Source: Oikopleura dioica (lineage: Eukaryota; Animalia; Chordata). From it: DNA of 64,000 nucleotides. Location: positions 12,896,001 to 12,960,000 of the forward strand of contig OU015566.1 of assembly GCA_907165135.1 (NCBI GenBank). The letters run 5' to 3'. Position 1 is the stretch's first letter; each line of letters begins with the position of its first letter. The notes below the pieces were generated by a model. The model was not told where the DNA came from, ran no database searches, and was given only the letters and a program-made list of their open reading frames with translations. Both the position numbers and the translations under genes were made by a program. Below are positions 1-64,000 of the stretch, in pieces.

Positions 1-40
1 AGGCAAGCTTTGTTATTTGAACTCATTTTTGAACGTTTAG

Positions 41-661
41 TTTAGCTGGACAGAAGACTTACACCTTCTGTGGTACTCCTGAATACATCCCTCCAGAGAT
101 TGTCTCCAACTCCGGCCACACCATTGCTGCTGATTACTGGTCCCTTGGAATTCTTGTTTTTGAGCTCTTGTCTAAGAAGACTCCATTCGCCGGTAAGAAA
201 ACTTGAATCTTAGGCTTGTCTAAAATTTATTTAAGCGCGGGCGGATTTGGAAATTTACGAAGGAATTATGAGAGGCATTCATAACGTTGCCTTCCCACAG
301 CATAGAGTTACTCGAAAGGCTGAAAGCATGATCAAGGTCAGGATTACTTATTGAAAGTTGTTTTTGACCGATTTCTAGGCCCTGTGCAGGCAAGAACCCT
401 CAGAGCGACTTGGATACCAAAAAGGTGGCGTCGATGATATCCGTAAACACCGATGGTTCCAGGTAAAATTGACGCAGCCTTATCTTCTTTGACCCTTCAA
501 TTTAGGGTTTCGATTGGGAAGGTCTTCAGCAAGAGAAGATCGAAGCTCCATTTATCCCCGCCATCAAGAATCCCTTCGACGTCCAAAACTTCGAGCCCAT
601 TCCTGACGAGGATTGGAACCGTGTGCCAGCTGACAACTCCGGATGGGACGCTGATTTTTAA
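41..661 (+). CDS. PRKG1: cGMP-dependent protein kinase (PKG), 3' part; exons ~41-192, 236-336, 379-462, 506-661; 5' end lies outside the window
   Basis: Spliced translation [16 protein letters not shown]...[13 protein letters not shown]...[34 protein letters not shown]...DNSGWDADF*. The tail matches the PKG C-terminal DNSGWDxDF motif. Introns are 43-44 nt GT-AG, and a GC-AG intron probably occupies 3-40. Confidence 0.88.
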
Positions 662-1875
662 AGACCACTGTTATCTTTTAATTGTATTTGCTGCGCAGGG
701 AGTTTTTATTATTTACTCTTATCTTCACAGTTGTACAGAACATTCCAATAAAGTTAAACTTGTAAGGCATTTCTGAAATTATGAATATTTTGTAACGCTA
801 AAATACTTAACCGCAAAATGACAACGCTTTTAATTTAAAAAGTGGTAAAAATCAAACGATATCATTTTTTATAAAGACTCTTTATTAAAGAGTACCATTA
901 TCGAGGAAAATCAGATAAATTTTTAAATCATCAATTCTCACATTGATCATTGATATTAAATGATGATGAAGAAGGTGTTTAAACCTTCCATCTAGCTGCA
1001 AATCATCAATTATGAAGCATTCAAGTGAATATAATCCGCCGAAAAGCTAAAGTTAATCAAATAAGTGTTACTGAAAATGTTATTGTCTCTTTTATCATCA
1101 ATTTTTGTTCCATCTTTGGCGCTTTATCGGACAAAAGGAAGGTTTTCAACCAAAATTACTAGTAAATCTTACTCTATTTTGATAAGACATTGCTTGAACC
1201 TGTAAAGCTTTCGATGCTCTTATTCATCCGCAGTTCGGAGGACCAAACATTGACCCACAAGGGTACAAACTCGAAGGAGAGTTCAATAATTTTCAAGTTT
1301 AGTAATTCACAAGTGACCTCTTTCTAAATTTCTATAATTATTTTCATCTGTACGATATGAATATCTCACCAGATCAAAATAACCAGAAATGGATCGTCTA
1401 CAAAAGAAGTTTCACCTACCCAAGCGCTGCCTTGATGTACAATGGCTAAAAAGATACTGAAATAAAAACGCATCTTTCTAATTTTCTGAGTCAGACGAGT
1501 CCAAGAAATCGCAAAGTTCACGGCCTAAACTCATCCCAAAATCGTTTACTGAATCAGTTCCGGCTAAGTCAACCTTTAGCGCTCAAGCAGGAAATAGGCG
1601 GCTTATTGAATTATATCAAAATGCAAGAGAGGTAACGTAATTTAGAAAATTTGTGGTTTATTAGAGCATCCGGAATGGCGCACTAAGTTAGTTTATGAAA
1701 ATGTGAGCTGAATAATTGGCGGTAAATATCGTTTGTGATATAAAGGCGCGCTCGGTTGAGATTGCAGTAGAGCGTGATGGCGATCCACGAGAGTGGCCGG
1801 TATGGGAAGTTTCTTTTCCTCGCAGGAACCGTGATCTATTTTGACAGGTATTGAACAGAGAGGTTTATTGAAATC

Positions 1876-4800
1876 ACGGCACAGGCTTGCTCATACTCTC
1901 GTCGGTAGCAGCACAGGAAGTAGACCCACCGCAACTGCTCGATGCGCGGTCTTTCCGGTCCAATGCGGACAGGATACAGGCCATTCTGCAGTTCCATGTA
2001 AGTAAACACCTTTGATTCTGGTCGCTCATTTTTAGCTCAATTTTGAATACGGCTTTGGCGCGTATTCCGCTGCCGATCTCCTCAATTATGGATGTTGGTG
2101 CGATTTGGACAACCCTCATCGCCATGGCAAACCGGTCGATGATGTGGACAAGCTGTGTCACAAGCACTTTCGGTGCCATCGTTGTGTTTCGATGGACTCA
2201 AACTACGCCTGTTCTCCTGATGTGCAGTACGAGCTGACGTTTGATACATCGACACAGTCTCATTACTGCGCTGCGTCAAATACTGACCCGTGCGAGATGG
2301 AGGCGTGCCTTTGTGACTTGGATCTTATCACGCAAATGGTGCAGGAAGCTCCAACTTACGATTCTTACCAGGTTCTTGACGGGTACAACTACCCTGTCTG
2401 TGAATCCCCTGATTCGCCATCATTCCCAGTCGACAGCTGTTGCGGCGAGTATCCAGAGCGATATCCTTTTTCTCAAGTTTCTGGAAAAGGCTGCTGCAAC
2501 AACAAAGTCTACAATACAAACATGTTCCAGTGTTGCGATGGAATGGACATCGAGCCAATTGGAACTTGCTCCGTTGACCCATGTTTTCCGGATCCTTGTG
2601 CAAACGGAGTCTGTGTTCCCGTCAATACTGCGCGCAACTTCGACAACTTTCAGTGCAACTGCGAGACAGGCTGGACTGGTGAGCTCTGTGATCAGCCGAC
2701 TTGTGATCACCTGGACTGTTCCAGCAACGGTGCTCCTTACTGGAATGGCGACGGATGCATCTGTCACTGTGACGAAGGATTCACTGGCAGCAATTGCGAA
2801 GAAGGAGTGTGCGATGACTGGCCCTGCCTATTTGAAGGCGAGGCACAGTATCTTCCGGACGGCAGTTGCGGTTGCGTATGCCAAGATGGTTTTAGTGGCG
2901 ACGTGTGTCAAATCACTCAGTGCACTTCAGATCCGTGTCAAAATGGAGGAAGCTGCTCACTCACGCAAGCTACGTATATGTGCACTTGCGTAGCACCTTT
3001 CGCGGGGGTGAATTGTGAGATAAGCCCCTGTGAGCCAAGTCCTTGTGAAAATGGGGGCGAATGCTCTTTGAATTCCAATGGATATGTCTGTACGTGCCCT
3101 GAAACGCATACTGGCGAACACTGCGAACAAGAAATCACAACTACGACTACAACCACGACAACTACCACTACCACAACAACTACCACTACTACTACAATAA
3201 CAACTACCACTACCACAACATCTACAACAACAACTACAACAACAACTACAACAACGACAACAACAACGACAACAACAACAACTACAACAACAACTACGAC
3301 AACAACTACAACAACAACCACTACAACTACCACGACAACAACAACTACAACAACAACTACAACAACAACTACAACAACCACTACAACAACAACTACAACA
3401 ACAACTACAACAACAACTACAACAACAACTACAACAACAACTACAACAACAACTACAACAACAACTACAACAACAACTACAACAACAACTACAACAACTA
3501 CCACTACAACTACAACCACTACAGCAACAACTACTACTTCTACCACAACAACGACAACTACGACCTCCACAACAACTACAACAACGACGACTACAACTCC
3601 AAACCCATGCGATCCTAATCCATGTCTGAACTCAGGAATTCCGATTATAAACGGTGGAAGTTGTACCTGTATTTGTATGCCTGGATATGATGGAGATGTT
3701 TGCCAAATTACTCCATGCACTTCGAATCCCTGCTTTAACAATGGAACATGTAGTGTGGACGAGTCGACATATCTTTGTAGTTGTCCGCCTGGCTTCAGCG
3801 GCGAAGAATGCCAAGTCACGCCTTGTACTCCAGAGCCTTGTTTGAATAACGGTACATGTGCTGTGGACGGATCGACGTATCAATGCAGCTGTCCGCCTGG
3901 CTTCAGCGGCGAAGAATGCCAAGTCACGCCTTGTACTCCAGAGCCTTGTTTGAATAACGGTACATGTGCTGTGGACGGATCTACGTATCAATGCAGCTGT
4001 CCGCCTGGCTTCAGCGGCGAAGAATGCCAAGTCACGCCTTGTACTCCAGAACCTTGCTTGAATAACGGTACATGTACTGTGGACGGATCGGCGTATCAAT
4101 GCAGCTGTCCGCCTGGCTTTAGCGGCGAAGAATGCCAAGTCACCCCTTGTACTCCAGAGCCTTGCTTGAATAGCGGCACATGTACTGTAGACGGATCTAC
4201 GTATCAATGCAGCTGTCCGCCTGGCTTCAGCGGCGAAGAATGCCAAGTCACCCCTTGTACTCCAGAGCCTTGCTTGAATAACGGTACATGTACTGTAGAC
4301 GGATCGACGTATCAATGCAGCTGTCCGCCTGGCTTTAGCGGCGAAGAATGCCAAGTCACCCCTTGTACTCCAGAGCCTTGCTTGAATAGCGGCACATGTA
4401 CTGTAGACGGATCTACGTATCAATGCAGCTGTCCGCCTGGCTTCAGCGGCGAAGAATGCCAAGTCACCCCTTGTACTCCAGAGCCTTGCTTGAATAACGG
4501 TACATGTACTGTAGACGGATCGACGTATCAATGCAGCTGTCCGCCTGGCTTTAGCGGCGAAGAATGCCAAGTCACCCCTTGTACTCCAGAGCCTTGCTTG
4601 AATAGCGGCACATGTACTGTAGACGGATCTACGTATCAATGCAGCTGTCCGCCTGGCTTCAGCGGCGAAGAATGCCAAGTCACCCCTTGTACTCCAGAGC
4701 CTTGCTTGAATAACGGTACATGTACTGTAGACGGATCGACGTATCAATGCAGCTGTCCGCCTGGCTTTAGCGGCGAAGAATGCCAAGTCACGCCTTGTAC

Positions 4801-6802
4801 TCCAGAGCCTTGCTTGAATAATGGTACATGTGCTGTTGATGCATCTTCATATACCTGCACATGCCCGCCCGGCTACTCAGGAAGTGACTGCGAGATTACT
4901 CCCTGTACGCCTCTTCCTTGTCAGAACAATGGGACTTGCTCAGAAGATGCTGATTCTTACGTCTGTACCTGTCCGCCCGGCTACTCAGGAACTGATTGCG
5001 AGATAACACCCTGTACGTCTCTTCCATGCCAGAATAATGGAACTTGCTCAGAAGATGCTGATTCTTACGTCTGTACTTGTCCGCCCGGCTACTCAGGAAC
5101 TGACTGCGAGATTACTCCCTGTACGCCTCTTCCATGTCAGAACAATGGAACTTGCTCAGAAGATGCTGATTCTTACGTCTGTACCTGTCCGCCCGGCTAC
5201 TCAGGAACTGACTGCGAGATAACACCCTGTACGCCTCTTCCTTGTCAAAACAATGGGACTTGCTCAGAAGTTGCTGACTCTTACGTCTGTACCTGCCCTC
5301 CCGGCTACTCAGGAACTGACTGCGAGATAACACCTTGTACGTCTCTTCCATGCCAGAATAATGGAACTTGCTCAGAAGATGCTGATTCTTACGTCTGTAC
5401 TTGTCCGCCCGGCTACTCAGGAACTGACTGCGAGATAACACCCTGTACGTCTCTTCCATGCCAGAATAATGGAACTTGTGCTATTGATGGAGCTTCTTAC
5501 ACGTGCACATGCCCAGCTGGATACACTGGTGCCAACTGCGAAGAAGATCCCTGTTTTAGCGAACCTTGCTTTGGCAATTCAACCTGCAATGTCGTCGGCT
5601 CATCGTATCAGTGTGACTGCCCGATCGACTATTCTGGAATTCATTGCGAGATCTGGCAGTGCTCGACATTGATCTGCTTAAACAATGGAACTGCAACATA
5701 CAACAACACAAATGATGGATGCGAGTGCGAATGCATCTCCGAAGAAACTCCAGAAGGCAATTTTACTTATGTCGGTGACCACTGCGAGTATCGCTTCCCA
5801 GGAGTTTGTATTCCCTCGCCATGCGGCAATGGAACGTGCGTCGAGCTAACTCAAACTTTACACGATTGCGCCTGTGACTTCGGCTACCAGGGCGAAAACT
5901 GTGACCAAGTGTGCAATACAACAATCTCCGGCAGATTGGACATTTCGATTGTTATTGACACCTCTGGCTCGCTGACATCGGCACCGAATAAAGATCAAGT
6001 GCTCATGAACTTTACAAATAATCTCGCCAACATGTACGATACTGTCAATCAAGTAAGATGCTCATTATCTATCGTTTATTATTTTGAATCTAGGTCAAAA
6101 TTGGCTTGACAAGCTTTTCCGAATCAGCAGTCCTGGAAATGCCATTGGATTTCTACAATCAATTAGAGCTTCAAGATGGTGTTTCAAATATGAGTAAGCC
6201 ATAACCTGAAAACCATTTACTAACCTTATCTAGCTTGGCAAGGAAGCTTTACGAACATCACTTCAGGAGTAGAAACAGCCTTCAACGACATGGATACGAC
6301 AGATTCTGTTGACGATGTATTCATTATTCAGCTTCAATGTTTATCGATTTTCTAGGTGATGATTTTGATCACAGATGGATTCCAGTCGACAAACACAACG
6401 GCAATGTTTCAATTGATAGATCAGGTAAAAGCATCAGGGGTTCGACTGATCGCGCTTGGTTTTTTCGGCGATTTCGCGTTCTACTCACCGAATCTGTACT
6501 TGATGACGAACGAAGTCTATCACGCAGCCAACTATGCGGAACTATTGGCAATTGACAACACGATCTTTGAGACCATTTGCTCTGATGGTGTCATCCCCAA
6601 TGGTGTAGCCGCTGGCGAGAGTGCTAGTGACTTTGAAAAGACCGTAAGAAGAATAGTTTGATTTCGATTTGCTTATTTCTAATATTAGTTTACGGATGTC
6701 AACGCTACCGAAGTTTTCATGATGCAAGCAGCTCATGACTTTTTCGATTTGAACGGTGATTTTCCATCGTGGATCCAGAGCATTGTCCCTGGATTGAGCT
6801 AG
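1876..6802 (+). CDS. Large secreted modular protein: signal-like N-terminus, PLA2-like domain, CC-rich module, ~26 EGF domains, poly-Thr mucin stalk, C-terminal vWA domain (candidate extracellular matrix/house protein)
   Basis: Exon 2036-6052 contains ORF 2105-6109 and reads YGCWC..GKPVDDVDKLCHKHFRC (PLA2-like), then EGF repeats and LDISIVIDTSGS (vWA MIDAS DxSxS). Downstream short exons give VMILITDG and end at TAG 6800-6802. An upstream exon reads LLILSSVAAQE...QAILQFH. The exact start codon is not resolved. Confidence 0.85.
3137..3598 (+). repeat. ACN trinucleotide repeat encoding ~150 nearly pure Thr residues (mucin-like stalk)
   Basis: Continuous ACA/ACT/ACC/ACG codons in frame with ORF 2105-6109, with only a few Ser, Ile or Ala interruptions. 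Confidence 0.95.
3707..5542 (+). repeat. Coding tandem array of 17 x 108-bp units, each encoding one 36-aa EGF domain (A-type 3815-4786, B-type 4895-5434, hybrid units at the borders)
   Basis: Unit starts at 3707, 3815, 3923 ... 5435 (period 108). A = VTPCTPEPCLNNGTCxVDGSTYQCSCPPGFSGEECQ; B = ITPCTxLPCQNNGTCSEDADSYVCTCPPGYSGTDCE. Confidence 0.95.
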
Positions 6803-7029
6803 TCAACAGCTAGTCGACTGGTAAGAAAGATGATTCCGAAGCTGCCTGACCAACAGATTCTTTTCATCTCTCTTACCTACCACTTCATTTCTTCGATCCG
6901 GCCCGCGCATTGTGGCTGGACTGCGAACCCTGCCTGTAAAAACAATTTCACTTGTATTCTTCCGTATCTGCGCCCAGATATTCGTTTTTTGTACAGTTTG
7001 CTAGTTTATTTATTCATTCATTTCGCCAA

Positions 7030-7925
7030 TTTCTGTATATTAATGCCTTTTATACTTTTCTTTTTTCATCGTCGCTTCCAAGATCAGCTTCATCGTGACC
7101 TTTTTTCGTTCCCAAAATTAATAAAAAATTCGATTGACCACCGAATACCGGTATAATCGTCATTTATTCCGGATTCTATGCATCTTTCTTTTCATCGAAA
7201 GAGGCGGCGGGAGAAGTTGTTGTTGTCTTGTGCGTCAACGAGGCGCAATTCTCGAACAGTTTCGAGCGGAGGTGGCCTTTCTCGAAGAAAAATTGAGGAG
7301 GTGGCTAACAGACCAACCAGCTGCTCAGATACGCTTGTCACGTGCTGATCCAGGTATAAATAGCCCTGACCCAGCCAGAAAAGCTCATTATTAAAAAAAA
7401 ATAAATCGAGAGAAGGAGCAAATAGAGAATAAAGAGGGTAATATAATTCATAACTATGAATTTTTAAACAAAATTCTAAGAGTTATCCTGAATGGGGATC
7501 GAGACCGTGGGCGAGATGGAGGTGCCAAAAGACAAGCTCTATGGCTGCCAGACCGCGCGATCGATGAAAAATTTCCCCATTGGCGGCGAGGCTGATAAGA
7601 TGCCCCGACAAATCATCCAGGTAATTTTTAATAAAACTTTACTTATTCTAACCCCGTCATTAGGCTTTTGGCTCTCGGACAGGATTTCTCTGTATACGTC
7701 AAGCAGCTCGACAACGGAATTGCTACTCTTCCGCGAGTCTACGAACTTGCCATCGGTGGTGCCTACTGTCCAAAATAATATCCACTTCTGTACCATGCCT
7801 TTTTACTATCCTTTTTCATCGTCGCTTCCAAGATCAGCTATATTGTGACCTTTTTCCGTTTTCAATAATTAATAAAAAAATTTCTTTGACCACCGAATAT
7901 TAACGTCATTTATTACGGATTCTCG
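7030..7925. repeat. Imperfect ~120-150-bp direct duplication (~7030-7190 and ~7780-7925)
   Basis: Both copies share tttcatcgtcgcttccaagatcagct...gtgacctttt...aattaataaaaaa...ttgaccaccgaata...cgtcatttatt.cggattct. Confidence 0.8.
7492..7680 (+). pseudogene. FH: Isolated 5' fragment of fumarate hydratase (class II fumarase), with one intron retained
   Basis: GEMEVPKDKLYGCQTARSMKNFPIGGEADKMPRQIIQ, intron gtaatt..cattag (7621-7664), then AFG. This matches the fumarase N-terminus GELKVP.DKYYGAQT.RS..NFKIGG..ERMP..VIKAFG. Similarity stops immediately afterwards. Confidence 0.8.
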
Positions 7926-7972
7926 CAGGATCAAAAAGGCAGGATGTTTAATTATACTTAGCGCAGAATTTT

Positions 7973-9360
7973 TCAGCCTGAAGCAGAGTCTTGCGGCAGT
8001 TTCGTCGCCACCAAACAGTGACGGATCGTCCGTCGTGGCAGGTTACCGTGTATTCTAGGGAAAAATAAGGTGTTTGAAACCATATAAAATCTCATACTGC
8101 TCGCTCCTGCACATTCCATGCTTCCGATTCTCTCGTAATGCTTCTCTGTCTCTGCATTTGGCTCGCAAGTTCTCAAGCACTTCGTGTCAGTCCTCTTAGC
8201 TGGAGCTTTTGGCTTCTTGTAAGATGATGAAGGTTCACGGTGGTAAGTAATTCTCAAGTCGTTCTTCTGAGTCGCCCAAGCTGGAAAGCTTGGTCGAGCA
8301 AGAGGGCCAACTCCGAAATTGAGCAGACTGCTCATTCGATCGGCGAAGGGAAGACCACGAGAAGCGCCAAATCTAGCAAGACCACTGTCCGCATTGTAAC
8401 TTTTGTAAGCTTCTGACCACTGTCTCTTCACAGTTTCAAAATCAGAGCCAAACGTTTTGCTAAAAGTTTGCTCGAGTGGCTTGTATTGACGTTTCATAGG
8501 GTCTGATTTCCGGTTTGATGATCCAGCGTTGCACATTCCCTTTTTTCAGTTTTTTTTCTGTATGATACATTAAGTTCCCTTTCTTATAAATTAAAACTAT
8601 CCTTAGCTTTTCTTTTCAGCGTTTTGGCAAGTTTTTTTGTCTTCGGACATTTTCGTTTCATTTTTATAGTGAATTTCGGCTCTCCCTTTCTCTGGTATAA
8701 GCCATCTTCAAGAGGGTTTTATTGCGATTGATTTTTGTTTAAAAATTTTAGGCTTTTCGGAGACTAAAAATGCTAAAGCAAAGTATTTTAAAACCCGTAG
8801 CATTAGTCAAATCGCAAAAGAAGATAATCTTTCCGTACTCTTCTTTGTAGTCTGCTCCCTCTCCGAGAATAGCGAGAATATAATCAGGGATTTTACACTG
8901 TCTTGGTGGCTTAGTTGGCGGTGGAGGTGGCTGGCATGTTTGTCCATTGGCTTTCAGTGTAGCGATGTATTGTTGAGAAAGTTGGATGACAGTGTCTTTA
9001 TCGGCACAGTCGGACTAGAGAGAAATTTTAATGAAGGAGTTTAGGAGTGAAAACTTACAGATTTTGCGGCCACTTTGACATTATTTTCGCTCTCGATAAC
9101 GTATCCATTTTTCTCTGTTTCGCAGTAGAACTTGAACCTTGCTTCGTCATCAGAGTTTTCGCAAGCGACTTTGAGATCTTCTGTTGCTCCAATATTGTGT
9201 TTTGCGCCGGTGAGGACACTGAGCATCAACGAAGTACATTGCGCACAGGGGTCGATTTTTGGTGCTTCCGTTGTTGTTGTCTCTTTGGTTGGAGTTTCTT
9301 AATTCAGTTAGCTCTCTAATGTCGCATTCGATGAATGCTATAAAAATGATTGCCAAGATT
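7973..9360 (-). CDS. Multi-exon gene of unknown function with a Thr/Pro-rich linker and Cys-containing modules
   Basis: Spliceable exons give ETPTKETTTTEAPKIDPCAQC...ARFKFYCETEK...| SDCADKDT...TCQPPPPPTKPPRQCKIPDYIL...IIFFCD, plus ORF 7973-8536. No family recognised. Confidence 0.45.
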
Positions 9361-10782
9361 TCTCCGGCGAAATAGAGCTAAAAAGTCTCAACCTCGCCAT
9401 CGAAATTCAAATAGTAAATGAGTCTCTTCTACTCTTTCTGATAGAAAGAAAAAAACAGACTGAGCTCGCACGGCTTTGCAGCATAACTTAAATGTGAAAC
9501 AAGATCTTTCTAGGATTACAAACGCATCGGGGAGGATAATATTTGCGACATTCCGTAGTAGCGCGCAAGATAAACTCAGTGTCAAGTTAAAATAATGACT
9601 TTTTGAGGAATGAGTTCGAGGGATTACGAAAAGCAGCTTCCACTTCTTACTCTCACAGAAAAGTTCAGTCAAGGAAATTTTGTTAAAGAAAAGCAATGCA
9701 CCCTAATCTGACAGCGTAATGAAGAACCTGCTCTTTAAATCTTCTGCGAATAAAGGACAAGAAGAAAAATACGAAAACTATGATTTCGTAGATTATGAGT
9801 GTTTTTAAATGTTTAAATTGTATTTTATTCTTTTTTATTCAGGGGAGCAAACGGGATAGGCGGGCGGGTTAGTCGGACGAATGTTTTGTTTTTTAATAAT
9901 TTTAGACAATTGAGACGATATTTGTTGGGTAGGCCGTTGGTCGGACCAAGCGTAGTGTTTGTGAGCGTGTGATTGCTTGTACAGAGCGCTGGTTGGTCAA
10001 TGTACAAAGCGAGCGCGCCACCTAGCAAGCACACACGGCGAAGCGGGCAGCTCGTGTGGTAGGCGACCTCGTGTGTTCATAAAAATCAATTAGACAATGG
10101 TCGGAATGGCTAAACGAGAGTTTTTCAGCTGCCAAGCTGGAATGATTAGTAGTCCACTTTTTAAAAACTAATTTAGGACGTGTTTTTTATAATTTTGCTA
10201 TTTTTAATAAGCGTGTCCGCACCCACACAGACGCCGTGTCCAGATTTTGTTTTTCTGTTTTATTTTTTGTGAGACGTTTAGGGCACACAGGGCAGGTAGG
10301 CAAGCAGAAAGTCGCCGTCTTTTAGGAGGAATCCGTCTTCTCCAATGTAAGGCTTTTGACAATAAGCGGGGTTGAAACTGAGGCGACGATGGAAAGGTTT
10401 CTGTTTGGGAAAAAGGCTTTGCACCGTTGCCAGGATAAGAAACTAAAGCAGACTTGGGGTTTTGGGAGAAGATGTGCTAAAAGACGGGGCGGGAACTTTC
10501 CGGCAGGTTCGAACCTAAATGTGCTGAACTTCGAACGTTCGGAAGAGGGTACAGGCCGAAGCACGGAAGGAGAGAGTTTTTAAGTACTATCAGAGAGAGA
10601 GGGAGAGTAGTAAAGAGCAACTAGAAAGCAGGGACTTGTTCGTTCCCAAGCGTTTACTCAAGTTGTGGTTTTATATCATTACTTGTTAAAGTTAATTTTT
10701 ATGTTTTTGATGACTTCGGCATGTTAAAAAGAGGTAAATGAGGTCACGGGGTCAATAGGGCCGCAATCCATGAGAAGAGAGG

Positions 10783-13700
10783 TCACGAGAGGAAAACGTC
10801 GATTACGTTTTGAATGCGCTCTCGGCAGACGTGACAGTTCTGAAGATTGAATAAGGATGGAGTGAGAGAATTAAGGGAGTTACCTCGAGTTGTGGAGCGC
10901 AAGCGGGACAGGCGCTTAGATGGCGGCATGGAAGGAAACAAACTGTGGCTAAATTTGAAAGGCACACTTTACACTCATGTTGGCGACGTAGATGATCGTA
11001 AGTTCTGAAAGAAGATTAATGGCGAAAGATGGTGGAGTGCTTACAATCGTCGTTCATCCTCGGACAAGCCTTCGAAATTGTCTGGTAGAGGTTCAGGAGC
11101 TCGATGATTGATGCTGTTCCGATTCGGAATTGTGTATGGAGAGATGCGAGAGTTTTGCGACTGAAATCAAGATTAAGAGAACTGCGCAGATGGCGATTTG
11201 GATAGTTACCAGAAGAATCGGCGAGCGACGCGAATTGATCAAGCGTTGAGAAGGAAAAGAAGGCGATTGGCGGGCAACAATCGCGGTCGACGGGGAGCTA
11301 GTCATGTTGCGGATTGGCGACGGACTCATGAATTCTGAGTTGAAGCCGTTGCGCAGTGACGTCACTGAAATTGGGGAGTAGCGGTTTGGATGAGGGCTGT
11401 AAACGAGGTCATAAATTATCTTCTTATAATACACTGGTAGCTGATAAAATATGCAAATTAGGGGCGATACTAATTCATGACACTGGCCTTGTTGCGCTGC
11501 TCGAGCGTGAAACGGTAGTGAGTGGCGAATGTATAGAGTTCCTCACAGGGTTGACGATCGACAGAGGTATGTCAGTAATGAGCGGAGGAGGAGAAGCGAG
11601 TGTGGAGCGAGGAGGAGTAGCTGGACGTGGAGTGTCGGCTTGAACTGGAACAAAAGAGCGACTAGAGGGCGGAGTGGGATGACTTGATGCTGAGACGATA
11701 GGGCTGGACCCCAGACCTAGAATTGATCAGTTATATCAACGAAGAAAAAGGAGAAAGGTTACTTCTCCGGCGCATTGACGGATCCGTAGTGGTGGGCGGC
11801 GGCCTTCTTTGACCCGTCTGCTGATTGATCAAGCTAAAACAGTGTCTGTTTATTACAGTGGATCTACTGCGAGTGGTATCACCTAGCGTAGGGCCCTGTC
11901 ACTAGATACTCAGCGCCTTTATCAAGCACGATGAAGGCGCACGCAGGGTTGTTCTTGACGTGCTCCTTCCAAACATCATCCCCGGGCGACCATCTGGCGA
12001 GCGTCACCCCGCTGAGAAAACGTAATCAGTTTCTTTTCTTATGTAAAGCCGAGGCAATAATAAAAAATAACAAAAATACAATAAAGCGATCACAATGACT
12101 TTTTAGGTCAGCGGCAAAAAGTTAAAGCGAACATATCTACAGCAATTTGCGCACCGCCGATAAGCGCTAAAGCCGAATGCGTATTAGGTTTAAGCTTACC
12201 AGTAATAGCAAGTGACCGAATCTCGGTCCTCTGAGCCCGGATTTGAAAAGAATCCACATTCAGCGAATTCTTGCGGCGTCGGGGACATGGCAGGATTTGC
12301 CCGAAGACGATCTTGAAATGAGGCTTCACGAGCGCTAAAATTTCAGTTTTCAAAGTCGAAACTTTCAATATTTAATAATTCATTGATTAATATAATTCTC
12401 GATAACAACATACGCAACATTGCTGAATTCCTCTCGCTTTGGAAGGACGAGCAGTGGACGCAGAAATGGACAATTCTTGAAGTGCTCCTTATGCTCCTCT
12501 GAATTATAAATTGGCATCAGAATGGTTGAGAGAGATAGAGAAGATCTACCTAATGGGTTGTCCCCCTCGCGCCAGGATTTGAACCGGCCTTGGCAGTAGT
12601 CGCAGCGCACTTGGTCGTCCGGCCCTTCATACTGAAATTAAATTAGTCCAAGGCCCTAATTAGTGAGTAGATCTGCTCAAGAGGGCCCCTTTCCCATTTA
12701 CTTGGCAATTTCAAATTCAATATGCTATAAAAAAGGGAGCGACACTGTTAATGGACCTACTCGAAATCCGGCGAGGGCAAGCGCTTCATTGGACACTGGA
12801 CAAAAGCCCGGCTCAAAGGAAGATAATCTGTTGACGTAAGCTCGGTCCCGTTTTGGATAAGACATGACGCATCATCTCATTCTAAACATAATCTCGACTG
12901 ATCAGCTGGTTTTGCATCAGCTGGGCAAGCAAAAAATACATTATTCTTCAAGGAGTCATGGAAGGATTAAACATTCCCATCAGGCGTTTTAACTCTTCGC
13001 TAGGCTCAACTTGAGGTGCATCTGTGACTTCTTTCTCTGCTTTATCTCCTTCTTTGTCGTGCTTGACGTTCGTTTGACTGATAATGACTGAGAAAGAAAG
13101 TGGTAAACTGACAGAGTTACGAGCGGTAAAATTACTTGATGGTTCTTCCAGTCGCCGAATTTTCGATGGAACAACTTCGATAGTTTCCATTTCTGCGTTC
13201 TGATCTTCCATTTCTTCTCCAAACGATTCTTCCCCGCTGTCGAATGGTTCCGGCTCCATATCTTGTGGAACGTCTTCAGTACTTGCTTCTTGTGTATCTT
13301 AATTTTTCAGTGAATTGGACTGAATGGATCCGGCTTGAGTAACTTACCACTCTGTTCGGCATTCTGCGAGTCAGATTCATAGTCACTTCCTTCACAATTC
13401 TCGGCGTTTTTGTTTTTCAAACTGGTCTCTTCTTCATTTTCTCGAACCGCGAGGGACGGCCGCCTGCGCGCGCCAACTCCCTTTTGCGCCGATGGCGTAA
13501 GATCTACCTCCATGCCGTGCTCTCTGGCTCCATTTGTGGGCACGCAGACGCCGCTTTGCGTGCCCAGCTTTTCTAGCTTTGACTCGAGTCGTTTTAGCCC
13601 GCTGGCTATTGTTTGTAACGATGTGTTTTCTTCGTCTGATTTCTTCATTGGTTTCAAATTCAACCGCAGCTCGTTCGAATCAGCATCGTTCTTGATTAAT

Positions 13701-13790
13701 TGAAATCTATGAAATGGCCGTTGAAGACGCGTCGTCGTATTCAACAATGACCGTGCCGCCGCCTTGGCCACCGGAGAACGGCTAAAATAA
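10783..13790 (-). CDS. Inhibitor of apoptosis protein: BIR-BIR-(S/P/T-rich linker)-RING
   Basis: BIR1 LALAGFRYEGPDDQVRCDYCQGRFKSWREGDNPLEEHKEHFKNC and BIR2 FAECGFF...SVTCYYCGVTLARWSPGDDVWKEHVKNNPAC both fit Cx2Cx16Hx6C. The C-terminal RING is CKVCLSNLATVCFLPCRHLSACPACAPQLENCHVCRERIQNVIDVFLS*. The link to the N-terminal low-complexity exons at 12948-13790 is less certain. Confidence 0.88.
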
Positions 13791-13873
13791 ATTATTGAAT
13801 ATTGTGTCTCCGCGTGAACTTGGGTCTCGCCGAAATTGCCAAGTGAATCAAATGCTATCGATAGAATAATCTA

Positions 13874-14406
13874 TAGGGTTTTTCACGGGAACGGCGCGGC
13901 GCGCTCCGGGCCTTCCACCGCCAAAATCGAACTCTTATTTTTGATCAAAAATGAAAATTTAAATTATCAAACGTACTAATTAAAGGTCGCAGATTCCAAA
14001 TATCGAATGTTTATTCTATATAAATTTCAAATTATGCCGAAAAATCACTTTTTGCACAAATTTTCTTACTTTTCTCCCGGAGTACACCAAAATACACCTC
14101 TGATTTTGAGATATGATTGATAATAGACCTTTATTACTTATCTCTCAAAAATTCAGAATTCAGCAACATTCAGCAGATACTCAAACTGAGGCTTAACTAA
14201 TCGGAAGGGCCTGGGCGCGAGCTTATTTACAGAGCGCCCGGGGAGCAGTCCGAACCTTTTTGCTCAAGGTGACAAAATCAGGTGGTTCGATGCTGAAATC
14301 CGGGGATTTCCGATTTTGGTATTTTTGGAATCAGTGGGTCAAATTTAGTCTACAGTGTGAATTTCAGAAACATAGCATAACTTTGAAATTCCCGTGAGAA
14401 ACCCTA
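13874..14406. mobile_element. hAT-type MITE, 533 bp
   Basis: 18-bp TIRs tagggtttttcacgggaa (13874-13891) and ttcccgtgagaaacccta (14389-14406), with 1 mismatch. Perfect 8-bp TSD ataatcta at 13866-13873 and 14407-14414. Confidence 0.9.
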
Positions 14407-14616
14407 ATAATCTATATTTCAACGAAATGGGACAGGATCAGTGTTTTATGCAGAAACGCATAATTCATTCTCGTTTCGCAACTTAATTAAGGATCGCCCT
14501 GCGTTATAAATATTAAGAAATGCCGTAAGCGAAAGGATGGATAAAAGAATTTTTAATGAAAATCCCGTAACTTCAATTTTCTGGTCATATAGCTGTAAAA
14601 CTGTCTATTCTTTACT

Positions 14617-17155
14617 TTAGTAGCTGCGCGGGTAAACATACCTGCTGAGATACAGCCTCGCCAATTGCCTGGCGAGCAACAAAGGCGTCGGAAATTTGCT
14701 ATTGGTGAGCTGAACGAGCTCTTGAACGATTTTCAGGAGCTCTGGGATCGTCTCACTTGCGCTGCTAACTTGAGAGTTGTCCACGAGTGTTCTGAAAATC
14801 GTGGAAGTGGCGTCGACGAGTAAATTTGGCTTCACATAAGTGCCGTATGCTTTTTGAAAACCTTCGCCAATTATCGAGTTTAGTAAAGTTTACTCTCGTT
14901 AAAAAAACCAAAGAATCGATCATAAAAAGTGTCTCAAAAATATTTTCGTCGCTGAAAAAATGAACGAAAGTGCACGTGCCTATCTCTTTTTGAAAGCCTC
15001 TGTTTCTCTAATTTCCCTCGAATTGGTGACGTATTCCCTGTAACAAAGCTTCTGAGCAAGGCGATGTCTTTGATCTCCGGCTACAAAGAAAATGAAAAAA
15101 AAGTTAAACACGGAATGGTGAATGCTTTGGTAGTTAGAATCTGCGACTCGGTATTAAATATTCACATACGCGAGTAAATTTGATGTGAAATCCGCGATCG
15201 ATTGACTACTTATCTCCTTTTATTTTTCAATATCTAAAAGCTTGGCCTTTCGGAGCAGGGGCCAGTTGTGAAAAGAAAAAGAAAAAAATAGAAGAAAAAG
15301 ATAATGGAAGTATTCATAAACGAGTAGTTTATTGATGATCGGATATTCTGAGATTAGGGAGTGTATTTTTTCTCATTCTGAAGAGCTGACGCGCTACAGA
15401 TTATATCAAAAGCCTTCTTATAAAAAGGGATATTATAAAGACACAAATTTGATGGTAATCTTTTTGCTGACGTCTTTAATTTTTTAATTTTAGGCAATCC
15501 TGAGATTCAAAGATCGATCGAAGTTTTTCTACAGAAATGATCGTCGATAGCAACATAAATAAGTCTCTCCAGATTCGAACTGTATTGTCTAAGACAATTT
15601 ATACCTTTTGAAGTTTTTTCAAAATCTTTAGCGCAAGCTTCTCAAAATTTTTCGTTCTATGAAGTGATCCAAGCACTCCAAGTTGATTAATCCATTCAAG
15701 TAACGTCTCTTCAATCGCATCGGCCACTCCAGCTTTATCCGCTGCGTATAAGCCCGACAAGACTTCCGCGACGTTATTGTTGACGAGAAGCAGCTCTTGA
15801 CTGTAGGATTTAACGATGGAAAGTGCGAGCGAGCTGAGTAGTCTCAGCACGGCAGGATCGACGGCAGTGTGGCGCAAAATTGCGAAGAAATCTTCCACCG
15901 GGAAGTCGACGCATCCGTGGTAAAGGATGTGTCCGCGGAGGAAGGAGACGGTAAAGTGTAATCGCCGGTACTCAAAATTGGATCAACAAATTGTTCCTAT
16001 ACGGAGATTTATGTTCATTCCCATGATTATTGACTAGAGATAGTAATCGAAGGTCCAAGATTGTCCATAAAAATCTTCATTTATTTCAACGCGGAAATAT
16101 TTTTCGACCCTCGCGTAAATCAATCACTATCAATATCTGCGAATGTCATATTTTTATAGCCCGGTCATCGCCTCCGTATAATTTTGACTGAGAAATAATG
16201 AAGATGATCGACAGCTTGGAGAGATGTCAAATTAAATGAAGCGGATTCTATTTAATCTCAACATATGACTACCGAGATCTGCCGATCAATTAAAAAGGGA
16301 GAGTCAAGGGATATTTAAAAAATTGATCCTTTCCAGAATTTCTGCACTTTCTTCGAGCTCTTCTTCGTTTTCAACAAAGCTTTGATTGAAAATCAGTAAC
16401 GATGTGTTAAGAGTTTCTAGGGTTCTTTCTTCAGGTTTTTCGACGTTTTTCGACAAAAGCATTGGCGAGATCTGGTCAAGGAGCAGCAGCATTTCATTAT
16501 ACAGATCTTCAAATTGGTCCTTTGTTGACGCAGCGGAAAGAATCGTGGCAGCTTTCAGTCGCAAGATATGATCTGGACTAGACGCAAACGTGGCGAGGTT
16601 GAGCCACATCTTGCGCTTAACCTGTCGGCAGGGGCCGCCAAAAGATGAGAGCAGGATCAGTAAAATGGAGAGATACGCGTCTGAGTTGGATGCCTGCCGA
16701 ATCCGTGATAGGATGTCATTAGCCCAGCTGAAGAAAATGCGTCAGAATTTAATCATTTCTGATCATTCAGGAATCAGAAATTTCATTCTTCTTCCTTGCT
16801 TATTTCTTTCTAAGTTTTTTAATCTGATTCACTGAGAATAAGTCTAATGATTTGAACCATTTGAAATAAAATAAGACTGACTCCTTTCTTACCATTAAAA
16901 ATTATCAAATATGCGTAATAAAAGATATAAAAGCTCTCACCTCAGAATATGGGGCGATAGAAGCTGCGTCGTGTTCGTCGTTTTGGCTGCATTAATTACG
17001 CGCCCAATAAGATCCACCGCCGCATAGTCGTTCATGAACTCGCCATGAAGCTTCCTAAGAGCTTGATCAACCCATTTGACGCAGTTCTTTTCAAAATCTT
17101 TCACTTCGCCTTGGCCAAGCCTCGACCGCAGCGCTTCGATTTTATCGTCGTCCAT
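14617..17155 (-). CDS. Multi-exon alpha-helical (HEAT/ARM-like) protein, family not identified
   Basis: Same-strand Leu-rich helical ORFs 16937-17155, 16304-16609, 15599-15898 and 14617-14835, separated by introns. The ATG at 17155 lies just after a tttcag acceptor. Confidence 0.6.
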
Positions 17156-17248
17156 TCTATTCTTTCAGCTCTGAAAGAAAAGTTATTTAGCGCGGAATTG
17201 AGGAGAATTCTGGCTTTTGAGGAAATTGGCAGTAACTCGAGTTTGCAG

Positions 17249-20200
17249 TTATCTGGAACTTGAAAAACATCCGAGAATGTTTGTTGAAAGAGCAGTTCGG
17301 AGATGGTGCACCTGTTGGACGACTTCCTGTGCAAAGTTTGAGCAAAATTTATTAATAAAAAATGACGATTAAAAAAATTCTCGAAACCAAAAAAACAGGA
17401 TTTTTAAACAAGTAAACGACTGAAAAATGACTTAAGTCAATGTGATAAATCAATGTGATGAACGCTTAAAAACTCAGAGTTTAAAATAAAACATTTTCAA
17501 CGAGCACTCTATGCTTCATGCGCTTCATCAAAACACCTATTACGTCGGTGCGCACGAGTTGCACCCTCGAACACTCGCTAAAATTTCCAAGTGCTTCGCC
17601 TCCCCCGCGCTGCGCCAAATTTCAACCCTCTTCGTTCCGAGTCCCCCTTCATTCATTTTCTCTATTCTCTGCTCTCCGCGCGGTGTTTTCGAATAAATCA
17701 ACAGGGAGTGCCGCGAAAAAAGGGCGGTATACAGAGCTTTATTTTACCGCGGTCGAGAAAAATCAACTCCCGTCCATTCCAATTTCAGGCGACCTTTCGG
17801 CCATCATAAATTTTAAAAACACTTTTCGCCCCGAGGCACATGCTTAAACTTGAAAATTCGCTTTCATAAAATGGCGTGACCTTGAGAGCAACCTCAAAAT
17901 TTAAACGCTTGTCGAAAGTGATATAGAATGCCTCTAGTCATATAATTTAATTACAGACGCTTTGCCTAATCATCATACTGTAAAAAGATCCTACATCAAC
18001 TACCCTTAAACATGATAATGACAGTAAGAAGTACGCAACAAACAACTCAACGTTTAAGCCTTTTAACAATAAATCGATTTAATTATTCAATAATAATTCA
18101 TCAATTAATAAGATAAATTTTCTGAAAAGTAACTGTAAGTACCACTTTCCCTGTAAAAAGATAGTCAAAGAGTTTCTATCTCTATGCTGAAGAGTCCGCA
18201 AACTCGCCTCTCGGTAGATAGTTTTTCAATAAATATAAAACTGCGAATAACAAGGAGGCCCCTTGTAAATAATTAATTATGCTCAAACCCAATTCCTGCT
18301 CGAACAGAGTTGCTAATTCAGGCGATGTAGTCTGTCGTGCACTGTCTATTAGATCCTGGATGAGCCCATTGTTAGCCTCGTTTGACTTTCCGAGTTCCTC
18401 CAGAATTGCCGTCAAGTGAACAATAAGCGATTCACTTTTCAATGGCTAAATAATTCCCTTTGAATACTACTCTTGTATATATATAAAGCGCGTTTTCTAA
18501 GAATTCAGAACAAAGACTTGAACTTTCATTTAGACAAATTTTTTTAAGACATAAGAAAATAGTAAAGCATGCCGAAAATAATTAACCTATCAATGTATTT
18601 TGATCAGTTTTTGGGCCATAATCGCAAAAAAAGGACATTCTTTAATTATAGCCAAAAATATGGTCAAAAATCTGGATGGGTTAATATTTCTAGAGCACAA
18701 TTAAACTTTTCAAAAAAATTATCTTTATTGAAGCATTTTTTATGAAAAATCCTTGATATCTCAGTTCTGTTTCGAAGAAAAAATCGCGTGAAAACGCACA
18801 AGCAATAAATAAGGGCCGGAAACTCAAGTATTGAGTCGTTTGATAGGGGGTATCTTACATTGTTAGGATCATTTGGATATCTCTTATTTTGCTGCTGCAC
18901 CAAGTCGTAAGCGTTTGCGCAAGCGTGCTCGGCAGTTTCGATTTCTGTCGGGTATTTGGTCTTTAGGGATGATGATGATGAATTGACAATGCCAAAGACC
19001 TTCTCTGAAGCCATCAATCAATCGAACTCGTCCTTTGAGAGTTACCTTACCTAATCTACTGTTCACTATTCAGGCTTCAAAAATATTGTCGACCGCGCGT
19101 GTTGTATTATTATTCAAAATTCAAAAACCAAACAAAAAAATGCTCGAGTGCTCGAAATCGCTTTCTGAAGAAAAAAGCCATTTTCAAATCGTCATAAAAA
19201 GATAGCACTTAACAAACCGAAACACGGCCACAGCCAAGAATCAGCTTCTTTCAAGCCCCATTCAATTGAATAAGTAGTACTAGCGAAACTCGTCTTTTAT
19301 ATACAAAATTATTTATATAAAAAATACATTGAAGCATCATTTAAGCGCCCTATTTTTAACCTTTGAGAACAAAAAACTATTGTATCTTTTCGGTCAATTA
19401 TGACGTCTGAGATCTAAATTTACAATTTTCACTGAAAATAAAAATTGAAAGCCTCTCCTTGTTGAAGTCTGACCATGTTCTGTGCGTATTCTTTCTTTTC
19501 GGACATCGAAAGATGCTGCCCAAGGGCAAACTGAGCTTGGGCATGGTTGTTCGTCAAATGTAGTAAGCCTACAATACGTTCCTTTTCGTCCAACAGCACT
19601 TAACAACAGAGTTTCAAACTCGCCACTAATTGGCAATAATTAGCCCGGCGAGAGAGAAAGAAAACTTTCAATCAGCGACAGTCTCAGCGTAATCTCACCT
19701 TGAAGGTCGGCTAATCCATTGATGAGCGGCATCATTGCGGCCTTCGTGTCGGCAAGGTCACTCTTTTCGTCGGGCTTTTCGACGACGAGCGGGTTGAGCT
19801 GCTCGTTGCTCATCACGTTCAAATCAGAAACGAAGTAGGGCTCCCCCGATAGAGATAGTTCAGGCTCGTTGCTGTCGAAGCGGATTTTGTAGCCATTCTG
19901 AACAGAGTATTCATCTTTAATCATACCTATAAGAGAGAACTTACATTGACAACGACTTCGACCGTTCCAGTCGCTAAAAGATCGTCTCTTGACTGAAGAT
20001 TGACCTTGCACGTGACCCTCGTTCCGACGGGCAGGATCGGCGGTATATTCCTCGGCAAATCTTGCAGCTGATCCGCCGTCAAGGTTCCATTCCGCTGCAA
20101 TATCCTAACTAACGAAACGAATTTACAAAAGAAAGGATCAAAAAGCTTACTTTTTTCGCGTTTGCTCCTGAGTGATTCTCTCTCTTCTTCCAGGAAGGCG

Positions 20201-20439
20201 GTGGAAAAGCGTCGCGGCTTTCCGAGCAGTTTTCGTATCATGTTCCATTCAACCCTTCGTAATCGCTTCCCGTGCAGCTGCGGGAAGGTTTCTTTGAGGC
20301 AGAGCTTGAATTCGCTTTCACTTTCGAAAATGGCATGGTCAATGTCGCTGTAGAAAAACTCGTGGACAGCCCAGCGATGGGCCTTGGGAAGTTTGACGAG
20401 GAAATCGTGTAGTCTCTCCTCATTCCGCCGATTACTCAT
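17249..20439 (-). CDS. LIN9: LIN-9 homolog (DREAM/MuvB core subunit)
   Basis: DIRP region LPKAHRWAVHEFFYSDID...LRRVEWNMIRKLLGKPRRFSTAFLEEER, Tudor-like PVGTRVTCK, and C-terminal ESLIVHLTAIL...FEQEVVQQVHHLRTALS matching LIN9 DLISRLTAIL...FQNNVEIHVAHIQSGL. The last exon is proposed at 17249-17326. Confidence 0.88.
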
Positions 20440-21057
20440 TTCTCTAAGGATAAAGGAGGTTTAGGACGAGGGACACGATTAATCGACGTTTGAATATTAC
20501 CGGTAATTATTTCTTTCGGAATCGAAATATGAGCAGAATGGGTTCCACTCAATTAGACTTTGACGTCAACATTTGAGTGGGCAAAAAGAGCTCTAGGTTC
20601 AGTAATCTGGGTAAAATGAAGGATATGGCAATTGAAATTGAATGACAAAAAGAAACAAATGGGGTTATCGTAGAGCATGAAAATGAGATGGGAAAAACAG
20701 CTCAAGCCTTATTCTTAATTTTTATGGCGATTGAAAAGCGATAAATCGACTACAGTAAAAACCAATAGTACGAAGAAAAAAAATGTCATATTAATACTCA
20801 ATAGTCTCACTGGAGCCAAGATGATCTGGAACGACTTTAGCTGGTAAATAGGTAAATAGTCTGCTATATATAGAGATAAGTCAGTGGGTTAATTCGGTGT
20901 TAAAAACACAACTGAATGTGAAATTCAATTTGAAACATGGAAACGGGATTTTGAAGAGTTTAAAACTGGAAGAAATAAGGGGCGATTGCACTATCGAAAG
21001 ACTGGAGCGCTTTCATGAGTCGTCAACCTTTTTTCGAGCTTTCAAAAGATCATTTTT

Positions 21058-24000
21058 TTATGGAAGCAAACTCAGTTTCGAAAGCTTTTCCTTGAGAGTG
21101 AGTTCATCAATATCATCAGCTTCTGCTCTCTCAACATGATCCAGTTCCGCCTTTTCTATGAGCTTATCGGACTCTTCTAGCGTCGGTATCGTCGTTGGAA
21201 TCTCATCGTCAAGCACTGGAAAGCTCGATTTGTTGAGCGAGTCCTCGAGTTGATCTATTTTGGCTTGGCTTTCTTCGCATTGTCTGAACATGGTTGTTGT
21301 AATAATACCCGAGTTCTGGCGAGCAGACGGAGACAAACTTGCTAGATACACTTCGCTTTTCTGCGGGGACGCTCGTCTAAATTACCAAAGATTTTTGGTA
21401 ATGCATTACCAAATTTTGGTTATCCATTACCAATTTTTTTCAACAATATCCATTTTTTTGCTCAAAAAACACGTAAATTACTCCCAAATGTATCCTACAA
21501 AACAGGCGCGGAGCGCACAAAGGCTCTTTGACTTGACAAAATTGGCCATTTTTGGAAAGTTTGGTAATGCATTACCAAAAATTGGTAATGGATTACCAAA
21601 ATTGGTAATGCATTACCAATTGGTAATTTAGACGAGCGCTTCCCCTTTTCTGTGTATGTATTCAAGAAATATTACGCAACTGTTACTAAACACGCGGAAA
21701 ATGAACCAAAGAGAGGACTTACCGGAGGGATTTCTCCTGTAAAAGCTGATCTTTTTGGCGGTCTCTGTCTTTCTTCAGTGTCAAATTTGTCTCTCTAAGT
21801 GCCTTGATCTCCTGCTGTAGCTCATCCCGCTGCTGACTTATCCTTCTCATGCTCGCTTCGAGAATATTAATTTGCTGCTTGGTCTCAATTAGGTCCACCC
21901 GAGCCCCAGCTGCAGCTGACACCATCGCTTCCAGAGCGGAATCTGATGATACTGCATCTTTACTGAATAAAATAATTTCAAATCCAACACTCTCCACTTT
22001 CAGCTCTCGCGTCGGTTAAAAGAAACAACGTGACACGTCCATAAGCTACCTTAAATTAGCCTGTAATCCCTTCTGAAGATCTCTAAGCGCCATTATCGCC
22101 TCGCTCTCCAACTTCTTCGAATTTCGAGCTTCTGCGAGAGCGTCAGCAAGCTGTGTATCTCGTCGCAGCTCTCGATTTTCCGCTTCAAGAACTTTCATAA
22201 GTTTAAACATGATTATCATTTATTGGGATCAAGGCTTTTTAGGCTGATTGACAGATGTGACGAAACATTACAAAACCATTCATGCTTGTTTATTGTCCTG
22301 TCGTACACTTGATACTTTTAGATCTTCGAAATTCTCAATGTTGTAAATTACAACTCATTATAAATATAAACTTTTTCCTTTTTGCCTTTCATTCGATTCT
22401 TTCAAGTGTTCCGTAGCTTCTGCCTCTCTCAATCTTGCCTTCACGAGCTCCTGTTGTAATTCAAGTACAAATTCTTCGGTATATTTGACATCCTTACGAT
22501 CCGCATCATCCGCTAAAACTTCATCTCTACTTCCGCCTGAAAGTCGTTTGGCGTGACGTTTCGCCAATTTCAACTCCTTGCCCAACAGAATTTTTTCTTC
22601 CGCTTCGATCGCTTGCTAGATCGAAAATTTATTGGAATCAACAAGGACCAATTTAGCCACTAACCTTTACGGAGCGCTGTATAAGATTATGAGCTAGCGT
22701 GTTATTCTCCTTCTCGAGCGATAAAATCCTATTGTTCAAGTTTCGGTTTTCAGCCCGTAGCCACCGTATTTCGCCCTCTTCGGCAAGTTCTTTCTTTCTC
22801 GCGCTTTCGAATTCTTTTCGCCACTTGGACATTTTCGTGGTAGAAATCTTGATACCAGCGCCGTATGCCTTGTTGATTAATAAGTCAGGATCGCGGGCGA
22901 AGAACTTGGGCCCTTCTTTTTGCGCTAGGCTCATCATACCGTCCAGATCACGTCCGAGAAATTGATCCTTCAGCGTCAGAAGCAATGCTTTATTTAGGCT
23001 TATTTAACCCGAAACATAAACAGAAATAACAAGACATTTCGCTCTTTAGGTATTTCCAGCCCTGTTTTTATATTTTCGAGCTTGATCGATCTATTATTCA
23101 AAAATATAGCCCGGCCCTAGTCCAACGCGGAAAATGACCTTGATGCCGTCAACGAAAAATATGTCCAAAATGCGGATCGACAGGTCTTTTTGAAAAACTG
23201 AGCAGAATAGTGTGAGGAACCATTTGGAAGCAAAAGTGGAAGTGGAGAATTCATGAGCTTTGAAGTGAGTGTGGAGTTCTGGGCAATGTTCTTGAATCAG
23301 CATTTCGAGCTGGTAGAGTAAAACTTTCAAGGGGATAAATATTTTATTGTATTATTATAGTAAATTATTGTTCACAAAAAATATACAACGCATTCTTGAA
23401 TCAAACAGTAAAAGACATCTACATGCATTTGGATCATTTTAAAATAACATATTTGAAGTTTCGGAATGCGTCATCTACGGGACAAAATCGTGTATCTAAA
23501 AATTTCGTAGCATTTCATAAATTCTCTTTTTGATTTTTGACTTATAATGACAATTGCCTGTTCCATTCAGGTTATATACGGATTTCTCTGCCACTTGATT
23601 GATCCTTATCAGTTCGGAACGGTCACAGCAACCCCCTGCGCCCTTTGAAATTATGACCAAACAGGCCGATAAATTTCACCGGAATCAGATAAACTTCTTT
23701 TTATCCTCGCCTGGAAGTTCACCCATGCCGGGTTTATACATTTCTCGGAGGCCATAACCGGTCGCTCTCGACATGAGCTTGACAAAAAGGCAGAAGGCAT
23801 CTTCCTCTGGCATATTTAATAATAGCATACCGACGATGAACGCACTGCCCTGGCAGTAACCGACCTCTGGATCGCTAACTGCATATGCTTTCATAACGTT
23901 GAAGAGCATTTCCGCTAAAATTTTCAGTAAAAAGTGGTATAAACTGGTTCGATTTTACTTCCAGAAGCGTCTTGGAACATTTCTTCTTCAGGAAATGTCC

Positions 24001-24671
24001 GGCTTATATCCCCTCGGATCATTTTTTCTGACGAAGTTTCTTGGCTCAAAAGTTCAGAATACTTTTGGTGGAGGCGAAGATCTGCGCCAGAAATAGATAT
24101 CCAAGCCTTTTGAGAGCAGATTTAGTGGGAAAGAAAACTTGACAGAGAGTCTTACCATGGGTCTGAGAGGATTTGGAATGCCCTTCAAAATCATCGGAAG
24201 AACCTTTTTCGAGTTCTTCTTCGAAAACTCGTGCCAGTCTTTCAATGCGTTTCCCCAGATTTCCCATTCATTATTAACAGCGCCGTTCATTTTTGGGATC
24301 TGAAAAATATGCTTGAGAAATGTGCGTTTTCCTTTTGCTCTGTATCTACTAGCTTTAACTGCAACTGGCCTTTGTTTACTACGTTCCAAACAGAGACGAC
24401 CTACCCGTGGCTTGTTTGCTTTATTACGCTCGATCTCTTCCTTTTTCTGATTGACAAGCCGTTGCTGCTCAATCGAGGACGCAGTCGTAGCATTGTGGAA
24501 ATTTTGCTCCTCAAGGCGTCGTATCAAGGCCTTCTCGTGGTCTGAGGGGCCGGGACTGCCCTTTGACGGTGGCTCAGACGGCTGAGGCACCCCGCTGAAT
24601 GAGCCCAGATTCAATTTTGCCAACATTGCTTTATTCGGGCTTGATTTTTTTCGATTCGTATTCAAGTTCAA
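21058..24671 (-). CDS. EVI5: EVI5-like TBC Rab-GAP with C-terminal coiled coil
   Basis: [78 protein letters not shown], then coiled-coil LRAENRNLNNRILSLEKENNTLAHNLIQ. Confidence 0.9.
21365..21645. mobile_element. MITE in the last EVI5 intron, rich in internal ttggtaat/attaccaa inverted repeats
   Basis: Perfect 19-bp inverted repeat cgctcgtctaaattaccaa (21370-21388) / ttggtaatttagacgagcg (21620-21638), with outer gggg/cccc ends. Flanks ttttctgc and ttttctgt match at 7 of 8 positions. Confidence 0.8.
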
Positions 24672-25110
24672 ATTCTAGTCGGAGTTTTTTATTGTAACAT
24701 AAGGTACAGGTAATTTTATGATTTTTTACTTCTTTCCCATGCGAATATTTTTCAATGAGAGAAACACCTTCAGAATTCATTTTAAATTCTTGGAAAAAAT
24801 CGTTGGTCCACAACACAAACTTGAAGTTTAAGCGGATTCATTTTATTTTTGAAATCCCGAAGAGACCTGGCTTTTTATGATGCTCATGTCCCGCAGAGTG
24901 ACCCAGATCAGCCTAAAATTCAGTTCTTCAAAATTTACTAATCAAATAATCGCTGGAACGACCCAAAATCTTTTGTCATCAAATAGCCCTTTCCTTTGGC
25001 ACTGGATCTGGGCGACTCCATCTTGCTTCTTTTTTGGACGTTTTTTATATACAAATATTCATTCTGAAAATAATCTATGAAAACATATGTATGTACATGA
25101 TTTTGTAATA

Positions 25111-26007
25111 TCACGAAGACAATTCGTCAAAGAAAATTTCCAACAGTTGTCGTCCCTTGCTCGGGAACCAAAATAATAAGAAAATCTCGAGAAAAGTAGT
25201 GCGATTAGTTGCCAAATAGTCTTGGCTATCGCCGCGCGTAGAATAGAGAAAGAAATCGTTGCATATTAGCGAAATGTCGGTAGTTTGTGTTGAGTCTTCT
25301 GTCGATTGACTCTTGTTGCTTGAATTTGCTTTATCACAGAATTTGGAACGGATAAGATAGATCAATTCGGAGAGGGGCATTCTTATCGAAACGCGTAGGA
25401 ACTAAAGACGATATGATAAGAGAGAAACGATAGCTGATTGGATTACCTTATCAGCGCCAGACTTTTGATTGACGATCCTCAGCCTCAACAGAGGATCAGT
25501 AAATTCGGACTGTTGCCAGAGGTTATTCTTGCGACTGTGCCAGACGCCGCCCTCGAGCGATACGCGCCGCAGGGTCGAGTTGAATTCATTCTCCAGCTTC
25601 GTTTCGACTTGTAAAACGCGCGGTACGAGCAAGTGAATAAGGTCTTGAAGAGTGCGGTCGTAGCGCAGGGCTCCTTCGGCGGACAAAATCACCTTTTCGC
25701 GGCAATGGGTTAACGGGCATTCTTGGTTTTGCTGAAGGATTGATAAGTAGACTGATGTATAATATAAGCGTACCTGTAATTTGCGGATAAGACAGGAGCG
25801 ACAAAAGACGTGAAGACATTCTGTGATGGCAGTAGCGTTGACTAAATATCCATTGCATATGGGACAGGCGAGGAGGTTGGAGATCGGGCTGAGCGAAACA
25901 CCCACATACTCCTCTTTCTTGTCCAGTTCTTTGATATCATCGTAGAGTTTGTTTAGGCGGTCGAGTTGGAGCTGCACCACTGGAGGGCGAGCCTCCCCAT
26001 TCGACAT
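25111..26007 (-). CDS. PCGF: Polycomb group RING finger protein (RING + RAWUL)
   Basis: [29 protein letters not shown]...ECP...[16 protein letters not shown], and a C-terminal exon [20 protein letters not shown]...DISLICND...FW. The paralog is not assignable. Confidence 0.88.
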
Positions 26008-26314
26008 CTACAGTTCTGAAACGAACTTTTTGAACTCGAATGTTTGTTGAAGTTTTTGAAGAAATAACGAAATGTGAACTTTATCAGTAAATGCTCGCAA
26101 AGAAGCATCGTAGCATTTTGCGAGATCGGCGAAAATGAAAAAAGTGCCGAATAAGGTTGGGTTGATGATAGTATGGTATCGGTTGAGGAATGGGCATGCA
26201 AAACCTTTCAAATACAATAACAACAATACACAGGGTGGACAGTTAAAAAGAAAGATTGACGAAGAGATGTAGTACAGTTTCAGTCAGAGTTTGTATTCAG
26301 CTTTTCTATTAGTT

Positions 26315-28328
26315 TTATTGAAGGATTTCTTGAAGACGAATGTTCAAATCGAGCCCTTGAAGAAGCCAGAGTTCGGCGTGGTCGTCCCGGTCAACTAGGA
26401 TCCCTGCAATGTCCCCGCCGAGGGGGATAAGTTTAATCACATTTGTCAAGGTTGATTTCTCTGAAGCGTCTGGTTTTGTATCGAAAAGCAAAGTAGGCTC
26501 TACCTGGCTCATTCACGGGCGAGAGCGAAAGTGCTGGAGCTTTGATCGTTAATCGCGCTAGAGGCGGAGATGGAACCCTGAATTGAGCTCTGGCGGTTTG
26601 TATGCTCTTTGCCACGTCTTCTGCAGCTTCCAAACCGCAATGCCTAATTCCAAGCAGCCTGCACTCTATATTTTTCCCATCACTTTTTCAAAGGAATTTT
26701 CAAAAGAAGTGGGATTCAAATATTTATCTTCTAATTCAAAATCGTTTAAAATTCCTCTCCTGATGGGTTCATGCTCAATCGGCTCCGGATAGTCCCAAGA
26801 AATTTCCTCGACAATGGATGGGTCGATCTCAGGCGAGCGTGTTTGACTCTGTCGCTCCGCTGGCGGGCTCAGCGGGGCATCAATCTTATCGGCGATTTGA
26901 GCGGCCGACGTTTTCAGGCTTGAAAAGGCATTCTTCAGATTACCAGTGATATTGGTGACCCAGTCGGATTGTGAGCCAGCACGGCCGCGAGTCAGCTGAG
27001 CGGCGACTTCGGGTGAGACCTTCAATGGGAATTAATTTAAAATCGATTAGTTTCGAACAAATTCGTACCTGCTCAACTCCTTGAACGGCCATAATGAGGC
27101 TATCAATCGTTGCGATCCATGCGTCGCCGGCCTCGAAGCTTTCCGCCTGGAAGTAGTATTTTCCTGATGGGGATGTAACAAGGAAAGTGTTTGCTCGATC
27201 GTCCACTTGACAACTCTAAAATAATCAATTAGAAACGACGAGAAAACAGCTTATTCCTACCTCGACTTTGGCTCCTTTAAAATCCATGAACAAAGTCGCA
27301 CTAATTTCATCTTTCGTCTGTCTCATCAAATGCCCATCTTGGATAAAGAAGAACATTCTCTGCCACTGGCTAAACGGCAAGCCCCTTGTCCGAAAGTTGA
27401 GCCATCCCCTTGGAGGCCCGTTTAGACCCGGTCCAAGGGTGTAATGAGCGCCCTGCAAAGCTGCAAGGACCGCTTGATTCAGTAAATTTGCTCTCTTGAT
27501 AGAATTTTGGACATCGACTTCTTCGATCAACGCGTCTGCTGAAATCGCACCAACATATTGGCCGAGTGAGTTACGGAACTCCGCCTGAAGATGAATCGTT
27601 AAACATTAACTATAAGCCAAAGTCAAGTCATTACCTGAAAGCCGGATAGCTGAGCACAAGCAACAAGAGCTTCAAGTTTAGTCTGATGAGCTCGTCCACG
27701 GGAGATCACAACTCGACCAGTATCTGCATTTTTCAAGTGACTAACGATAGCCTGAAAGTTTAAATGTTAAAAGCGTCGTCAATATTGGAGCAACTACCTG
27801 TTCGTGCTCGAGATCCGCTTCATGTGCAGCCTGAATGGCAATATTTAACGTTTTCAACCTCGACATCGCTTGCTGCAATCCATCTTCTAACTTCATCGCG
27901 CCGATCGTTCTAACAGAAGCGAAATCAGCCAGTATCTTCAAATCACTGTCTCCATACTCGACTCCGAGCTTTCCCATCGCTTCTCCAGCGGCTTTCTCCG
28001 CCTTGATGAGTTTATCAGCTTCGCGAGCGAGTGAATGAAGCTTGACAGTTTTGTCCACGCAGCGAGTCATCTGAAGCTGGAAAAGCGAGGCTGTAGACGG
28101 GTCTGGATCAATCAGGAGTGTGAACTTATCACCGTACATTTGGATCTCTTCTGGCTTCTTAGGAGCTTCCGGTTGTTGCTGAGATTCTTTTCGCTCCTCT
28201 GTGGGATGACTTTCAAGACTTGCATCACCGCTACTCTTTGGAATTTCGACAGACTCTTGCTGAGTTTGCTCGACTTTTTCTTCGTCAACAAGCTCTCTTG
28301 GCTTTTCTGTTGACTCTGTTTCCGACAT
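26315..28328 (-). CDS. APPL: APPL-like endosomal adaptor (BAR-PH-PTB)
   Basis: Helical BAR-like N-terminus (DPDPSTASLFQL...), PH domain (RGWLNFRTRGLPFSQWQRMFFFIQDGHLM...DDRANTFLVTSPSGKYYFQAES...AWIATI), and a PTB-like C-terminus (GSMEAAEDVAKSIQTARAQ). Confidence 0.7.
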
Positions 28329-28576
28329 TTTCTATAAAGAAGTTGATAAAAAAGGGTTTTTTTAATTAATATATTCGTTGAACTTCAACGGTTGAAGGTG
28401 ATCTTTGAACTAAAATCAAGGCAGAAGTAAATGTTTTTGAACGTGATAATTGGTATCCTAAACCATGGGACATGTCCGTTTTCATGTTCGATGAGCAGAA
28501 ATCAATGGAGATTGCAGTTACAGTACAGTTTGATTGCAACGCTTTTAGTTATTTTCTTTGCGACATATCTTTTGAT

Positions 28577-29653
28577 TTAAATAATGTATGGAATGATCGC
28601 AGTTCGGCCTCGTGGGTAAGCTTTGAACTCGGATTTGTATCGACGATGCTTGCCTTGTGCCCAGATGGTCATTTGCGCCAAGCCGCAGAACATAAAGATC
28701 ATCACTAGATCAGTTAAGATATCATTCCTTTGATAGATATCTACCTGCGAGACATTGAGTCATGATTCCAAAGGAAATCCACGCTCCTACTTCGTAAGTG
28801 TAGTTGGGGCATGAAACGAAGTGGTAAAGCAGGGTCATTGGGTTAGCATCAGGCTAAAAAAGGGCTTGGTTTGATAGAAAAGAGATGAAAGCGGGTACCA
28901 TGGGAATCTTTCGATCACGAGTTCCAGGGGGACGGAGGTTCTTCAGTAAAATGTGGATGGAGAAGTTTCCGAACTCGCAGATGAGAAATGCGATGAGAGC
29001 GAATTTTGTTTGCTGGGCACTTGGCGCTAGAAAGAGTTAAAGACTTTTCAAGGCGTATTAAGGAAGACCTGTGTAAAGAGGATGATTGATAAAATATGCC
29101 ATGAAAGCTGCAAATCCCCAGTAGTACGTGCAGTTCTTGAACAAGTTGCGAATGGGCATTGTCGAGTTCGAGAATCGATGAACAAAGATCGTCTCCAAAA
29201 GACGCTTGGCGTAGTGGAAGGAATGGCATGCAGCGGCGTATTTGACGACTTGATCCATTGGCTTATCGGCTGCTCCAGCCCCATAAATGATCTCTGGTCG
29301 GATGTAGAAAAGGAGGTAGATAAACAACGGGCCGGCGTATTCAGCAAGGAAGACTGTGCTCCATCCGATCTGGGGTCCGAGATCTTTGAAGTAAAGTTTT
29401 CCATCAATCCCGAGATTTTGCAGCTGTTCATTGTCTTTCAACGACTTTCCCTTCTTATCAAGCCGAAGACTTATCCTAACGCACCGTTTATTACCAAGAT
29501 AAGTGGAAGAACAAACCTTTCGACGTAGTATTTGGAATGTTTCTCTGCAATGCGAGCTTTGACATCCGCAATTGTAGCGTGAGATTGCAATCTGTCCACA
29601 TTGGCGATGATTCTACCACTTCGAGCATCCTCTACTTCCACGGAAAGACCCAT
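28577..29653 (-). CDS. TECR: Very-long-chain trans-2,3-enoyl-CoA reductase
   Basis: Ubiquitin-like N-terminus, then [58 protein letters not shown], ending [32 protein letters not shown]. Confidence 0.93.
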
Positions 29654-30556
29654 TCTACGTCGACGAGTTAAAAAATAAGCAACGATTTCTGTTAATTTTT
29701 TGTATAAAGAGCGTTACAGATGAGTAAATCAGACCAGACGGAATTTTTTTTCAATTTAATTAAAATGTAATATTGCATATTTCATAGAGGAAGGAAAGAT
29801 CAAAGGAAAAAATATAAGGGAAGAGAAAAAAATTCAGAACGGCGTTGTAAGGGACTGATTAGTTTGAAGAAGGATCGCTCGCGGCCAGAGCCGCTGCTAA
29901 AATTTTCCACCACCACTGGCTGGCCCGTTATTGAGCTCAAAAACGGGGCGGAGCTCAGTGTTGGCGAATACGTGTGTACACGAGTTAGGAGATATAGAAT
30001 GGACGTGGACATTTTTTTGAGTGATGTGAAGAAACATGTGAGAATTGAGTGATGCTGATGAACAAAGGAGTAACTTTAGTTTTACATGAAGGAAGGTCAT
30101 ATATTTGATTAATCCTCAAATCAAGCTACAAATTTTATTGACAAGTACTTTCAAATGGTTGAATGATTTCTCTCATTTAATTCTTTGCTCTTGAAAGACA
30201 AAAACCAACAACTCGAAAGCCATAAATCAATCAAACTTGCCGGGCTCGCTCACTTCCAGTTAAGAAAAACTGCGTAACGAATTATCAAATCAGTGGTTGA
30301 TTATTTTTTCTCCCTGCTCTGTCGTCATAAGATTGCACTACATGAATATAATATTGAGAGTCTGTTGCAAGCGGTGGTTAAAAATCAATGATCATCACAC
30401 GGACATGAATAATTATGAGAAAGTAAAAGGTCGGTAATTTTTTGCTGTTTGTAATAATGAAGCGTTCTTCTTTTATGATACGTAATATTGATTATATTTG
30501 AAAAGAACAAATTTAAGCTAGATCATGATGATGATGAATGTGTGTATGTTTTTTTA

Positions 30557-32123
<1,567 letters not shown>

Positions 32124-32377
32124 TTTCACTTTCTATTTCCTCACGTTCCCGGTCTGAAAATAATGCTCCTCTTTTAGTCCTACTTCGACTCTCCTAGGAG
32201 GATGATTTCGTCCGAGTTTTTGCCTGTTTGAGGCGCGCAAACAAATGACTAATGAAAGGTATAGTAGCCACGTAGCTAGGTAAGAATGTTGAGTGTGTAG
32301 TTGTGTGCGTGTTTTGTTGTCTGTCAAATAGTTAAAATAAATAAGTGAAGCTGTTTTGGTAAATGAAAATCGGTGAG

Positions 32378-35300
32378 CTAAAAAGAAGTAGTACAGCTAA
32401 GAGGGATCTGGGTTGGATAGGCTTGCAGCATATTTTATGGCAGTGGTGTTTTGGAAACATTTGGCTCAACCCGAAAAGATACCCTTCATCCCTTGTCGCT
32501 CGACAGATTGGCGGAGCCACTGCAGTTGCGGATTACTTATCATTGGCTGGTCCAGAGATCTCCAGTAGAGTGCTGAGAGTTCGACAGCAATTCTAGAGTA
32601 ACGGAATCGCGTGACAAACTCGATCATTGAATGATCACAAGATCTACTGTTGAGCTTTTTCTCGGCTAAACAAGATTAGCAAAAATGTCGGGCGGACTTG
32701 AATTTACCCATAAGATAAGCAGCAAATGCGGTGGCAGAAATCTCCTTTGACTGAATCAATGGCTGAAGCATGGTAACCAAGGCCGTGAAGTTTTCATTCT
32801 CAAGAAGAATCCAAGCGACGGTTTCGACTAAGCTCATATTTGGGCTCTCCAAAAGTTGTCGGCAAAGTGACATTTTTGACGAGTCCGGGAGTCGCTCAAG
32901 AATAGTTGGAAGAATTTGGACGTTTACTGGGAGGAATGGACAGTTGGAAAAGTGCTTCAACGCGAATCCGAACAAATTTGGAGCGTCCTTTCTGCGCATT
33001 GACCAGCTCAGAGCCTCCAAAGAGATGAACTCTTGATCCTGTTTCGCGACTTGTAGTGCGACTCCAAAGACCTCACTTAGATCACTCTCGTCATGTTCAT
33101 CGTACAGACGTTCAATGAGAATGAAGGAAAGCCAAATCCAAGGGACGGTTTCTTCACTAAGCTGGGAAGTCTGCGTGAATTTCGGAAGCGTTTCTGACAT
33201 TTCTTCCTTGAAGAATTTCGGGTAGTATCGCTCTAAGACTCCTCGAAGAAGAGCGCGAAGACTGACAGATCCTTCAGTCAAGGAAGTTTCTGTACCAACT
33301 TCGTAGAAAGGGATGATCATGTCTTCAATTGTCCTACAATTCAAAAGTAAGATAAAATAACTATTATATATATTTCTTACGATAAGGCGAATGCACAGAG
33401 CTCCTCATTCTCGACATCAAAAATGAATTTCCTCGCAACCAAGTAGGACATCTTCGGATGATTACTTAATTTACAAAGAGCTTCATTAAAAATTCCCATG
33501 GGCTCGACTCCCGGACAGCTTCCGACAAGCAACCAGACTAGCTTGCATTTTGATAGTTGCCTAGCAATAGAATGGGCAAACGCGGCGTGGCTTCCATCAA
33601 GAAGCACTAGAATCTCAAGCAAGGAAGTGACTAGATTTTCTGATTGCTCACTGTCGTCCCAGTTTGATACGGCGCGCTGGATGCCCTCGGAGATCTCTTC
33701 GAATACATCGCTCTTATTTATTGCGTCCGTGTTGTGAGTGAAAGGAGTAAGCTTTGGCGAGTGAATGGAGAATGACTCATGTGGAAAATCAAAGGTCAAG
33801 GGCACCTCCATTGAGAGATCGCAGGAATACTCCAATGGAAGGACTTTCATTGGGAAGGCATTAAACACGCGCAGATGAATAATTACGCACCAGATAAAGC
33901 ATTCAAATGAGCTTGGCAAATCGACGATATCAGGCAAACCCGATAAAAAGTCAGCGGCTTCGGATAAATTTGGCTCCATTGAATACAGAAATGCTCGATA
34001 AACAGCAGCATTGACGAACTCAAGATAATAACACTCCACGTCTCCGCTGCCTAATATTCTCGCTATATAACGCTCAATTGTTTTCGCTTTTTGCTTGGAG
34101 TTATTGATCCGATACTGCCAGAAATCACGATCAAGGGAGCAGTTGTCCTCGCAAAAGTCAATTACTTCCTCGAACTGAAGGCTCTCTGGCAGATTTAATT
34201 CAGAATGAAGCGCGAAAAAGTTTCTCCAAAGAGTTGAATTCGCCGGACTAGCTTCAAGTCCGTGGCAGATCGCGGCTAGAGCATATTTCGGACCATTGAG
34301 AATATTCGAACTCATGTATTTCTGAACAAGCTCAACAAGCGCTGGAACATTTTTAGCGTCATCTTTTGCTGTCGCTTCGAGTTCTTTGATAGAGCGCTCT
34401 AATTGCTCGTCGTAGAAATATCGCTCTTGTTGAGTAGCATGTTCGTCGTCTATGTATTCAGGTTGATTTTCGTCCTCAGGATAATCTGGCTGCTGCGCTA
34501 CTTTCGTCATTTTTCGAACGTTTTGCTTGCATTTGAATCCAGAGGATGCGTATTTAGAGACGATATGAGGCTCGTCTACGTTACTCTCCTTGTTGATTTC
34601 TTTGAAATAGAATTAAGCCATTGAAAACATGGAATAAGCTTACCTTCTACCAAAAGCACGCATTTCTGAGCCATATTGAGTTCAAGCTCCGACGGTAACA
34701 TTCTGTTCAAATACGCTTGAGTAGCTTTCAACTGATCGCTGTAATCAGTGAATGCGTCCATCTTGATAATGTCTCTGTTGTACGCGAGTAAATCGAGAAA
34801 CACTTCATGGCCTTGCATGGTTATGTCACGACGGTGCTGTCCTATGCATCGATCGTCGTTGCATCTACCAGAAAAGCTAAATTTTAAATAATAAATCAAG
34901 GTCGAAACTAGCCTCAACAAACCTATAACTAGGGATATCGCTTAAATTTCTAGGTACCCGAAAAAAGGGTCAAAATCAATTTTTAGATGGATGATCTAGT
35001 AGAACTTTTGACGAGGATTTCAATGCTGTCAAAATCATTTCATAAAAATCAGTCAGTTTCGTAAAAATGATGTGTCAGGGGGTGTTTTTTTCGATCAGGG
35101 TGAAACTTTCAAAATTTTGGAAATTGAAAATGCTAGACTAGCATAAATTTGGACGAGGATTCCAAATCTGCAAAAAATTTCACTGACGCACCTTGCAATC
35201 GCTAGAAATGAGTGTTCGGGAGTTGTTTTTTTCCTTCTCGACGCTTGTGGCGCTTTTCTGTTTTCAGCTGCGCGCTGATTGGTAGACGCTCCTGAGAGCC

Positions 35301-38300
35301 TTGCTCACAAAAATGCTCGAACAGGTTCAGCAAAATGATGATTTCTCGGGACTGAAACGTTGAAATTACATGATTCTTGGACCAAAAAAATTCTTGAAGA
35401 CCACTTTATCAAATTTGATATAAAAATAATGTTTTTTTGATTGCAAAAACCAGTAAATGACTTTCAATTATCGTTTTTCTTTCATGGTTGAGTAAATAAA
35501 AGGGCCAGAATTTCTGAAAGATAATCCTGAAGATGAAGCTGTATTGGTTGATGACGTGGTAAAGAGTTTTTTTGAGGTTGCATGAATTTGGAGTGTTTCA
35601 CTGATTATCTGAGCCATTCGCCTGTGGCGCGTTTATGTGGCGCCCTCTTTTGGAGAGCCGGGTGGTACTCATCTCGGTTTACGGCGCAGATTTTCATTTT
35701 ATATTAGAGCTTGAGATTTAAGAAAAAAATGACCGAAGGAGAAACACCCACCCCATCAGAAGGTTTGAACTTTTAAGCCCAAGTACATTTACGATAGCGA
35801 AAATGTTAAGTAAAGACATGATTTATGTAAGAAATATTTACAAATTTCATTTATCAAAATATTTTATTTGGGCTTAAAAGTTCAAACCTTTTTTTTCGAT
35901 TCTTCCTGCCATCAAAAAGCGAAGCACGCCCGACGATGGATCATGTGCTTCATAAGCGTAGCTGCTTTAATCTTGGGGATAATTGGTAAGTCAAAATCAT
36001 TATGATAGAATTTTTCGAACCAAAATAGTTTCTTGTTCAAAACCCGGTTAACTTTTACTTTAGAAACCGTTGAAACAGAAAATGCTCCTTGGACAATGAT
36101 GACAACAACTACAACGCCAACAACAACTACCACACGAGAGTTCATTTGCGGTCCCGGAGGCGCTTCCCGACAATATGCAATTTGGAGATTGAAAAATTGC
36201 TAAATTTCTTTGCCACTATGTCTTTTTATTACTGCTAATTGAAAAATATAATAATATCAATCATGGAATTTTTATCTGTCTATTCTTTTTGAGCAGCTGT
36301 TGGGTTAGGTAAAAGAAAAGATCAACGATGAGTAAAACGACGTGTTGGAATCTCCGGGTTTCAGCGGAGGGCGGACGGAAGTACATGGAAGACGTCACTG
36401 CGGTGCACTTTGAGCGAGTCAACTCTGTTACATTCGCAAGCTTCGCGTTCACACTTTTTCATCATTATTATATTGTGCTTCAGGATCAATTGATGGGATT
36501 CATCAAACGAGAGAAGGGTTTCTTCTCGACAAGATGTGATCTTGTGAAGAAGGCCATCCGCGCTGGATTCCTTGCTTGCCACGAAGCCATGGCTAAAAAA
36601 CTTCGTGAATAGCAATCAATTTGAAATAGAAATAAACGAGAGATAAATTTAATTATGCTGACTGGCAGAAAACAGTTTTGGGACATCCTTGTACTGCTGA
36701 GACCACGGCCGCACTAGTGATTATCCCTGAAAACAAACTGTACGTTGCTCCTGTGGGTGATTTGGCGGTGATCATGGGCATTCAAAGAGATGACGACGCT
36801 CTGCTGGAAACAATCACTTTGATCGAAGATCACAAACCAGAAAGTCTGAAAGAAAGGAGGCGAATAGAAGCGCACGGTGGCACCGTGATCAACAAGACCC
36901 GTGTCAACCGCGTTGTCTGGGAGAGCCCGAAGTTGAGCCACTCGGGAGCCGTCCGACGCTCTACAGAACTCGACGAAATCGCCTTCCTCGCCGTCGCAAG
37001 GAGTCAGGGTGATCTTTGGTCATGGAACACGAAAACCAACTCGTATGTGGTAAGTACTTCTCTTACCGCAAACAGAGCATGAAGAAGCTCAATTGACGAA
37101 AAAAACTTTCACGATTTTGCTCTGAATCCGTGTTCACGGTCGGATGATAAGCAAACGTTCCAATTTCTGATGAGCTTAATGAACATATAATTAAAAAAAT
37201 ACACCATGTTTCGGTAGTTTAAAAATTAATTTAGGTCAGTCCTGATCCGGATGTGGAAGTACACGACTTAAAAAATCAGGATCTCGCTTCATCATTTTGG
37301 CGTCGGAGTGAGTAACCAACATGATCAGATCACATGACGCGGTGAACATGGTCTCTGAGTTCGAGGCGCGAAAACGCGCGGCGAGGTTGCCGGAACATCA
37401 GCTCATGAACTGGCCAGAAACGCACTCAGAAGATGGTCAGAAAGGAACATGCGCGCGGACAACTCCTCGGCGATTGTCGTCTACATCGAAAAGAAAAAGA
37501 TGGAGCCCAAGAACTGCGCGTAGAGCTAGGAGAGCACGAACAAGAACCGACACGTCAAGACGCCAGTATCCGAGAAGATCGCTAGGAGGATAGCTCAACT
37601 GAGACCGCCACTTACGGGAGTGTCCCAGATCAAGACTGCTCCACTCAAGACGTCAAGAAAGAGAGTGACTACCGAGAACACTACCGAGAACGACTGGCTT
37701 CATATAATTTTTAGTTAAAAAAGAATCAGTTTGGGAGAAACTGAATTGTGCCACCCTGCGCCGCCCGGCTCGGCCCTTAACCAAACGGAATTCTAGTTCT
37801 TCTTTGGTGGTAGTTTCCCTTTTCCAATTATATTGTTAAACTAGAGATTGCTCACTAAGAAACAGGCTTCATAATAAGCCCCTTAACTCGATGATAGCTA
37901 AGTCCCAAAAAAATTGTTCGACCTAAAAGTTTGCGAGATCGGCGGTGAGGCACCCCTTAAGCGCGTATTTTCTGATAAAGAATTAATCGGGTCGGAAGGG
38001 TTCAACTCTCGCTCTGGTTCAGACCTGTTTCCTTGAACATGTTTGGGTCGGAAGCTTAAGAACCGAGCGACGCTAGACGGCGCAGAGCGGCGCAGGGCGG
38101 CGAAATTCAGTACACCTCATCAATATTATTTATTAAAATTTATTAAAATAAATAATTTATAGAAGCCCATTTAAGATAATCGGAATATTGAGAAAACGTT
38201 CAGCCATATAAAGCATATTGAAAATTACGACTTTCGATCCCAGAATATTAAAATATGGCGATCTGCGATAGCAAAGGTAATTGTGGCGAACACTCATAAC

Positions 38301-41300
38301 AGAAGAACACAAACAGCATTAGGTCTTTCCCAAAAATATTGTAATATTTTATAGCAAAATATGGCGACAGAATTCCTTGATGATTTGGATGAAATACCCG
38401 CGGAGGACTTAGTATGGAAAGCATACCGTCGAAAATCTCTTCAAAAAGAAGAAGATCAAAATCATGAATTAATGATTAAGCAACAAATTTTAAGCTGTTC
38501 ATAATCATTTTTGTTTATTCAAGAAGAATCAACAAGATCATTTACAGTTTTGTCAAGTTGTCGAAAATGATTTAAGAAGGTTTTAACTTAACAGTCAATA
38601 AAATTTTTTTTAATTATCTAATAGTTACCCTTGGTATATTTTTGTCGGGAATTTTTTCTTTCCATCTTGAAGCTTTCGCAAATTTGTTCAAACGCATCAG
38701 TCAGAGATCTTTATTTTCTCAATAAAATCGCAATTTGCGAATATTTTGCGATTGTGAAGCGTAATTTCGCAATCGCAAAAACCTTTTTGATCGATTTGCG
38801 AGCGTATTGTTTTGCTAGAACCTCCGTTATCGCCAATAAGTCGCGTATTGAGATTTTTCGCGAATTTCTGTATTTTTAAAATGAGTTTTCTTTGACTGAA
38901 ATTTCTTAATTTTTTCAAAAATTTTTTTCTATTCATTAAAATTTCGCAAATAGCGACAAAATCGCAATTCGCGAAAAAATCGCAGTCGCGTCGGAATTTC
39001 AGGAGTTCTTTGCTTCACGATTGCATCGCAATCGCAATTGAATTTTGACGAAAATTTAGATCCCTGGCATCAGTAAAAGTTTCCAGTCGTGTTTCTCGGC
39101 GTTGAAGCTTATCTGTATCCGGTAAAGCTAAATAATCATAAAAAATTGGACTAACAAATTGTAAACTTAATTGAAACTCTTGTTCGAGCGTTTGCGTTCC
39201 CGTCCAACTCGAAAGATCTCTTATACGGGGTTCATATCAAGTTTTCTGAGCGCTCTTTGCAAGAACAGGGGAGCTTTTGAATACTGGACCCGATCTTAAA
39301 AGTAGACCAAATTCTCCATGTCGAATTTTTCTATTGAGATCGCGTAGAGTTGCCTCGATAAATCCCTTTGATTTTTGAGCAATCGCAATTTTGAAGCTTA
39401 AAATGAGTCATCATCTAGTTTTCGAAATAACCTACATTATAAAATGGGTGACAGGTATATTCAAATCTGGAAACAGCAAAAACTCGTTGACGTGTTCACC
39501 AATAGTTTTGTAAAAAGAACATGCTACGGAATAGTTTTTATTTTTGGGTAGAAATTTTTCACCATTAGTATTTGATTCATCAATGACAAAATTGCTTCCG
39601 AAATATGCCCGATTGTTGAAATTGTACTCTTCTAAGCTCATTTGATTGGCAGCGCACTGTGGTTGGTAGATCAAGAAGGGAAAAATTGCATAAAGCGACC
39701 GAATCTATCATGAGTTTTCACGAATTTTCACGAAAAATCCTTGACAGAACATTTCTGTCTGACGCCGACCGGTCCAAAAGGGGTTATTTTCAAACAGCGG
39801 CCGTAGGCGGCCGAGGACGGCCTTTGTCAGTGTCCCTGGAAAAAAAAAGAATAGATATCGCTTTATGCAACCTGCCCCTTCAGAGAAGCGGTTGTTCTCT
39901 GGAATGGATAATTCTCATCTTAAAAAAAGATTTTGATAGCTGTTTTTATAGGTTAACTTTTTAAAAATATCAGAAATTATTTCAAAATCATTTCCTTGTA
40001 GTCCAAATTTTAAATAAATTTCCAAAACGCTCGAACAGTACTGTCCTGACTCGAATTTTCCAAGAAATATTTTTCCTCGCTGTGAAAGTTTTTTTAATAT
40101 TTGAATATTTCCGCTATTAAAAATAATGTTAGAACTTTCTCTCTAAAGTCGTCTTCATACTTTCTCTTTCTTCATATTTAGGAAAACGTTCATTCAAATT
40201 GAAATCATTTTTAGTAAGAACGAAGTGAAAAAAATGGATCAAGAATATTTTAACAAAATTCATACTTAAATTGATATGAAGCAAGTTTTTTTCAGAAATT
40301 ATGGTTCTTGGCATTTCACCAATTTTTAATCTTGCCTAAAGCCACGAAAGATCGATTTGATAATGATCGATAATTTTTTCAAAAATATTTGAATTTGAAA
40401 GATGAAGAAAATCAATTCGCGTAGGAGCATTGTGCGCAAAATGTGTGATTCCATCGATTATGAAAGCAAAGACGATGTCGCGATTTAAAAATATAGTCGA
40501 GTAGTGTTTAGTCGAGTGAACGATCTGGCCAAATAAGATCTTCAGCAGAGATCAGTATGTTTGTTTTATAATATACCTTTTCCGACATTTCATCGAACAT
40601 TCAAAAGATCTCTTCTTCCTTTCCAATAATGATTACATCGTAAGCATCTTTGAAAAGAAAGTACAAATCCTTATTAACTTCGTACTCGGCAAGATCTTTT
40701 TTGAGAAGAATGACCTTGTGTCTTCCACCCGGGCCATTTTTGATGTCTTCTCCAAGCCAGTCTTCTCCGAGTCCGAATTTTTTGCTTTTTAGACCAGAGT
40801 ATTTTACAGATTCTACTCAACAAAGAAGAGATCTCGCTCTTATTTCATTGTGTCTTTAAAGTATTTTTACTATTCCCTTCAGAAGTTCAGCTTTACTTTC
40901 TTCACAAAAAAGAACTCTTTTACGTAATAATTCATAAATTTCTTTTCTTTAAGTAATAAGAGTGGGAGCAATTCATGGGAGATGTAGGTGGCTCAGGTTG
41001 ACTTGCTCTCGGCGTCAGTCTAGGTTAGTCTTAGCAATTCGAATTCTCGAAGCTTGCTCATCTCGGACAGAAAAAAGCGGTCCAAGATAAGATCGAGAGA
41101 CTCAAACAGGAGCGCTTGCAAAAGGAAAAAACCAAGTTGGAGGAGCACAAACAGATCGAAGAAGCTAAACTAACCACTGAAGAGAAATTGAAGCAAGGTT
41201 GTCAGAAGCTTGAAGCAATCAAGGTCGTCTCCAACAACGCTCTACTCTCATTAAACTCTGTCGGTAATGATTTGGAAACGATTCCGACCGCCCTCCTGGG

Positions 41301-44300
41301 CAAAAACGAACGCGTTGTCTTCAAGTTAGGTCAGTTCATTCTCAGTCTCATCGTCAATTTCTCTGGATATTGCCCAGTTACTCTGCTCGCTGCGTCGAAG
41401 ATTCCTTCAAATCCAGAACTCGAAAAGAACGATTTCAAAGGATGGTTCTCCTAAGATTGCACCAACAGATTCCTCTTCATCACAAAAGAAAAGCTCCAAG
41501 AGCAAAACCCAGGGCACCTGTTCGTTCTTATGGCTCACTGCATGGCGCATTTGACCAACGATCTGAATCCCCAGTTCCGAAACGAGTTCTACCGGCTCCT
41601 CGCAAAGATATCGACTCACATCTTCCAAATTCAAACTGCACCTGAAATGCAACTGCCACTTGATTCTCTGGAAAGTCAAAAGAAAATGTTGAGTACACGC
41701 CTGCAGAAATCAAAGCCATTTTAGAGCGAAAAGAAAACTTGATCTGAGCCGAGGTGAGCTTGACAGTGATCTTGAGACACTTCCAGTCGCCAGTGGCCTT
41801 GCAGATGTCGTTACCAATCTTCTTGTGGGAGAGACCGAGGGGGCACGGACTTCGCAAACAACAACTCGGAGGTAGACCTCGACGATGGGAGCGGTGGGAT
41901 CGAACTTAGGCAGATATTTCCACTCTTGTCAACAAACGAAGCTTCAAATTCACTCAAGCTTGTCAGGCTCCTAGAGACGGACAATGCAATTAAATTTTTC
42001 GTATGAAAAATTGAAAAAAACTACCTAATCTACCTATAATTTTTAATAAAAAACTCATTTTCTTTATGAAATATTCTTAATAACATTTAAATATCCTTAT
42101 TCATCAAAAAAAACAACTTAAAAGCTCCAAAAATATGCAATTTTATGAAAAATCGCATAAAATAGTAAAGAGAAAAGAATGTGAGTCTGGCTAGCTTGGC
42201 CATGCAGCGCGCGCGCCCCCGTGCGGCCGCCTCCAAAATGACGCAACGCCGCTCAGAATTCACCTCGGAAAACTTTAAAAATTCATATTTTCAAAACGCG
42301 AGGTGCGTCAGTGAATTTTTTTACAGATTTGGGTTTCTCAGCCCAATATCTATTAGGAAAAAATAAAAAATCATTAACGACAAAACAGTTCTCGTACTGA
42401 TCCGAAAAATGAGGTTTTTGAAGGCCATTTTTACGAAACTGACTGATTTTTATGAAATGATTTTGACAGCATTGAAATCCTCGTCAAAAGTTCTACTAGA
42501 TCATCCATCTAAAAATTGATTTTGACCCTTTTTTCGGGTACCTAGAAATTTAAGCGATATCCCTACCTATAACCACAGATGGGCGCGTTGCAGTCTACTT
42601 TATGCGTATAAGTAGCCGAGGCTATTGAAAAATTCTCGCGGAAATATGGCGAGAATCGATACGATCGAAATTTAAGGAGTGGCGATTTGAATTTGCCCTT
42701 GTTCTCAAGTGGTTTCATGTCTTTTGCGAGATACGTTTTCGGCAGAATATCCCGTTCGGTTGCAATCGGCATTTTGTCATTTTCTGTTATTTCTTCGACG
42801 AGTTTTATATGTGCAATTTTATGTCGGTGTGTGCAAAGAGATTTGATTTTTTCTTCGAAAGTGCTTCGTGTAACGAGTGAATATGGATCTGGCGGGGTTG
42901 TGACGCGCGCTGGCATTTCTGGCAATGGCTCGAACTCGTAATCATCGTCGGGTGGTACTGGGCTACTTCTAGTTGCGAGAAGGGGTTCTCCGTTTCCCTC
43001 GCCTCCGTGGATGAGCTGTGTTTGTTGTTGAACAACTACGAATAAAAGATAGTGTAAATCCTTCAAAACAACTTACTTTGTTGATCAATCTTCTCTTGAG
43101 TTGAATCCGCGAGTTTTTTTAGCTTACGCTCCAGCTCAGCTTTTTGCTCATTCAGCTTAGCCCGCATAATTATCTTCCTATTTTCATCCGCGTCAGCATC
43201 ATCAAGTCCATACTGCTCCTGCAAATTGCTAATTTCTACTCGCCGCTCTAAAATGTCCGTCTTCGCTGTTTCAATGTCTATCACCATATTGTTCACAATA
43301 TCCTTTATCGAGCGCTGATATTCTGTATTTTCTCGCAAGTAGCGTTCATATGACGCAACTTTGACCATCAGTACTTCTAGTGATTCTTTGACTTGTTTCT
43401 TCTCTTCTATCTTTTTTGATCGCAATTCTTTGAAGCTCTTGATTGACTGTCTGTCTCGCACGATTTTCGCATGATGATGTCTTATCGATTGCTTGAGCTT
43501 ATCAATTTGCTGTCTTGCTTGCTCCTCGTTCTCGACTTCATCATCTGTCGATTCTATGTCTTCTGATGATGAGTAATTATCAACCACAACAGGAGGATGT
43601 AAGGGAAGAACATCGTTAGCCTGCAAAGAATCATTGATGCTTAGATCTGGAAGAACAGGAGCTTGTTCTGTGAAACTCGTCTCAAGAATTGAACTGTTCA
43701 TTGTCTCTTCATTTTGCAATCCGCCATCTCTAGAATCCATGGTGTAATCAGCTAGTGTTGAGCCTTGTGTTGCGTCTTGTGAGTTGAAAGTTCTGTCCAT
43801 CACAGCTTGGTCCGTGTGATACTCATCGTCTCTAGTTGTTGTCATCGGCACTTCAAAAACAGGACTTTCCCCTGCCTCTCGATTTTGATCTGTTGTTGGT
43901 CTTGGCTCTATTTCCACGGTCATTGCGGATGATTCAGGCACTTCAGTCGCTGGAGGAGCGGATAAAGTCGGAGAGATCTCGTCCATAATCGTGAAGGAGC
44001 CATTGATTCCAGCTTGATCAGCTGATTCCGAGCGCGGGCGCGCAACGACATCGACGTAGATTGGGTGTTCGAAGCTAGTGGATCTATGGCGGCCTTCGGC
44101 GTAGGAGCTCAAATTTGTATCTGGAGGTAGTTTATTTGGATTGGCATGAATTTTAATCCCACGTCTTGCCATGACTTGCTTGAGGAGTTGATTTCGTAGC
44201 TCGGCTTCTGATTCTGAAGGCTGTCTTTTCGCGCTCCTCGATTCGTTCGCACTCGAATTGTCCGGCGGCCTCACTGTTCTTTTATAACCTGGATCGTCAC

Positions 44301-45614
44301 CGGAGTCAATTTCCATCGGGATGATTTGAATGTCGTCGAATTCTCCCGGGCCAACTTGAATAGCCACGTCTCTCGAAGCTTGAATCCACTGAACCGCTGA
44401 ACTATTAGAACTCTCTGTCGAGCAAGTACGCTGAATGGATTTCCACTTGTCTTCATTTTCTTTGAAATGCCAAATTTTGGGTTTCATTCTTTCTCGATAT
44501 TTCGCCGTGAAAAGGGGTTCGACTATTTTTATTTTCGGATTTTTGCCGATTCTCGGTACTCGTCGAGGCATGAGCGGACTTTTAGAGTTCTTCAGAGAGG
44601 GATGATAGTTTTTCTTCCAATAAGGAAAGTCCCTTGGATCTCTGGAATTCCCGTCTTTCCGTTCTTTCTTCTCGTATTCGTATGAGTAGACTTTGACGGG
44701 GCGAGAGGCACGACTTTTATTTTCGCTGTGGAGAGCGCGTCTCCTAAGCTCAAGAAGCATCTTATCATCGTCTTCTTCTTCGCTTTCTTCTCGTTGCGGT
44801 GACGAAACATCGATGATTTCGCAGGAGGGATCATTATGAGGCGCTGTAATATCATCCTTCGACGTTTCTTCTTGGATCTTGGCGATTTTCTTATTGACTT
44901 CGTTGTACTCTTCCAAGAGCGAGGAATAATCTTGTCCACGAGTTCGAGGGACGGGAGGATTATCTTTTGGCGTAACTGTCACCGATCTGCACCAATCTGG
45001 AGACGTAAATGGATTCGCCTTCTTTGCGTTTTTCTTCTTGTTGTTTTTTCTTCCTCGCTTATTTTTGGGCCTGTTCAAGAGGTGAACTTTCCTACTGGCT
45101 TCACTTCCTTTCTGCCCGAAGAGATCCAGAGAGTTCGGATCTTCATCTGACTCGAGAAGCTCTCCGTCTTCGAGGTCGATTAGTTGCTGGTGTGCTGCCC
45201 ATCCTGTTACTTCTGCTGATGTTATCTGAAAAGATCGCTTGAAGCAAGGACTTGTGAATTCACTCGCAATACCTTTTTGGGCTTAGACTTATTCTTAATT
45301 GCTAGCGCCAACTCATCCGCAACACAACTAGGGACCAGATCTTCTTGAGGAATGACGTCAGTGATCGTCAAGTCTGGCGATGGCGACTCCATCGGCGTAT
45401 CCACATCGATTAAATCGACAATTGGTATATCATCGTCTGGATCGGAGAGAAGAATCGGGGAGGGGTTTCTGCTCTCCTCATTATTATGATGATCTGGGGA
45501 ATTGTTTTGAGATACGTCAAGTATTATCAACGAGTTATTGGACTCGTCTCGAATTGGGGTTTTGTCAGACTCTGAACCAGGGTCAGAACCAATTTCGATC
45601 ACCTCCGCAGACAT
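32378..45614 (-). CDS. ZFC3H1: ZFC3H1/Red1-like zinc-finger protein (PAXT nuclear exosome adaptor), interrupted by a 7.6-kb element in an intron
   Basis: N-terminal LEDGE motif and ORF 43063-45078; [17 protein letters not shown]...PICGY|[15 protein letters not shown]...FLDLLAY...MAQKCVLLV matching the ZFC3H1 segment YKSPLLVFKSYRFSPYY...FCRFDLTGTCNDDDCQWQH...FQDILSY...MDQMAVLLV; helical C-terminal ORFs 33377-34510 and 32676-33344. Confidence 0.85.
35729..36203 (+). CDS. Small putative type II membrane protein (~80 aa) inside the Pack element
   Basis: Proposed exons give [11 protein letters not shown]|[22 protein letters not shown]|[46 protein letters not shown]. Intron phases are consistent, but the first acceptor is atypical. 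Confidence 0.4.
35760..35890. repeat. 131-bp foldback with a perfect 23-bp inverted repeat (MITE-like) occupying most of a putative intron
   Basis: aaggtttgaacttttaagcccaa (35760-35782) / ttgggcttaaaagttcaaacctt (35868-35890). Confidence 0.8.
36328..37500 (+). pseudogene. PPM1D: PPM1D/Wip1 (PP2C-delta) pseudogene carried inside the Pack element, introns retained
   Basis: [21 protein letters not shown]...[85 protein letters not shown]. It lacks DGHGG, has TAG at 36610-36612 in place of a Trp, a broken SDG and frameshifts. Confidence 0.9.
37740..38111. mobile_element. Nested inverted-repeat element (MITE-like), ~370 bp
   Basis: actgaattgtgccaccctgcgccgc / gcggcgcagggcggcgaaattcagt form a ~25-bp inverted repeat with ~3 mismatches. 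No TSD seen. Confidence 0.55.
38620..39674 (-). pseudogene. Degraded multi-exon coding remnant of unknown identity inside the Pack element, interrupted by a MITE
   Basis: Removing 38702-39074 restores [41 protein letters not shown]. Further exon-like frames ([29 protein letters not shown]..., ORF 39432-39674) contain stops. Confidence 0.45.
38702..39066. mobile_element. hAT-type MITE, 365 bp, nested in the Pack element
   Basis: Ends cagagatct.../...agatccctg form a ~17-bp TIR with 3 mismatches. Perfect 8-bp TSD gcatcagt at 38694-38701 and 39067-39074. Many internal atcgcaa repeats. Confidence 0.88.
40509..40813 (-). pseudogene. PLOD: Fragment of the procollagen lysyl hydroxylase (PLOD) N-terminal glycosyltransferase domain inside the Pack element
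   Basis: [32 protein letters not shown]...[15 protein letters not shown]...EIF*MF...|[16 protein letters not shown] aligns to PLOD LGLGEEWRGGDV....GGGQKVRWLKKE....MFVDSYDVI.AG....LLFSAESFCWP. In-frame stops are present. Confidence 0.8.
41110..41724 (+). pseudogene. Frame-disrupted coding fragment (coiled coil plus helical segment) of unidentified origin inside the Pack element
   Basis: Overlapping ORFs [20 protein letters not shown]...[10 protein letters not shown] and [29 protein letters not shown] are in different frames. Confidence 0.4.
41738..41912 (-). pseudogene. RPL12: Fragment of 60S ribosomal protein L12 (uL11) inside the Pack element
   Basis: [21 protein letters not shown], then after a frameshifting deletion [30 protein letters not shown]. 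Compare RPL12 PPKFDPNEIKVVYLR...[30 protein letters not shown]. Confidence 0.88.
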
Positions 45615-45901
45615 GTTTCACATGTATCTTAATAGGAAAACGTCAAATGGAACGTGTATTATATATTTTTTCTATCTTTGGTCATTTTTTCATTTTCAGT
45701 GTTTTGAAAAAGATCAACAAGCGGAATGAACTGATGATGATGTTGTTGGCGGAACAAAACAGTAGCTCGCTTCGCTACTGATTGAGAGCTAGATATAGAC
45801 AGAGATTTGACAGGATTGGAGTTTTGATTCCTACTTTGAGAGGAATGCTTTTTCTGGACAAGATTCATTTTCACGCAGACAGTTTTCGCCTATTCTTTCT
45901 G

Positions 45902-47705
45902 CTACTCCTTTGGGCGGGGAGAAAAGTATGACTTGATGCTTCGATTTGGCGTGCCAGTTGGCGTGTTCGTTTTGAGAATATTGGAACGAGATGATTTTAT
46001 TAAAATCTTTTTAGCAGCGGGCTTCGGCGTTGATTGATCCTCGACGAACTTGCGTTTGACCGGAGTCGTCCGGAAATTGTTCCAGATCCTGAATAAATCA
46101 TCGAATCAATCAGGGAGATTTAATTTGTGTTTACTTTGAGGGGCCTGTAGACATTGTTTTGAATTTTCTGTTCATCTCGCTTAATGTATCTTCCGTTGAT
46201 TCACTGTTGGGCGGTTTGGCACTATTTTTGTAGGAAATCGTCAAGTTCTCTGAAGAAAATGAATGATAGGCAAGTTTTTTCTGATGAAAATTTACCTTCA
46301 ACCAGTTCGGCTTTGACCACTTCATTTTTGTAGCGATTGTGTCTTTTCTCAACAATGTCATTGTGGAATACAGAGACTATACAGTCATCAGCAGCTAGGG
46401 CGAATCGACCTTTTCGAGACCAAGCGACGAACATCACTGGATCTATGTCCTTTCCGACTTTTATTCCTACAAGAATTTTAAATTGGAATTCAGTAAGAAT
46501 ACTAAACCTTTTACAGTACGCTCGAGTGGATAAGAACGAGGATATTCACTGACAGGTTCGTCTAGTGGATAAATACGCGGGCAACCATCGGTACTGCCTG
46601 ATAGAAGGTATTTGCCGCACGGGGAGACGGCTATTTTCACATGATTATTTCCAGTGCCGTTCAATTCGTGGCCTTGGAAAGCGCGGCGGGGACCGTCTGG
46701 CATATCGCGCTGGAATTCGTAAATACTTCCATCCAGACAAGAAGCGAAAACTAGAAGAATGTGGTGTATTTTTGGGCAATTTTGAAGGGCTTACTTGAGG
46801 TAGACGAAGCAGTGAGCGAGGTGAACGGACGAGCAGTTCCAGTCGGCCCTTTAGGACTCTTTAAACAGAGTCTATTGTCAGTATGCCGGCAGAGTTTGCG
46901 CGTATCCCAGAGTTTTATACACTTGTCGGACATTCCACAAGTGTAGAGCTCATATTCGGAGGTATAAATGGCGCTTGAGATGGTCTTGTTTTTGCACGCG
47001 TCGGGTGTGATTTGGGACTTTTTCTTCTTCTCGCTGGGAAAGTCGAAGTGAGCGAAATCGATGTGGCGGCAGGGAAGAATGCGCTGGGTGGCGTTGACTT
47101 TGCGTTTCTCACGAGTGTCGTAAATTGACAGATCACAGTCTCTCCCACCGGCGGCAAAGACTTGAATAGGGATTAATGATTAGCGAAAGAAATAAGGGAG
47201 TCATTACCATGAGGATCAGTAGGCGAAGGAGCGAGGCATTTTACAGAGCCAGAGCCGAGGGGAGACTGAAAAGAGGAAACCAGCTGTTTCCCCTTCCAAT
47301 AACTAATCGAGTGATCAGCGGACGAGATGAGAATTCCAGAGCCATCACAGGTCCACTTGGCGTCGGAAATTGCTGATCTGTGTGGCCGCCATTGATGGAG
47401 GAGAACTCCGCGCTCGTTGTTGTCGACGATATCTGTGTTGATGATCCCGACAGTGCCTAGAGAGTTTCAGTTGAAATCAACAAAGAGAACGGACTCGTCT
47501 CACCTTTGTCATCTGCGACGAGAAGGACATCTTGCGGCGCTGTGGGATGAAAGGCCAGACCAGCTGGAAGCGCCTCTGCGTCTATTCTCACGCAATCGGC
47601 ATGATAAGAACGGTACTCTTGCAGAAACCGATTTCGACCGTAAATTTCCAAGCGCGCTTGTCTGATCCCAGAGTTACGATCTCGAAGCAAACCTGGCAAG
47701 CTCAT
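45902..47705 (-). CDS. DTL: Denticleless/Cdt2 (CRL4 WD40 substrate receptor)
   Basis: VLLVADDKG, VFAAGGRDCDLSIYDTR, SDKCIKLWDTRK, FASCLDGSIYEF, AFQGHE...HVKIAVSPCGKYLLSGSTDG, FALAADDCIVSVF follow the DTL WD40 order. The C-terminus NRSIKSYFSPRPKE* resembles the Cdt2 PIP box. Confidence 0.82.
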
Positions 47706-49336
47706 TATTCTTATTCTGATGCTTTGGTCATTCTAAAATTGAGGAGGGAGTGACTTGTCTTTTGGAGGTTTTTTTTGTTCTTTTTGAACTTTTTTTGGAA
47801 TTTTATTTAGAAGTTTAAAGGGCAGTGTGTAAATGTACAGGCATACTCTTGTGAAAGTAATTCTAGTCCTTGTCTGTTTGGTTAACGGAAAGAATAAATT
47901 ACGAATAGTGTAAGTTCAGTTTAAATGAAGCTCCATTCTTAATTTTTAGTTTTTAGGGGACCTCTTTTTGTGAAGAACATTCAGTAAGGAGAAAACATGA
48001 ATAACAGTCAATCTTAATTTGGTCTTTCTTATCTTTTTATTTTAAAAATTCTAGGGTGATGGGCGATTTTGTATGGCAGTTTTCCAAGCGCCACATCAGG
48101 CCCATTTTGAACACGAAAACTTAACTTAAATCTTACAAATGAAAGTAACATTGAATAAAATGTGGTGAGATGGAGCCTCATTTGAAAAAATTTGGTGCTC
48201 GCTAAATTGAGGATTAATCAATTAAATTTTTTATCTTTTTTATTTACATTTTTCAGGAGTTTTTGAATCTATTTTTTTGGTGGGCTAATAATAATAAAGC
48301 GGTCGTGGATTTTCATTGTCAAAATGAAAAGAAAAAGAGTGAGAATGGAGAAAATAGGGAGTATTGCGAAAATAGTTTATTTGTACATTTATAAAAAGAA
48401 ATTGAGAGAAAGAGAAAGGATCAGCTTGGCAGATCAGTTTTTCCTATTTTACATATCAAGCGAAATTCAATCGAGTAAGCCAGCTCGGGCTTGATTGTTA
48501 TTTACAGTTAGAGTTATTTCGACTTGCCAAGCTTGAATTTTAACTTTTACAATTGGAAATATTTTCAAAGTTTGAAATCGTGTGAGTACTTCGTGGTGCT
48601 ATTATTATTTTAAGGTATTAAATGGTTGAACTTGGATCATTTGAGATTGAGAAATAAATAGTTTTTTTTTTTGTTTGATTTTTTCAAATAGACAGATTCC
48701 CAGTCAATGCAAGGTTGTCCTGGAAGCACAATTTCTGGATGAAGTCGTTTGCGTTGGGAGGGATTCAACGTTAGTTTTTAACTTTTGTGGGCTCTGTAAC
48801 TTACAAAAACAGCTTCATGGCAATTAATAAAAATAAAAAATGCGCGATTAAATATGGATTGCGAAACAATTTCAAGAGAAAAATCAAGTGAAAGAAAGCT
48901 GACTGTCATTCCATCAAAGAAAAAGGATTAAAAATGGGATGACAGTTAGTTGAGTTTCTGAAAAAGTTTCTTGTTTTTAGGGTTTTGAGAATTTTTTTGT
49001 TATGATGACATTTTTATATTTTTTTGGGCCATCGAATTTCGTTAGTGGTGGTAGTTTCGATGCGTTTTGGGGGTTTTGAGATTTTTTTGGGCATTTTTTT
49101 GAAAGAAAAATATTGAGTAGAGAAATTGAGTAAAGTGGTAAGGCAAATAAAAATATATAGAGCATTTCTATCGTTCTACGCTCCTGGTTATCGGTGTAAT
49201 TACGATTTGATTGAGCGTAGAATAATAAAAGCCGTGGAGAATAAATATGTACAGGTACGATCACGTTTTTGAAATAAATAAGCGTTGCTCGTTAATATTA
49301 ATCATAGTCTAGAGTGGGAGTACTTTTTTCAGCAGC

Positions 49337-52300
49337 TCAGTAGGGGCGCCTGTTGCCCTGATCCATCGATCTTCGACCGTCTCGGTCATTGTACGATCCT
49401 TGGTCGAAGCGTTCTTGTTCCCGATGTCTATCATTCGAGTAGTTGTCATTCGATTTCCTTGGCTGATACAAGTCTCGTTCACCATCGCGTCTTCCGTTTC
49501 CTGGTTTTCGGGTGCTAAAAATACCGTTAGTTCTCCTTGATTTCCATGATAGCAATAAGCAAAGTAAAATATAACCCCGTAAAGGTCTTTTTAAAAAGCT
49601 GAATAACTCCAGAACCATTTGAGAAAGAGCTCACTATGGGAGATAGTCAACAACTTTACTGTGTCTTATCTTACTTCGAACTGTGACTCGGACTGTTCGG
49701 GTTATCTGAAAATTTGAATCTGTACCGCGTGCTATCAGAGGCCAGACCGCCACCAGAGCGGCCACCACCACCGTAGCGGTCACGATCGCCACGTGGTCGG
49801 TGATCCTGTGGATGGTCCATCTGATTCGAGCCTGTGCGGTAGGAGTAAGGGTCGTCCATTGCCGCGCCTCCACGGGCAGGTCCACGGGCGGAGCCACGGT
49901 TATTGAAGCCACGGTCATTGCGATGATGCATGCCACTGCTGACCATATTTCCATATGGAGGCATGTGACTATGAGGACTTTCGATAAGGATAGTTGACAA
50001 ATTCATCATGTAAAAATAATGAAAATAATCAATATTTGCATGAAATGTCGCAATCCATTCCTTGGTTGATCATCCCTGTAGTTGCCTCTCTGACCTTGCT
50101 GATTTTGCTTCGATCTTCCAGATGAAACTAAACTCGGCGACTCTTTTCCTCTGTAATAATCATCATTTGGCACAGGACTGGACCCATCTGAGCCCCGTCG
50201 CGAGCGCGCCGTCGAACGAGAATTCAAGGACTCTCTATCATCATCATACATGAGTCGATCGTCGTAATTTCTATCGTGGCGGTACGAGTTGTTGTCATTT
50301 TTGCGTCCATTCTTTCTGTTGTGCTCCCATCGGCCGCCTGAAGATACTCCGGAGCCAGTTCTTGAGTGGCCAGTGTTGTATCCTTGGCTTTCGGAATTTG
50401 ATTGATTATTTCGAGCAGTGTCTCCTTTCGGTCCTTGTTCAGACTTTCGATTTCTCTCTCCAGGAGTGTTCTAAATAAATTATCATAAATATTTATTCAC
50501 TATCGAAGAACTTTATATATGAAGAACATTTTATATAGGTTTTGATATAGAAATATCCCGATCAGACTTCGGTTTAAAAACCTTTACACCAAGAGGCTGA
50601 AGTGCATTTGAAATGAGTCTGCTCTTGAAATTGATTCTTTTGCTAGGACTTGGATTAGCATTTGGCGACTTAGAAGCGTTTGGCATCGAGGAGTGGTCGT
50701 CAGAGCGCTCGTGGGTCGAGTTGTCTGACTGACTGCTTCGGTTTGGTCGACTATTGCTCGGGCCTGGATTCGATGTGATTGCATCCATTGGGTTGACGTT
50801 GACTGAATAAGTGTTACTGACTGAAAAATGAAGATGTCTAGTACTTGAGTTAGTTCGGACTCTTCGACCATTGTCATTATCGTTGTACTTTCTCGACTCT
50901 CTGGAAGGCATGAGACTGTCCGACTTTCGACCACCTTTCTTTCTCGAGTTACTTTCTGGATAATCATTGTATCCACGATCATACTCGTTATTCGAGTCAT
51001 CATCAGCGTCGATATCGCCATTGTCCCTGCTTCTCACATCATCGTCATCATCCTCATCGGTTTCGCTGCCAGCATCTTCGCTTGAGTAGTCCTGGAGCAT
51101 CGTGTTCTCTGGCGCATTGTGGTGGTAAGGAGCATTATTGTATGCGTTGTGCATTGGAGGCTCATAAAGTGGCATTTGACCAGGAACATTGATGCTGTTG
51201 TGTGAGTTAACCACGTGACGGGAATCGCCATTCGCAGGAATTTTAGGCTCCGAGTTCTTTGTTCTGATAACTTGTCGATTATTGTTCGAGACAGCAACGG
51301 TAAGCGGGCCATAACCACCGGTTTTCTGACTTGCTTCATCAGCGGAATCATCAGAGGGATCAGTACCTCCTTGCGAACCTTGGTGTGGCTTGGCTGGAAC
51401 TTGTTTCACAACAACGACTGGTTGGACTGGTTCCGGCGCTGGTGGCGGCGGTGGAGGCTGAAGTCGAGGCACTTGGTGCTTCCAGTGGCGCATTACCCAG
51501 TTTCGATATGCGTAGACTTCATCTGTGATGAGAATTATTCGTCCAAGGATCGATTGATTACAGTCATGCGGGTAATGAAGCGCTTGTGGGCTCACACCTC
51601 GGTCAAGCAGGCGGTAGGCAAAGAGAAAGGCGTCTTTAACGTTCTCAGCGCCATGAGAAGCCCGGCCGACATCATTCGAAGGCGTTAGAGGATCTTCGAT
51701 GGAAAGAAAGTTTGGAACGTATTTTGGACCAGAGGGAGCTTCTTTCATCTGAGCCGCCATTTCTTCCTTCTTGATGAACTGACCGCCATTCTTGACGCGA
51801 ATGCAGCATTTGCTGTACTCAAACTCCATTCCGTAGAAGCGCAAGAACTTGATGAGCAGCACTCCTAGATTTACTTCGTCAGCTGTGTCGTCTGCGCCCT
51901 GTTGCTGGAGAAACGAAACGACCATCAGAATCAAGCCGTAAGAAGAGATGCCACCTGTCCAGACTTCATTCATATCTCGCTGCAACAGGAACTGCTTCAA
52001 GACAAGAACGAGGTATCGAAGAGCGGGGAATTGTCTGATGTAGCCCTTGACAAGGCCGATAGCGGTGACACCAGTCTTCATGTTGAAAGAAATGTCGACC
52101 TTGATGTCCGTGATCATATCTCGCATTTTGATAATTGGCACGGCCGCGCTGTCGATAACCTTTATATTGTATCGCTCGGCAATGCCTTGTTTCAGGAGCC
52201 GGTCCTGTAGCCTGTAGTGAGGACTGTTCTGTGGGTTCCCGTAGCGCTGGTCGATCTTTTCGCCAAGAACGACCATGTCGATGTCCGAAGTAGGCAGGTA

Positions 52301-53101
52301 CAATCCTGTCTGAAACGAGCCAAAGACTTCCACCTGTGCTCCCGGGAATTCCTGCTTAATCGCCTCTTCCACCCGGAGTACCACGTCGTGCCGCATCGTG
52401 TACTCTTCCGGCGTCGATCTGATCCAGTTGTGAAAGTCGATTATTTCTTCGTGGAGTCCTTGCATCCCCTGGCTTAGCGGCGAAGTGATCCAGGGGGCGT
52501 GATTTCGGGAACGATAAACCTTGTATTTTAGAAAATCGATGCTCTCGACTGAAGCTGGATTTTCAGCGCGTATCAAGGCGATCGGACTCATTTCTTCAAT
52601 TCCCTTCACCTGCATCAGCACACTGAGCTTTTCCTTTTTCATTTCTTCTGGTATAGGCGGGTCGTAGCGTGGAGGAGGAGGACGTTTTTGCTGAGCAGCT
52701 GTTTGCATTAGCGCTTGTTGAAGTTGAAAGGGAGTAGGAGGGATTGCACCATTCATCAAGTTGAATCGGATCCTGAAAATAATGGATTGATGAGCCTGGA
52801 AATATCCTTACTGTTCGGCTTCGTTCTCTGCTTGCTCCTTATCGAGTGACTCGGCGAAGTTTTGATATAGGTCCGAGGCAGGACCCATCTGCTCGGGCAT
52901 GAGCCACGAGATTTTTCCCGACATCGTGTTGTTTTCCGATTTCTATTATCTGAATCAAAGAGACCATAAGAAGAAAGCCTGTCTTGGCGGTTGGGACTCA
53001 GCAGAAGCTGATGCAACTTGTGATGGCAAATGAAATTAACCCTCAAGATAGCTTACTGTCAGCTTCGGCTGGCACAGGGTGAGACAACTTGGATCAACCA
53101 T
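49337..53101 (-). CDS. TENT4: Terminal nucleotidyltransferase TENT4/PAPD5 (Trf4-like) with a long low-complexity C-terminus
   Basis: ORF 50531-52759: GLHEEIIDF, VEVFGSFQTGLYLPTSDIDMV, AAVPIIKM, KVDISFN, LVLVLKQFLLQRDMNEVWTGGISSY, LSIEDPLTPSNDVGRAS. Spliceable R/D/S/G-rich exons continue to 49337. The 5' start is uncertain (53101 or 52759). Confidence 0.9.
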
Positions 53102-53107
53102 ATGATG

Positions 53108-55189
53108 TCATAAAAACGTTAAGAAATTGAAGTGAAATGTATTGAAGTAAATTGGGCAGTGAATGTAACTGAAACACAGGGAGAAAAGAAAGCCGTGAAA
53201 AGAATTATTTACTTGAGGAAAATGAGCAAATCATTTTGCTCCTTCTCTTGTAAAATCGTCGTGAACTCGTTGATCTTTTCGATGATTTCGTCGCTCGAAA
53301 CATCTTTTGAATTTTTCTCTAAGCGCTCGACAATAGCGTTGTAGGAATTGTGAAGCTCAAGCTAAAGAAGAAGATGACTCAGGTCAAGACTGATTTAATC
53401 AGAATGAGTCTTGTTTACATACGTCTAAGAAGAAGCAGTCTCGCAGACAGCTATGCAGCATTTTCTCGAACGCTTGCATAATTGCTTCCAGATCTTTAAC
53501 TTCTAGCGACTGTTGGAATAGCTTCCAGTTTGTTTGCAACTTCAGGGCTTGGTGACAGACCATTCCGGATACCCATCGTTTGATTACGAAGAGCTTCGGT
53601 TCAGCAGGAAGGTCCAGGCCCATGGATGTGAAGATGACGTTCAAACGGCCATGAAATTGATAGATGATGTTACATTTGTGCGTGTGGCCTTCTGTGAAAA
53701 GAAACTAGAAAAGATTTTAGGAAGGGAAAATGGACAAAAAAACCTTCAATCGAGGATCGATAACTGGCGAAATAAGGAGCTTCGAAAGTTGATTTTTCGA
53801 TTTGAATGGATAAGGACTTGCGCCGTTCTCAAGCGGAGTAATATGCGACTTCGACACTTTGATGTTAAAAAGGTCTTCGTAATTGTCAACGCCACATTTC
53901 CAGCAACTCAGGTTCCACGCTCTTTTGTAAGGATTCCAGGCGTTAACATCAGTCAAGTGCTGAGCGAGAAAGTCAGAGAAACATGTGAATAAGTCGCCTC
54001 TGTTCATCAGATAGACGTTTCGGATGTTCTCGAAGTGCTTTGTCAGCATTTGATTTTCCTGGCAAATGTTCCACAAGAAGCTGGAAATGAGCTTGAAGAC
54101 TTTTTCTGTTACTTCGTCCAGGCGATTCCAGTCCAGTCGCTCGATTTCAACGTTGGTCAGGTCCCAGTTTAGCTGCCCCTCGCCGATGATCAACTCTTCG
54201 CACAGCTCGAAAATGTCAGAGTCGAGTTTTCTAGTTGTGTAGTCGTCTTCACCTTCTTCTTCCTTTCCCGAATTCATGGTCATTTCTTGAAATTTTCTTT
54301 ATTTTTTTAAACTAGTTCGAAAAGGTCACCTTGGTTCTTGATCATTTTTCTCCAATTTCCAGCAGCTACGATTCGATTTGCAGCACAAGAAGAGACACAA
54401 TTCGGCACTCGATTGTAAGCTAAATCTGCGCTAGAAATGAACGCATCTGTGCTCTCCTCCTCGCGTTCTTCCAGAATAAATCCTTCTGCAACAGATCCTA
54501 TCAGAAAGAAGGTGATTAGATGGTTAAACGGATCAATCTTGCCTTCTCGATACCAAGAAACCAAGTCCTCGAAAAACCTTCGCTCAAGAACAAAAAGAAT
54601 ACTTTGTAGAATTTGTCGCAATACGCTACTCGCTAGAAAATAGTTGATTCTAGCTCCTTCTGGGCATCCTTACCTGATGCTTTCAGGACAAAGTAATTCT
54701 CCAAAATATCAATCACTGCCGCACCCTTTTTCCTTCCTTCTTCGAGCTCATTTATGAGCTGCACGCATGTTTCAAGAACATTTGACCATCTCCCGTACTG
54801 CGCGAAAATATGGCCCAAGGTAATCTGCCCGCCTTGGAGAAATTCCTCTTCGATTTCGTTGACGAAGCCGTCATAAGTTTCTTGAATTGAGTACTCCAAC
54901 GCTGATTTCGCTATATCTTCGTATGATTGAAAACTTCCTGAAGAAAAGAAAGGTTGATAAGGGGAGATAAAGATTGATTTTTAAATTTACCTGTGGATGA
55001 AGACGTGAATTGGTAAATCTTCGCTCTTAGGTTTCCTAGCTCTAGAATTTTGTTCAGAAGGTCGATTTCTCCTCCCGCGAAAAGGATACTCGGCTCTTTT
55101 CGGCTGAACCGACTGAAGTTCCCATTTTCGTCTTGTGTGAAAATATGTCCGGGAATTCCTTTCAACGCCAAGCACAAGTCCTGTATCAT
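53108..55189 (-). CDS. TUBGCP4: Gamma-tubulin complex component 4
   Basis: MIQDLCLALKGIPGHIF...EIDLLNKILELG matches GCP4 MIHELLLALSGYPGSIF...ETSVLNRLCRLG. Later IRNVYLMNRGDLF and LEAIMQAFEKMLHSCLRDCFF are typical of the GRIP2 domain. Confidence 0.8.
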
Positions 55190-55235
55190 TCTGAAAGCAA
55201 GATAGGATTTATAGCGGAAATTGAATAATCTTTGA

Positions 55236-56878
55236 TTAGCGATATTTTCCAAAATAGTGTTGATCCATTTGAGAAGCTGCACCGTGCTCGGTTTGACTCC
55301 AAAAGATCGGCTGGCCCATGGTGTGGTTCCAGCGCGTTTTATCGGTCCGCAAACCCATCATATTCTTGGCGAACATCTCTCGACGCGTGAAAAAGTTTTC
55401 ATTCGCCATTTCTATTTTTCGCTCTTCTTCATAAATTTCTGTAATAAGGGTCAAAAACTAGATAAAACGTCTTATTTTGAGATTTCTTTGCGGTTTGAAA
55501 ACTGACCAGAAATCTTAATAATCGAAAAACATGGAAATAGATTTGTTTCGAAGATTGAAGAGTGCATCAGCAACGCCGGCAAACAACACACTCTTCAAAC
55601 AAAATCTATTTTTGGCAATCTTTGACCCTAAATTTTAAGATTTTCCCTACTCATCGGGATCATACTATCCTTTACAAGCGGAAATCTCGCTAATTTCTTA
55701 TTCTCCGGCCCTTCCACCGCATCAATCGCATCCTGCAGCCCCTGGTAGACGTGGAAAAACTCGACTTCATCATCGCAATCGATTTCCAAAATCACCGTGC
55801 GCGCTACAAAATTGTCAAAGCAAGCTGTTTTAATGTCAAAAGTTGCCAACTTGGCAGTTTCAAAAACCCGGTTTGAGACTTCATTGGATATTGTTAAAAA
55901 GTGCATAATAAAACCTAATTGAATTTGATCAAAGAAGAGGAAAGCGTGATTCAGAAAGGCAGAGGTGTTAATTATTTATTGACCCTTTGGGACTCCCCAA
56001 TTGGGTTTGACAAAAGCTTTACCTTTGGTTCAGCTTTTTTTGAAATAAGGGCCGACGAATCTTTAGAGACGTAATTCGAAATTATAATCAATTTCTGAAT
56101 ACAATTTCGTTTAATTAAAATGTATTTTCAATTAACTATGGCTTTATTTTACGCTTGAGAGATTTGCTTCATCAGATCTGTAATTCACAAACTGGGAAGA
56201 TACTTTTTTATTATTTTTTTATCGAGAATAATTTTTAATGATCTTGATTCTTCAGAACAACAGAAAATATCACGCCATTTCGAAAAAGTCATAAATTCTT
56301 TCCTCTTTCGCGCACAAGAGAAAACAACAAGGACCCTCTCTTTTGCTTTTAATTTTTTTTACCTCTTACAGGTGTACACCAATAGTGAATTTTTCCCTTG
56401 CCGCCACCTGCCGTCGCGCACTCGACGTGCTTCGTCACCGGGTACCATGGATCGGGAATGCGGAAATACGCGTGCATGCCCATTTCTTTCGCCTTTGTCG
56501 TCGGCAAGTTGAGAAAGCGATTGAGCGCCAGTTCCATCGCCTTCATGTACTGGTGGTGCAAGCGAAGTCCTTGAGTGGCGACGATGCCGAACTTTCCTTT
56601 CATTTCGGCGAAGTCGTCCAGAGCCGCGCCTCGTTGGAGATAGTCGGCTCGTTGTTTTGAAAAGGCGGTTACGCGCATGTTGTGATTTTCTCCTGTAGCT
56701 CGGATATTTGCCGCTTTTTCCTTGAAAAAATGAGTCAAACTATTTTTTTCTTTGAAAGAACCTGTCTATCGAATCTAGGAATAACTTTGGGCGTGATATC
56801 ATTCGGCCCATATCGATATTTTCCCGCTGCAGAAATCGATGTCTGTAGCGATCTCCGAGAGATCCCGGCCCCGATCAT
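55236..56878 (-). CDS. MRPL16: Mitochondrial ribosomal protein L16 (uL16m)
   Basis: Arg/Ser-rich presequence MIGAGISRRSLQTS; GKFGIVATQGLRLHHQYMKAMELALNR...FRIPDPWYPVTK...GGGKGKIHYWCTPVRARTVILEI; ENFFTRREMFAKNMMGLR. Confidence 0.82.
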
Positions 56879-57299
56879 TTGCTACAAAAGTGATAATTTG
56901 AATATTTTTGTTTCTAGAATGAAAAAAGATGACAGATGCAAAAGAAGAACTTGAACTAGTAAAAATGGAGGCTACTGCTCCGGTTATTGGAGAATCGGAT
57001 GTTTCTATTTCAGTTTCAGGAAAAGATGAGACCATTTTTGTGAAGATTTTTTTAAGAAAAAGGGTTGAATAATTATCTTTGTGAAGAAAAATTAGTGGAA
57101 GAAAACAACAATCTCCTCGAAAAACTGCCGAAAAAGCCTGTCCCAGAAAAGCCTTCTCAAGAACAACCTCGTCCTCTGGATTATCTAAAAGCTTCTGTAA
57201 TTTTCTTCACTGTAAATATCTTTCTCATTCTTCTCGGCAGTAAAATATCTAATTGCGGCTGGTCTTTCAAATAGAATAAAGTTGTATCATTAAACTTTC

Positions 57300-57480
57300 G
57301 CTCGATTATGGTTTCTTTTTTTTCTCACGCAAAATTCGTGGGCCAATTCTGTGGTGGCGCTTTCCCCGAATCGACCAATCAGCGCGCGCGGAGAATTGGG
57401 ATGGGAGCTCACGGTCTTGGCATGGCATTGATTTTCACGCCCCAGTGGGTTTTTCCTGTTTGAAGTTTGCCGCCTTCGTA
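57300..57480. promoter_or_regulatory. Candidate bidirectional promoter between the minus-strand cluster and PFDN6
   Basis: Lies at the divergence point. Contains a GC-rich patch, two CCAAT boxes at 57343 and 57375, and TTTGAA at 57459. Confidence 0.4.
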
Positions 57481-57877
57481 AATTAGTTTTATGATGTCAT
57501 GCCTTGCAGATGAACTTTTTGACACTTGCAGAAGCGTAATCACAGATTTTTTTTCAATGAAATTTTTATTAAAATCGGTTCATACACAGTTTTAGCAGTC
57601 TCGACAGTCGATAATACCTTCTCTCTGATTTTAAATAAATTTGGTTTCTTTTTTTGCTTCATTTTATTGTTTTTTTTTCATTTTTCGAGGCATTTCTCAA
57701 AGCAAATCCCTGGGTCGCCAAGCAACGAACTGAAAAAATAATTCTCTAGATCTTTTGTTGCTTTTCTTTACGTTTTTCTCCTACGCACTTTTGTCTTGAA
57801 TTTATTTATGCGATAGTGAGCATTCCATTTTTTTGTTTCTAAAAGAGGGATCTTTTTCAGAGAGGAAAAGATAGAAA

Positions 57878-58419
57878 ATGTCAGTCGATATCCAGCACAT
57901 TCTTTCGAACGTCCAGACAGGTCTTCAAGATCAAGCAGAGAAGGTGAAAGAAGCAACAAAGAATCGAGATAATTCGGCGCAGAATATCGCCAAATTGGAA
58001 GCTCAGTTGAGCGAGACCAAAGTTGTCATGGACGAACTCGGTAGGTTCATTTTCAAGAGGAGTCCTCGTTGATTTCAATCCATTTTTCAGAGCATGTCCC
58101 AGAGGGTCGAAATATTTACAAGTTGCTTGGCCCGTGCCTGGTTCTTCAAGACAAAGAAATTGCAATGCAGACGATTAAGAATCGCCACAGTCATATGACC
58201 TCAGAATTGAAAAAGTAAGATCGCCAATTTTTAGCCTCTCTTTATCAAAAATTCCTTCAGAACTGAAGAAAACACGAAGAAATTTAGCGAGCAGATCATC
58301 AAGGAACAAGCTGCTCTCAAGTAAGAACCCGCTTTCTCTCTTTTTTTTCCAGCCCGTTTTCTAGTGATTTGGCAGAAAAAGCCGAGCAAATCAGACGAGC
58401 CATCACTCAGCAAACCTAG
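57878..58419 (+). CDS. PFDN6: Prefoldin subunit 6
   Basis: KLEAQLSETKVVMDEL...IYKLLGPCLVLQD matches PFDN6 KLEAQLTENNIVKEEL...VFKLLGPVLVKQE. Short introns; ends AEQIRRAITQQT*. Confidence 0.85.
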
Positions 58420-58572
58420 ACAAAAACAAAGAAAAGTACAGTTTCCTCATTAGTACCAATAGTCACTCATTGAATCCATGTATGCACGAATTTTTTAATG
58501 TATTATCGGTAACCTGCCTGTAATAAAATCCATATACACACGCTTTTAACAGATATATTTAATTCTAACAGT

Positions 58573-60669
58573 CTACTGGAGATAGAAGCCAACGGTCTCG
58601 TAATTGTTCAGAAAGCCGGGGGTGTTTGCTTTTGAGTTCTTTCCACAGCGAAGGAGCGACATTGAGTTCAGTTCTAAAAGAGGATTGAGGATTGGGAGAA
58701 GAGTGAAAAGAGTCTTACGAGTAGCAGCGGACATTCTGTGATCATCCATCTTTTCTGGGCCGCATTTCGTAGCGGGCAAGCCTGAAATTTTTAAACAAGA
58801 AGCAGAAAATGGCCGTACCTTGGTCGTGACAGTCGAATTCATCAGTACCCTGGAGCCTGATTCTCTGATCCTCAGTGAAACCGATTGGATGTCCAAAAGT
58901 GTCGCTGTAGTAGAGGAAGTAGTTTCTCGCGGATCGGGCGTAAGAGACGTCGAAGTATTTGTAGTGGACTTGGAGGAAGAGATCTTGGGGTGTCACGAAG
59001 ATTCCCTAAAGAAAACTTCAATAGGGGTGGATGAAAGAGGTCTTACCAAAGTTTCATTGGCAGTTTTATGCTTGCAGCCGATAAATAACTCAGACGTTTC
59101 TGGATGCGATTTGAGATAGTCCATCAGTCGATGACCTGATTCTTCAGCCATGACGCCGAAGTACTTAGCAAAACCATTTTCCATTAGGGTCTCCTGGGTC
59201 ATGTTTCGGTGGATCACATTTCCTAAATTCATTTTTCTTCTCACTGTGATAACAAGCTAACTTACTGTCAAGGTTTGAAAATGTAGGGAAAATTGCTCGG
59301 TCACTTATCATTGGAAGGGTGTCGCAAGTGTACTGTCTGATTGATTTTAAATTTTAAAGTTGAAGTTCTAGTTTTTACCGTTCAGCCTTGCAGGGGCAGT
59401 CGGTGTTAATGCAATCTTCGTACTCGTTGATCTTTTCGTCCATGCAAGTCAAGTTCGTGTAGGGACACACTTGGACGTTGTTGTCCATGTGACATCGTTG
59501 TACGCACTGAATCGAAATGTTTACAGAAAATTCATGCGTGGAAGGGATTTTTCTGCATGAAAAAATAAAGCTGGCGGAAAATAGGCTGGTCCACTTGAGG
59601 AAGAAGTATTTAGGGTGCTGTCTCAATAATTTTTCAAAAAGATAATGTCATAGACAGAAATATAAAATGACTCAAGTATGTACCTACCTAGCTTAATCTT
59701 CTTTGCGCCTGCGTATTAGCTTGCTAAGAAAGAGGCAGTTAGACCCTAATCAGTTTTAATTCAGACTGATGGATTCTGCGAAAGGACAACAAGTTCCATA
59801 TTTTTTGCTGTACTCACTTGTGTTATATGATATAACTTATATATTATATAAGAGAAATATGCTTGAATTATTAATGCCCTTTATAAAATGAATTCGAAAT
59901 CTCATACGCAACCCCGTTTTAAAGGACATTAATTCAATATGATTCTGTTTTCGAAAATCATACACAATACGGCATGTCCGCATTATCATTACTCTAATAA
60001 AACATTACCGCTCTCTGTTCAATACTGTGAAGTTCCTCGCAACTCGTACACTGAAAGTTCTCACAGGGACATCCTCTGTAGCAGTTGATATTGCACGGAC
60101 ACTCTGTAAGCATTGTTATTCGTTGCATGTTAGAAGTGTGTGTATTACGTACCGTTTTCACAGCGCACTTTTTTAGTGGCACATTCTCGCTTGCAAGAGT
60201 TGTCTCTGTTGCACTGGCGGCGGCAGCGGTAGTATTCTTGGAAGCAGTCACTTTCGCATTGAATTCCTGAGAAAGAAATTAAGGATCGACATCAATGTTC
60301 TGCTTTCAGATTGACATTTTTACTAAAATTAACAAAGTGACACCCTTATTCTTTTCCATTAAAAAACCCCACTCGAAAAGCAAATAAACAAGGTGTACCC
60401 CCTTATTTTCTTTTTCTTAGAACTTCACGTTACATAAATGATCTCAAGGACATGAAAAATTAAGCATTCGATTTTGAATTTCTTTGCATCCGCCTTCTCA
60501 TGATTCTCAAATTACCTTGGTCCACATCGTCCTCGCTGCATTTCGGGTTAAAAGTCGGGCTGAGCCGCAATTTCGCTTCCAAAGCACTTTGTCGGGCAAA
60601 AGAAGTCTGTGGATTTCTTCTGGCAGCTTCTACCTGCAGCGAGGCAAGAGCAAAAACAAGCAGCTTCAT
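58573..60669 (-). CDS. Secreted Cys-rich repeat protein of unknown function
   Basis: Signal peptide MKLLVFALASLQVEA; exons IQCESDCFQEYYRCRRQCNRDNSCKRECATKKVRCEN|ECPCNINCYRGCPCENFQC and QCVQRC...CMDEKINEYEDCINTDCPC. Linkage of the 58573-59244 exons is less sure. Confidence 0.6.
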
Positions 60670-60770
60670 CTCTTTATGAAAAAAGGAGGGCTTTTATTTA
60701 GGCTAGCTTACGGTAATTCAGCAAATACCGAATTCAGAGCTTGTGTGTTTATTTGTTCTTGTTCAGAATA

Positions 60771-61180
60771 GCGATTCTCAGTATTGACCTTGTACGTTCG
60801 TCTGTACCTGCTCGAATGAAAGACTTTTAGCTACAGTTATTCGAGCAAATAAAGAGAGACAAAAATGAAGACGATAGATTTTTATGAAACCTTAAAATGA
60901 AGCCTTGGAACTACCATCTGGCAGTTGGAACTCGAAAATCAATAATGAAAAATTATCAATAAATGAAGATAAAAGCGAAAAAATTTAGCTGTCATTATAA
61001 AATGATTCTTTACATGAAAAAGTTTTGCAAATTATGTCGACAGTATCGTAGCGATACCCTTACTGGGCGTTTTTATTTGTTCTTGATGCTGAGAGTCTCT
61101 TCTGATTCAGAAGTTCTGAAGCAATTCTCAGTATTGACCTTCTACTTTTGTCTGTACTTGCTCGAACGAAAGACCTTTAG
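60771..61180. repeat. Imperfect ~60-bp direct repeat (60771-60830 and 61121-61180)
   Basis: gc.attctcagtattgacctt.tac..t.gtctgtac.tgctcgaa.gaaagac.tttag is present twice, 350 bp apart. Confidence 0.75.
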
Positions 61181-63286
61181 AAGATAAAAAGAGAGATTCT
61201 CATGAAGTGAATAAATTCTTGAAATTTTTTTTTTGAAATGATGCCTTATCCGCTGTAGCGATTAGAGCCAACGCCTTCTTCCAAAATCAACTATGACAAA
61301 TACGCTTCACCTAAAATTATTATAACGATCACTGAAGAAATCGACGAAGAAAATTTTTTTCCCAATTCTTTGAAAATGATGCTAACGTCACTGAGTTATC
61401 AATATCTGCCTACGGAAAGCCTTATTTTTATGAATTTCCATCAAAATCTCTGATTATCAATAAATAAGTTATTAAAAATCCGTTTCTTGTTTAAAATCAT
61501 CAGCAAGCTTAAATATTGAATTCGAGGTCAATAATTACGTTTAACCTTTTTCAATACTTTAATGGTTGTCGAAAAAAAGTCTTCAACGTGGATATCGTTT
61601 ATTTTTATTTACCGCTGAACAGAGCCCAAGAGTGTTCTTTTCAACAAATCTTGTCAGCTTGTTTTATTTATGCCAAATCGGAAAGGTCAGCTTTTGGCGC
61701 GGGCAATTAAGAAATTATTGAAAAGTTATTTTTTTTCTTGCAAAAAGGGATTTAAGAATCAATCAAATCCGGGTGAGGCAATTACTCCAACGTGTTCTTT
61801 CGTTAAATCGAACAAGCTTTTCAACTCTTGTTCAAAATAGAAGGAAAAAGAAAACAAATACAACACGTACAAGGAAAGTTATAAAGAGAGAAAAAGGGGT
61901 CGAAACAGTGGTAAAAACAACGTGCGAGACTAATCCAATGCCACCAAAGATATTCTCCGGAACTCTTAGCAATCTAGTCAAAAGGGCGTATCGTTCAAGA
62001 GACCCTTTCCTAACCTTTGAGAGAAATTGAAAAGAAAAATATAAACATTTGAATGAACACAAAATAAAATGATAAGTAACGCTTATCCTTGTTTACCATC
62101 CTTTCTTCCCCGTAAAAATCATGAGCGATAGAGCAATATAATATAGGCTATATAGGCCATATGATATAGGCTAAATCCTTATTTTTCAGGAAAGGCCTGG
62201 TTCTTCTGTAAAAGCAGAATCGATGTGGGAATCATTCACCTTTTCCAAAAAGAGTTTTGACAAATGTAGTGAAAATTCGAGACTGTATAAATATTAGCCT
62301 CTAACGAAGAGGTGTGAGCGAATATTCCATAATCTATTGAATAAAGGCTTTGATGCATAAATGTTAAAATTGCCTTAGCGAAAAAGAGATGTAAAAGTAT
62401 GTATTTCCTTTTGAAATGATGCCCAATCCGCATGGGATAACAGATCAGAAATAAAGATATGAAGAACAAGATTTTTTTAAATGAAACGAAAAGCAGATGT
62501 TGGACTGAAGCAAATAGCCCACCAATTTAGTGGCAACGAGTATATACAATTGTTTAGGAAAAATAGAGAATAGATGATCCTTATGTATACAGTATACAGT
62601 ATAAAATATATAATAAACTTGAAGAACAAAGAGGCCTTAAATTTGTTTCATTGCATCAACTCTGTATCAATGTCTGAAGCAGTTATCTCGTCCAAAAAGT
62701 GTTTTGAAAAAATGTATTAAAAATAAAAATCCTCACCGCGATACACGTTCTCCTCCGTGATTACATTATTCCACAATCTTGCGGTAGCTATCAAAATCTC
62801 CTTTCGAAATTCTTGCGCAAAAATCAGAAAAAAAAATCGAAAAAGTCCTCCGCGAGCGGGCGATAGCGCGCTATCGTGAGCGCTCAGCGTGCGCCGCCGC
62901 GCTAAGCGCATCGTGAAGTAACGGAAGAAAAAAATTAATACGAATCAAGAAGATCTAAAATTCTATCGATTTTATTTTTTATTGCAGAAAGAAGAAGAGG
63001 ATAGCTGTGAAGAAGTTTTTGAAAGAGCAAAAAATAATTCGATCAAAGCTAAAAAAATCACTTTTTGTCTGCTGAATATTTCAAATAGAGATCGACTGCT
63101 TCGTGTCTTGATTTTGAAGGTATGATATTCATCGTCAGTAACTGATTAGCAACGAATTAAATATGAATGAGAAAGCTACCGGACTACTTAAAATATTCCG
63201 AGTTAGAAAAAACCTGAAAAAGTTATATTTTCATTTTTAAATTGCTACTTATGGCGTGAGCTTAAAAACCTGTGTAAAACGTAATT

Positions 63287-63451
63287 CAGGGTCCTGAAAG
63301 GTTTAAATAAAAAGCCGCATAGCGGCTTAATTAATTTGAATAAACAAATTTGAATAATAGATAAAGATCGTATTTTTGGCGAAGCCGCTTTGCGGCTTCG
63401 TAATAAAAAAAGCCGCTACGCGGCTTTTGATTAAATCATTTCTGAACCCTT
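63287..63451. repeat. Short element with three AAGCCGC-n-GCGGCTT hairpins and cagggt...accct ends (MITE-like)
   Basis: aagccgcatagcggctt, gaagccgctttgcggcttc and aaaagccgctacgcggctttt. Terminal similarity is weak and no TSD was found. Confidence 0.55.
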
Positions 63452-64000
63452 AGTCAGGTTTTCTGTCAAGCCCTTATCAAACTATTTTATTCAAAGATAT
63501 ATTTTGTGCGCTAAAAAAATAACTTGATGAAACGCATTTGTCTAGATAGTAGGATCGCCCTAAGTTTTGCCAGGTGAAGAGTTGAGCGTGATTGAATTGA
63601 AAAAGACTCGGCTTTCTTTATACAATTTTGGCAGATGGATGGCAGCAATGTGAGGCCGATTAGTTCACAACTCGGGGATTGTTTGAGCGGCAGCGATTTG
63701 GAATAATAATTAAACGCATCTATCTTGTTGCGCCCCAATTTTCGCAGAAATTAGTTTCGAACAACCGTTTCTATGAAACTTTAAGGGGGTGGTGGTCAAG
63801 AAAATTTTTTTCGACTTTTTAAAATTTTGATATTATTTTTTGATTCCTTGATAAAAAAGGAGCATTTTTGGTCTCTAGCTTTTTTTGATTGGACCAACTT
63901 TATTTAAGAAAATTTTCGATTTTATGCTATAAAATCGCCATTTTTGGGGAATTTTGAAACGCGTTTTTTTTGCACTAAATTGATCAAAATTGATTTTTTA

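What the first reader, a model, noticed from the sequence alone, without database searches (positions are those of the whole stretch)
34922..42573. A 7.6-kb Pack-type hAT transposon ferrying pieces of at least five host genes
Seen directly: identical 140-bp TIRs starting TAGGG, a perfect 8-bp TSD (cctataac), an extra subterminal inverted block, and no recognisable transposase. Inside, in mixed orientations, lie an intron-bearing PPM1D copy, a PLOD glycosyltransferase fragment, an RPL12 fragment, a small TM-protein gene, two unassigned coding remnants and three nested inverted-repeat elements. An 8-bp TSD with (C/T)AGGG ends is characteristic of hAT. Multi-gene capture by TIR elements is established mainly in plants (Pack-MULE, Pack-CACTA/Pack-TYPE). 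A multi-cargo Pack-hAT in a compact chordate genome would be a gene-shuffling system that I do not know to be described.
Basis: partly seen in the sequence, partly recalled or inferred. Interest (0 to 1): 0.92.

Follow-up and report, generated by a model that had tools for sequence, protein, structure and literature searches.

The report
Mobile transposon carrying dead host-gene pieces
A 7.6-kb cut-and-paste transposon with no enzyme of its own sits in an intron of a tunicate (Oikopleura dioica) gene, is missing from that site in other animals, and carries decayed copies of parts of at least four host genes; the kind is already known in animals, but this is a large, recently moved example.

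Summary
Window 34930-42565 (7,636 bp) has 140-bp terminal inverted repeats (TIRs) that are 100% identical and start TAGGG. A perfect 8-bp target-site duplication (TSD) flanks it, and no transposase domain was found. Removing the element and one TSD copy restores a 58-nt GT-AG intron and an open ZFC3H1-like reading frame.

Contigs from four public DNA runs show that the insertion is young. One run holds the flank-TIR junction. Three runs have flank contigs that leave the reference exactly at 34929|34930. The terminal 300-500 bp is 2-7 times flank depth, with other flanks, so this is a low-copy mobile family.

Four host-gene pieces are confirmed:
- a near-complete, intron-bearing PPM1D pseudogene, whose apparent parent (91-92% alike, frames intact where checked) is on a separate contig in every run;
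- a PLOD glycosyltransferase fragment;
- an RPL12 N-terminal fragment;
- a 290-codon fragment of an uncharacterised coiled-coil gene.

The "small TM-protein gene" is probably the antisense reading of a threonine-codon run. Pack-type TIR elements, 208 of them hAT, are already described in 100 animal genomes (PMC8277862), so this is a new member of a known kind. Its size, its multiple cargo and its transposition after capture are unusual. hAT membership rests on the ends and TSD only. Earlier notes of this scan cover this same stretch and TAGGG/8-bp-TSD elements elsewhere in this genome.

The parts
34922..34929 (.). Left copy of the 8-bp target-site duplication, cctataac
   Evidence: identical to 42566-42573.
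34930..35069 (+). Left terminal inverted repeat, 140 bp, starts TAGGG
   Evidence: 100% identical to the reverse complement of 42426-42565; 4-7 times flank depth in four runs, and contigs with other flanks end at 34930.
35070..35500 (+). Left subterminal backbone. It holds a second copy of a ~140-bp unit and the 35138-35196 block, which is mirrored at the right end.
   Evidence: 78-82% to 42298-42356; depth falls from 4.3x to 2.3x flank, and contigs of three of the four runs (X1, X3, X5) restart at 35254/35255.
36093..36134 (+). Threonine-codon (ACN) low-complexity run.
   Evidence: matches 3248-3504 of the window. (many contigs with ACN-repeat loose ends at 36101/36134). (no family).
36311..37691 (+). 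Near-complete, intron-bearing PPM1D (PP2C) pseudogene. It lacks 53 bp holding the DGHGG motif and the first 5' splice site, has a stop at about 37309 and two 1-bp deletions (about 37272 and 37373), and lacks 9- and 12-bp stretches.
   Evidence: a second version, 91-92% alike, on separate contigs in all four runs carries the missing bases.
37740..38111 (.). Nested inverted-repeat element (30-nt arms), member of a multi-copy family
   Evidence: I5; 3.5 times flank depth, and contigs in X1 and X5 join 37768 to 38079.
38724..38984 (.). High-copy repeat with two 48-bp units (38724-38771 and 38937-38984)
   Evidence: the bin with the second unit (38900-39099) reaches about 8-16 times flank depth (about 3-6 times in 38700-38899), with loose ends at those four places; 18-bp tandem units.
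40440..40816 (-). PLOD (lysyl hydroxylase/glycosyltransferase) N-terminal GT-domain fragment, decayed. The clear part is 40604-40816.
   Evidence: GT_PLOD 58.8 bits, profile positions 23-91 of 246. (LH3 residues 40-102, E 1.6e-9). The extension to about 40440 is by eye only; two searches found nothing there.
41056..41741 (+). Fragment (residues 148-437) of an uncharacterised coiled-coil host gene, with one stop, one frameshift and deletions of about 54 and 5 codons
   Evidence: P0014, E 2e-32, 84% identity. (tblastn map). (no Pfam family).
41750..41928 (-). RPL12 (uL11) N-terminal fragment of about 60 codons with one frameshift; it abuts the previous fragment
   Evidence: Ribosomal_L11_N 24.4 bits, below the cut-off. 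(RPL12 residues 33-65, E 1.7e-9). (PKFDP... in the neighbouring frame).
42170..42425 (-). Right subterminal backbone with the mirrored 42298-42356 block
   Evidence: Not covered by reads.
42426..42565 (-). Right terminal inverted repeat, 140 bp
42566..42573 (.). Right copy of the 8-bp target-site duplication
34579..34871 (-). Host exon downstream of the insertion (ZFC3H1-like, holds [10 protein letters not shown]). The 58-nt intron lies at 34872-34929 and 42573.
   Evidence: empty-site reconstruction gives an open frame across the junction. (zf-C3H1 15.4 bits, below the cut-off).

Best explanation
It is a non-autonomous cut-and-paste DNA transposon of a low-copy Oikopleura dioica family with hAT-type ends (TAGGG...CCCTA, 8-bp TSD). 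It has no transposase. It must be moved in trans by an enzyme encoded elsewhere that recognises the 140-bp TIRs and the repeated subterminal blocks (inferred). Its interior is filler: decayed fragments of at least four unlinked host genes in mixed orientation, plus nested repeats. The filler was probably copied in during repair of double-strand gaps by template switching (inferred; this is the origin proposed for Pack-TIR elements). The capture predates this insertion. The PPM1D copy differs from its apparent parent by about 8% and six indels. The insertion itself has a perfect TSD, is absent from the site in other individuals, and its allele in another study's run differs from the window by only 0.15-0.6%. 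So the loaded element kept transposing after capture. It landed between bases +1 and +2 of a 58-nt intron of a ZFC3H1-like gene. The T of the TIR rebuilds a GT, so the host transcript could still be spliced correctly (possible, not shown).
For: Structure. Precise empty-site reconstruction with an open host frame. Polymorphism: X1 record 1 crosses flank into TIR with 0 mismatches. X3 record 9, X5 record 17 and X6 record 27 fit the flank at 97-99% and then run on unlike exactly at 34929. In X3 the interior depth (52-72) is about a third of total flank depth. Family: TIR bins are 4-7 times flank depth in all four runs, and three X5 contigs carry other flanks before 34930. X5 holds 35254-38250 at about 99.5% identity but has an empty site here and nothing at 38300-38699 or 39100-40299. 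Cargo. Parent PPM1D on its own 9.1-kb contig in X6, which lacks the element's unique interior: record 31. No transposase domain. Kind known in animals.
Against: No transposase with matching ends was examined, so both the superfamily and the trans-mobilisation are inferred. The letters beyond 34929 in the 'empty' contigs were not shown, so the empty site is inferred from the exact breakpoint, not read. The right junction and 40300-42565 were not covered by reads. Parents of the PLOD, RPL12 and coiled-coil pieces were not located in this genome. The 140-bp perfect TIRs are far longer than typical hAT TIRs. X1 may be the sample the assembly came from, so it is not independent.
Confidence: 0.78

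Rival explanations
1. It is the same kind of element but not hAT. It would be a non-autonomous member of another superfamily that makes 8-bp duplications (P, Merlin, some Mutator-like, Zisupton, Novosib).
For: The 140-bp TIRs with repeated subterminal blocks are atypical for hAT. The TSD fits the hAT target consensus nTnnnnAn at only one of its two fixed positions. No transposase was tested.
Against: TAGGG fits the hAT end consensus YARNG. A second TAGGG/8-bp-TSD MITE with an 18-bp TIR lies in the same window. Earlier notes of this scan report hAT transposase-bearing elements in this genome, but I did not check them.
Confidence: 0.15
2. It is a composite (macro-)transposon. Two separate small elements would flank a stretch of pseudogene-rich DNA at a donor site, and their outer ends were used together, so the 'cargo' would be passenger chromosome rather than captured filler.
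For: The large size and the mixed content including nested repeats. X5 seems to hold only the left half of the interior.
Against: There are no inner termini: a self-comparison finds only the outer TIR pair and the mirrored subterminal block. Two cargo pieces are truncated genes that abut at 41741/41750, which is not a natural gene arrangement.
Confidence: 0.06
3. It is a decayed autonomous element. Part of the unassigned 2.3 kb (38100-40440) would be a ruined transposase, and the host pieces are later insertions.
For: About 2.3 kb of the interior has no assignment. It holds several 70-105-codon open stretches on the minus strand.
Against: Nine pieces from this region gave no family at E<=1 in Pfam. 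Nothing relevant appeared in the PDB sequence searches of three of them. One piece tried in the 5.8-billion-protein search had no relative.
Confidence: 0.08
4. It is an assembly artefact or a non-transposon rearrangement that happens to have inverted ends.
For: The best-holding run may be the assembly's own sample.
Against: The TSD is perfect and the host intron and frame are restored exactly. The interior is present at 99.4-99.85% in a run from another study, at a depth consistent with a segregating allele. Three runs break at the exact boundary.
Confidence: 0.02

Closest known systems
Pack-TIR elements of animals, in particular Pack-hAT (Tan et al. 2021, Nat Commun 12:4280, PMC8277862)
   Same: A non-autonomous TIR element with a TSD, host gene fragments inside, a parent copy elsewhere and no transposase. 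hAT is the commonest carrier there (208 of 370). The FoSTeST and gap-filling origin models fit the abutting truncated fragments.
   Different: There the captured piece has a median size of 224 bp, and only 4 of 370 elements are multi-copy or transposed. Here the element is 7.6 kb, has at least four cargo pieces including a 1.4-kb near-whole gene with introns, and transposed after capture. That paper's text does not mention tunicates, Ciona or Oikopleura.
Pack-MULEs and Pack-CACTA / Pack-TYPE elements of plants
   Same: Several fragments of unlinked genes in mixed orientation lie between long TIRs. The cargo is mostly non-functional, and the elements stay mobile after capture (own knowledge; mentioned).
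   Different: A different superfamily (Mutator or CACTA, with 9-bp or 3-bp TSDs), a different kingdom, and far higher copy numbers.
Non-autonomous hAT elements and MITEs of O. dioica with TAGGG ends
   Same: The same end pentamer and the same 8-bp TSD as the 533-bp MITE at 13874-14406 of this window. Earlier notes of this scan report the same for elements elsewhere in this genome (not checked by me).
   Different: The TIR sequence is unrelated beyond TAGGG. The TIR is 140 bp against 18 bp, and this element has a large gene-derived interior.

Membership tests
hAT superfamily | 8-bp target-site duplication | tested here: met
   cctataac on both sides, 8 of 8.
hAT superfamily | Termini fitting 5'-YARNG | tested here: met
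   TAGGG...CCCTA.
hAT superfamily | Target consensus nTnnnnAn (a tendency, not a strict rule) | tested here: inconclusive
   CCTATAAC has the A at position 7 but C at position 2.
hAT superfamily | Short TIRs of about 10-25 bp (typical, not defining) | tested here: not met
   The TIRs are 140 bp and 100% identical. Long-TIR hAT relatives exist, so this lowers the assignment but does not exclude it.
hAT superfamily | Mobilised by a hAT transposase (RNase-H-like DDE with a hAT C-terminal dimerisation domain) whose own element has matching ends | not testable with these tools
   None is present in cis. The rest of the genome could not be searched. Metagenome scans with the TIR tip found nothing. 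Earlier notes claim hAT transposases in this genome but give no sequence.
Pack-TIR (Pack-hAT) | Non-autonomous element bounded by TIRs and a TSD | tested here: met
Pack-TIR (Pack-hAT) | Interior holds fragments of host protein-coding genes | tested here: met
   PPM1D, PLOD, RPL12, coiled-coil gene P0014.
Pack-TIR (Pack-hAT) | A parental copy exists elsewhere in the same genome | tested here: met
   Met for PPM1D only. A version 91-92% alike, with the frames restored where checked, lies on separate contigs in all four runs, including a 9.1-kb contig in X6, which lacks the element's unique interior. Not tested for the other three pieces.
Pack-TIR (Pack-hAT) | Transposition of the loaded element (multi-copy or polymorphic, with its own TSD) | tested here: met
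   The site is apparently empty in X3 (one haplotype), X5 and X6. X5 holds the left interior at about 99.5% although its site is empty. The letters of the empty allele were not seen.
Composite (macro-)transposon | Inner termini of two complete flanking elements | tested here: not met
   The self-comparison finds no inner TIR copies.

The most novel reading that the evidence does not exclude
O. dioica would host an actively transposing Pack-hAT subfamily. Its members would swap cargo between copies: X5 appears to carry a sibling with the same left cargo but another right half, and about seven arms of this exact TIR type against two in X1 and X3. Its TAGGG end would let it land in or create 5' splice sites without killing the host gene. 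Together this would be a live route for moving exon-sized gene pieces into introns in a chordate that repairs breaks without classical end-joining.
Probability: 0.25. Interest if true: 0.65.

Novelty: new member of a known kind. Interest (0 to 1): 0.45.

Why it matters
Gene capture by cut-and-paste transposons is well documented in plants. In animals it has been catalogued mostly as small, single-copy, immobile cases. This case is a large element with at least four captured pieces that demonstrably moved after capture and still segregates in the population. It lies in one of the most compact and fastest-rearranging chordate genomes. That makes it a usable natural case for two questions: how filler DNA is acquired during transposon gap repair in a species that relies on microhomology-mediated repair, and how such insertions are tolerated inside genes. 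No cargo piece is intact and none of the listed RNA runs' contigs holds its words, so there is no evidence that it has made a new gene.

Tried and rejected
- Sibling search outside the window. The 24-nt TIR tip and the 24-nt predicted empty-site junction both gave 0 hits in JGI metagenome contigs. A findings search by sequence was blank.
- Exact-protein look-ups of two element ORFs found nothing on record.
- Naming the 41035-41721 remnant. Pfam, Atlas, PDB and the word-indexed protein search all failed. The exhaustive HMMER search then found the parent family. My guess that its AHCMAH motif marked a hAT transposase was wrong: it is a host coiled-coil gene. The DNA of P0014's contig was not available.
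- The remaining interior. Pieces 39435-39704, 39918-40142 and 40339-40551 gave nothing in Pfam, and the PDB searches gave none or only chance-level hits; 39435-39704, the one piece tried in the protein search, gave nothing there either. The PLOD-derived stretch therefore cannot be extended with confidence beyond 40604-40816.
- RNA.
- The 'age paradox' was considered and largely set aside. Flank haplotypes in this population already differ by 2.4-3.1%, so 8% cargo divergence is only moderately old. The age of the insertion is independent of the age of the capture.
Full report
**1. Observation**

The element runs from 34930 to 42565 (7,636 bp). Its two ends are inverted copies of each other, 140 bp long and 100% identical, and start TAGGG. 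The 8 bp cctataac stand directly outside both ends. The 31-nt tip occurs nowhere else in the 64-kb window, and no match is expected by chance.

Aligning the first 400 bp of each end shows a sharp step:
- identity is 100% for bases 1-140;
- it drops to about half for bases 141-208;
- it recovers to about 80% in a block at bases 209-268 of both ends (35138-35196 against 42298-42356).

That block also resembles part of the TIR itself (I3). Each end therefore carries repeated subterminal units.

**2. It is an insertion into a gene**

On the minus strand, removing 34930-42573 leaves ...TATAG|GTTTGT...(58 nt)...TGGTAG|ATGC.... The spliced frame then reads through as ...[21 protein letters not shown]....

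The element lies between intron bases +1 and +2. The T of TAGGG rebuilds a GT (AG|GTAGGG).

**3. Reads**

I laid contigs of four DNA runs on 34300-40299.

*Junction and empty site*
- X1 has a 3,593-nt contig that fits 34300-34959 with no mismatch and stops 30 nt into the TIR, as expected at a repeat.
- X3 record 9, X5 record 17 (3,831 nt) and X6 record 27 fit the flank at 97-99%. They then continue for 99 to more than 750 letters that are unlike the stretch, starting exactly at 34929|34930.
- I read that as the empty allele. The letters themselves were not printed, so this is an inference.
- In X3 the interior is present at 99.4-99.85% identity, at depth 52-72. The divergent flank contig has depth 116, which fits a segregating insertion.

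*Copy number of the ends*
- In X1 the bin with the TIR has depth 1,641 against a flank depth of 221. The next two bins have 961 and 502. The other runs show the same pattern.
- In X5 three contigs match from 34930 on but have other sequence before it.
- The terminal 300-500 bp therefore belongs to a low-copy family inserted at other sites.
- Most family copies carry C at 34972 and 34976.
- In X1 and X3 the reference letters there have about the depth of this element's two arms. In X6 they are absent. In X5 they have about seven times flank depth.

*Interior in X5 and X6*
- X5 has an apparently empty site here, yet holds 35254-38250 at about 99.5% identity.
- X5 shows nothing at 38300-38699 or 39100-40299. 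That suggests a sibling with the same left cargo elsewhere. Holes in contig data prove nothing, so this is a lead.
- X6 lacks all single-copy interior.

**4. Cargo**

*(a) PPM1D, 36311-37691 (+)*
- Pfam PP2C scores 64 bits. Relatives are named protein phosphatase 1D by JGI.
- Against a metagenome contig with a full PPM1D gene (L001) the copy is collinear from the ATG to near the C-terminus, with introns at the same places.
- It is dead. The last 45 nt of exon 1 (IFDGHGG...), the 5' splice site and the start of intron 1 (53 bp less than in the second version) are missing. There is a TGA in the ASDG motif, and the frame shifts twice.
- All four runs also hold a second version that is 91-92% alike, introns included (for example X6 record 31, a 9.1-kb contig).
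- That version has the extra C at 37272, the extra G at 37373, 9 nt coding ANQ, 12 nt at 37521, and 61 letters in place of 8 at 36447-36454.
- These are exactly what the pseudogene lacks, so I take that version to be the parent gene.

*(b) PLOD, 40604-40816 (-)*
- GT_PLOD scores 58.8 bits. The piece matches human LH3 residues 40-102 at E 1.6e-9.
- By eye the similarity goes on to about 40440 with stops. The searches did not confirm this.

*(c) Coiled-coil gene fragment, 41056-41741 (+)*
- The exhaustive search found a 491-aa protein (P0014) that is 84% identical over 76 residues.
- tblastn maps residues 148-437 onto the element, with a stop, a frameshift and two deletions.
- The protein has no Pfam family.

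*(d) RPL12, 41750-41928 (-)*
- The piece matches RPL12 residues 33-65 at E 1.7e-9. The PKFDP... start lies in the neighbouring frame.
- Fragments (c) and (d) are both truncated and abut within about 8 bp. That is not a natural gene arrangement.

*Other interior features*
- Its poly-Val is the antisense of an ACN run. That run matches a mucin-like gene in the window and many loci in the reads.
- Of the nested inverted repeats only 37740-38111 is multi-copy.
- A different repeat at 38724-38984 is the most abundant.
- No transposase domain was found in 27 stop-free interior pieces.

**5. Mechanism**

Shown:
- it is a TIR/TSD-bounded insertion without a transposase;
- it is polymorphic;
- its ends are shared by other loci;
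- its cargo is derived from host genes, and one parent has been seen.

Inferred:
- it is mobilised in trans by a hAT-type enzyme encoded elsewhere;
- the cargo was acquired by template switching during gap repair. This is the origin proposed for animal Pack-TIRs. It is plausible in a species reported to use microhomology-mediated repair;
- capture predates this insertion. Cargo and parent differ by about 8% and six indels, whereas the insertion allele in X3 differs from the window by 0.15-0.6%, and flank haplotypes differ by 2.4-3.1%.

This largely answers the 'age paradox' of note s1-342547. What remains unexplained is the step from 100% to about 50% identity at base 141 of the ends. Selection for transposition competence, or copying of one arm onto the other, could produce it. 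I could not test either.

**6. Comparison with what is known**

Pack-TIR elements are described in 100 animal genomes. There are 370 of them, 208 on hAT. The median cargo is 224 bp, and only four are multi-copy (PMC8277862). That paper's text does not mention tunicates.

The O. dioica genome papers I read leave 44% of repeats unclassified and do not describe hAT elements.

This element is therefore a new member of a known kind. It stands out for its size, its number of cargo pieces and its evident mobility after capture. hAT membership rests on the ends and TSD, because the defining transposase link could not be tested.

**7. Limits**
- Only one read-laying run of 6 kb was possible, so the right junction and 40300-42565 are untested by reads.
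- X1 may be the assembly's own sample.
- Parents of three cargo pieces were not located in this genome.
- No RNA was laid.

Noticed in passing
window 13874-14406: A 533-bp MITE with TAGGG...CCCTA ends, a 17/18-matching TIR and a perfect 8-bp TSD ATAATCTA. It has the same end type as the 7.6-kb element but is unrelated in sequence beyond the pentamer.
   Followed up: partly
window 34872-34929 and 42566-42580, minus strand: The element lies between bases +1 and +2 of a 58-nt intron. The TSD duplicates the exon end plus G, and the TIR's first T rebuilds a GT (AG|GTAGGG). Exact removal as a 7.7-kb intron is therefore possible. No RNA evidence was obtained.
   Followed up: partly
window 38724-38771 and 38937-38984: Two 48-bp units rich in TCGCAA/TTGCGA motifs lie in two bins at about 3-16 times flank depth in all four runs, highest over the second unit, with loose ends at their borders. 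This looks like a high-copy short repeat family nested in the element.
   Followed up: no
window 36579-37680 (reads): The apparent parent PPM1D version has only 0.3-0.5 of flank depth in every run (for example 68 against 221 in X1). It could be a split haplotype or a sex-linked locus. This is unexplained.
   Followed up: no
window 34972 and 34976 (reads): The reference-type TIR letters have about seven times flank depth in X5, about two arms' worth in X1 and X3, and none in X6. The copy number of this TIR subfamily seems to differ between individuals.
   Followed up: no
window 38254-38280 and 38358-38501, plus strand: There are two starts of the form aaaatATGGCGA. The first is followed by a gtaatt donor after 7 codons. 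The second opens a 47-codon ORF ([17 protein letters not shown]...). These may be captured 5' exons of unknown genes. They were not searched.
   Followed up: no
P0014 residues about 300-420: The parent of the coiled-coil fragment has a conserved block (...VTLLAA...FSYD.TNRFL...AHC.AH...GDL.ND.NP.F) with no Pfam family. The Atlas gives only weak leads to SprT/WLM-like metallopeptidase folds (scores 0.74-0.77).
   Followed up: partly

Follow-up and report, generated by a model that had tools for sequence, protein, structure and literature searches.

A recent Pack-type insertion at the 5′ splice site of a ZFC3H1 homologue in Oikopleura dioica that may leave the mRNA unchanged

Introduction

Recursive splicing at zero-length exons is familiar from the ratchet points of long Drosophila introns, where an acceptor-donor motif allows removal in two steps. 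The maize transposon Ds is a hAT element with an 8-bp target-site duplication (TSD) and, to our knowledge, Pack-type elements have rarely been reported in animals. In the transposon model of intron gain, insertion into AGGT is followed by a duplication that puts AG/GT on both sides of the element (slash, splice junction), and Giroux et al. 1994, on maize Ds, is counted among its cases (PMC3443670). Introner elements and introns derived from MITEs have been described in Micromonas, dinoflagellates and Fritillaria borealis (PMC11282704, PMC9860276); in the fungal [D1,2] stwintrons, the internal unit between donor positions +1 and +2 is a canonical GT...AG intron that is removed first (PMC12403724); and Pack-MULEs and other transduplicating DNA transposons are known as carriers of host-gene fragments (PMC2572040, PMC1947982). 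In the lineage studied here the median intron length is 49 bp and 11% of introns are non-GT/AG (PMC8008620; PMC7072748), indicating that its spliceosome is permissive at donors.

Here we describe a locus in a 64,000-nt stretch of the Oikopleura dioica genome, hereafter the window (assembly GCA_907165135.1, contig OU015566.1, positions 12,896,001-12,960,000 of the forward strand). We somewhat favour the reading that it holds a recent, non-autonomous, hAT-like Pack-type insertion at the 5′ splice site of ZFC3H1 that still gives normal mRNA.

Results

The element (34930-42565; 7,636 bp) sits on the donor of a 46-nt intron, in a ZFC3H1 homologue encoded on the minus strand. Its terminal inverted repeats (TIRs), which start TAGGGATATCGC, are complementary at 140 of 140 positions, and a pattern search with the 31-nt TIR end found two matches where 0.00 were expected by chance. 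The TSD is 8 bp long and reads CCTATAAC on the plus strand and GTTATAGG on the gene strand. In the order of transcription, the parts of the locus are:

43036-43076, minus strand: neighbouring 41-nt intron, a comparator; GTAAGT...TCGTAG, typical of the genome, with a frame that agrees with ortholog model P0002
42567-43035, minus strand: host exon upstream of the insertion, after ortholog model P0002; ends ...TGTGGTTATAG / ...CCCATCTGTGGTTATAG at 42567, its last 2 nt being part of a Ser codon
42566-42573: TSD copy beside the exon; its last G and the T of the TIR form the rebuilt donor AG/GT
42563-42565, minus strand: in-frame TAG, met at once unless the rebuilt donor is used
42426-42565: first TIR arm, the first to be transcribed in the host pre-mRNA; other family copies match up to 42565
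34930-35069: second TIR arm; RNA duplex with the first arm predicted at -238 kcal/mol
34922-34929: TSD copy beside the old intron; gives TTATAG/, an AG acceptor with the old donor G(34922)TTTGT immediately after it
34877-34922, minus strand: ancestral 46-nt intron, gtttgttgag...aaaatttag; unbroken in the filled allele, and the empty-site contigs have the same sequence
34644-34876, minus strand: host exon downstream; starts CTTTTCTGG and encodes the second half of the zf-C3H1 finger

These coordinates bear out the original prediction, which had placed the insertion between intron positions +1 and +2, read the TSD as the last seven exon nucleotides plus the first G of the intron, and proposed that the donor is rebuilt as AG/GTAGGG; on the minus strand the exon ends at 42567 and the G at 42566 is followed by the TAGGG of the TIR. 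The lengths it gave, an intron of 46 nt growing to 7,690 nt with the frame kept if 42567 is joined to 34876, are correct, as is its placing of the read-through TAG at 42565-42563. A 9-bp duplication is formally possible, but it would break the symmetry of the TIRs; other family copies, seen in a DNA run (X1), diverge exactly after 42565, which supports a TIR starting with T and an 8-bp duplication.

The host had been called a ZFC3H1 homologue, and its relatives of 1,900-2,300 aa are indeed named zinc finger C3H1 domain-containing protein. The intron does split the zinc finger, as had been claimed: the 14-residue spliced peptide matches the ortholog's spliced model P0002, and it matches Pfam zf-C3H1 (PF10650) over profile positions 1-20 of 22 with a score of 18.0-19.8 bits, just below the cut-off of 20.9. 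Protein-atlas feature and model matches, without an alignment, point to HAT repeats downstream of the finger. The host exons nearby all keep open reading frames without damage. Pfam searches with host exons one at a time, and a sequence search of the PDB, returned nothing useful for host identity. The 671-aa exon was used as a query for a public gene model that spans the element, and its only matches were orthologs from other lineages.

Two marine-metagenome contigs, L001 (1,273 nt) and L002 (868 nt), carry the empty site. They are collinear with the window minus the element and one duplication copy, at 97.0-97.4% identity; their junction reads GTTATAGGTTTGTTGAGG, with no differences within about 55 nt of it, and they have exactly one duplication copy and no footprint. 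Exon SNPs near the junction lie at 42629, 42673 and 34819. The 46-nt intron expected on removal of the element and one TSD thus exists as such, indicating that the insertion is real, recent and polymorphic. A divergent lineage, at about 72% protein identity, has a 39-nt intron at the same position and codon, and the empty state is therefore ancestral. In run X1, an 11.5-kb contig spans the exon-TIR junction with no differences; depth, taken as contig depth with some records filtered out, is 177-194 on unique cargo and 198 on the flank. As these depths are equal and a second haplotype was not seen on the flank in X1, the sequenced male appears to carry the filled allele only.

Two features absent from the earlier reading are that the old donor and the 46-nt intron are intact beside the acceptor, and that the duplication makes AG acceptors where the element meets the old intron. 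Because the duplication copies the AG of the exon end together with the G of the intron, element and duplication make up a complete GT...AG unit that abuts the intact old donor:

34923-42566, minus strand: GT...AG unit of 7,644 nt, element plus 8 bp, read from the sequence
34929-34930, minus strand: competing AG, CCCTAG/, made of the last TIR base and the first G of the duplication; its use would add 6 nt (Tyr-Ser) in the finger

The 8-bp staggered cut spanned the last seven exon bases and the first G of this conserved 46-nt intron, which divides the zf-C3H1 finger. Once repaired, the copy on the exon side, ...AG/G, runs into the T of the TIR and reads AG/GTAGGG, and the far copy reads ...CCCTAGTTATAG/GTTTGT, in which an AG acceptor directly precedes the intact old donor; the GT...AG unit is thereby stacked on the old intron. 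The sole coincidental nucleotide is the first T of the TIR. In the reading we favour, normal mRNA could then arise by a single 7,690-nt splice from 42567 to 34876; by excision of the 7,644-nt unit, which would regenerate the pre-mRNA of the empty allele, and then of the 46-nt intron; or by removal of the 46-nt intron and subsequent joining of 42567 to the TTATAG acceptor.

The rebuilt and old donors each match six of nine consensus positions, and their predicted duplexes with U1 have energies of -9.9 and -6.2 kcal/mol, respectively; on these predictions the rebuilt donor is at least as strong as its predecessor. A splice-site weight matrix based on the window's own introns was rejected, as the open-reading-frame-pair heuristics behind it did not favour GT-AG over control dinucleotides. 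In the predicted fold, the 140-bp RNA stem can take up positions +2 to +6 of the rebuilt donor. The old donor, 46 nt from its acceptor, may outcompete the rebuilt one, the genome being adapted to introns of about 47 nt, in which case the rebuilt donor would depend on the predicted TTATAG or CCCTAG acceptors. The element also holds seven AATAAA and six ATTAAA hexamers on the sense strand, and these poly(A)-like motifs could truncate the host transcript.

A Pfam search of 103 stop-to-stop segments, each of at least 40 aa and drawn from all six frames of the element, gave no transposase domain. With this lack and its decayed host-gene fragments, we take the insertion to be a non-autonomous, hAT-like Pack-type element, and the superfamily assignment is accordingly drawn from its ends. 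Both ends start TAGGG, which fits the hAT terminal motif 5′-YARNG, and the 8-bp TSD expected of hAT stands on both sides of the element and in single copy in the empty site; duplications of 8 bp are also made by P, Merlin and Novosib elements. TIRs of 140 bp are atypical of hAT, where about 10-25 bp is usual, and in the target GTTATAGG positions 2 and 7 of the hAT consensus nTnnnnAn are filled by T and G, respectively. The following cargo was located:

36636-37079, plus strand: PP2C phosphatase fragment, antisense to the host gene (E = 1.7e-17)
41750-41907, minus strand: decayed fragment of ribosomal protein uL11 (RPL12-like), sense to the host; covered by cross-lineage mRNA reads at 90-95% identity

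A PLOD GT fragment also appeared in the six-frame Pfam search of the element; it was not located among the 20 longest segments. This is the only copy of the family in the window. Run X1 has about sixfold depth over the TIR and at least two other flanks, and a JGI metagenome scan gave no matches to the TIR end.

RNA runs X24, X26 and X27 were mapped on 37400-43400 at 90% likeness or more. At this threshold depth was zero on the host exons (42567-43400) and reads fell only on cargo fragments, at 90-95% identity, suggesting that the runs come from another cryptic lineage. Read boundaries in the uL11 cargo were considered as real splice sites and rejected; they stem from sequence divergence and do not mark introns.

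Discussion

Our preferred reading, in which the filled allele would be spliced and working, has to be weighed against one that is clearly less probable and still substantial: that this allele is null or a strong hypomorph. Transcripts would then read through into the TIR (TAGGGATATC) and meet the TAG, be cleaved at a poly(A) site in the element or be mis-spliced, and the allele would persist owing to the very young age of the insertion, to a gene that is not essential or to drift in a small culture. A stop directly after GYR, the 13 poly(A)-like hexamers in sense orientation, an intron of 7.7 kb that is about 150 times the genome median, and a donor that can hide in the predicted -238 kcal/mol stem all speak for this, as do the wild metagenomes, which show the empty allele; the product of the filled-allele open reading frame has no exact match on record. 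Against it stand the apparent filled-only state of the sequenced male, the undamaged host exons nearby and a rebuilt donor equal in quality to the old. ZFC3H1 may be dispensable, however, so a filled-only animal is no proof of a working allele.

That the allele is spliced mainly through the CCCTAG acceptor, giving an mRNA longer by 6 nt and a C-x9-C finger whose function is altered rather than masked, seems improbable to us. This AG is the first past the TIR, 6 nt ahead of TTATAG/, and the product stays in frame and keeps a Pfam match, which falls from 18.0 to 15.7 bits with loss of the first Cys; yet for this outcome the 6-nt TTATAG would have to act as a micro-exon, or else splicing would have to return to the old donor, and neither is needed if the strong native acceptor is joined directly. 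An assembler might in theory be misled by repeats of this length, and the short allele might be an excision product rather than the ancestor. We give either very little credence: the exon-TIR junction is spanned in an independent short-read contig, the two copies of the 8-bp duplication are identical, the single-copy empty sites carry no footprint, and the divergent lineage has its short intron at the same place.

If the filled allele does make normal mRNA, as we favour, the locus would provide a natural pair of filled and empty alleles in a culturable chordate. A transposon would have landed on a splice site without harm to the gene, and a 46-nt intron would have grown 160-fold in one step, in one of the most compact animal genomes, a result that would bear on the rapid intron turnover of Oikopleura. 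Should the allele be broken, the locus is simply a young, deleterious insertion of an ordinary kind. A wider proposal, which we regard as doubtful, is that the termini of this family (long TIRs that pair with each other and start with T, and a duplication of 8 bp) make insertions at ...AG/G invisible in the mRNA, the 140-bp stem bringing the rebuilt donor to the native acceptor, and that the family could thus be a source of intron expansion and gain in Okinawa Oikopleura dioica.

Among the systems described, Pack-MULEs resemble the element in having long TIRs around fragments of several host genes (here PP2C, PLOD GT and uL11) without a transposase; in contrast to them, its 8-bp duplication and TAGGG terminus point to hAT and not Mutator. 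With introners it shares a non-autonomous DNA transposon with TIRs and TSD, one splice site supplied by the element and the other by the duplication, and a larvacean host with a permissive spliceosome. Introners, however, are short, multi-copy families shown in many introns, whereas this is one 7.6-kb copy full of gene fragments in an intron predicted from DNA.

The [D1,2] stwintrons have near-terminal inverted repeats that can join the ends, and one-step and two-step excision yield the same mRNA, as predicted here. In the +1/+2 register, however, the present insert reads TA...GG and is itself no intron, in contrast to the stwintron's internal unit; it becomes GT...AG only after a one-base shift, which puts it after the exon and ahead of the old donor. 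A further difference is its origin as a transposon with target duplication. The far end, ...TTATAG/GTTTGT, is acceptor and donor at once, like a ratchet point, but it was made in one step by target duplication, is no conserved regulatory site, and its use is a prediction.

The present case is the published AGGT-insertion model, which the earlier reading had passed over, applied to an existing donor. The duplication copies AG/G, the unit of element plus duplication runs GT...AG, its removal would leave the transcript unchanged, and the duplication is 8 bp as in Ds. In contrast to that model, the insertion hit an existing exon-intron junction instead of an exon, the TIR and not the duplication supplies the T of the upstream GT, and the predicted outcome is a stacked or expanded intron rather than a new intron position.

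The ZFC3H1 insertion and its empty site

The host exons and the insertion between them are organised as follows (positions within the window).

Element, 7,636 bp: 34930-42565
Terminal inverted repeats (TIRs), exact, 140 nt each: 34930-35069 and 42426-42565
Target duplication (direct repeat) CCTATAAC: 34922-34929 and 42566-42573

Both TIRs begin TAGGGATATCGC, and past them a weaker subterminal similarity extends inward; in a pattern search of the window the 31-nt end pattern was present only at the two element ends, with a chance expectation of 0.00. Depth on the TIR was about 6-fold in the DNA run X1, and at least two other X1 contigs part from the window exactly after 42565; a few further copies of the family therefore exist and its true end is ...CCCTA, which, being shared by those copies, favours an 8-bp duplication over the formally possible 9-bp one.

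The host gene is encoded on the minus strand. Exon 43035-42567 finishes with ...CCCATCTGTGGTTATAG, followed by G (42566) and the TIR's TAGGG; on the far side GTTATAG comes after the element, then G(34922)TTTGTTGAG...AAAATTTAG(34877) and, from 34876, the second exon, CTTTTCTGGTAGATGC. The peptide made by joining 42567 to 34876 scores 18.0 bits with Pfam zf-C3H1 (PF10650), aligning to positions 1-20 of the 22-position profile, against a cut-off of 20.9; the ortholog model P0002 itself scores 19.8 bits against the same cut-off. A phmmer search with P0002 returned proteins of 1,900-2,300 aa entered at NCBI as zinc finger C3H1 domain-containing protein, and a protein-atlas feature search pointed to HAT-repeat families for the 377-aa downstream exon, so the original prediction's assignment of the gene as a ZFC3H1 homologue holds. 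The source organism belongs to the Oikopleura dioica complex; the upstream exon is 58% identical to an NCBI O. dioica protein.

The predicted empty site, in which the element and one of the duplication copies are taken out of the window, exists. The ORF ending at the insertion, used as query, retrieved the database protein P0001, whose tail is an exact read-through of that site; the contigs of P0001, from two marine-metagenome assemblies (L001, 1,273 nt, 97.4% identity; L002, 868 nt, 97.0%), are collinear with the window without the element and one repeat copy. They read GTTATAGGTTTGTTGAGG, with the closest differences from the window at 42629 and 34819 and no excision footprint at the empty site. 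Contigs from a divergent lineage (L003-L005, ~72% protein identity) carry a 39-nt intron at the identical codon position, indicating that a short intron is ancestral. We take this to be a genuine and recent insertion that is polymorphic. Of the 34 differences between the window and L001, 5 lie in the 41-nt intron 43036-43076, which fits a species reported to have high neutral diversity.

The divergent intron (L003:1540-1585; also L004 and L005) is stop-free and, at 39 nt, a multiple of three; gene callers translate through it in the database protein P0004, and its retention would insert 13 residues into the zinc finger.

An 11.5-kb X1 contig spans from the exon to 30 nt inside the TIR with 0 differences, ruling out misassembly. 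As depth on unique cargo (177-194) is close to that on the flank (198), the X1 animal appears to carry only the filled allele, homozygous or hemizygous; X1 showed no second haplotype on the flank.

A rebuilt donor and three predicted splice routes

The structural reading in the original prediction was right: the duplication takes in 7 bases from the exon end together with the first G of the intron, and this G with the TIR's T gives AG|GTAGGG, as it would in either element orientation because both ends start with T. The rebuilt donor and the old AG|GTTTGT each match the consensus at 6 of 9 positions. With the canonical U1 5' end, the predicted duplex is -9.9 kcal/mol for the rebuilt donor and -6.2 kcal/mol for the old one; on these simple measures the rebuilt donor is predicted to be no weaker.

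Unnoticed in that first reading, the far duplication copy ends in AG and adjoins the untouched old donor (...CCCTAGTTATAG|GTTTGT), so that 42566-34923 (7,644 nt) is a complete GT...AG unit whose removal would recreate the empty-allele transcript. The insertion could thus be spliced out in a single 7,690-nt step; the 7,644-nt unit could leave first and the 46-nt intron second; or the 46-nt intron could leave first, with 42567 then spliced to the TTATAG acceptor. All three routes would yield one and the same mRNA.

Several features bear on whether correct splicing would follow. Use of the upstream AG of CCCTAG| would insert 6 nt, giving C-x9-C finger spacing and a product whose zf-C3H1 score drops to 15.7 bits and whose match leaves out the first Cys; read-through past the exon meets a TAG immediately, and the element holds 13 sense-orientation poly(A)-like hexamers. 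A predicted RNA stem between the two TIRs (140 bp, -238 kcal/mol) would draw the two ends together yet sequester positions +2 to +6 in the rebuilt donor. As the genome's median intron is 49 bp (PMC8008620), the old donor, 46 nt from its acceptor, may be used first; and the 11% of non-GT/AG introns in the lineage (PMC8008620, PMC7072748) implies lax donor recognition, favouring tolerance. Judged from sequence, functional self-masking, as originally proposed, is a plausible prediction towards which we lean slightly.

Three oligo-dT RNA runs labelled as the same species as the DNA (X24, X26 and X27), placed on 37400-43400 at ≥90% likeness, had depth 0 on the ZFC3H1 host exons. Their reads were confined to cargo fragments at 90-95% identity, ~2,800 of them falling within the uL11 piece (41842-41907) and tens within 37446-37528. 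The source of the three runs thus appears to be another cryptic lineage. The species label itself appears to span deeply diverged lineages.

Element type and cargo

A Pfam search of 103 stop-to-stop segments over six frames detected no transposase domain; the cargo matches were a PP2C fragment (E = 1.7e-17), a PLOD GT domain (6e-16) and ribosomal L11_N (2.5e-5). The element is non-autonomous and carries pieces of host genes. Both the 8-bp duplication and the TAGGG terminus resemble those of hAT elements, but the 140-bp TIRs are atypical, and the superfamily call is provisional because there is no transposase.

A subterminal stretch of ~95 nt (35138-35233 versus 34996-35092) partially repeats the inner TIR at ~75% identity and also pairs with 42298-42356; such repeats may be candidate subterminal binding sites. 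One X1 contig omits exactly 310 nt (37769-38078), a piece bracketed by 30-nt inverted repeats (37740-37769, partner ending 38111) that resembles a small element inserted within the cargo and missing from another copy. Other X1 contigs bridge gaps of 1,017 nt (40936-41952) and 619 nt (41740-42358) within the element, which suggests shorter deletion derivatives of the family elsewhere in this animal's genome.

Comparison with known systems

Given an AG|G site, donor restoration is certain for this element family, and survivorship bias accounts for our seeing an insertion of this sort. That transposon insertion into AGGT duplicates splice signals and can permit precise removal is a published model (PMC3443670), and introners and larvacean MITE-derived introns likewise take their sites from element and duplication (PMC11282704). 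The novelty is modest: here the element struck a donor that was already present, and one TIR base completes the GT. Fungal [D1,2] stwintrons also have a donor split between +1 and +2 and can be excised either at once or in two steps (PMC12403724); unlike them, the ZFC3H1 insert forms an intron only when the register is moved by one base.
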